Below are positions 1 to 64,000 of a stretch of 64,000 bases of DNA, one piece after another. The translations under genes and the position numbers were made by a program. This DNA comes from an uncultured Methanolobus sp. GTDB lineage: Archaea > Halobacteriota > Methanosarcinia > Methanosarcinales > Methanosarcinaceae. The stretch spans positions 1,984,001 through 2,048,000 of the forward strand of contig OY776215.1 in NCBI GenBank assembly GCA_963675495.1, read 5' to 3'. The notes under the pieces were generated by a model. That model had not been told where the DNA came from and made no database searches. It saw only the letters and a list, made by a program, of their open reading frames with translations. Within the stretch, counting starts at the first letter, position 1. Each line of letters begins with the position of its first letter.

Positions 1-2
1 GC

Positions 3-2756
3 AGGACGGTATATTCTGCTACCAGTGATGAACCGGATATCAGCATACCTGTGACACCACAGATGAGCCCTCAGGCAAAGGTCGTGGCTTACATGATAAA
101 CCCAAATAGCGAGGTGTCTGTGGATGTGCTTCCATTCGATGTGGAATTCTCCACACAGGTTGACCTTTCCAGCTCTTTTGACGGTGAGTCAGTTGAGCCA
201 GAGGATAACGTAACGGTTGATTTTGATGCAGGAAGCCAGTCAATGATAGGTTTCTCCATCGTCGATGAGTCTGTCTATGCTCTCAGTGAAGGCAGGCTTA
301 ATCTAAAACAGGTTTTCGATGAGCTGGAAAAGCGCTTCATGGAACCAATGGCAGAATCGCATCCATCCTGGTACATGGAAGGTGCTTATGATACATTGGA
401 AAATGCCGGCATGGTTGTAATGGCATCTCCGGGAATAGAGGTGCCGCGTTCTGAATTGGATGAAGTAAGAGTTGATAATGCCAAATTCGCAGGTTTTGGC
501 ATGGAAGTAGATGCAGCCATGGATGACATGGTAATGGAAGAAGAAGTTGTTGAGGCACCTATGATGGAAGCTATTCCTACAGAGGAAGCTGCCGATGAGG
601 ATATGGCCGAAGGCGGTGAGCTTGCAGAAGTTCAACGTGTGCGCCAGTTCTTCCCTGAAACCTGGGTGTGGATGCCTGAGCTACTCACAGATGATGCCGG
701 TCTTGCAAGCCTTGACCTGACGGCACCGGACAGCATCACCACATGGAGGCTGCATGCAGTTTCATCAGGCTCAGAAGGAATTGGTATTTCAGAATCAAGC
801 CTGACGGTTTTCCAGGACTTTTTTGTTGATCCGGACCTTCCATACTCTGTGACAAGAGGTGAGGAATTCCCTGTGCAGGTGCAGGTCTACAATTATCTTG
901 ATACGAAGCAGGACGTTAAACTCACACTCTCAGGTGCTGACTGGTTTGATATCATCGGTGATGATGTAGAGGAAGTAACTGTTGATGCCAACGGTGTGGG
1001 CTATGCCAGTTTCACAATAAGCCCGACAGAAGTTGGTAAGCACATTGTAGAGATTACAGGCCAGACCACGAAGAGGGCGGATGCGGTCAGAAAGGATATG
1101 ATCGTGGAGGCAGAAGGCGCGACCCGTGAGCTAGTTGACAACGGGGTGCTAAGTAATGGTTCGGTTGAACTTGACACAAGCTTGCCAGAGGGCATAGTTC
1201 CTGATTCTGAAAAAGTTCTTGTGAGCTTTACTCCAAGCATAGTTGCACAAAGCATAAGCGGAGTCGATGACCTGCTGGGTATGCCTTACGGATGCGGTGA
1301 GCAGAACATGATGCTCTTCTCAACTGATGTTGAGGTATTGCGCTATCTCAAGGCAACAGGGCAGGATAATCCGGAGGTTAGGGCGAAGGCTGAGATGTAT
1401 ATAATTACTGGTTACCAGCGTGAATTGACATACCGGCACAGTGATGGCTCTTTCTCAGCATTCGGTGAAAGTGATGAGAGTGGCAGTCTCTGGTTAACAT
1501 CCTTCGTACTATCACAGTTCAGTGCTGCAAGGGATGTGACCACAATTGATGAGAACATTCTCTCTGAAGCGGCGGACTGGGTAGAATCACACCAACAGGA
1601 GGATGGTTCATGGGAGCAGGTCGGCTTTGTGATACACCAGGACATGATGGGTGGTTTGAGCGGTACCTATGCCCTATCGGCATATGTGACCCTTGCACTG
1701 GATGAGTATGGATCTGCAAGTCCTGTTGTCATGGCAAATGCGCAGAAGTACCTTGAGGATAACCTTGGCAGCCAGGATGATCCGTACGCACTTGCAATCG
1801 GGACTCTTGCCCTGCAAAAACTTAACAGCCCATTTGCTGATGAGGCTCTGAACGACCTGCTGGCAATTGCAAAACAGGATGATGATGGCACTTATTGGGG
1901 CTATGGTGACGGAGCAGTCCCATTGCCATACGAGCATGGAGGCTATAGTTACATGGCACCATCAAGCAAGAATGTGGAAACCACTGCATACGCTACACTT
2001 GCTATGATCGAAGCCAAGAACCCCACAGCCATCTCATCATTGAAATGGATATCCGCACAGCGTAATTCCAACGGTGGTTTCTCAAGTACTCAGGATACTG
2101 TTATGGCCTTCAGGGCATTGATGAGTGCAGCAGCATCTGCCGGAAGGGATATCGACGCTACAGTGCATGTGATTGCAGACGGCACCGAAGTTAAGTCAGT
2201 GGAAGTAAACCAGCAGAATTTCGATGTGGTGCAGATAATTGAGATTCCAGAAGGGACATCAGAACTCAAACTTGAAATGGAGGGCACAGGAGACCTGAAC
2301 TACCAGCTTGTCAGGCGCTTCAACGTTATCCTGCCTGATGTCATTGAGCAGAATGAGATAGAGCTTGATGTGCAGTATGATTCCACAGATGTTGCCGTGA
2401 ACGATATCGTTACAGTGAATGCCCGCGTGAAGTACAACGGTATCCGTGGCATTGGTGGCAGCATCACTTCCAGTGGAATGATGATAGTGGACCTCGCGGT
2501 TCCAACAGGTTTCAGTCCAATTTCATCAAGCCTTGAAGTCCTTAAGGAAGAAACCGTGATAACCCGCTACGAAATAGCAGGCAGAAAGGTGATTCTCTAC
2601 ATCGATGACATGCAGCCAGGTGAGGAACTGATCCTTAGTATGCAGGTAAAAGCACTGTTTCCGGTGAAGGCTATTGTTTCGGAGAGCAAGGCTTATTCTT
2701 ACTACAATCCGGAGGTTGTGGCTGAGAGTAAGGGAATGGATATGACAGTTGTTTGA
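3..2756 (+). CDS. Alpha-2-macroglobulin/thioester-containing protein, 5'-truncated by the window edge
   Basis: Frame is open from base 3. Motifs: FPETW, LTAPDSITTW, thioester PYGCGEQNM, DGSFSAFG, VETTAYA, GGFSSTQDT, and a C-terminal receptor-binding-like domain (MMIVDLAVPTGF...YSYYNP). Confidence 0.95.
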   Translation, partial: RTVYSATSDEPDISIPVTPQMSPQAKVVAYMINPNSEVSVDVLPFDVEFSTQVDLSSSFDGESVEPEDNVTVDFDAGSQSMIGFSIVDESVYALSEGRLNLKQVFDELEKRFMEPMAESHPSWYMEGAYDTLENAGMVVMASPGIEVPRSELDEVRVDNAKFAGFGMEVDAAMDDMVMEEEVVEAPMMEAIPTEEAADEDMAEGGELAEVQRVRQFFPETWVWMPELLTDDAGLASLDLTAPDSITTWRLHAVSSGSEGIGISESSLTVFQDFFVDPDLPYSVTRGEEFPVQVQVYNYLDTKQDVKLTLSGADWFDIIGDDVEEVTVDANGVGYASFTISPTEVGKHIVEITGQTTKRADAVRKDMIVEAEGATRELVDNGVLSNGSVELDTSLPEGIVPDSEKVLVSFTPSIVAQSISGVDDLLGMPYGCGEQNMMLFSTDVEVLRYLKATGQDNPEVRAKAEMYIITGYQRELTYRHSDGSFSAFGESDESGSLWLTSFVLSQFSAARDVTTIDENILSEAADWVESHQQEDGSWEQVGFVIHQDMMGGLSGTYALSAYVTLALDEYGSASPVVMANAQKYLEDNLGSQDDPYALAIGTLALQKLNSPFADEALNDLLAIAKQDDDGTYWGYGDGAVPLPYEHGGYSYMAPSSKNVETTAYATLAMIEAKNPTAISSLKWISAQRNSNGGFSSTQDTVMAFRALMSAAASAGRDIDATVHVIADGTEVKSVEVNQQNFDVVQIIEIPEGTSELKLEMEGTGDLNYQLVRRFNVILPDVIEQNEIELDVQYDSTDVAVNDIVTVNARVKYNGIRGIGGSITSSGMMIVDLAVPTGFSPISSSLEVLKEETVITRYEIAGRKVILYIDDMQPGEELILSMQVKALFPVKAIVSESKAYSYYNPEVVAESKGMDMTVV

Positions 2757-2765
2757 ATGAACAAA

Positions 2766-2802
2766 TGAAGGGGTTATGATACCTCTTCAACTTATTTTAT
2801 TT
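2766..2802 (+). terminator. Hairpin plus T-rich tract after the A2M gene
   Basis: TGAAGGGGT...ACCTCTTCA stem followed by TTATTTTATTT. Confidence 0.55.
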
Positions 2803-2869
2803 GGAATTTGATATCTAAGATTTAAAAAGTGATATATATCTTAGTTTTCAACTAATTTATGGTATACTG

Positions 2870-4162
2870 ATGAACATCACACAAATTAAGATCAAGAAAC
2901 TGTTTGATCTATATGACCATGAGATCAAACTGAATTCTAGTGAAAGAATAACTATTATCTATGGACCCAATGGTGTCGGCAAGACTATCATATTGCAGAT
3001 GTTAAGGTCTATTTTCAATACAAAATATGATATCTTCTACAAGGTTCCATTTGAAGAGTTTTCGATCGAGTTTGATAATGGTAATGTGTTATTCCTGAAA
3101 AAAAGGTATAATAAAGACAAAAACCAGGATGAGTTAATTCTTAATTTGAATGGAAATGAGACAACTCAAATTCAGCTCGATTGTATGCCCGATGCAAAAG
3201 CATTTGATAAAATTATACATAATCATCCCAACCTGAAGAAGATAGAAGTAGATGAGTGGCTGGACTTTTCAGATGGGGAAATATTGAATTCCGGGGACGT
3301 TTTGGATCGTTATGATATTCGTTTGCCTGCGCAAAAGAATGGACTTGGTTGGTTTAATGATATCAAAGAGGAAATAAATGTTGATTTCATAGAGACTCAA
3401 AGGCTTATAATACTGAGTAATTCAAGGAAAAAATATCCAACTCCAAAAACATCAATAAAGAAGACAGTTAGTAATTATTCTTCGGAATTGTCTGAAGAAG
3501 TCCAAAGGCAGCTTGCAAAATATGCAACCCTTTCTCAATCGTTAGATAGGTCTTTTCCAATTCGTCTGGCAAAAATGAAAACGGATTTGGATTACACTTA
3601 TCTTGAGCAAGATCTGTCAAAATTAGAGGAAAGAAGAAAAAATCTGATTCAGATCGGGGTTTTGGATGCTGATTACGAATTCGATTATTTGACTGATATC
3701 CCGGAAGTAAATCAGGAAAATGCCCACGTCCTTTCTGTATATATTGAGGATGTTGGGAAAAAACTGGATGTTTTTAATGACCTGACAATGAAATTAGATC
3801 TGTTTGTAAGCATAATTAACAATAGATTCGTGAATAAGCGCCTGTCAGTTAGTAAGGACAAAGGGTTTGTAATTAAAACCTTAAATGAGCGTGAGATCCA
3901 ACCAAGGGATCTTTCTTCCGGTGAGCAGCACGAATTAGTTCTCTATTACGAGCTTTTATTCAAGATCGAACCTGGTTCTCTGATCCTAATTGATGAACCT
4001 GAGATATCACTGCATATCGGATGGCAAAATGAGTTTTTAAATGACCTGATGAAAGTGATAGATCTTGCCGGGTTTGACGTGCTGATAGCGACACATTCTC
4101 CTGACATTATCGGGGACCGCTGGGACTTGACAGTATCATTAGAGGCAAAAGTTGAGAATTAG
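2870..4162 (+). CDS. ABC-type ATPase (AAA_15/AAA_21-like), PARIS AriA-like
   Basis: Walker A GPNGVGKT, signature LSSGEQ, Walker B ILIDEPE, H-loop ATHSP; no transmembrane partner nearby. Confidence 0.85.
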   Translation: MNITQIKIKKLFDLYDHEIKLNSSERITIIYGPNGVGKTIILQMLRSIFNTKYDIFYKVPFEEFSIEFDNGNVLFLKKRYNKDKNQDELILNLNGNETTQIQLDCMPDAKAFDKIIHNHPNLKKIEVDEWLDFSDGEILNSGDVLDRYDIRLPAQKNGLGWFNDIKEEINVDFIETQRLIILSNSRKKYPTPKTSIKKTVSNYSSELSEEVQRQLAKYATLSQSLDRSFPIRLAKMKTDLDYTYLEQDLSKLEERRKNLIQIGVLDADYEFDYLTDIPEVNQENAHVLSVYIEDVGKKLDVFNDLTMKLDLFVSIINNRFVNKRLSVSKDKGFVIKTLNEREIQPRDLSSGEQHELVLYYELLFKIEPGSLILIDEPEISLHIGWQNEFLNDLMKVIDLAGFDVLIATHSPDIIGDRWDLTVSLEAKVEN

Positions 4163-4170
4163 GTGTTTTT

Positions 4171-5028
4171 GTGAGAGAGCAAATTACATCACATCGCATT
4201 GCAAACCAGGTGAGGATGAGGCGTCAGGATCCTCTGAATTCTATTTTGCTTGTTGAGGGACGTACGGACAAAAGGGTATTTACAGATATCATTGACGGGG
4301 ACTATTGCGATATTGTCTATGCTGTCTATAAGGATAAATTGTTAGCTGCTCTATCAATACTGGAAAAGAGCGGGGAAAAAGGAGTTCTTGGAATAGTGGA
4401 TGCAGATTACTGGCATGTGAACCAAATTAGTCCGCAAAGATACAGTAATAATTTGCTTACCACCGATTCACATGACATAGACACAATGATACTGGCGTCA
4501 CAAGCCCTTGAAAAAATGCTCAATGAGTATGCAACGCAGTTCAAATTGCAATCACTTGGAAGGCCTATCCGGGAAATATTGCTTGAAAGCGGTGCTGTTA
4601 TTGGATATATTAGATGGGCTTCCAGAAAATATAATCTGAACATTGGTTTTAAATTCGTGAAGTTCTACAAATTTGTTGATACAAAAAATTTGAATGTCAA
4701 TACCAACAGGCTATACAAAGAACTGAAAACCAAGTCAAATAACAGGAATATGAATGATGCAGTGGTAAAAAAATATATAAATGGTCTGGTAAAATTGAAT
4801 GAAGATCTATGGAATATCTGCCAGGGCCACGATCTGGTTGAGATCTTAACCATTGGTCTTAAAGAGATATTTGGAAATCATGCCAAAGACAATCTGGACT
4901 CCGATATTGTTTCAAAGAATCTGAGACTGGCTTACAATTTATCGAATTTCATCGATACAAAGCTATATACAAGTATCAAAGAATGGGAAGAAGCAAATTC
5001 TGAATTCAGGATCTTATTAAGGTCATAG
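4171..5028 (+). CDS. DUF4435-like TOPRIM nuclease, PARIS AriB-like
   Basis: LLVEGRTD (TOPRIM Glu), GIVDADY (DxD), HDIDTM, CQGHD; 8 bp downstream of the ATPase. Confidence 0.8.
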   Translation: MREQITSHRIANQVRMRRQDPLNSILLVEGRTDKRVFTDIIDGDYCDIVYAVYKDKLLAALSILEKSGEKGVLGIVDADYWHVNQISPQRYSNNLLTTDSHDIDTMILASQALEKMLNEYATQFKLQSLGRPIREILLESGAVIGYIRWASRKYNLNIGFKFVKFYKFVDTKNLNVNTNRLYKELKTKSNNRNMNDAVVKKYINGLVKLNEDLWNICQGHDLVEILTIGLKEIFGNHAKDNLDSDIVSKNLRLAYNLSNFIDTKLYTSIKEWEEANSEFRILLRS

Positions 5029-5060
5029 TTTTTTAATGGTAGTTTTAGGTGTGTGGTGAA

Positions 5061-5657
5061 ATGGATTTCAGATTGATCTTTATAATCGGATTTGCAGGTT
5101 TTGTCGTGACAGTCATCCTGCTGGCAATTATTTTTACTCTTCTCAATGAGAAGAAGCGAGCAAAGAACCTGAATGAACAGGCCAGAGAACTTGGTTTTCA
5201 ACAGGCTTCAAAGGATGTTGTCGAAAACCTTGGTTTTGAACAGACCCGACTTGGTAACAAACAAAAAGTATACAATGTGTTCACTGGTACTTTCAACGGA
5301 CTACCGGTAATTTCCTTTGATTTGAACATCACAATTGGCAACCTGGGCTATGGAACAGGAACATCTCATGGTAACACATTCAAGTCATCTGGTTTCATTT
5401 TTAAGAGAGATGCTCCTGTTTTTGAATTGCAGCCACGCTCTCCTCTCTCCCGAAATACATATAATGAACATTTTTCCCTTAAAGGGGATGACTCTTTTAT
5501 GAACGATATCCTTGCACAAAGCGTAGGGAAAAATTATGCTATTGAATCTATAGGGACACATGTACTTTTCGTTCCTTCGGGAAAACGTATCGTGAATATG
5601 GGTGAAGAACTGAAGGCAGCTTATGAAATATTGCGGGAAATTGCTTCAAAACAGTAG
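5061..5657 (+). CDS. Hypothetical single-pass membrane protein
   Basis: GGTGA RBS before ATG 5061; N-terminal hydrophobic helix followed by basic residues. Confidence 0.7.
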   Translation: MDFRLIFIIGFAGFVVTVILLAIIFTLLNEKKRAKNLNEQARELGFQQASKDVVENLGFEQTRLGNKQKVYNVFTGTFNGLPVISFDLNITIGNLGYGTGTSHGNTFKSSGFIFKRDAPVFELQPRSPLSRNTYNEHFSLKGDDSFMNDILAQSVGKNYAIESIGTHVLFVPSGKRIVNMGEELKAAYEILREIASKQ

Positions 5658-5916
5658 GTATACATTTAATTCAAATCCAAATACTGCTAATTGATTTTTG
5701 GAAGAGTTCAATGAACAAATATCTGAAGATGGTCCTTTTTGGACGAATTGTTTGGTTGGTTACCTGTTGTTCGGTGGATTCACTTGCAATGAAGATAAAG
5801 TGAATTATGAGTTTCAGAAAGGCGGGAATAAGATGATGGGGATTTTCAGGGATCAGCTTCGCTCGTCATGTCTGCTTTTCCTTCTTAAGAATGAAAATGA
5901 TTGAAAAAGATTGTAT

Positions 5917-6405
5917 TTAACCGTTCTTTGATTCCACTCTTGTTAGTACACTTAAGGTCACTGCATTCTCTTCGGCAATTGCACCTTCAATGCGGTCTAC
6001 AAGCAGTCTGAATGCGCTGTCTTTATCCAGTTCAGAGTAATCTCCAATTCCATGGACAAAAAGTTGCTTTTGGGTTTCCAGGTATTGCTCTGTTGACCTA
6101 TAGTTCTTCCACTGTTCTCTATAATGATAGATTCCTTCTAAGGCTATTGCAAGCGCTACTGCAATTCCTATTATCGTTACGGAAAGCTTTGCAATATCCA
6201 CATTCCAATTTACGATTGGCGCGATGATAGATACATTGTTGATGACAGGTATCAAAACAGCTCCAGTTGCCGCGACAACTTGAGTTTGTTGGTACCTTTT
6301 CTTCATTTTCACGGACTTGTTGTCATACCAAGATCTGTATTGCTCGAGTCTGTTCTCCAGATATTGTTCGGCAGTACTTTGAACATCGTCTGTTTCATCA
6401 ACCAT
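5917..6405 (-). CDS. DUF4231/SLATT two-TM domain protein
   Basis: YLENRLEQYRSWYDNKS N-terminal helix, two TM segments, WKNYRSTEQYL, LVDRIEGAIAEE. Confidence 0.8.
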   Translation of the reverse strand: MVDETDDVQSTAEQYLENRLEQYRSWYDNKSVKMKKRYQQTQVVAATGAVLIPVINNVSIIAPIVNWNVDIAKLSVTIIGIAVALAIALEGIYHYREQWKNYRSTEQYLETQKQLFVHGIGDYSELDKDSAFRLLVDRIEGAIAEENAVTLSVLTRVESKNG

Positions 6406-6552
6406 TAATAAAAATTGGAACTGGAAGTACTTAAAAGAATATGTTTCATTAAATTATTTTGTTATTTGGTTCTGGAATATGAATAAAATTGGACTTGAAA
6501 AGTAAATTACCTTTAAATGCACCTTATATTAATTCAAATTTGTTTTCCAATG

Positions 6553-6584
6553 CAAACACAAAAATACTAACAGCCAGATAGTTT
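6553..6584 (+). promoter_or_regulatory. 32-bp element upstream of mutS (copy 1)
   Basis: CAAACACAAAAATACTAACAGCCAGATAGTTT; 30/32 identical to 10643-10674. Confidence 0.7.
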
Positions 6585-6611
6585 GGCAACATAAGTTTTG
6601 TGTGAATTATC

Positions 6612-9272
6612 ATGAGTAAAGTAACCCCTGCCATGCAGCAGTTTTACGCTGCCAAGGAAGAGCATAAGGACGCCCTCATATTCTTCAGGATGGGGGACTT
6701 CTATGAGTCCTTCGGAGAGGACGCGAAGACCATTGCAAAAGAGCTTGAGATAACTCTCACTAGCCGGGGGAAGAGTAAGGATGGGGAGAAGATGCCACTG
6801 GCTGGTATTCCATACCATGCTCTTGATACTTATCTTCCCCGGCTTATCAAAAAAGGATACAAGGTAGCACTCTGTGAGCAGCTTGAGGACCCCAAAAAAG
6901 CGAAAGGTGTTGTGAAAAGAGGAGTCGTAAGAGTTGTAACGCCAGGAACTGCAATGGATTCTTCCATGTTCTCAGATTCCTCTAATAATTATCTAATGGC
7001 GGTATACAAGGAAAAGGATGAATTTGGTATCTCCTTTTTGGATATTTCTACAGGTGAATTCCTGACAACACAGTTCACAGACATTGCTCCTTATAATCGA
7101 ATTATCAGTGAAGCTGCACGCATGGGTCCATCGGAATGTATCATGCCACATTCCTTGCTTGAGGATTCACATCTCACTGGTCGCATGAAGGAACTGAGGA
7201 TCATCGTTCATGATTTTGATGGGGATGCTTTTGATTTCGACAGGGCTGAAAAAGTGCTCAGGGAACACTTCAAGGTATCAACGCTGGAAGGCATGGGTTG
7301 CAGTGAACTCCCATGTGCAGTATCTTCTGCAGGTGCAGCATTACGTTATGCAATGGATACCCAGATGAGAGAATTATCACAGGTGCAGTCCCTCAAGACC
7401 TATTTTGATTCAGAGTTCATGGTGCTGGATGCTATCACTCTGAGGAACCTTGAAATTGTCAGGAACGTACGGGGCGAGGGCAATGACTCCTCACTTATCG
7501 GGGTTCTTGATGATACAAAAACACCTATGGGTAGAAGGCAGCTCCAGAAATGGCTTCTTAAGCCGCTTATCTCGGTCGATGCTATAAACGATCGTCTGGA
7601 TTCGGTTGCATGGCTTCAGGAAAATACTCTCGTTCGTTTTGATATCCGCTCCCACCTATCCTATGTAAAGGATATGGAGCGACTTGTAGGTAGGGTTATG
7701 TATGGTAATTCCAACGCACGGGACCTTGTGGCGCTGAAAAAGTCACTTGAATCAGTTCCTCTTTTACTCGAATCCCTTCGTGAATGTAAAGGTGTGCACC
7801 TGCTGGAGAACCTTGTATCTCAGCTGTCTTCTTTCGGGGAGCTGAATGGGCTTGCTGAGCTGATTGACAGGGCCATTGTAGAAGAACCTCCACTTAGTGT
7901 GAGGGATGGAGGAATGATCAAACCGGAATACAATGAGCAGCTGGATGAGCTGTTCGATCTGTCAAAGAACGGCAAACAGTGGATTGCGAAGTTCCAGCAG
8001 AAGGAGCGTGAAAGGACAGGGATCAAATCCATGAAAGTTGGCTACAACAAAGTCTTCGGTTATTATCTCGAGGTCACAAAAGCCAACATATCCCAGGTCC
8101 CTGATGATTATATCAGAAAGCAGACCATGACCAATGCCGAGCGCTTCTACACCCCTGAACTCAAGGAGCGCGAGAGTGCTATTCTTTCTGCTGATGAGAA
8201 GATGACAGCCCTGGAGTATGAATTGCTCTGTGATATTAATTCAACGGTTGCATCACATTCAAAGCAGTTGCAGGAAACAGCTGGTTTCATTGGCATGCTG
8301 GATGTACTGGCGAACCTTGCTGAAGTGGCTGCCAACAACAATTACGTAAGGCCCTCGATAACCCCTGATTGCAGGCTTCTTATCAGGGATGGCAGACACT
8401 GTGTAGTGGAAAGCACAGTTCCGGGCGGTTTTGTACCAAATGATACGGAAATGGATTGTAGCGAGAACCAGTTCCAGCTGATAACCGGGCCCAACATGGC
8501 CGGTAAGTCCACTTACATGAGACAGATTGCCATGATCGTAATTATGGCACAGGCTGGCTCCTTTGTGCCTGCTTCCCATGCTTCAATAGGTATTGTGGAC
8601 AGGGTGTTCACAAGGGTTGGGGCTTTTGATGACCTTGCAAGCGGGCAGAGTACTTTTATGGTTGAGATGGTGGAGCTTGCCAACATCCTGAACAACGCAA
8701 CCCCGAAAAGTCTGGTGCTGCTGGATGAGATTGGCAGAGGTACCAGTACTTATGACGGTTACAGTATCGCAAAGGCAGTTGTAGAGTACATTCACAACAA
8801 AGGACGTGTAGGTGTAAGGTCACTATTTGCCACACATTACCATCAGCTCACGGATATTGCAGGGAGCCTTAAACGCGTAAGGAATTACCACATTGCTGTG
8901 AAAGAAGATGGCGATGACCTTGTCTTCCTGCGCAAGATAGTGCCCGGTGCAACTGACAGGAGCTATGGTATTCATGTTGCAAGGATTGCAGGTGTCCCAC
9001 ACGCAGTCACCACGCGGGCAAAAGAGATTCTTGAGGATATCGAGGACGAGTGTGTTATTACTGATGATGAACGCAAGAGCAGGAAGAAGCAACGTAGCAG
9101 TGCCAAATATACACAGGTAATACTGTTTGATCAGGAATCATCCTATGGTGAACCTGCCTCTCATCCTGTAATTGGGGAATTGAAAGATATGGACCTGAAT
9201 TCAATGACACCTCTTGAAGCACTTAACATGCTCAGTCAACTAAAAAGCAAACTTCTTGAAGAGGATAAATAA
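6612..9272 (+). CDS. mutS: DNA mismatch repair protein MutS
   Basis: TPAMQQF, FRMGDFYE, ITGPNMAGKSTY, STFMVEM, LLDEIGRGT, FATHYH, SYGIHVA. Confidence 0.98.
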   Translation: MSKVTPAMQQFYAAKEEHKDALIFFRMGDFYESFGEDAKTIAKELEITLTSRGKSKDGEKMPLAGIPYHALDTYLPRLIKKGYKVALCEQLEDPKKAKGVVKRGVVRVVTPGTAMDSSMFSDSSNNYLMAVYKEKDEFGISFLDISTGEFLTTQFTDIAPYNRIISEAARMGPSECIMPHSLLEDSHLTGRMKELRIIVHDFDGDAFDFDRAEKVLREHFKVSTLEGMGCSELPCAVSSAGAALRYAMDTQMRELSQVQSLKTYFDSEFMVLDAITLRNLEIVRNVRGEGNDSSLIGVLDDTKTPMGRRQLQKWLLKPLISVDAINDRLDSVAWLQENTLVRFDIRSHLSYVKDMERLVGRVMYGNSNARDLVALKKSLESVPLLLESLRECKGVHLLENLVSQLSSFGELNGLAELIDRAIVEEPPLSVRDGGMIKPEYNEQLDELFDLSKNGKQWIAKFQQKERERTGIKSMKVGYNKVFGYYLEVTKANISQVPDDYIRKQTMTNAERFYTPELKERESAILSADEKMTALEYELLCDINSTVASHSKQLQETAGFIGMLDVLANLAEVAANNNYVRPSITPDCRLLIRDGRHCVVESTVPGGFVPNDTEMDCSENQFQLITGPNMAGKSTYMRQIAMIVIMAQAGSFVPASHASIGIVDRVFTRVGAFDDLASGQSTFMVEMVELANILNNATPKSLVLLDEIGRGTSTYDGYSIAKAVVEYIHNKGRVGVRSLFATHYHQLTDIAGSLKRVRNYHIAVKEDGDDLVFLRKIVPGATDRSYGIHVARIAGVPHAVTTRAKEILEDIEDECVITDDERKSRKKQRSSAKYTQVILFDQESSYGEPASHPVIGELKDMDLNSMTPLEALNMLSQLKSKLLEEDK

Positions 9273-9325
9273 GCGAAAGGGTGCACAGCGCACATTCAAT
9301 GTTCTATTCTATTTTCATTTGTGCT

Positions 9326-10507
9326 TTACTGCCCTGTAACAATACTTCTCTTTTGTAATAACGTCCAAGCGATCAACGCAAGAACACCACATGCCAAAGT
9401 TATGGTTCCCAATACCTTCATGCGCTCCATCCAATCCAGAGATACCAGCCACATACCCACAGCTCCAAGGGTGAAGTATGTGAATATCAACAAAGACGAT
9501 GCTGCTCCTGCATCCTTATGCACTTGTTCCAGCACAAGATGGTTGCTGGGAGGTCTGCTTATACCTATAGAATATGTTACCAAAGCCATTGGTATTGCAA
9601 AGCTCCAGGGTCCATTCTGACCAACTAACAGAATGGCTGCTGCTCCAAGTGTTATTCCTGCAAACCCGGCAGTTATCAGGTATTTGGAGTTCATTTTGTC
9701 TATCAGTTTCAGACATGACATGGACCCTGCCATAAATGCAAGGGAGTTAAAGGCAAAGAAGTAGCTGAAACTCTGCTCGCTCATGCCAAAACCGTTGATG
9801 TAAAGTGCTGATGAACCGGCAATGAAGCTGTATAACGGTAATAGGCTCACAGACATTACAAGGACCATGATGATATAGTTCCTGTTGAGTAGCAGATTTC
9901 CGTAAGAATGCATTACCTTTGAAAGGGGCGTTTTTGAAAACTCTTTTAATGTGTCGGGTGTTCGGATAACTCCCAGAAGGCCTATTATGCCCATTGCTCC
10001 CTGAACTATGAATATCCAGTACCATGTGAGGTATGTCATTATCCATCCTCCTACAATAGGGGCTAACATGGGTGCAAGTGCCATGATCACAGCTATATAA
10101 GCAAGTATTCTCTGTCTTTCTGTTCCTGAGAAGATATCTTTTGTCATAGCCATGGAAATGGATGCACTGGCAGCAGCCCCCGCAGCCTGTAGTATGCGGA
10201 ATAGTATCAATGTGGCTGCACTGTTGGCCATGGCACAAAGAATGCTTGCAAATATGTACAATGTGATACCAGCGATCAAAGGTTTTCGGCGTCCATATCT
10301 GTCTGAGATAGGTCCATAGAAAAGCAGAGAAAATCCATAGGTGGCAAAAAAACAGATGAGTATAAGGTTGACGACTGCAAGGGGCTTGTCCCACAAAAGT
10401 GCAAGTGATGGAATGGCAGGCAGTATCATGTCTGTGGAAAATGCCGGAAAGGCTGTCAAAAGACCTAACAAAGGTACAATGTTTTTTAGTTTTCCAGGAT
10501 TATCCAT
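9326..10507 (-). CDS. Bcr/CflA-family MFS drug efflux transporter
   Basis: STDMILPAIP, GPISDRYGRR, about 12 hydrophobic segments. Confidence 0.9.
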   Translation of the reverse strand: MDNPGKLKNIVPLLGLLTAFPAFSTDMILPAIPSLALLWDKPLAVVNLILICFFATYGFSLLFYGPISDRYGRRKPLIAGITLYIFASILCAMANSAATLILFRILQAAGAAASASISMAMTKDIFSGTERQRILAYIAVIMALAPMLAPIVGGWIMTYLTWYWIFIVQGAMGIIGLLGVIRTPDTLKEFSKTPLSKVMHSYGNLLLNRNYIIMVLVMSVSLLPLYSFIAGSSALYINGFGMSEQSFSYFFAFNSLAFMAGSMSCLKLIDKMNSKYLITAGFAGITLGAAAILLVGQNGPWSFAIPMALVTYSIGISRPPSNHLVLEQVHKDAGAASSLLIFTYFTLGAVGMWLVSLDWMERMKVLGTITLACGVLALIAWTLLQKRSIVTGQ

Positions 10508-10642
10508 AATGAACCTTCTAATTTTATGTTGCCTCTAAAAGCATGAATCGATATAAGTATATTGGGAATCCAATTTACCTATTGTCAATTACTCGTGTCT
10601 ATATGGGCACATACCTGTCTGATTTTGCGAATTGTGGTAATA

Positions 10643-10674
10643 CAAACACAAAAATACTAAAAACCAGATAGTTT
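10643..10674 (+). promoter_or_regulatory. 32-bp element upstream of mutL (copy 2)
   Basis: CAAACACAAAAATACTAAAAACCAGATAGTTT; matches 6553-6584. Confidence 0.7.
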
Positions 10675-10716
10675 CCCGTAAAGATTTCAGAGATACTTGT
10701 GGACAGGAAGTAGAAA

Positions 10717-12609
10717 ATGACAGATAAAGCATGTGATATCAGGGGTCCAAGAATAACATTACTGGATGAGTCCACGATCAACAAAATAGCAGCAGGAGAA
10801 GTTATAGAGCGGCCTGCTTCTGTAGTTAAGGAGTTGATTGAAAACTCCGTTGATGCTCATGCGTCCGATGTTCGAGTGGAAATAGGGGGGTATGGCACGA
10901 AAAGCATTCTGGTTGTGGACAATGGTGTCGGAATGAGTCATACGGATGCATCCCTCTCCTTTAAAAAGCATGCGACCAGCAAAATTAGCGCTATCGAGGA
11001 CCTTGATAGCATTCTCACAATGGGTTTTAGGGGGGAAGCTCTGGCTTCCATTGCTTCGGTGGCAAGAGTGGAACTTGTCACCCGACAGGAGGGTGAGATC
11101 GCGGGCACGAAGGTTGTTGTCGATAGCAGTGGAATTAAAAGTATAACTTCTGCAGGCACTGCCGTGGGGACCAGTATACTTGTCAATGACCTGTTCTACA
11201 GTACGCCTGCCCGTAAGAAATATCTTAAAAGTGCTAGGACGGAACTTGCACACATTATCGATGTAGTTTCCAGGAATTCACTTGCACATTCAGATGTCTC
11301 ATTCACTCTAGTGGTGGATGGTAAGGTGACACTCAGGTCCCCTTCATCGGCTAAAATGCTGGATAGTATCGTACATCTTTACGGTGCTGATGTCGCACGT
11401 TCTCTTGTTCCAGTGGAATTTGAGTCGGATTTGATTACTATTTCCGGCTATATTTCAAAGCCGGAACTCACAAGGAGCGGAAAGGACCTGCAGGTGTTTT
11501 TCATTAATGGAAGGTCTATCTTTTCAAATCAGATCAGCAATGCTGTAAGGCTTGGATACTATACTCTGCTTCCTAAAGGGCGCTATCCTGCGGCTTTTCT
11601 TAATTTCATGATCGACCCGGTCAATGTGGATGTGAATGTGCATCCTGCAAAAAGAGAGGTCAGGCTGAGCCATGAAAAAGAGATTGAAGCTATGGTTATT
11701 TCTGCCGTTGAGGATGCTCTTGGAAAAGAATCACTGGTTCCTGAAATACAGGTTAAGAAGGATGTGCCTGTCCAGGTTTATTTATCTGAACCTAAAGTGA
11801 AAGAAGAAGAGGAATCTGTTAGAACATCGGATAAGCCTGATGGATCTGATACTGTTGAAGACGAGCCTTACATTTCAGGTTCATTGCAGGACATTTCACC
11901 ACAGGATGCTGTTATCAAAGAAAACAAAGAACCTTACCACTATCCTGCAAAGGACACCCAGAAACGGCTGAAGAAGAGTGAAAGGTTGCAGATGAGTGTA
12001 ACTTCCAATGAAGTGGTGGAACTTAGCAGTTCTTTTAAGCCATCTGATGTGAAGGTGTACGGTCAGTACGCTGATCTTTACATAATCAGTGAGATGGATG
12101 GCAAACTCATTCTCATTGACCAGCATGCTGCACATGAGCGCATTATGTATGAAGAAGTGCTCAGGATGCAGGACATGGGGTGGCAGGAACTTATTACACC
12201 TGTGACACTTGATCTGAGCCAGAAGGAAAAAGCCATAATCGAAGATTTCATTCCTGATCTGGAAAATATAGGTTTTTCAATTTCTGAATTTGGTCCGAAG
12301 AGTTATGTAGTTACAACGGTTCCGAGTATTTTTGGGAAGCTTGAGGATACTGATGTCATTCACGATATTATCTCAGACCTCCTGTCCACCGGAAGGGTGA
12401 AAGAGGACACCGAGAGGTATGATCTCCTTTGTAGCACAATGGCATGCAGGGCAGCTATCAAGGCAGGTGCGGTGTGCAGTGCAAAACAGATGGAAGAACT
12501 TATTCGCCAGTTGATGCATTGTAGCAACCCATATACATGTCCGCATGGTCGCCCTACTATGATTTCCTTTACTAAAGATGAACTGGCAAAGCTCTTTAAA
12601 AGGACCTGA
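10717..12609 (+). CDS. mutL: DNA mismatch repair endonuclease MutL
   Basis: IAAGEVIERPASVVKEL, GFRGEAL, DVNVHPAK, endonuclease motifs DQHAAHERIMYE, ACR and CPHGRP. Confidence 0.98.
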   Translation: MTDKACDIRGPRITLLDESTINKIAAGEVIERPASVVKELIENSVDAHASDVRVEIGGYGTKSILVVDNGVGMSHTDASLSFKKHATSKISAIEDLDSILTMGFRGEALASIASVARVELVTRQEGEIAGTKVVVDSSGIKSITSAGTAVGTSILVNDLFYSTPARKKYLKSARTELAHIIDVVSRNSLAHSDVSFTLVVDGKVTLRSPSSAKMLDSIVHLYGADVARSLVPVEFESDLITISGYISKPELTRSGKDLQVFFINGRSIFSNQISNAVRLGYYTLLPKGRYPAAFLNFMIDPVNVDVNVHPAKREVRLSHEKEIEAMVISAVEDALGKESLVPEIQVKKDVPVQVYLSEPKVKEEEESVRTSDKPDGSDTVEDEPYISGSLQDISPQDAVIKENKEPYHYPAKDTQKRLKKSERLQMSVTSNEVVELSSSFKPSDVKVYGQYADLYIISEMDGKLILIDQHAAHERIMYEEVLRMQDMGWQELITPVTLDLSQKEKAIIEDFIPDLENIGFSISEFGPKSYVVTTVPSIFGKLEDTDVIHDIISDLLSTGRVKEDTERYDLLCSTMACRAAIKAGAVCSAKQMEELIRQLMHCSNPYTCPHGRPTMISFTKDELAKLFKRT

Positions 12610-12653
12610 TAGAGTCGGTAGATTTTAAAAGTATTAATTACAATTGACCAGAG

Positions 12654-13664
12654 ATGATCGACCCGGTAAATAAATCAAAGATACCAGACGAGTGGCTGGA
12701 TCGCTCAAAGATGCCACGTGATGAGCTGGAAGAAGGTATAAAGAACGGAATGCTTGTAGTTCTAAGTGATGGTTCTGTACTGAAAAGAGGATATACTACC
12801 GGGACCACTGCAGCAATGGCTGCAAAGGCATCAGTTCTTTCCATTGCAGGTGAGGTCACACATATTTCTGTACCAACATCAGTGGGACTCCGTGCAGAGA
12901 TGGATGTCAAAGGCAACAAGGGGCATGCTGTTGCAATAAAAATGAATAACGATCACGAATCTGATATTACCAGGGGTCTTGAGTTCGCTGCTGATGCCAG
13001 GGAAGCAGATGGGATTACTGTTTATGCAGGTGAAGGAATAGGTATTGTCACCCGCAGTGGCCTGGAATCAAAAAAAGGTCATCCGGCAATCAATCCTCAT
13101 CCCATGGAACAGATAAAAGCCTCAATTGCCGAAGCTGTTGAAGAACTTGGGCTCAAAGGGGCAGAAGTTACCATTTATCTCCCACACGGCAAAGAAATAG
13201 CAAAAGAGACCCTTAACAGCCGTATCGGCATCATTGATGGGATCTCTATTCTTGGCAGTACAGGATTTGTGGAGCCATGGAATGATCACCTTGGCGAGAT
13301 GAAAGGTGATCTTATCAGACATTCTGACAAGGTAGTGCTTACAACCGGAAGAGTGGGTATCCGTTACTCTACCATGCTCTTTCCTGATCACACTGTTGTA
13401 CTTGCCGGAAGTCGTATATCTGAAGCACTTGATGCAGCTCATGGTGATGTTGTCATTTGCGGACTTCCCGGTCTTGTTTTGAAATGGGGAAATCCTGATA
13501 TGCTGAAGGGCAGTGGCTTTGCCACAGTTGTTGAAATGCTTGATATTGATCCGCAGAACCAGCGTCTGAAACAGGCTTTTAATATGGCTGTGGAAAAAGG
13601 CAATGGTGCCCGTATTGTTGTTGTTGACAGGGATGGAACTGTTTTGATGGATAGCGGGGAATAA
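12654..13664 (+). CDS. cbiD: Cobalt-precorrin-5B C1-methyltransferase
   Basis: [40 protein letters not shown]. Confidence 0.93.
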
Positions 13665-13666
13665 AC

Positions 13667-14248
13667 ATGATAATAGTGGGTGTCGGTGTCGGACCTAAAA
13701 TGCTGACCCAGGAAGCCATAGAAGTAATCAGCAATGCTTCTGTTGTGTATGGTTCCAGACGCTCCATCGAACTTGCGGAAGAATTCATAAAATGTGAATC
13801 TCTTCTGATCAAGGATTACAAGAACCTTCATCTTTTACCTGAAGATGCTGTTATTTTGTCCACAGGTGATCCTATGTTCTCAGGGCTTGGTAAATTTGCC
13901 ACAGAGAATGACAGGGTTGTTACAGGCGTATCTTCAATACAGGCAGCATGTTCACGTTTTCATGTGGAGATGTCAAACCTTGCTCTTATCACTGCACATG
14001 GCAGGGATCCTGCTCCGGCAAAAGAGGCTTTCATAAGGGAAATTAGCCTGGGAAAGAACATCTTTCTGCTTCCAGCTGACAGTTTTGGCCCAAAGGAAGT
14101 TGCTGCAGTTCTTCAGGAAATGAGTGTAGATGCTCGTATATGCATCTACGAGGATATAGGATATCCTCACGAACGTGCGGTATGCGGTACAGTGGATGAA
14201 CCACCGGAGAATCACTCTGATATGTACTGTATTGTGATTGTACGTTAA
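13667..14248 (+). CDS. cbiE: Cobalt-precorrin-7 C5-methyltransferase
   Basis: IVGVGVGP, LSTGDPMFSGLG, GVSSIQAA; adjacent to cbiD. Confidence 0.85.
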   Translation: MIIVGVGVGPKMLTQEAIEVISNASVVYGSRRSIELAEEFIKCESLLIKDYKNLHLLPEDAVILSTGDPMFSGLGKFATENDRVVTGVSSIQAACSRFHVEMSNLALITAHGRDPAPAKEAFIREISLGKNIFLLPADSFGPKEVAAVLQEMSVDARICIYEDIGYPHERAVCGTVDEPPENHSDMYCIVIVR

Positions 14249-14543
14249 ATCGTTTCAAAAAACTTATTTTTTTGTAGCTACACAATTTATTCTGTTTTAA
14301 TTGTTTTCTCATATTGTTTTCTTCATGGGTGTGTTTTAGTAACAGAATGTATCTCATGTGGTAATTACAATGTATAAATCTCTATATGGGTGTTATCTTT
14401 CAAGGTAAGAATGCTAATCTCTGGTGCGAATCGTTATGTTTATGTACCATAACATATTACATCCATTATCCAAAACAAATTAAGTTGATTATGTATGGTA
14501 CTCTTATTGATTTATGGTGATTAAAAATGGAAGGTGACAATTA

Positions 14544-15239
14544 ATGCATATATTTGAAGGTTTTCTACCATCTCCTTGGTGGCAGGCATGGTTTGTAATA
14601 TCTATTCCTGTGATATTGTATGGCATGTATAAGATGAACAAACTTGTCAGTGAAAGGCGTGAGGTTGTACCTCTGCTCGCTGTCGCTGGAGCATTCATAT
14701 TCGTTCTTTCATCTCTGAAACTTCCTTCAGTAACCGGAAGTTCTTCTCATCCTACGGGAACTGGAATGGCAGCTATCCTATTTGGACCGGCAATCACGGC
14801 TGTTCTTGGTGTTATCGTTCTTATCTATCAGGCAATTTTCCTGGCACATGGTGGTATAACAACTCTTGGTGCAAATGCTGCATCCATGGCAATAATTGGT
14901 CCTCTGGTTGCTTTCCTTTTCTATAAGGCAGCATCAAAAGCAGGAATGAATTTTTACCTGAATGTTTTCCTTGCAACTGCAATTGCAGATTGGGTTACTT
15001 ATGTCATAACTTCTCTTCAATTGGCGCTGGCTTTCCCTTCGGCGAGTGGTGGCGTATTGGCATCGTTCATAGCATTCGGTGGAATATTTGCAACAACCCA
15101 GGTGCCATTGGCAATACTGGAAGGAGCTCTTACAGCACTTATCATGAAATACGTGGTTCAGATCAAGAGTGATGTACTGGTAGATCTCAATGTACTTACC
15201 ACAACAACTGTTGCAAAACTCAAGGAGGCAATGCAATGA
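14544..15239 (+). CDS. cbiM: ECF cobalt transporter S component
   Basis: N-terminal MHIFEGFL and GSSSHPTG. Confidence 0.95.
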   Translation: MHIFEGFLPSPWWQAWFVISIPVILYGMYKMNKLVSERREVVPLLAVAGAFIFVLSSLKLPSVTGSSSHPTGTGMAAILFGPAITAVLGVIVLIYQAIFLAHGGITTLGANAASMAIIGPLVAFLFYKAASKAGMNFYLNVFLATAIADWVTYVITSLQLALAFPSASGGVLASFIAFGGIFATTQVPLAILEGALTALIMKYVVQIKSDVLVDLNVLTTTTVAKLKEAMQ

Positions 15240-15529
15240 AACTGGAGTATATTGTAGCTATTGTAGTATTGCTCTTCGCTGCACAGTTCTTCTATGGTGT
15301 TTCAGCAAATCCTGACTCCGAATTTGGCGGTGCTGACGGTGCAGCCGGTGATTTTGTCTCTGAAATATCTCCTGGCTATGAGCCTGCAGAACCATGGTTC
15401 GCTGATTATTTGTTTGAGCCACCAGGTGGAGAAACAGAAAGTTTGCTCTTTGCGCTTCAGGCTGCCTTTGGTGCGATTGTAATCGGATATACAATTGGTT
15501 ACTATAAGGGAAAAGGCCAAAATAATTAA
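15236..15529 (+). CDS. cbiN: Cobalt transport protein CbiN
   Basis: FGGADG, EPPGGETESLLFALQAAFGA; ATGA overlap with cbiM. Confidence 0.95.
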   Translation: MKLEYIVAIVVLLFAAQFFYGVSANPDSEFGGADGAAGDFVSEISPGYEPAEPWFADYLFEPPGGETESLLFALQAAFGAIVIGYTIGYYKGKGQNN

Positions 15530-15536
15530 TCTCTAA

Positions 15537-15580
15537 TGTGCTTCTCTGAAGAAGCACAAATCTCTTTTTTATTTTCATTT
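15537..15580 (+). terminator. Hairpin plus T-tract between cbiN and cbiQ
   Basis: TGTGCTTCT-CTGA-AGAAGCACA followed by T runs. Confidence 0.55.
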
Positions 15581-15762
15581 TATTTTTATCGGATGCTTCG
15601 GACACTTTTTTTGAAGGTGTTATGTTTTATGGCAATAATCATAATTACCAATACTTAAAAACGAAATGCTTATGTATGAGGCTCTATATCATATTTGGTT
15701 ACGTCTATGACTTTAAGTGATATGGTCAATTCAAATTGATTTATATTTGGTTGGTTCAAAAA

Positions 15763-16545
15763 ATGGCACATATGCTTGATGACTATGCTGTAATGAGTCC
15801 GCTTAGATACAAGAACAACTGGCTTAAGGTAGCTATTGTTACTTTCGGCCTTCTTGTGGGTGTTTCTTCTAATTCTCCGTTGGTTCCTTTTCTTATAGCT
15901 CTATGCATGAGTTTTGCAACTATCTATTTCGGGAAGATACCTGTTTCTTTCTATCTCAAAATACTGGCTGCACCAGCAGGATTTGTTCTTGTGAGTGCTG
16001 TCATAATAGCATTTTTTTTCGGGGAAGGTGCTAAATTATTTTCGTTTGATCTATTTGGTTTTACACTTGGTGTGAGCCCTGCGGGTCTTAACATGGCTCT
16101 TTTGGTGCTTGCACGTACTTTGGGTGGCATGTCCTGTCTGTTCTTTCTGTCACTTACCACTCCTATGATCGAACTGTTCTCAGTTTTGAAAGCCACAAGA
16201 CTTCCAGACTCATTTATTGAGGTATCTATGATGATGTATCGCTACATTTTCGTCTTCCTTGATGTGGCAATAGGTGTGCAGTATGCACAATCGGTCAGGC
16301 TGGGCTATAAGGATTTCAAAACATCTTTCAGATCAATGGTTATGTTGGGCAGCAATCTTTTCATAAGGTCCTGGGAACAAGGTGAAAAGATATATGTATC
16401 AATGAACTCACGATGTTATGATGGAAAATTGATAATGCTTGATGAAAAACGACCTGTTAAGAAGCCCGAGGCCATACTAACTATGGGCTATTTTGTATTT
16501 GTTATCCTTGTTTTCTACTTTAGCAGGGGACTATCCGTTTTTTGA
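15763..16545 (+). CDS. cbiQ: ECF cobalt transporter T component
   Basis: LSLTTPM, MMYRYIFV, SVRLGY, SRCYDG. Confidence 0.92.
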   Translation: MAHMLDDYAVMSPLRYKNNWLKVAIVTFGLLVGVSSNSPLVPFLIALCMSFATIYFGKIPVSFYLKILAAPAGFVLVSAVIIAFFFGEGAKLFSFDLFGFTLGVSPAGLNMALLVLARTLGGMSCLFFLSLTTPMIELFSVLKATRLPDSFIEVSMMMYRYIFVFLDVAIGVQYAQSVRLGYKDFKTSFRSMVMLGSNLFIRSWEQGEKIYVSMNSRCYDGKLIMLDEKRPVKKPEAILTMGYFVFVILVFYFSRGLSVF

Positions 16546-16554
16546 GGTGAGAAA

Positions 16555-17907
16555 ATGGCTGTACTAGAAACAAAGAATCTTAGTTTTTCTTATCCAGATG
16601 GCACTCTTGCTCTTGATAATATTAACGTCACAATTGAAAAAGGTAAAAAAATAGCATTTGTTGGACGTAATGGTTCGGGGAAATCCACTCTGTTTCTCAC
16701 AATGAATGGAACTCACCGGCCAAAAAAAGGGGATATACTTTTTCATGGTAAACCCATGAAATATGATTCAAAATCTCTCAGGGAAGTAAGAAAAAATATT
16801 GGAATTGTCTTCCAGAACTCAGATGATCAGATATTTGCTCCTACTATCTATCAGGATGTTGCTTTTGGACCCACTAACCTTGGTTACTCCAAGGACAAGG
16901 TGGAATCCATTGTTCATAAAACCCTTGAATATGTTGGTTTGATGGACCTTAAAGATAAGCCTCCTCATCATTTGAGTGGGGGGCAGAAAAAAAGAGTTGC
17001 TATTGCAGGTATTGTTGCAATGGATCCTGAGATTATCATTCTCGATGAACCCCTTGCAAATCTGGATCCGGTAGGTGCAGATGAGGTGATGGATCTGCTC
17101 AATGAATTGAACTATTTTGGCAAGACCATTATTATTTCAACACATGATGTAAATCTTGCTTATGGCTGGGCAGACTATGTTTTTTTGATGAACGAACATA
17201 AGATCATCAGTGAAGGTACACCTGAAGCAATTTTCATGCAGGATGATAACTTAAAGGCTGCCTATCTCAGAAGGCCTGTTACTCTTGAGATATACGAGGA
17301 AATCAAAAGGCGAGGTATGGTTAAACCTGAGTGCTGTCCTCGTGACATACCTGACCTTGTCCATTCTTTGCGTACACAGCAATTATTATGGGCAAAAGTT
17401 CCATCTGAGGTAAAAGAAGGGGACTACATCAATCTTGGTATACTCTATGGTGCATATGCACCCGAGTCTGGTTATGAAGCTGCAAACTGCAAGGTTCTCC
17501 ACCTTTATGATGATGGTCTTGCAATTGTCGAAATGGACAGGAGGCCTTATAGAGCGGGATCCATTGGTATCTATAATATGGAAAGTTACTCCAAAGAGAA
17601 TCTGCTGGATCTGATAGACCGGGATGAGATCGAATGTATTGGTGCCATGGGTAAGAGGAGCAAGGTTCTGGCTGAGCGGGATGATATATACCTTGACGTG
17701 ACTGCAGGCGTGGTCGACCGTTCCATTCTTAATTCATTGGCTGGTCAGAGGTGCCTTATACTGACAAATGGTGGTATGGTATACCATGCACTGGAAAGAA
17801 TTCAATCCTACATGGATAAGAGTGGGATTAATATTCCTGTAAGCGTCGTAAATTTCAAACAAAAAACATCTGATGTACAGGATGCTAGTGATGAGGTACT
17901 GACTTGA
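16555..17907 (+). CDS. cbiO: ECF ATPase CbiO with C-terminal extension
   Basis: [37 protein letters not shown]; about 190 extra C-terminal residues. Confidence 0.92.
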
Positions 17908-17937
17908 TGTCAGGTCACATCTTCTTTTGCTAATTCT

Positions 17938-18549
17938 TTAGTTTTCTACAATACGATGTATTATTTTTTGTTTGGGCAAGTCCTTTTCGAGATTCAATCC
18001 AACAAGAAAACTTCCAACATGTGATTTATTTTCAAAGGGTATTTTGGATTTGATATAGTTGTCAGTTAATCTGGATGGCGATGCAATCAAGGCTTCAGTA
18101 ACATAGTCCATATTTTCAAGTTTCTTCCAAGGCTTTCCACAAATTTCCATAATTGGCGGTTCATTTGTATTCTTTAATTCTCTCATTTTTTGATAATTGA
18201 TGACTATATTTCCGAATACACAATGTTCATGTGAATTTTTATATCTGTTAATGTCAGTAAGATCACTGATGTCTTTACCAATAATTTCTCCCTGATGAAT
18301 GATTCTCAGGTTATCCTTTGGCCAATCGTAATCTTTGTTTGTCAAAAAAGCTATCAATATATCCGCTCTGAGAGCTTGATTGACTCCAATATTATGTTTT
18401 TTACCAAAATAAAGCGAATTCATTTGTTTATCTTTTTCTTCAAGTTTCAGTATTTGTTTGATATCATATTCACTGAGAAGAAAAGTGCTTTCAACTCCCT
18501 TTGTAATGTGGATCAATTCTATGGCTTTTTTAGCTACTAATGAATACAA
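17938..18549 (-). CDS. Hypothetical protein
   Basis: 203-aa ORF in AT-rich DNA; TTG start with GGAG upstream; start uncertain. Confidence 0.65.
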   Translation of the reverse strand: MYSLVAKKAIELIHITKGVESTFLLSEYDIKQILKLEEKDKQMNSLYFGKKHNIGVNQALRADILIAFLTNKDYDWPKDNLRIIHQGEIIGKDISDLTDINRYKNSHEHCVFGNIVINYQKMRELKNTNEPPIMEICGKPWKKLENMDYVTEALIASPSRLTDNYIKSKIPFENKSHVGSFLVGLNLEKDLPKQKIIHRIVEN

Positions 18550-19018
18550 AGTATCTTTATCTCCGGGTATGTTCGGTTACTTGTTTCTGAGGACTTTATC
18601 TTTTTCAGTATAGTTTGCAGATGTCTTCTTTTCATGAAAATTGGATGTCTGCTATTTTTTTGTGCACTATGATTTATCAAGTAAAAATGATTTAGCTCAA
18701 CATTACTTGTTTTAATCTAAGTTAAATTTTATTGCATATAAATTAATCTGCTAACACAGATTCTGCAGAGATAATCTGCATTAAAGCATCACATATAGGA
18801 TTGATCTAGATTTTGACCTATATTTGTGGTTGACAATTCATGAATTAAAAATTGTTATTTTAATCCCTAATGTGGCTTCTGAAATAATCCATAAAGTTTT
18901 AGATGCCATAAATACCTATTAGAGTAAATTAAAAAAGTAGTGCCCAAGTGATTCTTGAACACTTGCATATGTAAAAACAGGATCATGCGGTAATTTGCAT
19001 GATCGGGATATTTCACTT

Positions 19019-19213
19019 TTATACCTTGACAGCTAAAAGTGAAAGACCGAGTTTTTCTTCAGCTTCTTCGATCTGCTTAAGATCCTCAGTTGTGAGTTCT
19101 ACATTTTTAATATCCTGCCCTGAAAAAGCCAATAGTGTGACGTTTAGCTTACTCTCAAGTTCTTCTATAGTCTTTACTTTTGATTCATCGATTTTTGAAT
19201 AACTCCATAACAT
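19019..19213 (-). CDS. Small protein with an internal duplication
   Basis: GGAG RBS; two similar halves, IEELESKLNVTLLAF and IEEAEEKLGLSLLAV. Confidence 0.75.
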   Translation of the reverse strand: MLWSYSKIDESKVKTIEELESKLNVTLLAFSGQDIKNVELTTEDLKQIEEAEEKLGLSLLAVKV

Positions 19214-19896
19214 TTTATTTCTCTCCATAGCGTGTAATGCTGGCTAATATCAATTACTCGGCTATAAAAAGTTTACTATCACTATTCTTTTATGATTGAA
19301 ACCATTATTTTAAAAGCTAATATTTTTTTTACTTCTATGTTTAAACATCTGGGTATTGGATGACATTATTACTTTTAAAAGCTGAAGACATTTGATATAA
19401 TGTGATACTTATTTTAAAAATAAGTATATACAATCCTATATTTAGTTAAAGCATTTTTTTTTCTAATCAGCATCTTCCTGATTATTTTTGTATGTTCTGG
19501 TCAAATTTATCTATTCGCAACAGTGATCTTTTACGGGACAACTCAGTGTGGATATTATGTGTTATTAAAATAATAGAAATAGCACTAAATTATACTATAC
19601 ATTCATCGTGCATGTTATATGTGCTTGAATGCTATCTGCTATTATGATTACTAAATTATGAAGTCATTGATGCTGATTAACCTGTTATTGTCAATCGATT
19701 TCGTTTTTTTTATTTGTTTTTTGCAATCTTTAAAATCAACATTGGATACTATTCTTTCAGTCTAGTGTTACTTTGAGGGCATTTTTTAACATACTAATTC
19801 ACAAGCTATATATATACTAAACATAAATTAGTATTACGAACAACTACTAACACTTGTTTGTATTTATATATTTTTACATTATAGGGGTAATCGATC

Positions 19897-20583
19897 ATGG
19901 AACTACTTTCACTGGCAACAGACGCAATGTCTGCGGAACTTAGCCTTGTTATAATAATCTCGGCTTTCCTTCTTGGTGCGCTGCACGCACTTGAACCCGG
20001 TCACGGAAAATCTATCATGGCAGTTTTTGTAATGGGTACAGATGCTGATCTAAAAGACGCTCTTCTTCTGGGTCTCACCATTGTTGTATCTCATGTAGTA
20101 GTCGTACTGGCATTAGGTGTGGCCTCTATCTACCTTATAGATATACTGGATGTTGACATGACTCATGATATTATGAGTGTGATTGGAGGAGTCATACTAA
20201 TAGGGGTGGGGATATGGATATTAAGGAAATTCTATCATCCGCATGAGCATGCGATCGATACAAAAAAAGGTGTAATTGCAATAGGGCTTTCCACAGGACT
20301 TATACCATGTCCTGCAGCACTTGCAGTATTGCTTTTCAGTATTGCTAATAATCAGGTATACAATGGTCTGATATATGTATTGATATTCAGTGCTGGTCTG
20401 GCAATAGCAATTACATCACTGTCCGTTGTATTTGTCAAAGGGAAAGGTTTCATTGAGAGTTATGTGAGCAGCACAAAGATCAACAAACTCCCTTTAGTGA
20501 GTGGTTCAGTAATCGTTGTGATTGGTTTATTCACACTACTTCACCCACTGCTGGAGCATGTGGCACCGAGCTTTCATATTTAA
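19897..20583 (+). CDS. RcnA/HoxN-like Ni/Co transporter (probably efflux)
   Basis: GALHALEPGHGKS, GLIPCPAALAVLL, about 6 TM segments. Confidence 0.85.
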   Translation: MELLSLATDAMSAELSLVIIISAFLLGALHALEPGHGKSIMAVFVMGTDADLKDALLLGLTIVVSHVVVVLALGVASIYLIDILDVDMTHDIMSVIGGVILIGVGIWILRKFYHPHEHAIDTKKGVIAIGLSTGLIPCPAALAVLLFSIANNQVYNGLIYVLIFSAGLAIAITSLSVVFVKGKGFIESYVSSTKINKLPLVSGSVIVVIGLFTLLHPLLEHVAPSFHI

Positions 20584-20593
20584 GAATGAGGGC

Positions 20594-21430
20594 TTATAAG
20601 CTCTCATATGTTCTTTTCAACAGGAGAGCATCACCCTCGTTATCAGGGCTTTCGCAGATCAAAGTACCTTTCACGTCGAAGTCCTTCAATGCTCTCATAA
20701 GTTCTGTATATTGAAGGTCGGAATCGTCAAGGTTTAGGTGGTTCCTTTCTCCTTTTTCGCCGTATTCTATGCCTGATACATGCATGTGCATGTCATCCAG
20801 ACCTTCCCTACCGAGTTGATTTTCAACCAGTTCCAGTGTGGAGGTAAATTCTTCATAACTGTTCTCAGCTCCCCCACTCCTTGCATGCAAGTGTGCAAAA
20901 TCAATACATGGGAGTACATTATCTATCTCACTGCTAAGTTTCACGTTCTCTTGCATACTTCCGAACTGGGTTCCCTTGCCGGTTGTTTCAGGGCGAAGTA
21001 CCACATCTATGCCTTCATCAACCAATCGGGCAGTAAGGTGTTTCAACAATAAGAGTACTTTTTCATACACCTTATCAGGTACATCCTTCTGGTAGTATGC
21101 AGGGTGGAATACAATATTCCTTGCTCCACAAAGGCTGCCAATATTTGATGACTTGTATATCCTTTCAATGCTTGCATCAACCTTCTCTGGTTCGGCTGAG
21201 TTTAAGTTGATGTAGTAAGGGGCATGCACACTCAATGCGATTTTTTCATTTTCGGATATTCCAAGAACTTGTCCTGCAGTGGCTTCTCCCATTTTGACTC
21301 CACGAACGAATTCAAGTTCCATGCAGCCAAGTCCAAGTTCTCTGACTCTTTCAATACCTGATATGCTGTTTCTTTTCTTCGAGCTTTTAGGTGTTCCTGA
21401 AGTTCCAAAAAGAAGCTTAGAAGGCTTCAT
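20594..21430 (-). CDS. nfo: Endonuclease IV (AP endonuclease family 2)
   Basis: SVHAPYYINLNS, VFHP, PETTGK, CIDFAHLHAR, GERNH. Confidence 0.9.
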   Translation of the reverse strand: MKPSKLLFGTSGTPKSSKKRNSISGIERVRELGLGCMELEFVRGVKMGEATAGQVLGISENEKIALSVHAPYYINLNSAEPEKVDASIERIYKSSNIGSLCGARNIVFHPAYYQKDVPDKVYEKVLLLLKHLTARLVDEGIDVVLRPETTGKGTQFGSMQENVKLSSEIDNVLPCIDFAHLHARSGGAENSYEEFTSTLELVENQLGREGLDDMHMHVSGIEYGEKGERNHLNLDDSDLQYTELMRALKDFDVKGTLICESPDNEGDALLLKRTYESL

Positions 21431-21762
21431 TATGCCATTCCTAGCTTTGCCTTTAGTTCCTTCAATTTTTCGGTTGAAAGTTTCTCTTCAATCAATTCCA
21501 GAACGGTATCGACATCGTCTTCCTCAAGTGATCTGATATCTTCTTTTCCTTCCATGGCAAGCTGGAAAAGATACTCCATTTCTTCTTTGTCAAGCTTGTT
21601 CATCCTGTTCCTGAAATCATCTCCATCTTCTGCTATCTTGTGCGACAGGGGTCGGAGGATAAAAGGATAGTTATGTCCGGCATTAGACATGGTATTTCCA
21701 CTAAGTTCCGGTGCAAGCTTGTTAAATATCTGATTGTCCATTTCGTTGAATACTCTGCCCAT
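21430..21762 (-). CDS. Hypothetical acidic protein
   Basis: 110-aa ORF with a TAATG stop/start overlap with nfo. Confidence 0.8.
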   Translation of the reverse strand: MGRVFNEMDNQIFNKLAPELSGNTMSNAGHNYPFILRPLSHKIAEDGDDFRNRMNKLDKEEMEYLFQLAMEGKEDIRSLEEDDVDTVLELIEEKLSTEKLKELKAKLGMA

Positions 21763-21793
21763 GGAACTTAGTTGTAAAAAATAGTTTATAAAA

Positions 21794-22264
21794 TTATGTT
21801 TCGGAAGGGAATCTGATATGTCCGTGAATATCTATCTCTCCCTGTGCTATCCTTGTTGATGAGATGGGTTTTTCGTCATCTGCAAGCATGTAATCGATCA
21901 TGATCACTTTTATGCTCTTCATTTCCTTATCTTTTCTGAGCTTGTTTATTTTCATGGCAACAGAATGGGTCTCAGGGGAGACTACGATGTAGTCATAGTT
22001 CTCAGTGAGTGTTTTTCCATAGGGGTCATTAAGTTCTATGATCCTGAAATTCTGGTGACCAGACATTTCATTTATGTATCGAAGAAGTTTATCTCTGCGA
22101 ATATTGTAATCGGGAACTCCGCGTGGGCGCCTATTTGCCATCTCATTGGAGGTGAGGCCGATATCAACGTTCCCATCTTCAGCAAGTTCGAATGCTTTTC
22201 TTAACAGTTTTTTATGCCCGTCATGAAGACATTCAAAGGTTCCGCCGACTACTACTCTGGCCAT
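21794..22264 (-). CDS. coaD: Phosphopantetheine adenylyltransferase (archaeal type)
   Basis: VGGTFECLHDGH, IVVSPET, ISSTRI. Confidence 0.93.
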   Translation of the reverse strand: MARVVVGGTFECLHDGHKKLLRKAFELAEDGNVDIGLTSNEMANRRPRGVPDYNIRRDKLLRYINEMSGHQNFRIIELNDPYGKTLTENYDYIVVSPETHSVAMKINKLRKDKEMKSIKVIMIDYMLADDEKPISSTRIAQGEIDIHGHIRFPSET

Positions 22265-22412
22265 TGCTCCTTAATACTTGCTTTTGAAGATAAGTCTTGT
22301 GTTATAAATAATACTTTCACCCCGCTCTCTTTAGGTATATATACTCAGGAATCAATTAGGTAATCGAACTGTGCACCAGAAGAAAACATGTGCACCTATG
22401 GAGTTAAGAAAA

Positions 22413-23390
22413 ATGTCCGAAGTGTTATTAGAAGAACTGGACCATGTCGGTCCGGCAACCGCTCTAAAATTGAAAGATGCAGGGTTTACGACAATTGAAG
22501 CAATTGCTGTTTCCTCACCTGCAGAACTTGCAACCGCAGCTGAAATAGGCGAATCAACGGCTTCAAAGATCATTCTCGCAGCCCGTCAATCGGCCGATAT
22601 CGGAGGCTTTGAGACTGGTGATATTGTGATGGAACGCAGGAAGCTTGTAGGTAAGTTAACCACAGGTTGTACTGAATTCAATGAAATGATGGGCGGAGGA
22701 ATAGACACTCAGGCAATTACTGAATTCTATGGTGAATTCGGTTCTGGTAAAACACAGGTCGCACATCAGCTTGCTGTTAATGTACAATTACCAAAGGAGC
22801 AGGGCGGACTTAGTGGCTCTGTAGTTATCATTGATACCGAGAACACCTTCAGACCAGAAAGGATTAAACAGATGGTGGATGGTTTGTCCGAAATATATGG
22901 TCAGGAATATGACCATGAAGAATTCCTTAAACATATACATGTAGCACGCGCTTACAATTCTAATCATCAGATACTCCTTGTTGATTCAGCAATGGAACTT
23001 GCCAATGAATTGAAGGATACGGACATGCCCGTGAAGCTTTTTATTGTAGATTCCCTGACTGCTCACTTCAGGGCAGAATACATAGGCAGGGGAACACTTG
23101 CTGACAGGCAGCAAAAGCTCAATAAGCATCTTCATGGTCTGCAAAAATGTGGAGATCTCTATAATGCATGTGTCGTCGTCACAAATCAGGTTATGTCCAA
23201 ACCCGATGCATTCTTTGGTGACCCTACTAAACCGATCGGGGGCCATATTGTGGGGCACACATCAACATTCAGGCTCTACATGCGTAAATCCAAAGGTGAC
23301 AAGAGGATAGTTAAGCTTGTAGATTCTCCAAATCTTCCTGACGGGGAAGCAATAATTTCTGTAACCACACCTGGTCTGCGTGATCCATAA
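22413..23390 (+). CDS. radA: DNA repair/recombination protein RadA
   Basis: [37 protein letters not shown]; N-terminal HhH domain. Confidence 0.98.
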
Positions 23391-23591
23391 TACATAACGG
23401 TTTATCAGGGAATCTCTTTAAAAGGGATTCCTCCTCTCTTTTAAGGTTTAGTTCGCAGTCATTTCTGTTGAACAGGAATGTTTGATTTTATTTTTAATAG
23501 TTTTCTCTAAAAGCCTGATGTCTATTGAGATCTCATTGAACTATCCGAAGCATCGAAAACACTTAAATCTCTCTCTTCATATCTATTGTTT

Positions 23592-24272
23592 ATGAAATAC
23601 AAGGCTCTTGTAATTGACATAGATGGCACTATCACCCATATGGATCGCAAGCTTAGCCTCAAGGCTGCTGCAAAACTGCGTTCACTTGACATTCCTGTTG
23701 TAATTGCAACTGGAAACGTCCTATGTTATGCCAAAGCCACAGCAAAACTGGTCGGCGTGTGTTGTAACATCATAGCTGAGAATGGGGGTGTCATAATCGA
23801 TGGGTTTGACAATGAGCCAATTGTTTCAGATGTTATTCATGAATGCGAGGATGCATATGAATTCCTTTCTTCCAGGTTTGATATGGAAAAGCTTGATTCT
23901 GTACACAGGAAAACGGAAATTGTCTTGCGAAACAACTTTGATGTTGAAGCTGCCAGGAAATTATTGGGGTCACGTTTTCCGGGAATTGAAATAATAGATA
24001 CTCATTTTGCAATCCATATAAAGAGCAGAAAAATAAACAAGGGCACGGGCCTTATGAAAATGGCTGAATTAATGGGACTCAAGACCTCTGATTTTATTGC
24101 CATCGGGGATTCAGTGAACGATCTTGAGATGCTTGAAGAAGCAGGTTTTGCAATTGCGGTAGGCAACGCTGATGATTTCTTAAAGGACGCTGCTGATTAC
24201 GTAAGCACAGCGACATATGGTGATGGCACTGCAGAAGCTGTGGATTTCCTTTTATCCAAGGGTATGATCTAA
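23592..24272 (+). CDS. HAD-family phosphoglycolate phosphatase
   Basis: DIDGTIT, ATGN, AENGG, NKGTGL, IGDSVND. Confidence 0.9.
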   Translation: MKYKALVIDIDGTITHMDRKLSLKAAAKLRSLDIPVVIATGNVLCYAKATAKLVGVCCNIIAENGGVIIDGFDNEPIVSDVIHECEDAYEFLSSRFDMEKLDSVHRKTEIVLRNNFDVEAARKLLGSRFPGIEIIDTHFAIHIKSRKINKGTGLMKMAELMGLKTSDFIAIGDSVNDLEMLEEAGFAIAVGNADDFLKDAADYVSTATYGDGTAEAVDFLLSKGMI

Positions 24273-24344
24273 TACTCTTGTCTGTTAAAAATAGAATTGA
24301 TGTCAGAGCTGCAAAGATGGATTCACACTTTGCAACCTGAACAT

Positions 24345-24626
24345 TTACATGCTGATATTTTCAGTAGCCAGTCCACGTGCTATGTTTTTGTCGACGACTA
24401 TGTAGTCTTTTATTGCTCTTACAGATTCAAAAGGTAATAATATATACTGTTCATCAACCTTGTATCTTGATGTGTCAAGACTCATGTCCGGTTTAACGAT
24501 CAGGTCTATAATATCTCCTGTCTTAATATCCATTACAATATTGAACAGTATACCTATTTCTGTTCCATCTGTTGCCATTACCTGTTTGCTCGAAAGGTTC
24601 TTCGCAAAGACATTTGCCATTTTCAT
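24345..24626 (-). CDS. PRC-barrel protein (CdpB-like, possibly cell division)
   Basis: LSSKQVMATDGTEIG...DIKTGDI...PFESVRAIKDYIVV. Confidence 0.85.
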   Translation of the reverse strand: MKMANVFAKNLSSKQVMATDGTEIGILFNIVMDIKTGDIIDLIVKPDMSLDTSRYKVDEQYILLPFESVRAIKDYIVVDKNIARGLATENISM

Positions 24627-24668
24627 TCGCCCCTTTGTATAAAAATCACATTTAAATTTTTCATATAT

Positions 24669-26915
24669 TTATCTGTATCCTATATAAGAACTCGCTTCTT
24701 CTTTTTTGATACCGCCCTTGAACTGTGCCTGTATTTTCTCGTAATACTCCATCAGATTCTCGGACAATGTTGGTCTTACCTTGTTCAGGGCTTCTTTGAA
24801 ATATTTCATGCCAACCTTTTGAACTTCAAAGTTCTCTCTCAATGCCAGCATGACAGCCTCTCTGCAAACGGCTTCAATATCTGCTCCAACGAAACCTTCT
24901 GTGATGGTTGCAAGATCGTCTATTGTTACATCATCATCCAGTGGTATGTTCTTGGCATGTATTTTAAATATCTCTTTTCTGCCTGCAAAAGTGGATTGTC
25001 CTACAAGTACCATCCTGTCAAATCTTCCAGATCGGATAAGTGCCGGATCAATGATGTCAGGGCGGTTGGTTGCGGCAACGACGACTATCTCTTTTAAAGG
25101 CTCAAGACCATCAAGTTCTGTCAAAAGCTGGTTCACAATTCTCTCGGATACTTTTGAGTCCTCGGAGGCTGCACTTCTCATTGGTGCGATAGAATCAAGT
25201 TCATCAAAGAATACGATACAAGGGGCTACCTGCCTTGCTTTTTTGAAAGTCTCTCTGATGGCTTTCTCTGATTCACCCACCCACTTTGAGAGCATCTGTG
25301 GACCTTTAACGCTGATGAAATTTGCGTTTGACTCATTTGCGACAGCTTGTGCAATAAGTGTTTTTCCGGTACCAGGTGGACCGAACAGTAACACTCCTTT
25401 TGGGGGTTTGATTCCCATGTTTACGAACTTGTCCGGGCTGGTAAGTGGCCACTCTACAGCTTCCCTTATTTCTTGCTTCGCCTTATCAAGTCCTCCGACA
25501 TCATCCCATTTCACGGATGGAATCTCCACAAGGACTTCTCTCATTGCAGAAGGTTCTATTTCCCGGAGTGCAATTTCAAAGTCATCCTTGCATACCATGA
25601 TAGTATCGAGTATTTCCTGGGGTATGTCCTCGTCTTCAAGATTGATATCAGGCAATGCACGTCTCAGGGACCGCATTGCAGCTTCCTGCACAAGGGCAAG
25701 AAGATCTGCACCTACAAATGCCTGTGTATGTTTTGCAATATAATCCAGGAAATCCTCGTCTACATCTTCAGCCAAAGGAACTCCTCTTGTGTGGATCTGC
25801 ATTATCTCAAGGCGGTCATCATTATCAGGAACTCCTATCTCAATTTCCCTGTCAAATCTTCCAGGTCTGCGAAGTGCCGGATCAATTGCATCTACACGGT
25901 TGGTAGCACCTATCACAACGACCTGACCTCTTTCTTCAAGGCCGTCCATCATTGTAAGCAACTGGGCAACAACCCTGCGTTCGACCTCTCCTGTAACGTT
26001 CTCTCTCTTTGGTGCAATAGAGTCGATCTCATCAATGAATATTATTGAAGGGGCATCATCTTCCGCTTCCTCGAAAATTTTACGGATGCGCTCTTCACTT
26101 TCTCCGTAATATTTTCCCATAATCTCGGGACCTGCAACATAAAGGAAATTTGCCCTTGATTCATTTGCAACAGCTTTGGCAATCAATGTTTTTCCGGTTC
26201 CTGGGGGACCGTAAAGTATGATTCCCTTCGGTGGTTCGATGTTAAGTCTCTGGAATAGTTCGGGGTGCTTCAATGGAAGCTCGATCATTTCCCTGACACG
26301 CTGTATCTCTGTTCCAAGACCGCCGATATCCTCGTATGTGACTCCTCTGGTTGCGCCATCGTACCCGCGAACTGGTTTCTGACGAAGTTCTATTTCTGTA
26401 AACTCTCCGACAATAAGGATGTCTTCTTTTGGTTCGGTTTCAACAGCTACCAAGGGTATTGCCTGTCCTCCGCCCATTTGGCTTGACATTGGCTGTGTCA
26501 TTGAGCTGATGATGGGGATTATATCTCCTTCTACAAGAGGACGCTTCATTATATTGCGCTTAATTATCTCACTAATATGATCTCCGTATTCCATAGTGAC
26601 ACCTTCGGGAGGTGCCAGCACAACTTTTGTGGCAGTTACGACATCGGCTTTTCTTACTGTGATCCTTTCCCCGATTCCGACGCCTGCATTCTGCCTTATA
26701 AAACCGTCTATTCTGGCAATACCTTGTCCCCAGTCTTGTCTTTCAGCTCTCCATACCTTGGCTGCGGTCTTTCTCTTTCCCTCTATCTCAACAATGTCGC
26801 CAGGTGAGAGTTGAAGGCTTAAGAGTGTAGTAGGGTCCAGACGGATAATTCCCCTCCCAAAATCATTTGGGTGTGCTTTCTCTACTTTGATCTGTACTTC
26901 ATCCATTATTTTCAT
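24669..26915 (-). CDS. cdc48: CDC48/VCP-family AAA ATPase
   Basis: Two AAA modules, each with GPPGTGKT; RRPGRFDRE; C-terminal ...IGYR. Confidence 0.97.
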
Positions 26916-27169
26916 CCCTACAATTATTATAAACCAATAGTGTGATTGTAATTTATATCTACCTATTTTATTCTAAAGAATAAATAAGATATGGTGTCCC
27001 TATCCACCCATAGTTTGCTTTCTTGTTAAGAAGGTTTAAATATCATTTGTGTATATTTATCGTTGTAAGATTAAACATTATTCTGGGATTCATTTAATTA
27101 GATTTTTTATCTATGGTGTTTTTCATTATGATTTTGGTTTTACTTTTGAATTAAAGGACGTGCATTATT

Positions 27170-27382
27170 TTGTTTAATAACAATGATAGAGAATCAACAG
27201 CTCCTGTAGATGTTGGAGAGACATACGAAGTAACGATTGAAGATATTGCAAGAGAAGGCGACGGCATTGCCAGAGTAGAAGGATTTGTAATCTTTGTACC
27301 ACAGACCCAGGTCGGCGATACCGTAAATATCAAGATCACAAGAGTATTGCGCAAATTTGCTTTTGGAGAGAAAGAAGAATAA
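27170..27382 (+). CDS. Single TRAM-domain RNA chaperone
   Basis: APVDVGETYEVTIEDIAREGDGIARVEGFVIFVP...KFAFGE; TTG start. Confidence 0.93.
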   Translation: MFNNNDRESTAPVDVGETYEVTIEDIAREGDGIARVEGFVIFVPQTQVGDTVNIKITRVLRKFAFGEKEE

Positions 27383-27507
27383 ATCTTCAAAGAATGGTTA
27401 TCACCATTCTTTCAAACTCTTTTTTGTTTATTATTTATGTTTTTAGGTTTTTTTTCCTTTTCATTATAAGGAAATGTATTTATGTGCCAATCACCCATGC
27501 TTTTACT

Positions 27508-28158
27508 ATGGGGTTAAAAGCATTATTTCTTAATTGTACACTGAAGCGTTCTCCTGACATATCGAACACCAGAGTTCTAATTGACAAAGCAGTCAGGCTT
27601 TTTGAAGGAATAGGTGTTGAAAGTGAAGTTGTCAGGGTTACTGATTACAACGTCAAATTCGGTGTTTCCTCTGATGAAGGGGAAGGTGATGAGTGGCCAT
27701 TGATTCTTGAAAAGGTTAGAGCATCTGACATCCTTGTCATAGGTTCTCCTATATGGTTCGGTGTGCGCTCTTCAGTGGCACAGATGGTTATGGAGAGACT
27801 TGATGGTACCTATGAGGAAAGCGATCCAAAGAACGGCCAGTTTCCTTTATATGGTAAAGTGGGTGGAGTGATCATCACCGGTAACGAGGATGGGGCACAC
27901 GATGTTGCGGCAAATACGTTATTCAATCTGACACACCTCGGGTGTACCATACCACCAAATGTCGATAGCTATTGGGTAGGTCCTGCTGGCCCTGGTCCCA
28001 GTTATATTGAAGCAGGTGGGGAAAAACATCTCTACACCAATAAGACCGTACGGTATATGGTGCATAACCTTGCTTTCTTTGCTGAATTACTGAAGAGCAA
28101 TCCTATAACAACAAACATCAATGAATTGTATGAAGATGCCCTAAAGGAAAGTGAATAG
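27508..28158 (+). CDS. Flavodoxin-family / NADPH-dependent FMN reductase
   Basis: LNCTLKRSP..SNT, GSPIWFG, TGNEDG. Confidence 0.88.
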   Translation: MGLKALFLNCTLKRSPDISNTRVLIDKAVRLFEGIGVESEVVRVTDYNVKFGVSSDEGEGDEWPLILEKVRASDILVIGSPIWFGVRSSVAQMVMERLDGTYEESDPKNGQFPLYGKVGGVIITGNEDGAHDVAANTLFNLTHLGCTIPPNVDSYWVGPAGPGPSYIEAGGEKHLYTNKTVRYMVHNLAFFAELLKSNPITTNINELYEDALKESE

Positions 28159-28176
28159 TCTTTTCCAAGACTATTC
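28153..28176. terminator. Perfect 10-bp hairpin between convergent genes
   Basis: GAATAGTCTT-TTCC-AAGACTATTC. Confidence 0.6.
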
Positions 28177-28205
28177 TTTCAATATAAAAAATAATGAGAT
28201 GATGG

Positions 28206-30353
28206 TTATTCCATCATCAATGCCATGAGGCTGTTTCTTGCTCCTTTTATTTCATCAGGGCTCAGCTGGATATTTGAAGCTCCGATACGGATGTTCAATA
28301 TATCCCCGCCAACTGTTCCAATCACGGCATGTGGCACATCTTTTAGTAAATCTGTAACTTCAGCAGGCTCAGAAGTAACTATCAACGCCCTTGCATAGGA
28401 TTCAGAGAACAGGATGTCATCTGCCCTGAGGCCTTCTCCTACGTTGCTCAGATCAACATCTGCGCCGTAGTTCTCACACATTTCGCAAATTGAAGCTGCA
28501 ATTCCTCCAATTGATATATCATGTGATGCTGTGAGCTTTCCACTTTTTGCAAGGTCTATGAGCGTATCGATTACCTTGGTGATATTTTTAGGTGGTTGCG
28601 GCGCGTTTCCATCATTTTCCTTTCCTATGATGTTGTAGTATTCAGAACCGCCAAGCTCATCGCCTGTTGTTCCTACAAGAATAATGGTGTCTCCTTCCTT
28701 AGTGAAAACACCTGAAGGGGCCATGGTAACATCTTCGATATGTCCTACAAGGCCTATGGATGGTGTAGGGGCAATTGCTGTCTTGAATTCTCCACTCTCA
28801 TTGTAAAGGGATACATTTCCTCCAACCACTGGTATTGTAAGGTCTCTTGCTGCATCACCGAGTCCAAGGATCGCATGCTTGAATTGCCAGTATATGTCGG
28901 GTCTTTCCGGGTTTCCAAAGTTCAGGCAATCAACAATGGCGATTCCACGTGCACCTTTTACAGCAAGGTTCATGGCATTCTCAATGACCGTTCCTTTTCC
29001 ACCTGCATATGGGTCAAGCTGTGTGTGCCTTGGGTTGCATCCGCATGAGAGTGCTATCCCCTCATTTCCATCAATGCGTAGTATTCCTGCGTCATCTCCG
29101 GGTTTTGTGACTGTGCGCACCTGCACTTCATGATCATACTGCCTGTATATCCATCTCTTTGAAGCTATGTTGTGGGAAGACAATAAGTCAAGTACTGCTT
29201 GCTTCAGGTCTGCCGGCATGTCAGGCTTATCTCCGATGTCACGTGGGGCAGGAGCTTCAGAAGGGCGCTCGAACGTTGGTGCTCCTTCTGTTAATTCTTT
29301 AATTGGTATATCAGCAACGACCTCTCCCTCGAACTCAACGGTATAGTTCAGCACTTCTGTGAGTTCGCCTATCATGCTTACATTAAGGTCGTACTTCTTT
29401 GCGATATCCAATACGGCATCCACATTTTCAGGTTCTACTTCAAGTAGCATACGTTCCTGTGATTCAGCAATCAGTATCTCATAAGGTGTCATGCCTGTCT
29501 CGCGCAGGATCACATTGTCGGCAATGATTCTCATTCCGAGATTGCCTTTGGATGCCATTTCCGAGCTTGCACCAGCAAGTCCTGCAGCTCCAAGGTCTCT
29601 GCATGATTTTACGTATCCTTTTCCAATGACTTCCAGCGTTGCCTCGATAACCAGTTTTTCAGTGAATGGGTCACCTATCTGGATGCTTGGTCTGTCCTCT
29701 GCTTCAGAATCCTCTGAAAGGTCCCTTGATGCAAAAGATGCTCCTCCAAGTCCGTCCCTTCCGGTTGTGGATCCCATCAGTACAAGCTTGTTACCTGCAG
29801 TTTGCGCACAGGCAGTCACGACATCCTTCTCGCGTGCAAGACCAACCGCGACCACATTTACCAGGGGGTTTCCACTGTATGATTTGTCAAAGAATGCTTC
29901 ACCACGTACGACTGGTACTCCGATACAGTTGCCGTATCCTGCAATTCCTTCAATGATATGCTCAAAGAGGTAGAGGTTCTTCGGGTTGTCAAGAGGTCCG
30001 AAATAGAGTGGGTCCATAAGTGCAATAGGTCTTGCTCCCATTGAAATTATATCGCGCACGATTCCTCCCACGCCTGTGGCTGAACCGTTGTATGGATCTA
30101 CGTATGAGGGGTGATTGTGGCTTTCCATTCCTACTGCAAGTACCCATCCGTTTCCAAAACTGATAATGGCTGCATCATCTCCGGGTCCTATAATTACTTT
30201 GTCTCCGGTAGTTGTAAATGTCTTAAGCAGTGGTGCACTTGAGCGATATGAGCAGTGCTCGCTCCATAGGTTCAGGAAACAACCTTGTTCTACGAGATTT
30301 GGTTCTCTTCCCATCTTCTCTGTTATGATCTTTAAGTCATCTTCAGGTAACAT
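28206..30353 (-). CDS. purL: Phosphoribosylformylglycinamidine synthase subunit PurL
   Basis: [41 protein letters not shown]. Confidence 0.98.
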
Positions 30354-30492
30354 TCATGTGCCTCTGGTTTAATATGATGATATGTGTATGGTGAATTATC
30401 AGGGCTTTAAAGAACCCTTAATGTAATAAACATTTCTTTGAACAGGTTTTAAGGCAGATTCCAATAATGTGGCATGTGCAAGGGTTAATGTT

Positions 30493-30852
30493 TTAATGGC
30501 AGCGATTTTCAAAATCAATTTTATCACCTATGTTTATTTCCATTTTATCAGATTTCCCATGGGATGTTTCTATGATATATTTGACTTTTTCTTTGCAGGA
30601 GCACATGCCGATCCAGGCTTGCAGGCTGGATGTCTGAATAACTCTTTTTTGCTCATCAAGAAAAATAGCATCAATTGGATAATTGACGAAAAGCATGTGT
30701 AACGATACTTTCTGTGCCTTTTTCATTACAAACACCAGGGCATAGCTATCCGGTATCCTCCTGCTGAACATGAGTCCCTTCACCTGTTTAAATAGGCTAC
30801 ACGCAAAAGCAACGTCCGTTGCTATCTCTTTACCATTAGATATTAATATCAT
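30493..30852 (-). CDS. DUF192 family protein
   Basis: KGLMF, LHMLFVNYPIDAIFLD, YIIE. Confidence 0.85.
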   Translation of the reverse strand: MILISNGKEIATDVAFACSLFKQVKGLMFSRRIPDSYALVFVMKKAQKVSLHMLFVNYPIDAIFLDEQKRVIQTSSLQAWIGMCSCKEKVKYIIETSHGKSDKMEINIGDKIDFENRCH

Positions 30853-30939
30853 CGAAGTTTTACTCTATTAATCTATTTTAGTTAAATGCATATATGGAGT
30901 GTTTAAAATAGATAATAATATCGGAGGAAATACCAGAAG

Positions 30940-31248
30940 ATGAGTTCGGAAATGTGTTCGGTCTGTGGACTACCAAAAGAGCTTTGCATATGCGAAGAAG
31001 TGGCAAAAGAGCAGCAAAGAATAATTGTAAAAGTAAATAGAAGACGGTATGGGAAAGAAGTAACGGTTGTAGAGGGTTTTGACGCACACGAAATCGACCT
31101 TCATGAACTTTCAACTTATCTCAAGTCTAAATTTGCATGCGGTGGGACAGTAAAAGGAAATTCGGTAGAATTACAGGGCAATCACCTTAGCCGTATGAAG
31201 GATGTTCTTATTGAAAGAGGATTTTCTCCAGATCAGATAAAGAATTGA
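30940..31248 (+). CDS. SUI1 / aIF-1 translation factor
   Basis: [36 protein letters not shown]. Confidence 0.95.
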
Positions 31249-31261
31249 TCTTATTTTCTCT

Positions 31262-31284
31262 TATGTGTGGAATATCCACACATA
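31262..31284 (+). terminator. Hairpin after SUI1
   Basis: TATGTGTGGA-ATA-TCCACACATA. Confidence 0.5.
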
Positions 31285-31380
31285 CTCTAGCAGTATTTTT
31301 CTGCTTGAATGTAATTCTTCAGTGTTCTTTGCTGAAGGATATTTATTTATTGAACGTATTCTCTACTAGATATAGATATT

Positions 31381-32538
31381 ATGAAGCGGATCTATATGGA
31401 CCACAGTGCAACCACACCTGTTGATTCTTTGGTGGTTGACGCAATGTTACCTTATTTTACTGAGATGTTTGGTAATTCATCCAGTCTGCATTCTTTTGGC
31501 ATGGAGGCGGCAGAAGCACTTTCCATGGCGCGTGAACAGGTTGCAGAGGCGATCGGTGCTTTGCCTGAAGAGATTATTTTCACATCAGGTGGGACGGAAT
31601 CAGACAATCTTGCAATAAGGGGTGTAATCCCTAGCAATTCAGGGAAAAAACACGTTATCACCTCAGTTATTGAGCATCCTGCAGTGCTTAATACCTGTGA
31701 GTATATTGAAAGTCTGGGTCATGAAGTTACATATGTTCCTGTTGATTCTGATGGTGTGGTAGACCTTGAAATGATAAAGGAATCCATTCGTGAGAATACG
31801 GTTCTCATAAGTGTGATGCATGCCAACAATGAGGTAGGCACCATTCAACCCATAAAGGAAATTGCACAAATTGCAAGTAAACACAACATCTTGTTCCATA
31901 CTGATGCAGTACAGACCGTAGGTAAGATTCCTGTCAATGTGGATGAGCTTGGTATTGATATGCTTTCTATCTCTTCCCATAAGATACACGGTCCAAAAGG
32001 TTCAGGAGCACTGTATGTCCGCAAGGGAACAATTATTGAACCGATAGTTTTCGGAGGTAATCATGAAAATGGTATGCGCTCAGGAACTGAGAATATCCCG
32101 GGTATTGTAGGTCTTGGGAAAGCAATGGCTCTTGCAAATGAGTTCCTGGATGCGGACTCACAACATATGAAAAACATGCGTGATTCCCTTGTTTCCCGGA
32201 TATTTGATTCAATTGCAGATGTTCGCCTGAATGGCCATCCAACACAGAGACTTCCAAATAATGTAAACTTAAGTTTCAAGTATGCTGAAGGAGAATCCAT
32301 GCTCATGCTTCTGGATATGAAAGGCATTGCAGTATCGACCGGTTCAGCATGTTCTTCCAAATCCTTGAAAGCATCCCATGTACTAAGTTCCCTGAATATA
32401 GAGGATGATTACATACATGGTTCTCTGAGAATAAGCCTTGGAAAGGAGAATACTATGGAAGATATCGATCATGTTGTCGAGAGCCTTAAGGAAATAGTTT
32501 TGAAGCTAAGGGAAATGTCCGCAATTTCCAGCCAATGA
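31381..32538 (+). CDS. iscS: Cysteine desulfurase (IscS/NifS group I)
   Basis: YMDHSATTP, FTSGGTESDN, HTDAVQ, SSHKIHGPKG, STGSACSS. Confidence 0.95.
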   Translation: MKRIYMDHSATTPVDSLVVDAMLPYFTEMFGNSSSLHSFGMEAAEALSMAREQVAEAIGALPEEIIFTSGGTESDNLAIRGVIPSNSGKKHVITSVIEHPAVLNTCEYIESLGHEVTYVPVDSDGVVDLEMIKESIRENTVLISVMHANNEVGTIQPIKEIAQIASKHNILFHTDAVQTVGKIPVNVDELGIDMLSISSHKIHGPKGSGALYVRKGTIIEPIVFGGNHENGMRSGTENIPGIVGLGKAMALANEFLDADSQHMKNMRDSLVSRIFDSIADVRLNGHPTQRLPNNVNLSFKYAEGESMLMLLDMKGIAVSTGSACSSKSLKASHVLSSLNIEDDYIHGSLRISLGKENTMEDIDHVVESLKEIVLKLREMSAISSQ

Positions 32539-32554
32539 ATAGCAGGAGCAAGTC

Positions 32555-32923
32555 ATGTATTCAAAGAAAGTTATTGAGGAGTTCAGCAGTCCACAGAATG
32601 TGGGAAGTATAGAGGATGCTGATGGTGTGGGTGAGATTGGAAGCACTGTCGATGGTGATATAATAAATATATCTATTAAGGTAAAGGACAATGTTATTGA
32701 AGATGTCAAATTCAAGACATTTGGTTGTGTTGTCGCTATTTCCACATCAAGCATGGTAACGAATCTGGCAAAGGGAAAGACGGTTGATGAAGCTCTTAAG
32801 CTAACAAACGAAGATGTCATCAATGCCCTTGATGGTCTTCCCGAGGGGAAGGACAGGTGTTCGGGCTTTGCTCTTGATGCTCTTAAGATGGCAATCGAAG
32901 ATTACCAGCAAAAAAACAAATGA
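32555..32923 (+). CDS. iscU: IscU/NifU-N-like scaffold with atypical ligands
   Basis: YSKKV, FKTFGC, RCS; first ligand motif reads STVDGD rather than NPxCGD. Confidence 0.88.
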   Translation: MYSKKVIEEFSSPQNVGSIEDADGVGEIGSTVDGDIINISIKVKDNVIEDVKFKTFGCVVAISTSSMVTNLAKGKTVDEALKLTNEDVINALDGLPEGKDRCSGFALDALKMAIEDYQQKNK

Positions 32924-32945
32924 TACTTAAAAAAGGTGACTTCTT

Positions 32946-33299
32946 ATGAAAACAACATGTGAGATTATGGTTCAACGGGTACTGCCTGCTATACGTGCAG
33001 AGCTTGCCAGATGTATGATCTGGGAGCATGGAAAAAATCAGCAGGAAGTTGCAGATGTATTGGGACTTTCAAGAGCTGCTGTTTCCCAGTATCTCAATGA
33101 TAAACGTGGTGCTGAGGTGGATTTTTCAGATGAGGCCCAGCAGGAGATCAAGAGGTTTGCTACCAGCCTGCTTGATGGAATGAAACCCAGGGATCAGGTT
33201 GCTGGGATGTGTAATGTATGCAAGTTCGTCCAGCGTTCCGGTTGGCTCAACAAGAATGAACCGGATGCCGGTTATTGCATTCTTTGCGGAGATGACTAA
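32946..33299 (+). CDS. Predicted HTH transcriptional regulator with Cys motifs
   Basis: TCE...LPAIRAELA, QQEVADVLGLSRAAVSQY, CNVC, CILC. Confidence 0.85.
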   Translation: MKTTCEIMVQRVLPAIRAELARCMIWEHGKNQQEVADVLGLSRAAVSQYLNDKRGAEVDFSDEAQQEIKRFATSLLDGMKPRDQVAGMCNVCKFVQRSGWLNKNEPDAGYCILCGDD

Positions 33300-33304
33300 G
33301 TTCA

Positions 33305-34528
33305 TTGACGTCAAATCTTTGCATAAAATGTAAGGGCAAAGGTCTTTGTGGGCGGCCAAGATGTCCTATCCTGGAGAAATTCAAGTCCATAGAGTCAGTA
33401 ATTCCAAGTTCCTCCGGAGATTCTTCTATTTTTGGGGCATCGCCTCCATCTGTTTTTGTAGGAAGGCACAACTATCCTGAAGTAAAAGCAGGCCCTATGA
33501 TCCCGCCTGAGCTTGGCGGGGATGAGGCAATGCTACTTGAAGATCCCAAAGCCTTGCTGAAGATGAATATACAGGATGTCATATCATCCCGTTCGCAACT
33601 TGTCAGGGCCAATACAGGTATCAATGTGAAAAATGCACGTTCTCCTGATAACCAACTAATTGAGAGGTCTCAGGAGTTAGCTCTTTCTAAAAAACCCGTG
33701 GATACGGAAGCGTGGTTCAATAAACCCATAAGTAACAAACTCAAATTTGATAATGTCCTGACACCAATGGGTCCTTCAGGTGACCTTAAAAAGTTTGACA
33801 TTGCTGAAAATCCAACAGTTCCAAAAAAAGTTGATTATCTCGTATATGATGATGATGCATTGGCAAAGGATGTCGTCTCCGAGTTATGGGGTGGCAATAT
33901 CCCGGCAGAACACATCACACGTCTTCTTTCTATAGGTCTTTTAGGCCAGGAACGAAAACTTGTCCCAACCCGTTGGTCTATAACCGCAGTCGATGATATG
34001 GTGGGGAAGGATCTTCTTGAAGGCATCAGGGACTACCAGCAGCTAAGTGAGGTAATGGTTTTTAGTGGTGGTGTATTTGGCAATCACTTTGAAATTGTTT
34101 TCATTCCCCGTATGTTCTCATTTGAATTAATGGAAGTCTGGATGCCACGTACTGTCTGGTCTGGGGGAGATACGTGGATTGGTGCAGACCATGAGGATTT
34201 TGGTGGAAAAAAGAAATATTCTAACCTTGCAGGAGGTTACTACGCAGCTCGGTTGGGTGCACTGGAATATCTTTATTCCATACGCAGACAGGCAACCGTA
34301 TTCATGGTTAGGGAAATAAGGCCAGAATACTGGGCACCTCTTGGTGTGTGGGTTGTAAGGGAAGGTGTAAGGGAGGCTTTCAGCCATGAGCCGGAAAGAT
34401 TTGAATCTATTGAACAGGCACTTGCAGATATTTCAACCCGCTTGAAGACTCCTTCTTCCGAATGGCTGCCAAAGGCGGCATTATTGCCTGATGTGCGTTT
34501 CCAGAGGACACTTGACTCTTTCTTCTAA
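33305..34528 (+). CDS. nreA: Nre-family PCNA-interacting DNA repair protein
   Basis: N-terminal CIKCKG..LCG...CP, SPPSVFVG, LVPTRWSITAVD, C-terminal PIP box QRTLDSFF. Confidence 0.92.
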   Translation: MTSNLCIKCKGKGLCGRPRCPILEKFKSIESVIPSSSGDSSIFGASPPSVFVGRHNYPEVKAGPMIPPELGGDEAMLLEDPKALLKMNIQDVISSRSQLVRANTGINVKNARSPDNQLIERSQELALSKKPVDTEAWFNKPISNKLKFDNVLTPMGPSGDLKKFDIAENPTVPKKVDYLVYDDDALAKDVVSELWGGNIPAEHITRLLSIGLLGQERKLVPTRWSITAVDDMVGKDLLEGIRDYQQLSEVMVFSGGVFGNHFEIVFIPRMFSFELMEVWMPRTVWSGGDTWIGADHEDFGGKKKYSNLAGGYYAARLGALEYLYSIRRQATVFMVREIRPEYWAPLGVWVVREGVREAFSHEPERFESIEQALADISTRLKTPSSEWLPKAALLPDVRFQRTLDSFF

Positions 34529-34633
34529 TCAGCCCTATATAGTTTATTTATTGCTATATAGTATATGGTAAGCACATTTATCTCAAAGTCTTCACTTTTG
34601 CATACTAAATCTATATAGTGGAGAATATTATCG

Positions 34634-35671
34634 ATGAGTCTTTTTGATCCTCTCGTATTGTTATTGGTTGCAGCAGGTCTGTATATGGCATGGAATATAG
34701 GTGCCAATGATCTTGCAAATGCAATGGGAACGTCAGTAGGCAGCGGGGCGCTGTCTATCAAACAAGTAATTATCATTGCAGCTGTTTTTGAGTTTGCAGG
34801 TGCCGTACTCTTTGGAAAAAGAGTTACGTCCACTATTGCAAAGGGCATTGTCCCTGTTGATTCTATCAGTCTGATCGATCCTCATCTTGTGGCACTTGGA
34901 ATGCTTGCAGCCATTCTTGCAGCCGGTTTCTGGATCACATTTGCCACATTTTACAACCTTCCTGTATCTACAACCCATTCAATTGTAGGAGCTGTCCTTG
35001 GATTTGGTTTAATGGCAGCATACTATGGGATTATCGGTTTTGAGGAAATAAAGTGGACTGTACTTGCTAAGATAGTTGGCAGTTGGCTGGTTTCACCACT
35101 CCTTGGAGCATTACTAGCTTATATTATATTTTCCATCATCAGGTATTTCATACTTCAAAAAGCGGATGATCCTTATAACGTTGAGAAAAAGTTTGTCATT
35201 CTCCAGACAATGACTGCATGCTACATTGCCTTTGCACATGGTTCTAATGATGTCGCAAATGCCATCGGACCTCTTTATGCGGGATTGCACGCACTTGAGA
35301 TGGCAGGCCTAAGTATTCCTTTATGGGTAATGGCTCTTGGAGGTATTGGGATGGTCATAGGACTTGGTACCTGGGGATACCGTGTAATTGAAACCATCGG
35401 TACACGCATAACCGAACTTACTCCTACAAGGGGATTTTCAGCAGAACTTGCCACAGCTTCTGTGGTGGTTTTGCACAGTTACAGTTCCCTCCCAATATCA
35501 ACAACTCACACACTTGTGGGTTCAGTTATAGGTGTTGGCCTTGCAGGCGGTCTTGCGGCGGTTGATTTAAGTGTTATCGGAAAGATAGTTGTTTCCTGGG
35601 TAATTACTGTGCCTGCAGCAGCACTTACATCTGCTCTTATATTTGCAGGATTATTGGGAGTCGGAATATGA
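34634..35671 (+). CDS. PiT-family inorganic phosphate transporter
   Basis: GANDLANAMG, PVSTTHS, HGSNDVAN, PISTTH. Confidence 0.95.
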   Translation: MSLFDPLVLLLVAAGLYMAWNIGANDLANAMGTSVGSGALSIKQVIIIAAVFEFAGAVLFGKRVTSTIAKGIVPVDSISLIDPHLVALGMLAAILAAGFWITFATFYNLPVSTTHSIVGAVLGFGLMAAYYGIIGFEEIKWTVLAKIVGSWLVSPLLGALLAYIIFSIIRYFILQKADDPYNVEKKFVILQTMTACYIAFAHGSNDVANAIGPLYAGLHALEMAGLSIPLWVMALGGIGMVIGLGTWGYRVIETIGTRITELTPTRGFSAELATASVVVLHSYSSLPISTTHTLVGSVIGVGLAGGLAAVDLSVIGKIVVSWVITVPAAALTSALIFAGLLGVGI

Positions 35672-36360
35672 TAAAGAAAGAGTATATCCGTTCTGTATTG
35701 AACATATTTGCAAGTTCTCCTTTCAAACCACTGGTGATGCATGCCAATAAAGGAGGCGATTGTGCAAGGAAACTCAACGAGTCCCTGCTTGCTTTCTGCG
35801 ATGGTGATATGGAAAAAGTTGAAGAACTGAACCGTGAGATAGATGTAATTGAGCACGAAGCCGATGTCATCAAACAGACCATTCGTTCTGAGTTGTCCTC
35901 ATCCATTATGCTTCCTGTACATGCTGATGATCTGTTAAATTTTCTGAAACCACAGGACTCGATATCAGATGAGGCTCAGGAAGCGGCATTCTGGCTTACT
36001 GTCAGGAAGTTCGATGCTCCTCCCGAAATTCGTGAGGGATTCATTGACCTCATGGAAAAGACCCTTCAAACCGTGGAAATGTATGAGGTTCTTGTTTCAA
36101 CCCTTGGCGAGTTACTGGAAACATCCTTTAGTAAAAGGGATGTTGAAGAAACTCTCCAATTTGTAACGAAAGTCGAGGAAATGGAACATCATGTCGATGT
36201 TATTGAAAAGGAACTTATGAAAACGATCTTTAGAAATGAAGATACTATTGGTGCACTTGGTGTATATCATCTGGCCCGTCTGGTGAGGGGTATCGGAGAC
36301 ATTGCAGACAAGTCCGAGCATGCAGCAGACAGATTAAGGACAATGGTTTTGAGAAGGTAA
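35668..36360 (+). CDS. DUF47/TIGR00153 PhoU-like phosphate transport regulator
   Basis: IEHEADVIK, EHHVD, IADKSE; ATGA overlap with the PiT gene. Confidence 0.9.
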   Translation: MIKKEYIRSVLNIFASSPFKPLVMHANKGGDCARKLNESLLAFCDGDMEKVEELNREIDVIEHEADVIKQTIRSELSSSIMLPVHADDLLNFLKPQDSISDEAQEAAFWLTVRKFDAPPEIREGFIDLMEKTLQTVEMYEVLVSTLGELLETSFSKRDVEETLQFVTKVEEMEHHVDVIEKELMKTIFRNEDTIGALGVYHLARLVRGIGDIADKSEHAADRLRTMVLRR

Positions 36361-36374
36361 TCACCTTCTCATTA

Positions 36375-37826
36375 TTATCTGTGAAGACAATTGTCTTCGT
36401 TCATCTTTTTAAGCAGTTCGACAACGGAATAAGCTGCGCGGGTTATGCCCATGCTTCTTTTATCAGTATCTGTTCCGGCTGTGTAAAGCCCGTTGATTGG
36501 TGTTCTCACATCGGCAAAATAGCCATCTATCGTCACAGCAGCTTTTTCAGGGATAGTTATCTGATTGTGCTTCATTTCTATATGGTCTTCTATTCCCGGG
36601 ATAGCCTTATAGATCGTTTCATATGCTTTCTTTGTCTGCACATCTTCATTCTTCTCCCCATCAATTATGAATGTGAAACCAACGAGTTGTTTTCCTTTTG
36701 GTGCCAGCGAAGCATCGTAGTTGCTTATCGGCATAGCCCAGTAAGGTGATTCCTTGAACCATATTTCCGAGCCGATATAATTGAACTCGTTCATCATAGA
36801 ATCCAGTCCGGTCCATACAGTAAGGCTCTTGGTGTGTACAACTCCTTTAAGTTCCTGTATGTATGAGTTCGGAAGACTTTCTATCATGGAAGGAAGGTCT
36901 GTAACAAATCCTGTGTATACGACTTTACTGGCATTGTATACCTCATCAGCCTCAACACCAGTTATCTTGCCTTTGTCGGTAAGTATTTTTTTTACCCGAC
37001 AGCCTGTCTTGATCTCCACAGTCTTTGGAAGTGAGGACAAAAGGGCATTAAGAAGAGCTTTCAATCCTTTTCGGGGATATCCCTGGGAGTAGCTGACCTT
37101 GTTCGTTGCAAGTCTTCCAAGGGATGTGAAAGGATTGGACACTTTATTGATTCTTGTCTGTAATGAAGCATGTAGATTTGGTGGAAGTATTGTTCTTGGA
37201 ACAGGTTCTACAGCCATCTTCTCATTAGATTTCATTATATTCTCAAGCTGTTCTTCCGGTACACTGTCGCGCACAAAGCTACTGCCTGCAAGAATTCTCT
37301 GCGCAGATGTCTGTTTCATGTCCTTACCTGAAAGGAAGTGACATATGGTGTCTACAAAGTCACATGTATCTGCTGAAAGGTTACCTGGCATGAATTCATA
37401 TACTGATTGCTTTTCCAGATCAGTTCCAAATGTAGAAAGGGTGAGTGCTTTAGTGATAGCCTGTGTGAGGACCATCCTGTCCTTACGCGGAAGAACATCA
37501 AATGTGACAAATTCCTTGATATTTGAGGGGACTTTCATGAACTGGTTCTCAGTTCTTATGTAGTAATTTCCGTAGTCCTCAAAGACCGGAACGTAATCAA
37601 AATAATTATCCATGAGCCTTCTCAGAGGACCCACTTGAAGGTGTGTTATTGCATGGGCACCTGTGTCCACCTGGAAACCATCAACCATGTAGCTATTACA
37701 GTTACCGCCCACAATGTTATCTTTTTCAAGTACAAGTACTTTATTTCCATGTTTAGAAAGGGTGAGTGCGGACAAAAGCCCGCTTATACCTGCACCCACG
37801 ACTATTACATCGTAATTTTCCATCAT
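36375..37826 (-). CDS. Phytoene-desaturase-like FAD-dependent oxidoreductase
   Basis: VIVVGAGISGL, VGGNCNS, VDTGAH, SLAPKGKQL, GLYTAG. Confidence 0.85.
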   Translation of the reverse strand: MMENYDVIVVGAGISGLLSALTLSKHGNKVLVLEKDNIVGGNCNSYMVDGFQVDTGAHAITHLQVGPLRRLMDNYFDYVPVFEDYGNYYIRTENQFMKVPSNIKEFVTFDVLPRKDRMVLTQAITKALTLSTFGTDLEKQSVYEFMPGNLSADTCDFVDTICHFLSGKDMKQTSAQRILAGSSFVRDSVPEEQLENIMKSNEKMAVEPVPRTILPPNLHASLQTRINKVSNPFTSLGRLATNKVSYSQGYPRKGLKALLNALLSSLPKTVEIKTGCRVKKILTDKGKITGVEADEVYNASKVVYTGFVTDLPSMIESLPNSYIQELKGVVHTKSLTVWTGLDSMMNEFNYIGSEIWFKESPYWAMPISNYDASLAPKGKQLVGFTFIIDGEKNEDVQTKKAYETIYKAIPGIEDHIEMKHNQITIPEKAAVTIDGYFADVRTPINGLYTAGTDTDKRSMGITRAAYSVVELLKKMNEDNCLHR

Positions 37827-37855
37827 ATCCCCTCATTACGAGTAAATGTGTGTGC

Positions 37856-38569
37856 TTATTCAAAGATCTCAGGCACTATGCGCTTTGCAACTTCTTCGTA
37901 TGTTTTTGAAAGATCTCCCTTGTCAAAACGGAAAATATCCTTGTCCATTGACTGTCCGGTGCTCTTGTCCCAGAATCTGCACGTGTCGCATGAGATCTCA
38001 TCTGCTACAACGATCTTGCCGTCAACTCTTCCGAACTCAAGTTTAAAATCAGGAAGGAGGAATCCTTTTTCGTCAAGGTATTTCACGAGTATATCGTTGA
38101 TCTTCAATGCCATTGCACGGATCTGCGCAATCTCTTCATAAGTTGCAATTCCCATGGCAACAGCGATATCTTCGTTCATCATTGGGTCGCCATGCTCATC
38201 GCTCTTGTAGTCCATCACAAGTACGGGGCTTTTGAACACAGTACCCTCTTCTATTGGGTATTTGCGTGTAATGGAACCTGCAGCAATGTTACGTGGAATT
38301 ACTTCTATAAGTATTATCTCAACAGCCTGAACAAGCATCTCGGTACCGGATACCATTTCTATATAGTGTGTAGGGATACCTTCCTCTTCAAGCATCTCAA
38401 AGATCTTTTTGGAGATCTGGGCATTGTAATAACCTTTGTTCTTTGCTTCACTTTTCTTTTTACCATCAAATGCCGTGAGACTGTCCCTGAACTCTGAGAT
38501 GAGTTTCTTTGGGTCATCTGTTTTGTAGATGGTCTTCGCTTTTCCTGAATACAATTCTTCCTTTTTCAT
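37856..38569 (-). CDS. purC: SAICAR synthase
   Basis: [43 protein letters not shown]. Confidence 0.97.
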
Positions 38570-38719
38570 TTTTATCATCCTTTTGTATTTGTTATTGTTT
38601 GATTATCTTTATACTTGATGTTCTATAATTATTTATGTCTTAATTTATGTAGCATTAATGTATTATTATTGCATACTAAATGTTATTATTATACAGATTG
38701 CTTATTATAGGTGAACAAT

Positions 38720-39142
38720 ATGGAACAGGAACTTATGCGTATTGGGGTATCTCTTCCCGAAAATCTTCTAACTAAATTTGACACGATCATTGAACAGAGG
38801 GGTTATTCTTCCCGTTCAGAGGGAATAAGGGATTCTATCAGGAACTACATTACCCACTATGAATGGATGAGTGATGTAAAAGGCAGGCGTGTGGGTACTA
38901 TCACTTTGATATATGACCATACAAAGCGTGGCCTTTCAAGCGCTCTTACTGAAATACAGCATGATTATTCTCATATTATTAAGTCTTCCGTCCACATTCA
39001 TCTTGATCATGACAACTGTCTGGAAGTCATAATACTGGATGGTGAAGGTGAAGAAGTAAAGCAGGTTGCTGAGAGGACAATGGCACTCAAAGGTGTCAAT
39101 TACGTCAAACTCAATACTGCCCTCCCAACTGAGAAAATATAA
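38720..39142 (+). CDS. nikR: Nickel-responsive regulator NikR
   Basis: RHH domain RIGVSLP...SRSEGIRD; Ni ligands HIHLDHDNC. Confidence 0.96.
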
Positions 39143-39144
39143 AT

Positions 39145-39504
39145 TTATAGTCCATTTTTAAATGAGGATTCTATAGTCCTCAACATTTTTTCACCGGGTT
39201 CTGTAAGATAATATGTCTGAAAATTCTTGTCTCTTCTTGAGTCTACGAGCTCTGCATCCTTGAGTAGTTTAAGATGATATGAAAGTGCAGAATGTTTATA
39301 ATCGGTAATCTCCACAAGTACGCAGACGCACAGTTCGCTTATCTGTAGGGCTTTGAGGATACGTATCCTTACTGGATCGGAAAGCACCTTAAAAAGAGAC
39401 ACTAGTTTATCAACATTTTCATCCATGGCCTCATGGACTTTCAGGGTTATTGCATCTGGAAGTATGTACGGTTCCTTGCTTCCACTTATTTCCTGTATTG
39501 TCAT
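39145..39504 (-). CDS. ArsR/SmtB-family regulator
   Basis: FKVLSDPVRIRIL, ELCVC, SALSYHLKLLK. Confidence 0.9.
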   Translation of the reverse strand: MTIQEISGSKEPYILPDAITLKVHEAMDENVDKLVSLFKVLSDPVRIRILKALQISELCVCVLVEITDYKHSALSYHLKLLKDAELVDSRRDKNFQTYYLTEPGEKMLRTIESSFKNGL

Positions 39505-40131
39505 CTGTTGGATTATTATAAGGTTCAACAGATTAATAGGTTTTGCAATAATATCTATCTAATATATGTGTAAAAAGGACATATTCCAGGTTCTTTTATT
39601 AATAAACTCAGAGACGTTTTCTTGCATTTTGCCTGTTTCACTGCTTAATCCGAAAAATCGATTTGACTGGCAATTTTATCTGAATTTCTCAAATTAATCG
39701 ATGCAGGTTAAAGGTATAATTCTTTATATTCTCGGAAAGAATGTGGCTGAATGTTGTTCCTTTCAATTTTTAATTAATACATTTCGTTTTTTGTTGGGTT
39801 AAGTTCGAATAAAGGATATCTCCTCATTATTTGGGAATGTAGCCAACTCTTAAAAAATCCGCAGTGTCAAATAATCAATTTTGTAGAGTTCAAATCCGAT
39901 TCATTGCATAACAAGTCTGTGATATAGGTAACAAGAAAAAACGGAACTATTAATGTTAATTTATATTGTTCTTTTTAAAATAGGATCAAGCAAATTCTCG
40001 AAGTTGTTATTTTTGTAGAGGCTCTATTTTTCTATACTTTAAAGGCGTTTGAATTTTCAATTGCATCAAATAGTCTCATACCTATATACAATTCACAAGA
40101 AATCATACTATATAGTGTAGATATCAATTTA

Positions 40132-40208
40132 GGAACTGTATACCAACAATGTAGTGGGAGTGGTATCTTATAAAACACCAGTGTGGGAACTGGTGTTTCT
40201 CTATTTTT
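40132..40208 (+). ncRNA. Candidate small RNA with two GTGGGA-loop hairpins
   Basis: TATA-like CTATATAG at 40108; stems ATACCA/TGGTAT and AAACACCAGT/ACTGGTGTTT; T-tract; lies in a 1.1-kb gene-free gap. Confidence 0.4.
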
Positions 40209-40659
40209 ACTTATGACAATGTGGTCATCGTTTTCTTTTTTGTTTTGACAAAAGTACTGAGCCTATATTCAAATAGTGACTATGTTCCATTTGTTGCAGT
40301 ATTTACTTCGGTTTTTATGGGTTTAGTTATAACACTTTTCTTGTTTACCTCTTCCCTTCGCTATTCATACAGATTATATAGGTTGTATTATACCAAATCT
40401 GTACTCAGTGTGTAAACTTCTATTTCCTACCTGAATATGAGTTTGTTTTGATATTTTTGCATTTAATCTAAATCATCAAAATATTTTATCATCAAAAATC
40501 TCAGCATAAACAATATATTTTCAATTTCTTAGCTTGACCGAATAATACTCACATTGACCAAAAATCCGTGTTGTTGCTTGCTAAATAACCAAATTTTCGG
40601 ACAAAGCGCTGTTTCACAGCATCGTGGAGATTATTACTAATTCCTGCGGGATTTTGTTG

Positions 40660-42006
40660 TCAATACCACACTCTCAATATTCCGGTGTCAATTCCCACTC
40701 CAATAGCAACACTTTCATTCTTCAGGGTTACAGCTGCAATATTGGTATTCAATCTACCTTCAAGCGGAAGGTAGCCATTTACATGAACCCCATCTTCATT
40801 GTGTTCCAGTATTGCCAGTTCCCTGTAATCTTGTGTCGGAACCATCAATTCGAAATTGGTATCAGTGTCGAAGTTGCCTGCAAGTGCCATGTCCAGATTC
40901 CTCGATCCGGCTAAATGGGAACTGTATCCTGAAAGACTCGAAGAAACCTGTAGTTCGTCTTCTTCCAGTCTGTAGAATTCTGCAACTCCTCCAATGTGTG
41001 GTGTGAGCAAATCCACTATCTCTGTTTCTCCTTCCGGTCCAAATGGTGCAACAGCTATCTGGTGTCTCCATCTATATCCGGTTCCGGCACTTGACCCGGA
41101 TGCCATAATTGTCCCATTTTCATCAAAAACCACGAGTCTTGCACCTTCATTTGCATTGCTTAAAGTGACAATTATCTCGCGTATTCCGTCTCCATCAAGG
41201 TCAGCCCATAAAGGGGCTATCCCTTCAATGACATCCCCATCAGGAATATCGATGATTTTAGCAATTGCAGGTATTCCTGCAGTTTCGATAAGTGTGATAC
41301 TTGAAGCCTCTAGGCTGTCGCCCAGCACTCCATGTTTGTAATCTTCAGTTGGACCCGTTAGCAATAATATCCTTTCTTCTTCATCAACCAGCAGGCGTGC
41401 GTCGGGAAGGGCATTGACTTCAAGGCGTGCAGATTCCCTGTCATTGACTCTGAACACGAGGTCTCCGCTTGTTTCTATAAATACTGTCCTTCCTGAGTTT
41501 GGAAGAACGATAGGATGGCTTAATAGTGATTCATTCCACAATCCCGGTGCAAGCAAAAATGCCTCTTCATTCTTGATCATAAGTATTGGAGGGCTGTCGG
41601 CATGGATCTTAGCAGGACTTATGCTTATCTCTTCCAGCTCACCATCAGACAGCTCAAAGGCTTTTACTGTGCCGTCATCGAGTACAACAGCCCAGATGCT
41701 TCCGTTGTTCGAATTTGCTGCAATTACCCATTCAGGTTTGCCTGACAGCTCTACATCTGTGTGGTCTGCGCTCATGATGTCGATGTTACCTTCTACAATC
41801 CTGTTCCCGTCAGGCTGCTGATATGTGTATGCCAGTGTAAATGGTGTTCTGTAATTGAAAGTGCAGTAATCGCAGTCCAGTATTTCTTCAGGTATTATGA
41901 TTTCTTCTTGTGAATCCCTTGTATCATTCATTGCCATGGCAACGAGAACTATGACAGCAAGCATTCCAAGAAGCATAGCTGTCATTTTTCTATTTCCTGC
42001 CATCAT
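40660..42006 (-). CDS. Membrane-anchored extracellular protein with FG-GAP/DxDxDG-like repeats
   Basis: N-terminal TM helix, WADLDGDGIREIIVT, AGNFDTDTNFELMVP; ATGA overlap with the ATPase stop. Confidence 0.75.
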   Translation of the reverse strand: MMAGNRKMTAMLLGMLAVIVLVAMAMNDTRDSQEEIIIPEEILDCDYCTFNYRTPFTLAYTYQQPDGNRIVEGNIDIMSADHTDVELSGKPEWVIAANSNNGSIWAVVLDDGTVKAFELSDGELEEISISPAKIHADSPPILMIKNEEAFLLAPGLWNESLLSHPIVLPNSGRTVFIETSGDLVFRVNDRESARLEVNALPDARLLVDEEERILLLTGPTEDYKHGVLGDSLEASSITLIETAGIPAIAKIIDIPDGDVIEGIAPLWADLDGDGIREIIVTLSNANEGARLVVFDENGTIMASGSSAGTGYRWRHQIAVAPFGPEGETEIVDLLTPHIGGVAEFYRLEEDELQVSSSLSGYSSHLAGSRNLDMALAGNFDTDTNFELMVPTQDYRELAILEHNEDGVHVNGYLPLEGRLNTNIAAVTLKNESVAIGVGIDTGILRVWY

Positions 42007-44699
42007 GCGGTTTTTACACTCCTTGTGATGTATTTTAGTCCCTCTGCACAGAGGAATGTAATGAAAGCCACTCCTATGGGCATGATCCACTCTACAGGAG
42101 ATAGGGGCAGCAATCCGAATGCTTCGTTCAGGCGAGGTATATACATTACTGACATTGTGGCGAAGAATGTAGCCAGTACGCCTGCTATCATGAGCTTGTT
42201 GGTGAAAACACCTATACTTATCACAGAGCGCTCAAGTGACCTGAATGCCAGCGGTATGAAAAGTATCATACTGACTACGGTCGCAAAAGTGAGTGTTCTT
42301 GCCATTACAGTGTCGTTTGCAGGGTCACTCAGAGCAAATACGAGGAAAGATGCTGCTCCCATTATTAAAGCCAGGGTGATGACCAGAAACAGGTTCCTCT
42401 TCTTCAGGAAATTATCGTTCGGGTCACGTGGTGGCCTACTCATTATGCCGTCTGCTGCAGGGTCCAGTCCCAGTGAGATCGCAGGCATTATCTCGTTGAA
42501 CATATTGATGAAAAGTATCTGTAGTGCCAGTAGTGGTATAAGGTCAAAACCAAGGAGCGTAATGCCTGCCATGATGAGGATCACCAGGGTGAAGTTCCTC
42601 GATATCAGATATGTTATGAATTTCTCTATGTTATTATAGATAGTTCGTCCACCTTTGACAGCTTCCACAATGGTGGCAAAATTATCATCCTGCAATATCA
42701 TTACACTGGATTCTTTTGCAACATCAGTGCCCTTTATCCCCATGGCAATACCAATATTGGCTTTTTTAAGTGCAGGTGCATCATTGACCCCGTCACCTGT
42801 CATGGCAACGATGTGTCCTTTTTTCTGCAGGGTATCGACGATCCTGAGTTTTTGTTCCGGCATTGTCCTGGCATATACATTGATGTTCTCAACTATAATT
42901 GAGAACTCTTCATCATTGAGCTCGTTGAGCTCATCCCCTGTCACTGCGCAGTCAGCTGCTATACGCTGGAGTTTCTCATCTTCATATACTCCGCATCCCT
43001 GTCTGTCTTCAAAGAGCCCTATACTTCTACCGATGGCCTTTGCAGTCTCCTGGTTATCACCGGTTATCATGATGACCTTGATGCCGGCTTTTCTGCACAT
43101 TTCCACGGCATCTTTGACCTCTTCATGTGGCGGGTCGATCATGGCGACAAGTCCAAGGAAAGTCATGTCCTTTTCAGAGTTCCCATCTAATTCTTCCCCT
43201 GGACTTTCCTTGCATGCAACTGCAAGTACACGATAGGCAGAGCTTGCGAACTCGAGATTCTTGTCAAGTACTGTTTCCCTGTCCTCTTGGGTGATACTGT
43301 ATAGTTCTCCGTTCTTCTCAATACTGCTGCATTGAGGGAGCACGAACTCAGGTGCTCCCTTTGTGAACGAGACTGTTCCCCTGCTGCTGGTGTGGATGGT
43401 TGTCATGATCTTCCTTTCAGAAGTGAAAACAATTTCCTCGACCATCTCATAGTCTTTCTCCAGCTCATCCTTCCAGAGGTCTGCCTTTGCAGCTGCAACA
43501 GTAAGCGCTATTTCCGTAGGATCCCCAATAACTTCCCATTTATCCTTTCTTTTTTCGATGGCAGAATTATTGCACAATGCGATTGCTCTAAGCAGTTTAA
43601 TTGAAGTATCTTCTTTCTTCACATCGACACTGTCGCCCCTTTTCAGGAATTCTCCTTTTGGTATGTACCCTGAACCGGTAAGTTCAAGCACGTTCCCACT
43701 GGTAAATATCTTCTCCACGGTCATTTCGTTCTTGGTGAGGGTGCCTGTTTTATCCGTACATATGACCGTTGTGGAGCCAAGTGTCTCAACAGCAAGCATC
43801 TTCCTGATTATGGCGTTGTGACCCGCCATTTTCTTCATGCCGTAGGCAAGGGTTATTGTAAGTGTAAGTGGCAACCCTTCGGGCACTGCCGCAACAGCAA
43901 GTGCAAGGGCTATAAGTAGCATATCAGCAAAAGGGGCTCCAATGGCAATACCCATTACAAAAGTGAGTGCTGAGGCAAGTATCGCAAGTACTGCAAGTGT
44001 CAGGGATAATTTAGTTATCTTTACCTGAAGGGGTGTGTCTTCGTTTTTTGTCTGTATCAGGCTGGCGATCTGTCCTATCTTTGTTCGCATTCCTGTGGAC
44101 GTGACCAAAGCCTTACATTTTCCGTGTACAAGCTGTGTACCTGCAAAGATATTTTCATTTTCACTTTTCCCAACCGGAACACTTTCACCAGTAAGGGCGG
44201 ATTCATCAAGTCTAAGGGCAACGTTTTCGAAAAGCACAGCATCTGCAGGCACCTTGTCTCCTGTTTCCAGGACAAGCACATCTCCGGGTACTACGTCAGT
44301 TGTGGGTATTTTTCGAAGTTTCATTTCCCTGATGACCGTCGTTTCAGGCTGTACTATACTTTTCAGGGCTTCCATTGCTTTTTCGGCCCTGTATTCCTGT
44401 ATAAAACCAAGTATGATAACAACAGCGATTGTAAAGATTATGACCCAAAAATCAATGATCTCATCGATCATAAGGGAAATAACAGCAGCAGCCATAAGAA
44501 CCCAGACAATAAGGTTCACGAATTGTCCAGCAAAGACCTTCAGTGCCGTAGTTTTTTCCTTCTCTTCAAGTTCGTTCTTTCCGTACTTCTGTAACCTTTC
44601 GAGTGCTTCCTGCCCGGAAAGTCCATTTGTGGAACTTTCAAGACCCTCGAACATCTCTTCTATTCCCACGGCTGCGTTACCCACTGTATTTACTCCCAC
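42003..44699 (-). CDS. P2-type cation-transporting ATPase
   Basis: LTGES, VPEGLP, DKTGTLT, KGAPE, ITGD, TGDGVNDAPALKKA. Confidence 0.96.
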   Translation of the reverse strand: MGVNTVGNAAVGIEEMFEGLESSTNGLSGQEALERLQKYGKNELEEKEKTTALKVFAGQFVNLIVWVLMAAAVISLMIDEIIDFWVIIFTIAVVIILGFIQEYRAEKAMEALKSIVQPETTVIREMKLRKIPTTDVVPGDVLVLETGDKVPADAVLFENVALRLDESALTGESVPVGKSENENIFAGTQLVHGKCKALVTSTGMRTKIGQIASLIQTKNEDTPLQVKITKLSLTLAVLAILASALTFVMGIAIGAPFADMLLIALALAVAAVPEGLPLTLTITLAYGMKKMAGHNAIIRKMLAVETLGSTTVICTDKTGTLTKNEMTVEKIFTSGNVLELTGSGYIPKGEFLKRGDSVDVKKEDTSIKLLRAIALCNNSAIEKRKDKWEVIGDPTEIALTVAAAKADLWKDELEKDYEMVEEIVFTSERKIMTTIHTSSRGTVSFTKGAPEFVLPQCSSIEKNGELYSITQEDRETVLDKNLEFASSAYRVLAVACKESPGEELDGNSEKDMTFLGLVAMIDPPHEEVKDAVEMCRKAGIKVIMITGDNQETAKAIGRSIGLFEDRQGCGVYEDEKLQRIAADCAVTGDELNELNDEEFSIIVENINVYARTMPEQKLRIVDTLQKKGHIVAMTGDGVNDAPALKKANIGIAMGIKGTDVAKESSVMILQDDNFATIVEAVKGGRTIYNNIEKFITYLISRNFTLVILIMAGITLLGFDLIPLLALQILFINMFNEIMPAISLGLDPAADGIMSRPPRDPNDNFLKKRNLFLVITLALIMGAASFLVFALSDPANDTVMARTLTFATVVSMILFIPLAFRSLERSVISIGVFTNKLMIAGVLATFFATMSVMYIPRLNEAFGLLPLSPVEWIMPIGVAFITFLCAEGLKYITRSVKTA

Positions 44700-44738
44700 T
44701 CCACTTTTGTAAATTTAATTGAGTAATTAGTATTAGCG

Positions 44739-45662
44739 TTATATCTTTTTTAATCCATTGGCAAAGTTATTGGATATATAGTTCTCAGTGCTCATGCAGA
44801 CATGAGATGCAAAGTCAATGGCCTTTGCTATTATTTCATCCCATACATGCTCCTGGATATCTTCAATATCTGTGATCTTTCCGGAATATAACATGTAAGC
44901 GATGCCTGTATTGAAACTGTCCCCGGCACCTACAGTACTAACTGTTTCTATGCCAGGTACGTCATATGATTTTGAAAAAGAAGCTGTCTTCAGGTATACT
45001 CCTTCTGAACTGGATGTGTATATAAGGTGGTGGCAGCCATTTTCCAGAATAAACTCATAAGCTTCTTCTGAATTTTCGCATCCGTTTATCATTCTCATAT
45101 CCTCGTCTGAGGCTCTTACAATATCTGAATATGCTATGTTTTCAGATATTCTAGGCTTGATCTCTTCAAGCAGTGCCAACTGTGCTGCCCGAAAATTAGG
45201 GTCATAGAGAATGGTTGATCCTGCATTCTTTGCAGAACGAATGATGGCTTTTAGCTTAGTTCTGGTTTCTTTTGTCACAGAGAGGATGGAGCCGAACATT
45301 ACAATATCATCCGGGGCAAAACAGGGCATATCTATCTGAAGACGTTCTTGCGGAAAGTCCTCGTAGAACTCATACGTGGCATCATTCCTCTCGTTTAAAA
45401 AAGCAAGTGATAGTGGTGATTTGCCTTCGTAACGGTAGAGATACTCAGTTGATACGTTGTTCTCTTTTAGGAATTCATATATGGTATTCCCAATATTATC
45501 ATGGGCAAATTCACTTATGAATGAAATCGCAACTCCTGCTCTTCCAAGTGAAATAGAACTATTGAGCATAGCTCCTCCGGGACAGGCAGAAATCTGTTTG
45601 CCTTTGTTGAAAAGGATATCATAGAATGTTTCACTTATTGCAAAAACGCGGGCTATACTCAC
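44739..45662 (-). CDS. PfkB-family carbohydrate kinase
   Basis: PGGAMLN, YDPNFR, STVGAGDSF. Confidence 0.9.
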   Translation of the reverse strand: MSIARVFAISETFYDILFNKGKQISACPGGAMLNSSISLGRAGVAISFISEFAHDNIGNTIYEFLKENNVSTEYLYRYEGKSPLSLAFLNERNDATYEFYEDFPQERLQIDMPCFAPDDIVMFGSILSVTKETRTKLKAIIRSAKNAGSTILYDPNFRAAQLALLEEIKPRISENIAYSDIVRASDEDMRMINGCENSEEAYEFILENGCHHLIYTSSSEGVYLKTASFSKSYDVPGIETVSTVGAGDSFNTGIAYMLYSGKITDIEDIQEHVWDEIIAKAIDFASHVCMSTENYISNNFANGLKKI

Positions 45663-45679
45663 ACCTGCCGGTTTACAGG

Positions 45680-46213
45680 TTATTGCTTGTCGGTTATATC
45701 GTCCAGAATTCCCTGGTAATAGATAACCTTTCCATTCATATCTCTCATAATGGCGGTTCTTTCTTCTACAACTCTGACATAATCTTTTTTTGTTCTGATC
45801 CTGTATGTTTGCCTGAACTCATTGGCTCCTTCCATTGCGTTCTCTGTAAGTTCCAGATGCACGCGGTCCGCATCATCCGGATGTATGAGGTCTTTGAATG
45901 TGATTTTGCCTGACGTGAAGTCTTCTGCTTTGTATCCGAAATCTTCTATTCCTCTGGAAATGAATTCCAAGGGTGCACTCTCCACCGGACTGCGCAAAAA
46001 AGCTATGACCCTGGTATTGTTCACAAGTTCCTCAAGGGCTTTGATCCGAAGCTCCATCTTTTTATGGACATCAAACGATTCTGTATCGCATTTCATAACA
46101 TTTGGATCGATGTCTTTTTTGAGACTATCTTCGTTTCTCTCATCATTGCCTGAATTCTCAAATCCTGTATCCTGACTAATAGTAACCCCTCCTATATCGG
46201 ATGATAATATCAA
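45680..46213 (-). CDS. Stand-alone PAS/PAC-domain protein
   Basis: FGYKAEDF, LIHPDD, YRIRTK, RDMNGKVIYYQGILDDITD; no output domain. Confidence 0.85.
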   Translation of the reverse strand: MILSSDIGGVTISQDTGFENSGNDERNEDSLKKDIDPNVMKCDTESFDVHKKMELRIKALEELVNNTRVIAFLRSPVESAPLEFISRGIEDFGYKAEDFTSGKITFKDLIHPDDADRVHLELTENAMEGANEFRQTYRIRTKKDYVRVVEERTAIMRDMNGKVIYYQGILDDITDKQ

Positions 46214-46278
46214 TTAATTGTTAGATTTCATAAATAGTCTTATTCACTAATTTAAGTAATTATTGTTTTAGATATTTC

Positions 46279-47451
46279 CTACTCGGATACTGCCATTCCT
46301 CGTTCTTTGTACCGAATAGACATTTCCAGTAGTATCGGAGTGATGATAATGGATACGACAACCATCAATACAATAGCAGAGAATACCTCATTGCTGATTA
46401 TTCCAAGTTCCTTACCTATTGCAATAACCACAAGTTCTACTCCGGCACGTGGCATCATGCCTATTCCAAATATCAGACTATCCATGGAACTATAACCCAC
46501 CAGTTTTGTGCCAATGAATCCTCCGATAAGTTTTCCTGAAAGGGCAAGTACAATAACGAGGATGGCAAAGACACCTGCGGTGTATAGTATTTCGATATCT
46601 ACCGAAAGTCCTATGAAAGCAAAGAAAAGTGGTGTGAAAAATCCGTAGGCAATACCACTGACCTTTTTTTGTACGGTCTCTATTTTTGCAAGTGGTAGGT
46701 CTGAGATAAGTACTCCACCAAAAAAAGCGCCAATAACAGCATGTAGTCCGAATAGCTCTGAAAAGTATGCCGAGAATAATGCAATGAGTATCACAAAAGA
46801 GAACAGTGATTCTTTAGTGTGCATTTTCTGTACATATTCGAAAAGTTGAGGGAAGAATTTCCATCCCAAAAAACCCATAATCACCATGAATACCATTATT
46901 TGTCCAAGGATCCCAAGTATGTAGATGCCTGAGGGGAATTGATTGAGTGTTGCAAATGATACTACAATAGACAACAGGAATATGCCTATTATATCGTCGA
47001 ATATTGCTGATGTCAGCATCATCGAGCCAGGTTTGCTTGAAAGATAATCAGTATCTATCAATGTTTTAACAACAACACTAATACTTGTGGGGCTGAAAGC
47101 AACCGCCATGAACAGGCTCTCTGTAAAGTTAAAACCGAACATTTCTCCCAATATGAATCCAAAACCAAACGCCACAACTATCTGTGATATTGTAGGGATG
47201 AGTGCGTTTGTTGATGCAGCTTTAAGGTCTTTGATATGAACTTCTTTGTAACCCGCAGTAAACAAAAGGAATATGGCTCCCAGTTCTGCAAAGAATGTGA
47301 AGGTTTCAATATTATCAGGCTTTAAAGTAAGAGCAAAGATAAATCCCGCTCCAATCTCTCCAATTATTCCTGGCAGCCCGAATCTTTCGCTTACCTCGCT
47401 GAGTATTCTTGCTAAGAACAATATGACCAATATTTGGAGGAGCACTTCCAT
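46279..47451 (-). CDS. CPA2-family cation/H+ antiporter
   Basis: PGIIGEIGAG, SPTS, AIFDD, GAFFGG, GMMPRAG. Confidence 0.92.
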   Translation of the reverse strand: MEVLLQILVILFLARILSEVSERFGLPGIIGEIGAGFIFALTLKPDNIETFTFFAELGAIFLLFTAGYKEVHIKDLKAASTNALIPTISQIVVAFGFGFILGEMFGFNFTESLFMAVAFSPTSISVVVKTLIDTDYLSSKPGSMMLTSAIFDDIIGIFLLSIVVSFATLNQFPSGIYILGILGQIMVFMVIMGFLGWKFFPQLFEYVQKMHTKESLFSFVILIALFSAYFSELFGLHAVIGAFFGGVLISDLPLAKIETVQKKVSGIAYGFFTPLFFAFIGLSVDIEILYTAGVFAILVIVLALSGKLIGGFIGTKLVGYSSMDSLIFGIGMMPRAGVELVVIAIGKELGIISNEVFSAIVLMVVVSIIITPILLEMSIRYKERGMAVSE

Positions 47452-47454
47452 TGA

Positions 47455-47976
47455 TCATTTTCCCCGCAATCCATGTATTTTTTTAATCATATCTGATTTT
47501 GAAACGACACCAAGCAGTTTTTTGTCCTTGGTGACACACAAACGGTCAATATGATGTTTGATCATTATGTCAGCAGCATCACAGAGGCTTGTATCGCGGG
47601 AGAGTGTCACAGGATGATGCACCATAAGGGTGGATGCCTCTTCACTTAACGCTTTGATAGCCATCAGGTGTGTATGGTGGTTTCGATGACTTCTTTCAAA
47701 AAAGAGAAATTCAAGTATGTTATCCTGATCAACAATACCAACCAGTTCATCGTCTGAATTCAGCACAGGATAGCTGTGGTATGGTGTATTCGCCATAAGT
47801 TCTATGATGTTTTCGATAGTTTCAGTATCTCTTACGACAGTGGTTTCTTTTGACATTATCTGGCTGATCTTGATATCAGCACACATATCAGATAATTTAT
47901 CCCTGTCTCTGGGTTTATCTTCTATGTCTTTTTCACTTTCTTTTTTTTCCAGGATTTCCTCTTCCTTTTCTGTCAT
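47455..47976 (-). CDS. CBS-pair protein
   Basis: IMS...YPVLNSDDELVGIV and LCVTKDKKLLGVVSKSD; 3 bp upstream of the antiporter. Confidence 0.88.
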   Translation of the reverse strand: MTEKEEEILEKKESEKDIEDKPRDRDKLSDMCADIKISQIMSKETTVVRDTETIENIIELMANTPYHSYPVLNSDDELVGIVDQDNILEFLFFERSHRNHHTHLMAIKALSEEASTLMVHHPVTLSRDTSLCDAADIMIKHHIDRLCVTKDKKLLGVVSKSDMIKKIHGLRGK

Positions 47977-48059
47977 GTGGATGGGTGGATATGAAAAAAT
48001 AATGATGTGGAGTACTGTTACTCCAATTTCATCAATAAAAAAATAAAAATGTTTTCACT

Positions 48060-48335
48060 TTACTTAATGTAAAGTCCGCACTTGCATGCACCGCGCATTT
48101 CAACATCTCTCACTCTTGCAGCACATGGGCAGATTATCTTCTTGTCCTGTTCCTTGTCACCTGTTCTTTTCTGACAGAAGCAGTACCATTCACCATATTC
48201 CTTCTTGTTGTTGCAAATGCCTTTTACAGCGGTTGTGATAACGTCCCAGTCTGAATTGAGTTTGTATCCTGATGTTTCAGCATTTTTCCTGGACTTTTCA
48301 TAGAATTCGGCTTCTAGGTCATTTTCGAATTTCAT
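48060..48335 (-). CDS. Ferredoxin-thioredoxin reductase catalytic-subunit-like protein
   Basis: Three CxC motifs (CFC, CPC, CKC) in FTR spacing; GYKLN; CGLY. Confidence 0.85.
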   Translation of the reverse strand: MKFENDLEAEFYEKSRKNAETSGYKLNSDWDVITTAVKGICNNKKEYGEWYCFCQKRTGDKEQDKKIICPCAARVRDVEMRGACKCGLYIK

Positions 48336-48380
48336 TGTAACACTCTCGTTATTTTCATATTAACATTCATTTTCATAAAT

Positions 48381-49592
48381 TTAAGATTTTGCATTCTCTT
48401 TTGCCATTTCGCCAAGCTTGTAGCCGATATCACGGCACGCTCTCTTGTCTTCCTCGTAAGGTCTGAATTTGACCTGCATACTTTCCATGGCAAGTTCGAA
48501 TTTTGCACTTTCGATCTCTTTTTCCATTCCTTTGACCGCTCCCCCGCCCCAACCGTAAGAACCGAACAGGAAGTACTTCTTGTCTTTGGGGCGCAGTCCT
48601 TTCATGTAAGTGAGGAATCCGGATATTGTAAAGAACATTCCATTATTCATTGTGGGTGAGCCAATTGCGACAATAGATGCATCCATAAGCTCTTTCATGG
48701 TCAAACTCCAATCGTTCTTGCGCAGGTGTCTCAGGCGCACTTCAACCCCTGATGCCCTTGCTCCCTCCACGATTTCCATTGCCATTTTTTCAGTGCTTCC
48801 CCACATGGTATCATAGATGACAAGCAGCTTGGGTAACGAATCCCCTCTTGCCCATTTGGCATATTCTTCAATTACTCTTGATACGCCTTTTCTCCAGATG
48901 AGTCCATGTGCAGGAGCTATCATCTTAGGACTGACATCAAGTTCTTTCAGCTTTTCCACATACTTGAGTACCTGTGATCCGAACGGCAACAGGATATTGG
49001 CATAGTATATGCCAGCATCTTCCATTACATCATCAACCTCGTCGTCAAAACGTTTTGAAGTTGCCAAGTGCTGCCCGAAGGCGTCATTTGAGAAAAGTAT
49101 CCTGTCCTCTTTCACATAGGTCTGCATGCTGTCAGGCCAGTGCAGCATTGTGGCTTCAACGAACATTAGTGTCCTTTTTCCAAGGCTCAGTTCATCCCCG
49201 GTCCCAACAACCTGAAGGTCCCAGTTGTCAAAGCCTTCTTCCTTGTAGTATTCAGAAAGCCCAGTTTGCCCATTGGATGATGCAAACAACTTTGCACTGG
49301 GTGCAATGTCCATGATAGTTGATATGGAACTGGAATGATCCATCTCGACATGGTTGGAAATTACATAATCGATCTTTGAAGGATCGACTATCTGGCTTAT
49401 ACGCTTGAGCATCTCTCCTGCAAATGGTGCTTTTACAGTGTCTATGAGGGCAATTTTCTCATCAACTACAAGGTATGCATTGTAACTGCCACCTTTTGGA
49501 GTTTCGTATCCATGGAAGTCGCGCAGGTTCCAGTCAACCACACCTACCCAGTATATTCCTTTGGCCAGCTCAAGTGGTTTGTAATCATCCAT
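48381..49592 (-). CDS. fprA: Flavodiiron protein FprA (F420H2 oxidase-like)
   Basis: NHVEMDHS, LHWPD, SNDAFG, PAHG, YDTMWGST, GSYGW. Confidence 0.94.
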   Translation of the reverse strand: MDDYKPLELAKGIYWVGVVDWNLRDFHGYETPKGGSYNAYLVVDEKIALIDTVKAPFAGEMLKRISQIVDPSKIDYVISNHVEMDHSSSISTIMDIAPSAKLFASSNGQTGLSEYYKEEGFDNWDLQVVGTGDELSLGKRTLMFVEATMLHWPDSMQTYVKEDRILFSNDAFGQHLATSKRFDDEVDDVMEDAGIYYANILLPFGSQVLKYVEKLKELDVSPKMIAPAHGLIWRKGVSRVIEEYAKWARGDSLPKLLVIYDTMWGSTEKMAMEIVEGARASGVEVRLRHLRKNDWSLTMKELMDASIVAIGSPTMNNGMFFTISGFLTYMKGLRPKDKKYFLFGSYGWGGGAVKGMEKEIESAKFELAMESMQVKFRPYEEDKRACRDIGYKLGEMAKENAKS

Positions 49593-49611
49593 TCAAATAT
49601 CTCTCCTGTCC

Positions 49612-50100
49612 TTATGTTTGCATTCTGAACTCAGTTGCAGCACCAAGCAACTCATCAATTATCTGGTAGTGTCCCCTTTCAGCAGCAGCTATCTTTTCAA
49701 AGAACACACGCTGCTCTTCATTATCTGCTCTGTCTGCAAGTTCAATATAGAAATACTCACTTTTGTGCTCGAATCTAAGGGCTGCGAGAAGTATACCGAT
49801 CTCTTCGAGTTTCTCATCAGAGAATTCTTCTGTGAAAGATGCCTTGAATTTTGGGAAACTGAATTCGACTTCAGGAATGTGCTTGCTTTCCCTGAATTGC
49901 TTTAGGTATTCAGCGTGTTTTTTTTCCTCATCGGCAAGGAAAACATATAGTTTGCTTGCAGTCTCGTTCTTCATCATAGAAGCTTTTTCACCGTAATACT
50001 CCATTCCCTCTTCTTCAAGTTCTATTGCCAGACCAATTGCCTGGTCCATTGATTTTAGTTGATCAAGCTCTTCTGCGATCTCATGTAGTATATCTTTCAT
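49612..50100 (-). CDS. Ferritin-like / rubrerythrin-family diiron protein
   Basis: ELEEEGMEYY, EEKKH, FEHKSEYFY, AERGH. Confidence 0.88.
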   Translation of the reverse strand: MKDILHEIAEELDQLKSMDQAIGLAIELEEEGMEYYGEKASMMKNETASKLYVFLADEEKKHAEYLKQFRESKHIPEVEFSFPKFKASFTEEFSDEKLEEIGILLAALRFEHKSEYFYIELADRADNEEQRVFFEKIAAAERGHYQIIDELLGAATEFRMQT

Positions 50101-50373
50101 TTCAAAATCTCCTTTAGAGCAACATGTTAACTATTAAACCCAAAGTGCCAATGCCCGATACTCGGACGACGGCCAAACCCACTGTATCAAATCTTATCTT
50201 ATTCTGGCTTAATATACCTTTCGAGCTTAGTTTCATCTGCCTGTCATCACATATTCGGGGAAAGTTGGCAACACCCCTCTATTTAGAAAACTTTTTATCT
50301 GGAACAATACATTAATCTGGTTATATTTTATATGTCATTTACTTTCAAAAATCACTTTTATAGAGGTAGTTGA

Positions 50374-51477
50374 ATGGACAAAATCAAGATCGCAATTGTT
50401 GGGATTGGCAATTGTGCAAGCTCTCTGATCCAAGGCATTGAGTATTACAACAATAAAGAAGAAAACGATGCTACTGGCTTAATGCATTGGGATATTGGCG
50501 GTTACAGGCCATTTGATATTGAAGTAGTTGCTGCATTTGATATTGACAAAAGGAAAGTTGGTAAGGATGTATCAGAGGCTATTTTTGCACCACCCAACTG
50601 TACGGCAGTATTCTGCCCCGAGCTTCCAAAAACCGATGTCATTGTAAAAATGGGGCGTATTCTAGATGGTGTTTCTGAACATATGGTGGATTATAGCGAT
50701 AACAGGAGATTCCTTCCTTCCACTGAAAAAGAAGCCGACAAAGAACAGATAGTGAAAGAATTAAAGGACTCCGGAGCTGAGATATTGCTTAACTATCTTC
50801 CGGTAGGTTCTGAGGAAGCAGTTCGTTTCTATGCTGAATGCGCTCTTGAGGCAGGAGTTGCATACATTAATAATATGCCTGTTTTTATCGTGAGCAATCC
50901 TGAATGGGCAGCGAAGTTCGAAGAGAAAGGTATCCCTATCATTGGTGATGATATAAAAGCTCAGCTTGGTGCAACCATTACTCACAGGACTCTGGCTGAC
51001 CTTTTCCACAAGCGTGGTGTGAAACTGGAGAGAACCTATCAGCTTAATACCGGAGGCAACACTGATTTTCTTAACATGCTCAACAGGAACAGACTTGCCT
51101 CAAAGAAAGAATCCAAAACAGAAGCTGTCCAGTCTGTAGTTGGCCAGAGGATGGATGATGATAACATCCATGTAGGTCCAAGTGACTATGTTCCATGGCA
51201 GAATGATAACAAGGTCTGCTTCTTGAGAATGGAAGGAAAACTCTTTGGTGATGTTCCAATGAATATAGAGCTTCGTCTCTCGGTAGAAGATTCTCCTAAC
51301 TCTGCAGGAGTGGTCATTGATGCTATCAGGTGTTGCAAACTTGCCCTTGATAGAGGTGTTGGCGGTATACTGTACTCACCATCATCCTATTTCATGAAAC
51401 ATCCTCCAAAGCAGTTCACAGATGATGAGGCCCACCTGATGACCGATGAGTTCATCAGGGGTTTGCGGGACAACTGA
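50374..51477 (+). CDS. ino1: Inositol-3-phosphate synthase
   Basis: GIGNCASS, NYLPVGS, GDDIKAQ, NTGGNTDFLN, EDSPNSAG. Confidence 0.95.
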   Translation: MDKIKIAIVGIGNCASSLIQGIEYYNNKEENDATGLMHWDIGGYRPFDIEVVAAFDIDKRKVGKDVSEAIFAPPNCTAVFCPELPKTDVIVKMGRILDGVSEHMVDYSDNRRFLPSTEKEADKEQIVKELKDSGAEILLNYLPVGSEEAVRFYAECALEAGVAYINNMPVFIVSNPEWAAKFEEKGIPIIGDDIKAQLGATITHRTLADLFHKRGVKLERTYQLNTGGNTDFLNMLNRNRLASKKESKTEAVQSVVGQRMDDDNIHVGPSDYVPWQNDNKVCFLRMEGKLFGDVPMNIELRLSVEDSPNSAGVVIDAIRCCKLALDRGVGGILYSPSSYFMKHPPKQFTDDEAHLMTDEFIRGLRDN

Positions 51478-51490
51478 ATCGGAATCATAC

Positions 51491-52318
51491 ATGATATTTG
51501 CTACCACTGGGAGGAAACGCAGGATATATGGTGTTGACTTCAGTGGTGCAAAAGATGCAGGTCGCAAGATCTGGATAAGCGAAGGGGTTGCAGAAGGTGA
51601 TATGCTTACACTTCTCAACTGTTATCCCATATCGGATATTGTAGCTAATAAGAGCAAGGAGAGAGGGGCATGTCTATCTGCTTTGCGCGACCTTATAATT
51701 TCAAACAAACAGTCTGTTTTTGGGATGGATTTCCCTTTTAGTCTTCCTCAAAAACTGATGTCCGGCAAAGACTGGTATTCTTTTGTATCTGATTTTCCTC
51801 GCGAATATCAATCTGCCGACGAATTTAGAGCGGCGATGCAAATTGCCGGTGGAAAAACTGAATTGAAGCGTCTTACAGATGTTGAGGTCAAGGCTCCGTT
51901 TAGCATTTACAATCTCTGGGTATACAAGCAGACATACTACGGAATTCGTGATGTTGTACGTCCTCTTGTAATGTCAGGAGAAGCTTGTGCACTTCCGATG
52001 CAGGAACCACAGGAACATAAGCCATGGCTTATGGAAATATGTCCGGCATCAACACTGAAGAGTGAAGACCTTTACATCAGCTATAAGGGAAGGACTGAAA
52101 AAGAGAGGCAAACCCGGAAACACATTCTGGATGAAATGCTCCATAAAGGAATAACTGTCCCGGACGAAATCCGGGAACAAATAATATACAATAAGGATGG
52201 AGATGCCCTTGACAGCTTCATTGCAGCCTATGCTACATTTCGGTCTTTCAGGAAGCTTGATGATATCATTGGTAACTTGCCTGACATCTATCTCCGGGAA
52301 GGTTACACTTTCTTTTAA
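51491..52318 (+). CDS. DUF429-like predicted nuclease (RNase H fold)
   Basis: YGVDFSGA, GMDFPF, KRLTD, EICPA, DALDS. Confidence 0.75.
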   Translation: MIFATTGRKRRIYGVDFSGAKDAGRKIWISEGVAEGDMLTLLNCYPISDIVANKSKERGACLSALRDLIISNKQSVFGMDFPFSLPQKLMSGKDWYSFVSDFPREYQSADEFRAAMQIAGGKTELKRLTDVEVKAPFSIYNLWVYKQTYYGIRDVVRPLVMSGEACALPMQEPQEHKPWLMEICPASTLKSEDLYISYKGRTEKERQTRKHILDEMLHKGITVPDEIREQIIYNKDGDALDSFIAAYATFRSFRKLDDIIGNLPDIYLREGYTFF

Positions 52319-52860
52319 TCCTTACTTATTCCAAGAAGATCATATAGATCATCAGGTTTTTCGAGGAGGGTTATATTTTCCATCTGTCCCAGCTTTTCAG
52401 TATTGGAGACATCAACATCGCGCATTTTCAGCTCCATAATGCGACCTTCAGGTGATGCTGTTTTTACAGTGCCTTTCTTTTGGTCCACAGGAAGGATGTA
52501 AATGGGGGTTTTTCCTTTCGCAGTTTGTGCAACAGCGTTTGTGACAAGTGTGTCAGCAATGCCATATACTATCTTGGCAACAGTATTTGCAGTGCAAGGA
52601 GCAATGATGAGCGCATCGTAGTGTCCTACCTGCAGTGGTCCTGCTATAAAGGGAGAATTTGGTCCAGCGCCGGTCTTGAAATTAGGGAAATCCCTCTGGA
52701 TATCATTCCACATACGATACCATTTCATAACTGTCTCGCCTTCTTTGGATAAGAATACCATTATCTCGATATTACTCTTCTTCTTGATGTCAACCATTGC
52801 ATCATATGTCTCTTTGATCAGGTCTCCTGATCCGGTAATTCCCCATGCTATCCTTTTCAT
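52315..52860 (-). CDS. afpA: Archaeoflavoprotein AfpA
   Basis: IAWGITGSG, GPNSPF, PCTANTVAKI, IADTLVTN. Confidence 0.9.
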   Translation of the reverse strand: MKRIAWGITGSGDLIKETYDAMVDIKKKSNIEIMVFLSKEGETVMKWYRMWNDIQRDFPNFKTGAGPNSPFIAGPLQVGHYDALIIAPCTANTVAKIVYGIADTLVTNAVAQTAKGKTPIYILPVDQKKGTVKTASPEGRIMELKMRDVDVSNTEKLGQMENITLLEKPDDLYDLLGISKD

Positions 52861-52897
52861 GATTTTTGCTGCCTCCTCTTCTTCCTTAAAATAAGGT

Positions 52898-53596
52898 TCA
52901 ATATCCAATCAATGATTCCTTGTTTATCATGCTGTCAGGTATTTTCATATCGTGGAGCATTTCCATCATTGAGTCCACCATAGGAGGTGGTCCGCATACG
53001 TAGAAAATTCTTTCTGCGTAGTCAGGTAGTTCTCTTACGATCATGCTTTCACATATGCGCTCTCTGCACCCTGTCCAGTTTCCTGAAGCCCTTGTTAGTG
53101 TATTGAAAAAGGTAAGATTTGTATTTTGTTTTTGCATCTCTTCAAGTTCTTCTGTAAATATCATATCCTTTTCTGCTTTGTCACTGCATATCAGCATGAT
53201 ATTCGTGCTGAGCTTCATATCAGTGCAATACTTACAGATGCTTATCATAGGGGTAATGCCTATGCCTCCGCTAAGAAGTGCTATTTTTTCATACTCGCCT
53301 TCAAAGGTCATTTTTCCGAATGGACCACTTATAAGTGCGGTATCACCTATTACCATGGCATCCAGCAAATTTGAAAATTCATGGCCTGTAAGTTTCTTTG
53401 TAAATTCGAGATGGTCTTTTTCCGTAGGGCTGCTTGACAGGGTGAAAGCCTTGCTAAGTTTCTTCCCATTTGAATTAAGCGTCACTGTGACATACTGCCC
53501 GGCTTTGTAATCAAAAGCCTCCGGTTTTTTGAACCTGAAACTTTTCACATTGTATGACCGTTTGATGATTTCGGTCACAGGTTCTTCGAATTTCAA
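52898..53596 (-). CDS. FNR-like FAD/NAD(P)-binding oxidoreductase
   Basis: FTLSSSP, GPFG, GGIGITP, YVCGPPPM. Confidence 0.9.
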   Translation of the reverse strand: MKFEEPVTEIIKRSYNVKSFRFKKPEAFDYKAGQYVTVTLNSNGKKLSKAFTLSSSPTEKDHLEFTKKLTGHEFSNLLDAMVIGDTALISGPFGKMTFEGEYEKIALLSGGIGITPMISICKYCTDMKLSTNIMLICSDKAEKDMIFTEELEEMQKQNTNLTFFNTLTRASGNWTGCRERICESMIVRELPDYAERIFYVCGPPPMVDSMMEMLHDMKIPDSMINKESLIGY

Positions 53597-53606
53597 CTTT
53601 GCACCT

Positions 53607-54227
53607 CTACTTGAGAGCCTTCATAGCTATGGCCGTTTTCATCATCTTATTGATGGTCCTGTGAAGACTTCTTATTCCTTCTGAATCTTCAGCAACCCCT
53701 TCAGCTCCTTTATCCTTTGACCAGAATGTTCCGCCAAGGTTCGACCCGAAAGAACCGCCTGCAACGGGTATCATCTCACTGATGATGTAGAAGTTCAAAA
53801 TATTCTGTATGGCTGGTTCCTGTCCCCCCATCCTGTCCCCGCCAACTGCAGCTGCAGCACCCACTTTGTTCATGAAGGCTTTTGGGTCACGGGCAACAAC
53901 TGCACGGCACCTGTCTATTATCGTCTTTGTCTGGGCACTTAATGTGCCTTGATATACTGGAGTGCCAATGATCCATGCATCAGCCCAGAGCATCTTGTCA
54001 TAGAGTTCGACAAGGTCATCCTTGTGAATACATCCTTCCTTTTTACGTACACAGTAATCACAATGGATGCAGAATTTCATATTTTTGCCACTTGCAGAAA
54101 AATAGTCTACTTCTGCACCGTATTTCTCCTGCGCGTATCTCAGGGCTTCATTGACAACATAGTCTGTGGATTTTTTTCTGGGGCTGCCTGAGATTCCCAG
54201 TAATCGAATGCATGTGTCATCGGACAT
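53607..54227 (-). CDS. isf: Iron-sulfur flavoprotein (Isf family)
   Basis: ISGSPR, CIHCDYC-x6-C cluster motif, GTPVY, GGQE. Confidence 0.88.
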   Translation of the reverse strand: MSDDTCIRLLGISGSPRKKSTDYVVNEALRYAQEKYGAEVDYFSASGKNMKFCIHCDYCVRKKEGCIHKDDLVELYDKMLWADAWIIGTPVYQGTLSAQTKTIIDRCRAVVARDPKAFMNKVGAAAAVGGDRMGGQEPAIQNILNFYIISEMIPVAGGSFGSNLGGTFWSKDKGAEGVAEDSEGIRSLHRTINKMMKTAIAMKALK

Positions 54228-54247
54228 TATGGCACTCCTTTTTGTTT

Positions 54248-54439
54248 TTAATCTAATGTTATTGATTCTGTGGGGCAGGCATCAACACAGTTACCACATT
54301 CCACACAGTCATCAGGACGTGCGATTACGGATTTGAGGTTTCCATTCTCGTCTGCTTCAATGTCTATAACATCTGTAGGGCATGATTCTGCACATGCTCC
54401 TATTCCTTCACATTTGTTCTTGTCTACTTTAGGTGGCAT
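54248..54439 (-). CDS. Dicluster ferredoxin
   Basis: CEGIGACAESCP and CVECGNCVDACP. Confidence 0.92.
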   Translation of the reverse strand: MPPKVDKNKCEGIGACAESCPTDVIDIEADENGNLKSVIARPDDCVECGNCVDACPTESITLD

Positions 54440-54455
54440 TTTTTATTTTCTCCGA

Positions 54456-55865
54456 TTATTTTCTTTTGAATATGTACATCATCAACATAAAAACCATGCA
54501 AGCAGTGAATATACTGAAACCTGGTGTTGATTCGTTTCTATCTTCCGGGGTTGTGTCTGGATCATATATTGTAGCTGACATCTCATTCATATTGATTACA
54601 GGTACCTCATACATTCCCTCTCCAAACAGGTGGTCGATCGTATACTGAGGTGCTGACCTGTAATTGAGGCTGGTCTCGACCTTAAGCGGATAAACAACAT
54701 TATTGGGCATGATGAATGTGTGCTCTTCTATCACTGTCTCCTTTGGTCCTATCCTGTTGTCTTCCAGTACTCTGTCGGCAAGCCAGAAACTATCAGTTGC
54801 ATTGCCTTCACTGTCACCTAGTACATTATTGTAGATTATCTTTGCAGACTCTATGTTCCCTTCCGTGTCAAGGGTTCCAGCACTGTAGAGCTCCTTATCT
54901 TCGCCGTCAGTGACGATTACTTCAAGCCATATTTGCCTGATCTCAGAAACGCCGGTTGGTATATTGTGTCCTGCTCCTGAATTCGTGATGGCTGCCTTGA
55001 TAGTAACTTCTTCGCCAGCGGACGCTATCTCAGGTACATCTACATCCAGTGTCGCAGTGTTTTGTAATCTTTCAACCGCCATATCTGCAATATTTTCAGC
55101 ACCGAACATTACAGGGATAAATGCGTTTCCACCTACAATGTCATGTGATGAGATGTGATCTCTTTTAGGGGCACCTGATCCTGCACGGCCCGGATTTGCC
55201 TTGAACTCTGTGATCCCTTCTGTCATATGGCAATCCTGGCATACCACATTATCCTCGGCGTACTGACTGTCTTTCCATGCTGGATATGTGTCATCTATGA
55301 CAAGTCCGTTTACAGGATGTATAACTTCGTGACACATTCCACAATATTCTGATTGGGTATAAAGCTCAAGATATTCGGATTCATGATAGGCTGACTTTGA
55401 GTCACTGAGAGGTCCCCATTTAGTATCTCCGGGGCTTACTATGAACTGGGCGTTACCTGTTCCTTCACTTCCTGAGACCACATGGCAGAAATCACACTGA
55501 ACTCCGAGTTTAGATATGTCACTCATTTCAGACCCATCTACAGGGGGAATCTCACCGGACACCACGCCTATGGGTGTGTGACAACGGGAACAGAATTCAT
55601 CTACTAATCCGTCAGTATCGGCGCTCGCAACCTTTACCTCTTCCAGGTAGAAAGGGTCAAGATATGCATTGAAATGCATTGTACCTTCCCATTCTCCGTA
55701 AATGATCGCATGACATTGTCTGCACCTGCTTTCATAAGTGAAATCATCAGCAGATAATTCCCCGAATTTTGTGGCTTCTTCTGCAGCTGCAAACCCACTG
55801 CAAATGGATAATAATACAATGCTTGCCACAAAAAAAAGTCTGCATCTTACAACAGTCCCCCTCAT
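54456..55865 (-). CDS. Pentaheme c-type cytochrome with signal peptide and PGF-CTERM
   Basis: Five CxxCH motifs (CRQCH, CSRCH, CDFCH, CGMCH, CQDCH); C-terminal TPGF-TM-KRK; GAGG RBS before ATG 55865. Confidence 0.92.
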   Translation of the reverse strand: MRGTVVRCRLFFVASIVLLSICSGFAAAEEATKFGELSADDFTYESRCRQCHAIIYGEWEGTMHFNAYLDPFYLEEVKVASADTDGLVDEFCSRCHTPIGVVSGEIPPVDGSEMSDISKLGVQCDFCHVVSGSEGTGNAQFIVSPGDTKWGPLSDSKSAYHESEYLELYTQSEYCGMCHEVIHPVNGLVIDDTYPAWKDSQYAEDNVVCQDCHMTEGITEFKANPGRAGSGAPKRDHISSHDIVGGNAFIPVMFGAENIADMAVERLQNTATLDVDVPEIASAGEEVTIKAAITNSGAGHNIPTGVSEIRQIWLEVIVTDGEDKELYSAGTLDTEGNIESAKIIYNNVLGDSEGNATDSFWLADRVLEDNRIGPKETVIEEHTFIMPNNVVYPLKVETSLNYRSAPQYTIDHLFGEGMYEVPVINMNEMSATIYDPDTTPEDRNESTPGFSIFTACMVFMLMMYIFKRK

Positions 55866-55912
55866 TTCCAATCCTCTCAATAGTATAATATTATGCGATA
55901 AATTGAACGATA

Positions 55913-55937
55913 AAGAGGAACCAGATTGGTCCCTCTT
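55913..55937 (-). terminator. Intercistronic hairpin between the CMD and cytochrome genes
   Basis: AAGAGGGACCA-ATC-TGGTTCCTCTT on the minus strand. Confidence 0.45.
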
Positions 55938-55947
55938 CATGGTATTT

Positions 55948-56322
55948 TTATTTGAGCAGCTTCAATGCATCTCTGCATGCAGCAACTGCGGGAGCTCCGG
56001 ATGTAATGAAAATAACATCCATTGTCTCCATTATCTCTTCTTTTGTTGCCCCGTTCTTCAGAGCACTCTTCATCTGTGATGCAACACAACGTTCACACTG
56101 CTTTGATGCAACGACAGCAAGAGCCATTAATATCTTTGTTTTAGCAGGCAGTGCACCGTCACTGAGTATCTTGTTGTTGCACATGTTGTACTTGTGAAGG
56201 AACTCAGGTTCCAGCTCTCCAAGTGTTTCCAGTATCTGGGGTGTGAATCCTAATTTGTCCGACATGTCGTCAATGATCTCTCTGTGTCCGCCACATCCTT
56301 TTCCTTTATTTTCTCCGCACAT
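55948..56322 (-). CDS. Carboxymuconolactone-decarboxylase-family disulfide reductase (MdrA-like)
   Basis: [28 protein letters not shown]. Confidence 0.88.
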
Positions 56323-56354
56323 AATTTATCCTCCGTGTTATTAATCAATTATAA

Positions 56355-56573
56355 TCAGTCAAATCCGTCTTCGATCGTCTGGCCGAAGCAGTAGTGGCAC
56401 AGAATCCTTGGCAATCCGTTTGGAAGCCTTTGAACATGGGGTGGCTGACCTACTGACACCGGGAGTTCGAGTTCCTTCGTGTGGTCAGTGCAAAGCCCTT
56501 TTCCACAAGCGATACAGACACATGTTGCTTCTGCGTCTTTTCCTTCTTCCATGCAGTCATAACATTTCATCAT
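56355..56573 (-). CDS. Cys-rich small protein (DUF2180-like)
   Basis: MKCYDC...CIACGKGLCTDH...ILCHYC. Confidence 0.85.
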   Translation of the reverse strand: MMKCYDCMEEGKDAEATCVCIACGKGLCTDHTKELELPVSVGQPPHVQRLPNGLPRILCHYCFGQTIEDGFD

Positions 56574-56581
56574 AATATCAC

Positions 56582-56821
56582 CTAAAAGTTCTCCACCAGT
56601 GCTTTGTGACAAGACGTGCAGAGTATTTTCTTCCAGTGCTGGACATCTTTGTAGTCACATGCAATTCCCATGCCGCACTTCAGTTTAATGCTGTATTCAC
56701 CTTCCCATACAGGTGTTTCTTCTCTTACCAGATGCTCCTTACAAACACCTCTCCCGCAGATTATGCAGATAGCCAAGGTATCGCTATCTTTTCCGTCTTT
56801 TGAACATTCAAAGCATTTCAT
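56582..56821 (-). CDS. Cys-rich small protein (DUF2180-like paralog)
   Basis: MKCFEC...CIICGRGVCKEH...ILCTSC. Confidence 0.85.
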   Translation of the reverse strand: MKCFECSKDGKDSDTLAICIICGRGVCKEHLVREETPVWEGEYSIKLKCGMGIACDYKDVQHWKKILCTSCHKALVENF

Positions 56822-57188
56822 GATGATCACTCTACTCTAAGTTTAATTTATTCGTAAACGATTCTCATATTCAATTCATATTCTTACAGATAGGCAAGTA
56901 CTCTTCCAGGTAATGACTCAATAACTCCCGGTGCGTCACCTCCTACAAATATGAACAATATTTCATCTGACAGTTACTGAATATATCTGTAACGGTAAAT
57001 ACACATCCATTTTTTACAAAGTGTTATCTTTCTGCAGTTCTTTTTTATTTATTTGGTTCTGATTGAATTATTTATGTGTAAGTATTAATTTTGTCCTGCT
57101 CTTTGCGGATTGTCTTTATATGCAATGATAATATTAAACCAACAAAGTTTTAAATATGTATAGATACCTGAATAGCAACACTCTTTAG

Positions 57189-58181
<993 letters not shown>

Positions 58182-58209
58182 ACAAAAAAAAGAACGTCGG
58201 AGGCAGCTA

Positions 58210-59238
58210 ATGGCCCATCCAAAAATATTAGAGGTCATTGAGCACGACGTCTGTACTGCTTGTGGGGCATGTGTATCAACATGTCCTGCTGGTGCTATCA
58301 TTATGAACAAGCATGCAGAAGTCCGTGACCCAGATAATTTAGAACTATATGTCCAGGGAGCAGCACCTGATGTATGTGAGGGATGTCTCACATGCGGCAG
58401 ATTATGTCCTGTTATCGATGGATATGTAGAGGATGAATTTGCAAATGTAAAAGAGTTCTTTGGAGCAAAGAGCACAATATCCGGTCAGGATGGTGGTGTA
58501 ACATCACTACTGGCAAAAGCTTTGCTCGAGACCGGTGCAGTAGATTGCATCGTCGGTATCACTAAGGATGAGAAATGGGGTACTGAGCTTATAGTTATGA
58601 CCAAACCGGAAGATGTTGACGGGACAACAGGTACCAAGTATACCTATGATTCAGTTCTTTCAGCACTAAGGGAACCTTTTGAGAAATACGATAAAATCGG
58701 CGTAATTGGTGTACCATGCCAGGCGCACGGCGCACGTCTCATTATGGAAAATAACAATGACAAGATCGTTGTCATTCTTGGTCTGTTGTGCATGGAAAGT
58801 TTCTATCACGATATTATGGCAGAGAAGATCGTTCCTGAAGTAATGGGACTTAACCTTGAAGATGTCGTAAAAATGGACTTTGGTAAAGGTAAATTCTGGA
58901 ATTACACAAAGGACGGGGAAGCCCACAGTGTGAAGATCCCTGAAGTTGCTCACTATGCAAGAAATCCATGCCACAACTGTTGTGACTATACCTCAGTGTC
59001 TGCTGATATCTCACTTGGTTCAGTAGGTACTCCAGATGGATGGAACTGTGTACTTATACGCACAGAAGAAGGTAAGAAGGTATTTGATCTTGTCAAAGAC
59101 AAGGTTGAGATCATGGAAGATCCTAAACCAGGAATGGACCTGATCAAGAAGCTTGCTAAAATGAAACACGATAACAACTCAGGACACTACTTGGAAGTGT
59201 GTGAGAAGTTCACATTCGATGAATGTGGCATCCACTGA
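58210..59238 (+). CDS. fpoF: F420H2 dehydrogenase subunit F
   Basis: Two ferredoxin motifs plus FrhB-type motifs GQDGG, GVPCQ, GLLC and ADISLGSVG; follows mer. Confidence 0.93.
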   Translation: MAHPKILEVIEHDVCTACGACVSTCPAGAIIMNKHAEVRDPDNLELYVQGAAPDVCEGCLTCGRLCPVIDGYVEDEFANVKEFFGAKSTISGQDGGVTSLLAKALLETGAVDCIVGITKDEKWGTELIVMTKPEDVDGTTGTKYTYDSVLSALREPFEKYDKIGVIGVPCQAHGARLIMENNNDKIVVILGLLCMESFYHDIMAEKIVPEVMGLNLEDVVKMDFGKGKFWNYTKDGEAHSVKIPEVAHYARNPCHNCCDYTSVSADISLGSVGTPDGWNCVLIRTEEGKKVFDLVKDKVEIMEDPKPGMDLIKKLAKMKHDNNSGHYLEVCEKFTFDECGIH

Positions 59239-59251
59239 ATGGTTATCACCT

Positions 59252-59770
59252 ATGTATATGAGAAGAGCGTTCTATATCGGACGCTTTCAACCATTTCATC
59301 TCGGACATTATTCCATCATTAATGATATTGCCCGGGATGTGGATGAGGTAGTAATTGGTATAGGCAGTGCGCAGAAAAGCCACGAGCCTAAGAATCCATT
59401 TACTGCTGGTGAGCGCGTAATGATGATCAAGCATGCTCTTGAGGATGCTGATGTGATGCACTACGCCATACCTATAGAAGACCTGCAAAGAAATGCTGTG
59501 TGGGTCTCCCATATTATCTCTATGACCCCTCCTTTTGATGTTGTTTATTCCAATAATCCTCTTGTTGTACGTCTTTTCAAGGAAGCGGGTATCATTGTCA
59601 GACAACCTCCTATGTACCAGAGGGAAGGCTATTCCGGCAGCGAGACCAGAAGACGAATGCTGAATGATGAGGACTGGAGAGTTCTTGTTCCCGAAGCTGT
59701 TGCTGATGTCATTGATGAGATAGATGGCGTGAACCGACTTAAAAGCGTGTCAAAAACAGATATTGATTAG
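59252..59770 (+). CDS. Nicotinamide-nucleotide adenylyltransferase
   Basis: YIGRFQPFHLGH, GSAQ, NPFTAGER, YSGSE. Confidence 0.95.
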   Translation: MYMRRAFYIGRFQPFHLGHYSIINDIARDVDEVVIGIGSAQKSHEPKNPFTAGERVMMIKHALEDADVMHYAIPIEDLQRNAVWVSHIISMTPPFDVVYSNNPLVVRLFKEAGIIVRQPPMYQREGYSGSETRRRMLNDEDWRVLVPEAVADVIDEIDGVNRLKSVSKTDID

Positions 59771-59828
59771 TTATTTTCCTGAATATACCTTAATTAAAAG
59801 AAAGTTCAGGCATAGTAATCCATGCCAA

Positions 59829-60296
59829 TTAACTGTTTTTCGATTCGATACCTTTGCGGATGGCTTCGTTGAATGCTTTTGTGCAGCAATTTCCTGTTGG
59901 ATTTTTCACTTTACACTGGCATTTTCCATCCTTGTCATAGAATTTCCTTATGGTTGCCATATCCTGCATTCCGTGTTCAAGGACTGCTTTTATTACATCG
60001 TCTTCTGTTATACGGCTGCAATAGCAGGCATATTTGGGACTTGCATCTTTCTTGAACCACAATGGAACTTTGATGTCTCTCTTATCAAAGAGCGTACCTT
60101 TCTCATCGTAGTAAGCGACATCACATTCCGGGTCCATGCACAGGTGATAGTCTCCTTTTCCAACTCTTTCCATCTGCTCTTTTTCGACTATATGCCTGAC
60201 CGTGACATTCTTTACAGGGATTCCGATTTCTTTGCAGGTTGGACATGCGACAAAACCGGTTGTGCTTCTTAGAACGGGAATCTGTTTATTAGCCAT
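59829..60296 (-). CDS. CopZ-N-terminal/BFD-like [2Fe-2S]/Zn protein
   Basis: CPTC, VKNVTV, CMDPECDVAYY, CYC, CKVKNPTGNCC. Confidence 0.82.
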   Translation of the reverse strand: MANKQIPVLRSTTGFVACPTCKEIGIPVKNVTVRHIVEKEQMERVGKGDYHLCMDPECDVAYYDEKGTLFDKRDIKVPLWFKKDASPKYACYCSRITEDDVIKAVLEHGMQDMATIRKFYDKDGKCQCKVKNPTGNCCTKAFNEAIRKGIESKNS

Positions 60297-60299
60297 TGT

Positions 60300-61334
60300 T
60301 TAGACATCCGCTTTTATAAGTTCCAATTTAAGGCTCTCAACCGGGTATCCTGAATACTGTCTTTCACTTATGTCGGTATCTTCTTCTACTATTTTGATCG
60401 AGAATCCTGCTTCCTTTATTTTGTTAAGGTAATCCTCTTTTAGCAAAGCTCCGCCAACACAGGCACAGATGAGTTCCTCATTATTCCTGTCCTCTTCCGT
60501 GAGATCCTTCAATAAGACCATATCAGATATGAACATCCTGCCACCTTTTCTGAGTACTCTGTATGCTTCCCTGAATACTCTGGATTTGTCAGGTGTAAGG
60601 TTTATCACGCAGTTGCTTATGATAACGTCAATGGAACCACTTTCAACGGGAAGGTCTTCTATATCTCCTTTCCTGAACTCTACATTTTTATATCCATACT
60701 TTTCAACATTATTTCTGGCCTTTGCAAGCATTTCATCTGTCATATCCACACCAATGACCTTTCCGCCATCGCCTACTTTTCTAACAGCCAGAAAACTGTC
60801 AAATCCTGCTCCTGAACCCAGGTCTAGAACAGTATCGCCTTTTTTGATCTCACCAAGTGCCGTAGGATTTCCACATCCAAGGCCAAGGTTTGCTTCAGAG
60901 AATGATTTTGTTTCTTCAGTGGAATATCCAATAGATGTTGCCACTTGTTCGTTCGTAAGGTCTCCGCAACATCCACATTGTGCAATACCCAATGCGATTT
61001 GACTGTAGCCTTCCTTCACGATAGTCTTCTTCGTTCCCGCATCCATTGAACTTCCCGGGCAGCACGAGTCCACTTTTTCGACTCCGCACTTTTCAAGTAT
61101 TTCTTTCATTTTATCATCCTTTATGCTGTAAATTACGTATCTTCCATCCTTTTCATATCTCAGTATACCTGCTTCACAGAGTATTTTCAAATGCCGGGAT
61201 ACGGTTGTCTGGTCTTTTCCTGTTGTTGTAGAGAAGTCGCAGGCACAGTGGTCCTGCTTCAAAAGGCAACCTACGATAATAAGTCTGGTTTTGTCTCCCA
61301 GGGCTTTGAAGAACTTGGCTTTGTTCTCTTGCAT
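60300..61334 (-). CDS. arsM: ArsR-arsenite methyltransferase fusion
   Basis: N-terminal ArsR HTH ([10 protein letters not shown]...HCAC...VSRHL) fused to [29 protein letters not shown]. Confidence 0.9.
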
Positions 61335-61341
61335 ACAATTG

Positions 61342-61367
61342 CATATATGTGCATTTATACATATATA
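61342..61367. promoter_or_regulatory. ArsR/SmtB-type 12-2-12 operator
   Basis: ATATATGT-N8-ACATATAT inverted repeat 8 bp upstream of the arsR-arsM start. Confidence 0.65.
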
Positions 61368-61895
61368 CTATTGCAAAGCATATTCGTATTTGATAATCTT
61401 ATCTGACCAGTAAAGTTCCTTCAAGAATAGTTACTACTTTTTGTAGTTTGGTATAACTGTGTTATTTTTCAAACAAAGGCTTTGAGATACTTTTGTAATA
61501 TTCAAAAAGTTCACTTCCCCACGCAATAGCATTTTCATCGGCACTGAGTAGTTCCCCATACTCATATTTACCGTTCTGATTGACCATTTTAAATAATAAA
61601 AGTCACCGTTACCACTATATTTATCATTAGTATGTCTTAATTAGAAATAACCACAATGAATGTGGTTATTGATCTGGGTTTATGGGATGCTCAAGCTTTG
61701 ACTGTGTTATTACAAGCACGCTGTAATATTGCAAGGACAATTGTACATTACCATATCTTTTCTATATTCATATGCAATAAACACATTGCACTCAGTTTAT
61801 GATATATAGCTTCTTTTTGTAGTAATTTTACCGATTGTTTTCACGTCCCATTTTCATTAGGAAGGTTGCAGAACTAGAGTAAAAAGGTAATTCCA

Positions 61896-62567
61896 ATGCT
61901 AAATAAGCAAGAGATTATTGCCAAGGCAAAAGAAGCTGTCATGAAATTTGATGACATGGCAGCAAAAGAAGTTGCTAAAAAAGCCCTTGATGCTGGTATT
62001 GATCCTGAGGAGCTAATTGAGCAAGGCTTCACAGCGGCGATGACAACTGTAGGTGAACAGTTTGCAGCAGGTAAATTATTCCTTCCACACGTTAGTGCAG
62101 CAGTCGATGCAATGCAGGCAGCAATTGAGATACTTTTACCTGAAATGGAAAAGACGGGTTCCACACCGAAATCCAGGGGTACAGTTGTTATTGGCACAAT
62201 TGAAGGTGATATCCATTCAATAGGAAAGGATATTGTTGTAACAGCGCTCAAGCTTGCAGGTTACAATGTTGTTGATCTTGGCAGGGATGTGCCTATAGAG
62301 AGCTATGTGAAAAAGGCAAAGGAAGTTAAAGCAGATGTGGTAGCCTCGTCAGCACTTATGACCATTACGATGATCAATCAGGGGCGTATAGAGGAGGAAC
62401 TCAAGGATGCAGGTTTCAGAAACAACGTCAAAACAATGGTTGGTGGTGCACCTGTAACTAAAGAGTGGGCTTACAATATTGGCGCCGACATCTATGCAGA
62501 GAATGCAGGAGATGCTGTGGACAAGATCACTGCATCGCTCAAGGATAAAAAAGTGTTGGATCTATAA
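61896..62567 (+). CDS. Methyltransferase cognate corrinoid protein, MttC-like
   Basis: LFLPHV, B12 motif EGDIHSIGK, DLGRDVP, SSALMT, VGGAPVT. Confidence 0.92.
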   Translation: MLNKQEIIAKAKEAVMKFDDMAAKEVAKKALDAGIDPEELIEQGFTAAMTTVGEQFAAGKLFLPHVSAAVDAMQAAIEILLPEMEKTGSTPKSRGTVVIGTIEGDIHSIGKDIVVTALKLAGYNVVDLGRDVPIESYVKKAKEVKADVVASSALMTITMINQGRIEEELKDAGFRNNVKTMVGGAPVTKEWAYNIGADIYAENAGDAVDKITASLKDKKVLDL

Positions 62568-62667
62568 TCAAGTTTCAGTACCATCAATAATTCAAAAAAT
62601 AGAATTTTATCCCAAACGACTACATGCTTGTAATATGAACTTGCAACGTATGCTTTTGCTTTAAGCC

Positions 62668-63999
62668 TTACATTCGTTTCCACCGGATGCCATCTTTCCT
62701 ATCCTCGATCACAATCCCCTTTTCTTTAAGTTCATCCCGGATTGCATCGGATTTTCCCCAGTCTTTCTCCTCACGCGCCTTTTCCCGGAGTCCTATCATT
62801 TCCATAATCTCTTCCTCTGACAGACCATTTGCAATATCTTTGGAAGCTGGTTTTTCATCCTCTGTAAATATTCCAAGCACTTCGTTGATCTCTGAATAGA
62901 ATTCCAGTATTTCTTCAAGTGATAAGCGGCCTGGTTTTTCACTGGAAATAATAGAATTGATCTTACGGGAGAATACAAAAATATTTCCAATTGCTTCTCT
63001 TGTGTTGAAATCATCATCCATGGAATTGATGAATGCATCCCTGGTTTTGCCTATTAGTTCTGAAAGGCCGTTATCATTTCCATCTTCATGGGCTTCTTTT
63101 AGGGCATGTTTTACGTTTGAGATCGTATTTAGTAACCTCTTTCTTGCCCTGCCAGCTTCTTCCAGGTTCTCCTCGCTGAAATCGATAGTACTCCTGTATT
63201 GTGTATAGGCTATGAAGAACCTTATAGTTCCGGGGGAGAATTTGCTAAGCACTTCTTTAATTGTGAAGAAATTACCAAGGGATTTCGACATTTTTTCTTT
63301 ATGGATGGTCAGAAACCCATTATGCAACCAGTACTTGCTGAATGGGTGCTTTGCGCTGCAGCTTTCAGACTGATGTATCTCTGCTTCATGATGCGGGAAA
63401 ATGAGGTCCATGCCTCCTCCGTGTATATCCAGTTGATCTGAACCGTATTTCATGGACATAACGGAACACTCGATGTGCCATCCCGGACGCCCCCATCCCC
63501 ATGGGCTTTCCCATCCAACTTCATTTTCAGAGACCGATTTCCAGAGTACAAAATCAAGCTGATACTTTTTATCGTCTTCTACATCAACCCTGTTCCCTGA
63601 GCCTTCTATAAGTCCTTCCACGGTCTGATGGCTCAGTATACCTATCTTGTCTTCAGATCTTGTCAGATTATAGTATACATTGCTTTTATGGGTTACGTAA
63701 GCTGTACCGTTTTCTATTAATGTTCCCACGGTTTCGATGATTTCTGGAATGTGTTCTGTGACTTTTGGCTGAGTGTCAGGAGCCAGCACTGAGAGAGTTT
63801 CCATGTCCTCTATGAAGGATTCAGTGAACTTGCGGGACAGGGCAAAGGCATCTTCTCCTGTTTCTCTTGCCCTGTTTATCAATTTATCATCGACATCTGT
63901 TATGTTGGAGATGTAATTGACAATGTATCCTCTGTAAATAAGGTATTTTCTTATAACATCAAAAGAAACGTAACTTCTTGCATGTCCTAGGTGGCAGTG
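62668..63999 (-). CDS. cysS: Cysteinyl-tRNA synthetase, 5'-truncated by the window edge
   Basis: Frame is open to the window end: HLGH, NITDVDDK, DFVLWK, GRPGWHIEC, HGGG, KMSKS. Confidence 0.97.
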   Translation of the reverse strand, partial: HCHLGHARSYVSFDVIRKYLIYRGYIVNYISNITDVDDKLINRARETGEDAFALSRKFTESFIEDMETLSVLAPDTQPKVTEHIPEIIETVGTLIENGTAYVTHKSNVYYNLTRSEDKIGILSHQTVEGLIEGSGNRVDVEDDKKYQLDFVLWKSVSENEVGWESPWGWGRPGWHIECSVMSMKYGSDQLDIHGGGMDLIFPHHEAEIHQSESCSAKHPFSKYWLHNGFLTIHKEKMSKSLGNFFTIKEVLSKFSPGTIRFFIAYTQYRSTIDFSEENLEEAGRARKRLLNTISNVKHALKEAHEDGNDNGLSELIGKTRDAFINSMDDDFNTREAIGNIFVFSRKINSIISSEKPGRLSLEEILEFYSEINEVLGIFTEDEKPASKDIANGLSEEEIMEMIGLREKAREEKDWGKSDAIRDELKEKGIVIEDRKDGIRWKRM

Positions 64000-64000
64000 G

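Follow-up and report, generated by a model that had tools for sequence, protein, structure and literature searches.

The window, a 64,000-nucleotide stretch of Methanolobus DNA, opens inside a gene whose product of about 1411 aa is probably a lipid-anchored surface alpha-macroglobulin/TEP: a tethered, covalent protease trap triggered by cleavage of a bait, old in its lineage and not of the YfhM type. The open reading frame list and the translation give 917 codons and a stop at positions 3-2756 (plus strand, frame 3), the C-terminal part of a gene that is cut by the 5' end of the window, so the frame is incomplete on that side. The first 497 codons lie upstream (G000:C1:1982512-1984002), and the complete gene, taken from the organism's own genome, spans G000:C1:1982512-1986756 (L002:10512-14756), with 1414 codons from a GTG start or 1411 aa if translation begins with the ATG at L002:10521; an identical database protein (P0003) has 1411 aa, the length expected from the ATG. 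Residue numbers used here, such as Cys928, Gln931 and His1042, count from the GTG. The gene is well conserved and already annotated as A2M-family, and a passage of PMC8416519 mentions its ortholog in Methanolobus psychrophilus. PADLOC returned no match for the protein, and the NCBIfam profiles returned only sub-threshold squalene-cyclase matches, because an alpha/alpha toroid is common to both. A search of sequencing runs for this DNA turned it up in four, all from a single study, and in no RNA data set.

Judged from sequence, the architecture is that of the animal-type CD109, A2M and TEP1 proteins, with an MG scaffold, a bait-region domain, a CUB-TED carrying GCGEQ, and an MG8/RBD. Pfam, with matches taken up to E 0.01, finds MG2 (2.9e-21), MG3 (1.2e-13), MG4 (1.3e-07), A2M_BRD, A2M (1.1e-28), TED_complement and A2M_recep in the full protein, and the beta-sandwich domains of the MG scaffold are visible in the predicted model. 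Within the window, all on the plus strand, lie the end of the bait-region domain (A2M_BRD, 1.1e-22, residues 462-591, of which 498-591 are encoded at 3-284), the MG7-type A2M domain (residues 717-806, at 660-929), the TED (residues 910-1204, at 1239-2123), modelled as an alpha/alpha toroid, and a C-terminal MG8/receptor-binding-type domain (residues 1320-1403, at 2469-2720), modelled as a beta-sandwich. The last two, with Pfam E-values of 1.5e-77 and 2.5e-14, are far past chance level, and the second bears out the receptor-binding-type domain that the first-pass annotation had proposed at the C-terminus.

The closest solved relatives are A2M, CD109 and A2ML1 (human A2M: E 2.9e-124), and Trichoplax CD109 is colinear with the protein throughout, over residues 116-1406, at 29% identity (E 7e-148). 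Foldseek ranks native CD109 first against the 917-aa model (8s3o, E 9.4e-59, TMq 0.58), followed by A2ML1 and A2M, and a bacterial A2M is not among the best 50 matches listed. The TED model (pLDDT 87.1) superposes on C3d with Z 37.5 and an rmsd of 1.7 Å over 276 residues, a comparison that had been proposed at the outset and that came out in favour of the fold; C4Adg gives the same values (Z 37.5, rmsd 1.7 Å), and the A2Ms of Salmonella and E. coli give Z 17.2, a value that unrelated toroid enzymes also reach.

The thioester motif, GCGEQ (Cys928, Gln931), is encoded at 1290-1304 on the plus strand (GGATGCGGTGAGCAG). Its C, G, E and Q are invariant across 57 aligned sequences, and the motif is present in 113 of 113 full-length matches of the archaeal search. 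GFVIHQDMMGG begins at window position 1623, and its His1042 (codon CAC, at 1635-1637 on the plus strand) lies exactly 114 residues past the thioester Cys; the translation thus reproduces the motif, the His and the spacing that the first-pass annotation had read. This His is kept in at least 90% of the 57 aligned sequences and has an equivalent in all 113 full-length archaeal matches. In residue-level HMMER alignments it falls in the same column as the catalytic His of C4-B, CD109, TEP1 and A2ML1. C3 and C3d chains also match the His region, the residue pairing having been read from the best five alignments listed; with a 29-aa query around the His, C3 was not among the matches. The His at this position reportedly gives C4-B and C3 their reactivity towards hydroxyls, according to Dodds, Law and colleagues. 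Taken with the H..M.GG motif some 115 residues after the Cys, His1042 is by alignment a catalytic-type His, and the protein is predicted to belong with the His-type thioesters. The residue had been presented as a feature of C3, a view that does not survive, since CD109, C4-B, TEP1 and A2ML1 carry the same His. It occupies the alignment column in 16 of 16 archaeal, 7 of 8 and 8 of 8 bacterial, and 32 of 42 animal-clade rows; it is what the CGEQ branch as a whole commonly has, and no hallmark of C3.

A bait-region domain with an exposed, flexible putative bait is predicted by both sequence and model. The candidate bait, residues 649-702 (456-617, plus strand), is acidic, Met-rich, disordered and hypervariable. 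Model confidence falls below a pLDDT of 50 at model residues 152-205, which are this stretch, and the disordered segment falls where 52 orthologs are least conserved and rich in indels; residues 631-690 have a mean pairwise identity of 0.33-0.45, against 0.73 overall.

The N-terminus of the full protein consists of a signal peptide and lipobox, MKFTGKNTVSFITLVSIFAILMSGC, so a cell-surface location is likely, as the first-pass annotation had supposed. Lipobox proteins of archaea can undergo lipid modification, as this one may, and its lipobox is the sole hydrophobic anchor seen in the full protein. A strict pattern finds a lipobox-like motif in 78 of the 113 full-length archaeal matches; the other 35 mostly have a hydrophobic N-terminal segment, a near-lipobox that the pattern missed, or a truncated N-terminus. 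About 25 ANME-2 homologs are without the lipobox Cys, and this mode of tethering is therefore not universal.

The gene is present in 20 of 20 genomes of its own genus and 13 of 13 of a second genus (g10), against 0 of 19 of a genus (g7) that is perhaps Methanosarcina, and is universal in the genomes searched of the free-living Methanolobus and Methanococcoides; homologs also occur in ANME-2 and DPANN archaea. Full-length matches have no internal stops, and a small number are interrupted by a contig end or divided between neighbouring frames. The gene keeps its chromosomal place, flanked by mutS and an FMN reductase gene, and across 17 loci compared no partner gene is conserved beside it. We considered a functional link to a PARIS-like pair and rejected it, as the pair is found in 2 of these 17 loci. 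In trees made with FastTree and with a quick IQ-TREE LG+G4 run, from a sequence set without C3/C4/C5, Planctomycetota/Acidobacteriota proteins form the sister group of the archaeal clade, which lies outside a clade of Chloroflexota plus animals; in both, the animal proteins form one clade nested beside Chloroflexota, and the archaeal/Planctomycetota clade branches off next outside them. When all these prokaryotic proteins are constrained to a single clade, a group picked after inspection of the tree, the cost is 51.6 log-likelihood units at a borderline p-AU of 0.045. As part of the explanation we favour, the gene is probably an old, vertically kept possession of the Methanolobus/Methanococcoides lineage within a prokaryotic TEP-like clade, and an old transfer between bacteria and archaea inside that clade is possible. 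The affinity to metazoan proteins claimed in the first-pass annotation holds for sequence, domains and fold, all three of which place the protein much nearer to animal TEP/CD109/A2M/C3 than to YfhM, but not for the trees, which put it in a prokaryotic clade beside Planctomycetota/Acidobacteriota and not with animals.

We infer the protease-trap mechanism from homology, and with it thioester formation, bait cleavage and conjugation in the archaeal protein. The protein would be exported and then tethered by its lipobox Cys on the outside of the cytoplasmic membrane, under the S-layer, with a Ser/Asp-rich linker of about 30 residues. A foreign endopeptidase would cut the exposed, disordered and fast-evolving bait (residues ~649-702), and the conformational change that follows would uncover the Cys928-Gln931 thioester. 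His1042 would attack it to form an acyl-imidazole, from which the acyl group would go on to the nearby protease, at one of its hydroxyls or amines, or else to water. The protease would end up hindered sterically and held on the cell by its covalent bond to the trap.

His-type thioesters react fast with hydroxyls and water, and what the protein actually captures could therefore be a glycan or a surface instead of a protease. The protein might then act as a complement-like opsonin or tag, marking or immobilising a virus, episymbiont or predator by His-catalysed transfer onto hydroxyls of its glycans, and the position of the His, shared with C4-B and C3, the near-superposable TED and C3d, and the occurrence of the family in DPANN and ANME-2 archaea, whose way of life involves close contact between cells, are consistent with this. 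We nevertheless regard it as unlikely. Up to E 0.01, the Pfam matches include neither an anaphylatoxin nor a C345C domain, and no gene for a convertase-like or receptor-like partner has been kept near it. Being anchored in the membrane of its own cell, the protein would not diffuse to a target. CD109, TEP1 and A2ML1 moreover carry this His too, and the first and last of these are presented in the literature as protease traps that depend on conjugation. A predicted large, surface-tethered array of beta-sandwiches with a reactive thioester would also suit a covalent adhesin or matrix cross-linker, one that would bond the cell to its S-layer, to a partner cell or to a polymer bound to mineral, in the manner of the thioester-domain adhesins of Gram-positive bacteria, and homologs do occur in the consortium-forming ANME-2 and in DPANN lineages. 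Here too we see little likelihood, and slightly less: a bait-region domain and a buried A2M-type thioester imply proteolysis as the trigger, not spontaneous adhesion, a hypervariable bait better suits an arms race with proteases, and the free-living genera keep the gene in every genome searched.

A further alternative is that the gene is an ordinary YfhM/ECAM-type A2M recently gained from bacteria, with nothing distinct about it. Budd et al. 2004 reportedly dealt with bacterial A2Ms and HGT. A passage of PMC8416519 describes the M. psychrophilus ortholog as a close relative of bacterial A2M homologs that was probably gained by HGT, and the sister relation to a bacterial clade in our trees and the lipoprotein nature of both proteins point the same way. 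This origin is very improbable, however. BLASTP against E. coli YfhM is marginal, with short stretches of 21-22% identity at E 4e-9 and 1e-4; Pfam does not find bMG1, bMG2, bMG3, bMG5, bMG6 or bMG10, all of them in E. coli YfhM, in the archaeal protein; and the TED of Salmonella and E. coli A2M, as noted, stands far from the model at Z 17.2. The complete own genome has no transglycosylase (PF00912), and no pbpC occurs there or among the neighbour genes, in line with the expectation that the protein would not pair with PBP1C. Synteny is kept across genera, and acquisition was therefore not recent. We reject the YfhM type on Pfam content, BLASTP, the YfhM domain set and TED fold.

With a lineage-old, tethered protease trap as the favoured reading, the full animal-style thioester machinery, comprising a putative bait, CGEQ, a catalytic-type His and a C3d-like TED, is present and strictly conserved in methanogenic archaea. 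A 2026 A2M review (PMC12939704) gives the holders as metazoans and Gram-negative bacteria only, and its main text uses the word 'archaea' zero times. The archaeal and Chloroflexota proteins offer simple, single-gene models for His-type thioester function and for the origins of complement and TEPs, and for methanogen biology the protein suggests that attack by proteases on the cell envelope exerts selection. A bolder idea, which we offer as a long shot, is that the tethered His-type TEPs of archaea and monoderm bacteria constitute a prokaryotic surface immunity that upon proteolysis covalently tags anything in contact with the cell, be it a protease, virus or episymbiont, and that animal TEPs and complement descended from them and not the reverse; descent from such a prokaryotic stock is suggested by the position of the animal clade beside Chloroflexota, with the archaeal/Planctomycetota proteins as outgroup.

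Among known systems, YfhM and Salmonella A2M, proposed as protease traps guarding the envelope, share with the archaeal protein a superfamily, a lipoprotein anchor and a CxEQ thioester. YfhM differs in its length of 1653 aa, its extra bacterial MG domains, its CLEQ thioester, the adjacency of yfhM to pbpC in E. coli, and a Tyr in the His column, within a gapped, poorly aligned stretch. The nearest non-archaeal relatives in the trees are the TEP-like proteins of Planctomycetota, Acidobacteriota and Chloroflexota, which have GCGEQNM and H..M.GG, a similar architecture and, across the 917-aa window ORF, 39-52% identity; their hosts are bacteria, and several exceed the archaeal protein in length (1484-1905 aa). 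These proteins are annotated merely as 'alpha-2-macroglobulin family' or 'CD109 antigen', and we found no characterised member in the literature. C3 and C4-B share the CGEQ thioester, a His aligned with that of C4-B, and a TED that in the model is nearly superposable (C3d, C4Adg) at 33-36% identity, but the C3 chains (1641-1663 aa) and the C4 chain (1744 aa) are longer than the archaeal protein (1411 aa), which has no convertase partners. Pfam, at E up to 0.01, finds neither an anaphylatoxin nor a C345C/NTR domain nor a chain-processing site in it, and the protein is therefore CD109/A2M-like and not C3-like. CD109 is of similar size (1447 aa in chain 8s3o_A) and has an identical Pfam domain set, the same GCGEQ thioester and a His in the equal position (VIHSELQGG, archaeal VIHQDMMGG). 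Both are membrane-tethered, the archaeal protein by an N-terminal lipobox and CD109 by a C-terminal GPI anchor, and the archaeal protein differs further in its acidic, Met-rich bait, its archaeal host and its want of evident furin-type processing. It is thus not CD109 proper, which has that C-terminal anchor and belongs to the animal clade. According to PMC12927315, CD109 and A2ML1 trap proteases in a way that depends on conjugation, CD109 being a monomeric, membrane-tethered trap that needs both bait cleavage and thioester conjugation. It is these monomeric, conjugation-dependent traps, and the role proposed for periplasmic YfhM, that the archaeal protein would match in function.

The frame at window positions 3-2756 on the forward strand, 917 open codons followed by a stop in the ORF list and translation, is the C-terminal part of a thioester-protein gene cut by the window, which spans C1:1984001-2048000 of a complete 2.87-Mb Methanolobus genome. 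The gene is single copy in this genome, and its whole ORF, at L002:10512-14756, has 1414 codons counted from a GTG. An alternative ATG start at L002:10521, preceded by GGAG, gives 1411 aa, the length of an identical database protein. Residue numbers here count from the GTG, making the translated GCGEQ thioester motif (window 1290-1304, forward strand) the site of Cys928 and the histidine of GFVIHQDMMGG (1635-1637, forward strand) His1042, 114 residues apart as the first-pass annotation had claimed. The protein is well supported as a new member of the known alpha-macroglobulin/TEP family, to which databases already give the names "alpha-2-macroglobulin family protein" and "CD109 antigen".

The proposal that animal TEPs, and not YfhM (the E. 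coli A2M), are its closer relatives is borne out alike by sequence E-values, domain set, model fold and the Z-scores of its thioester domain (TED). The best 60 matches listed from a sequence search against solved structures include human A2M (E 2.9e-124), CD109 (5.6e-114), A2ML1 (1.6e-107), C4 (3e-84), TEP1 (4.1e-84) and C3 (8.7e-76), and no bacterial A2M is among them. A colinear alignment with Trichoplax CD109 spans residues 116-1406 at 29% identity (E 7e-148); YfhM aligns only in short stretches of 21-22% identity (E 4e-9 and 1e-4), and the archaeal protein lacks all six bacterial MG-domain families of YfhM. In E. coli, yfhM adjoins pbpC; no transglycosylase was found in the present genome. 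A fold search with the 917-residue model placed native CD109 at the top (E 9.4e-59), then A2ML1, A2M, C5, TEP1 and C3. A separate TED model (pLDDT 87.1), aligned structurally with 48,161 representative chains, matched C3d (Z 37.5, rmsd 1.7 Å over 276 residues) and C4Adg (Z 37.5, 1.7 Å, 279), followed by human A2M (Z 36.1, 4.7 Å, 312), CD109 (Z 33.8, 3.4 Å, 294) and TEP1 (Z 32.9, 3.6 Å, 284). The Salmonella (Z 17.2, 5.8 Å, 268) and E. coli (Z 17.2, 4.6 Å, 259) A2Ms are outscored by toroid enzymes unrelated to them, for example cellobiose 2-epimerase (Z 19.7), and therefore the closer-to-animal claim holds. An ordinary YfhM-type protein is excluded by the weak YfhM alignment, the lack of bMG domains and the TED Z of 17.2.

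In HMMER alignments His1042 lies opposite the histidines of CD109 (VIHSELQGG), C4-B (VIHRSMQGG), TEP1 (VWHKDMQGG) and A2ML1 (LLHTAMKGG), and C3d chains match the same stretch. According to Dodds, Law and colleagues, this histidine reportedly converts the activated thioester to an acyl-imidazole, whose reaction partners are hydroxyls and water. The column is at least 90% conserved in 57 aligned sequences from archaea, bacteria and animals, and all 113 full-length matches of an archaeal search carry the histidine, 16 of them reading HH.EI.GG. In a 154-row alignment it occurs in 16 of 16 archaeal, 7 of 8 Planctomycetota/Acidobacteriota-type, 8 of 8 Chloroflexota-type and 32 of 42 animal-clade rows, the remainder of the last having D, N or S. 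The residue had been read as a mark of C3, which it is not, since CD109, C4-B, TEP1, A2ML1 and archaeal and bacterial rows share it.

The full gene encodes a signal peptide (MKFTGKNTVSFITLVSIFAILMSGC/IGSD) ending in a lipobox-like motif, a feature that the first-pass annotation had asked to be looked for, followed by a poorly conserved Ser/Asp-rich stretch of ~30 residues. Pfam domains run MG2, MG3, MG4, A2M_BRD, A2M, TED_complement (1.5e-77) and A2M_recep, the last being the C-terminal receptor-binding-type domain already noticed; the same search returned neither an anaphylatoxin nor an NTR/C345C domain, nor any bacterial bMG domain. The AlphaFold2 model, covering the 917 C-terminal residues (mean pLDDT 78.1, pTM 0.62), has beta-sandwich domains, one at the C-terminal end, and a TED forming a helical toroid inserted between beta-strands. 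Of its two disordered stretches the longer, residues 649-702, looks like a bait region, because it is disordered in the model, acidic and Met-rich, and less conserved among 52 orthologs (identity 63% or more) than any other part of the mature protein, with indels and a mean pairwise identity of 0.33-0.45 versus 0.73 overall. Residues 391-450 form a second variable patch in these orthologs.

Named matches in Methanolobus species share 76-90% identity, those in Methanococcoides and Methanomethylovorans 67-69%, ANME-2 and Methanogaster ~58%, Altiarchaeota 53% and Micrarchaeota 49%. An exhaustive search returned 12,490 relatives at E <=0.001, including Undinarchaeales, Planctomycetota, Acidobacteriota, fish, Trichoplax, amphioxus, mussel and sponge, and at least 559 of 599 candidate stretches from species-representative genomes encode a relative. 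CGEQ occurs in 77 of 154 aligned rows (archaea, some bacteria, animals), CFEQ in 74 (long bacterial proteins) and CMEQ in two; YfhM has CLEQ. The CFEQ group (P0150-P0270) is a separate large bacterial A2M-like family of 1500-2080 aa with GCFEQTS and frequent LHAESWGR; 33 of 76 rows have His in the same column, where the alignment is less certain, and one member is labelled YfaS.

Trees were built with FastTree (154 rows, rooted on YfhM) and quick IQ-TREE LG+G4 (63 rows by 1327 columns, with the CFEQ group as root and YfhM omitted because of its long branch), from a set free of C3/C4/C5 sequences in which several "animal" rows were assigned by tree position. Archaeal proteins form one clade in both (SH-aLRT 95 in IQ-TREE, only 69 in FastTree), sister to a bacterial clade that includes the Planctomycetota and Acidobacteriota members (98). 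The sister of this pair is a clade (100) whose earliest branches are Chloroflexota-type proteins, the animal proteins forming a single clade inside it. The archaeal proteins do not group with animals in either tree. Forcing together the 28 prokaryotic CGEQ rows, a group named after the tree was seen, cost 51.6 lnL (p-AU 0.045), which would be borderline evidence against one prokaryotic CGEQ clade. The Chloroflexota-type proteins, so labelled because nearly all of the best 80 of the candidate stretches above are titled Chloroflexota, are the prokaryotic group nearest animal TEPs in both trees. Their genes (L004-L083), with GCGEQ and His, form a very large set, of at least 559 stretches, across Chloroflexia, Dehalococcoidia and Anaerolineae; of the sampled sequences, P0130 has a twin-arginine signal and a lipobox-like Cys, and P0128 a lipobox-like Cys. 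The 90%-identity cluster of P0124 mixes members labelled Altiarchaeales and Atribacteria MAGs, by either mis-binning or recent inter-domain transfer.

Within the family, 47 of 121 genomes have a match at E <=1e-20, including 20/20 of the own genus, 13/13 of genus g10 and 0/19 of genus g7; at E <=1e-30 a phylum sample gave 21 of 301 genomes and 7 of 100 genera. A homolog from another family of the phylum (G293:C136:1021-3675, forward strand) has one in-frame TAG; the gene may be a pseudogene, or the TAG may be read through as pyrrolysine.

Among 17 compared loci, an FMN reductase gene lies upstream in 11 and mutS downstream in 13, across genera, with mutL after it in six; no partner gene is kept with the thioester protein. 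The conserved mutS (here 6612-9269, forward strand), in which Pfam finds all five MutS domains, is a sign that this core-genome position is stable; the content of the short interval before mutS varies. In two of the 17 loci, this one and that of the closest relative, the interval holds a PARIS-like AriA/AriB defence pair, here directly after the thioester gene: an AAA_15/AAA_21 ATPase (2870-4162; PADLOC AriA match, 3.2e-26) and a 285-aa protein (4171-5028; AriB, 1.2e-19), then a 202-aa ORF without family assignment (5049-5657), all on the forward strand. Directly upstream in five loci is a family of 224-450-aa proteins, sometimes in two or three copies (L099:11406-12716 and 12857-14167, reverse strand; also L085, L087, L088 and L098); one member searched had no Pfam match.

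Makarova et al. (PMC8416519) give the M. psychrophilus ortholog particular mention, for its closeness to bacterial A2Ms and its probable origin by HGT. Our literature searches returned no paper on the histidine in archaeal proteins, on their CD109/C3d-like rather than YfhM-like nature, or on the Chloroflexota relatives. The archaeal protein has some bearing on the origin of the complement/TEP family.

Read from sequence, its anatomy is that of a monomeric, tethered alpha-macroglobulin. A protein that tags foreign surfaces is an unlikely reading of this anatomy, and one serving covalent adhesion is slightly less likely. Going beyond the sequence features, we infer by analogy with CD109 that the archaeal protein is probably a protease trap, anchored by lipid and protecting the compartment beneath the S-layer. 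In CD109, the best-studied monomeric tethered case, bait cleavage leads to a conformational change and thioester conjugation of the protease, and monomeric alpha-macroglobulins require the covalent step for inhibition, as described in PMC12927315.
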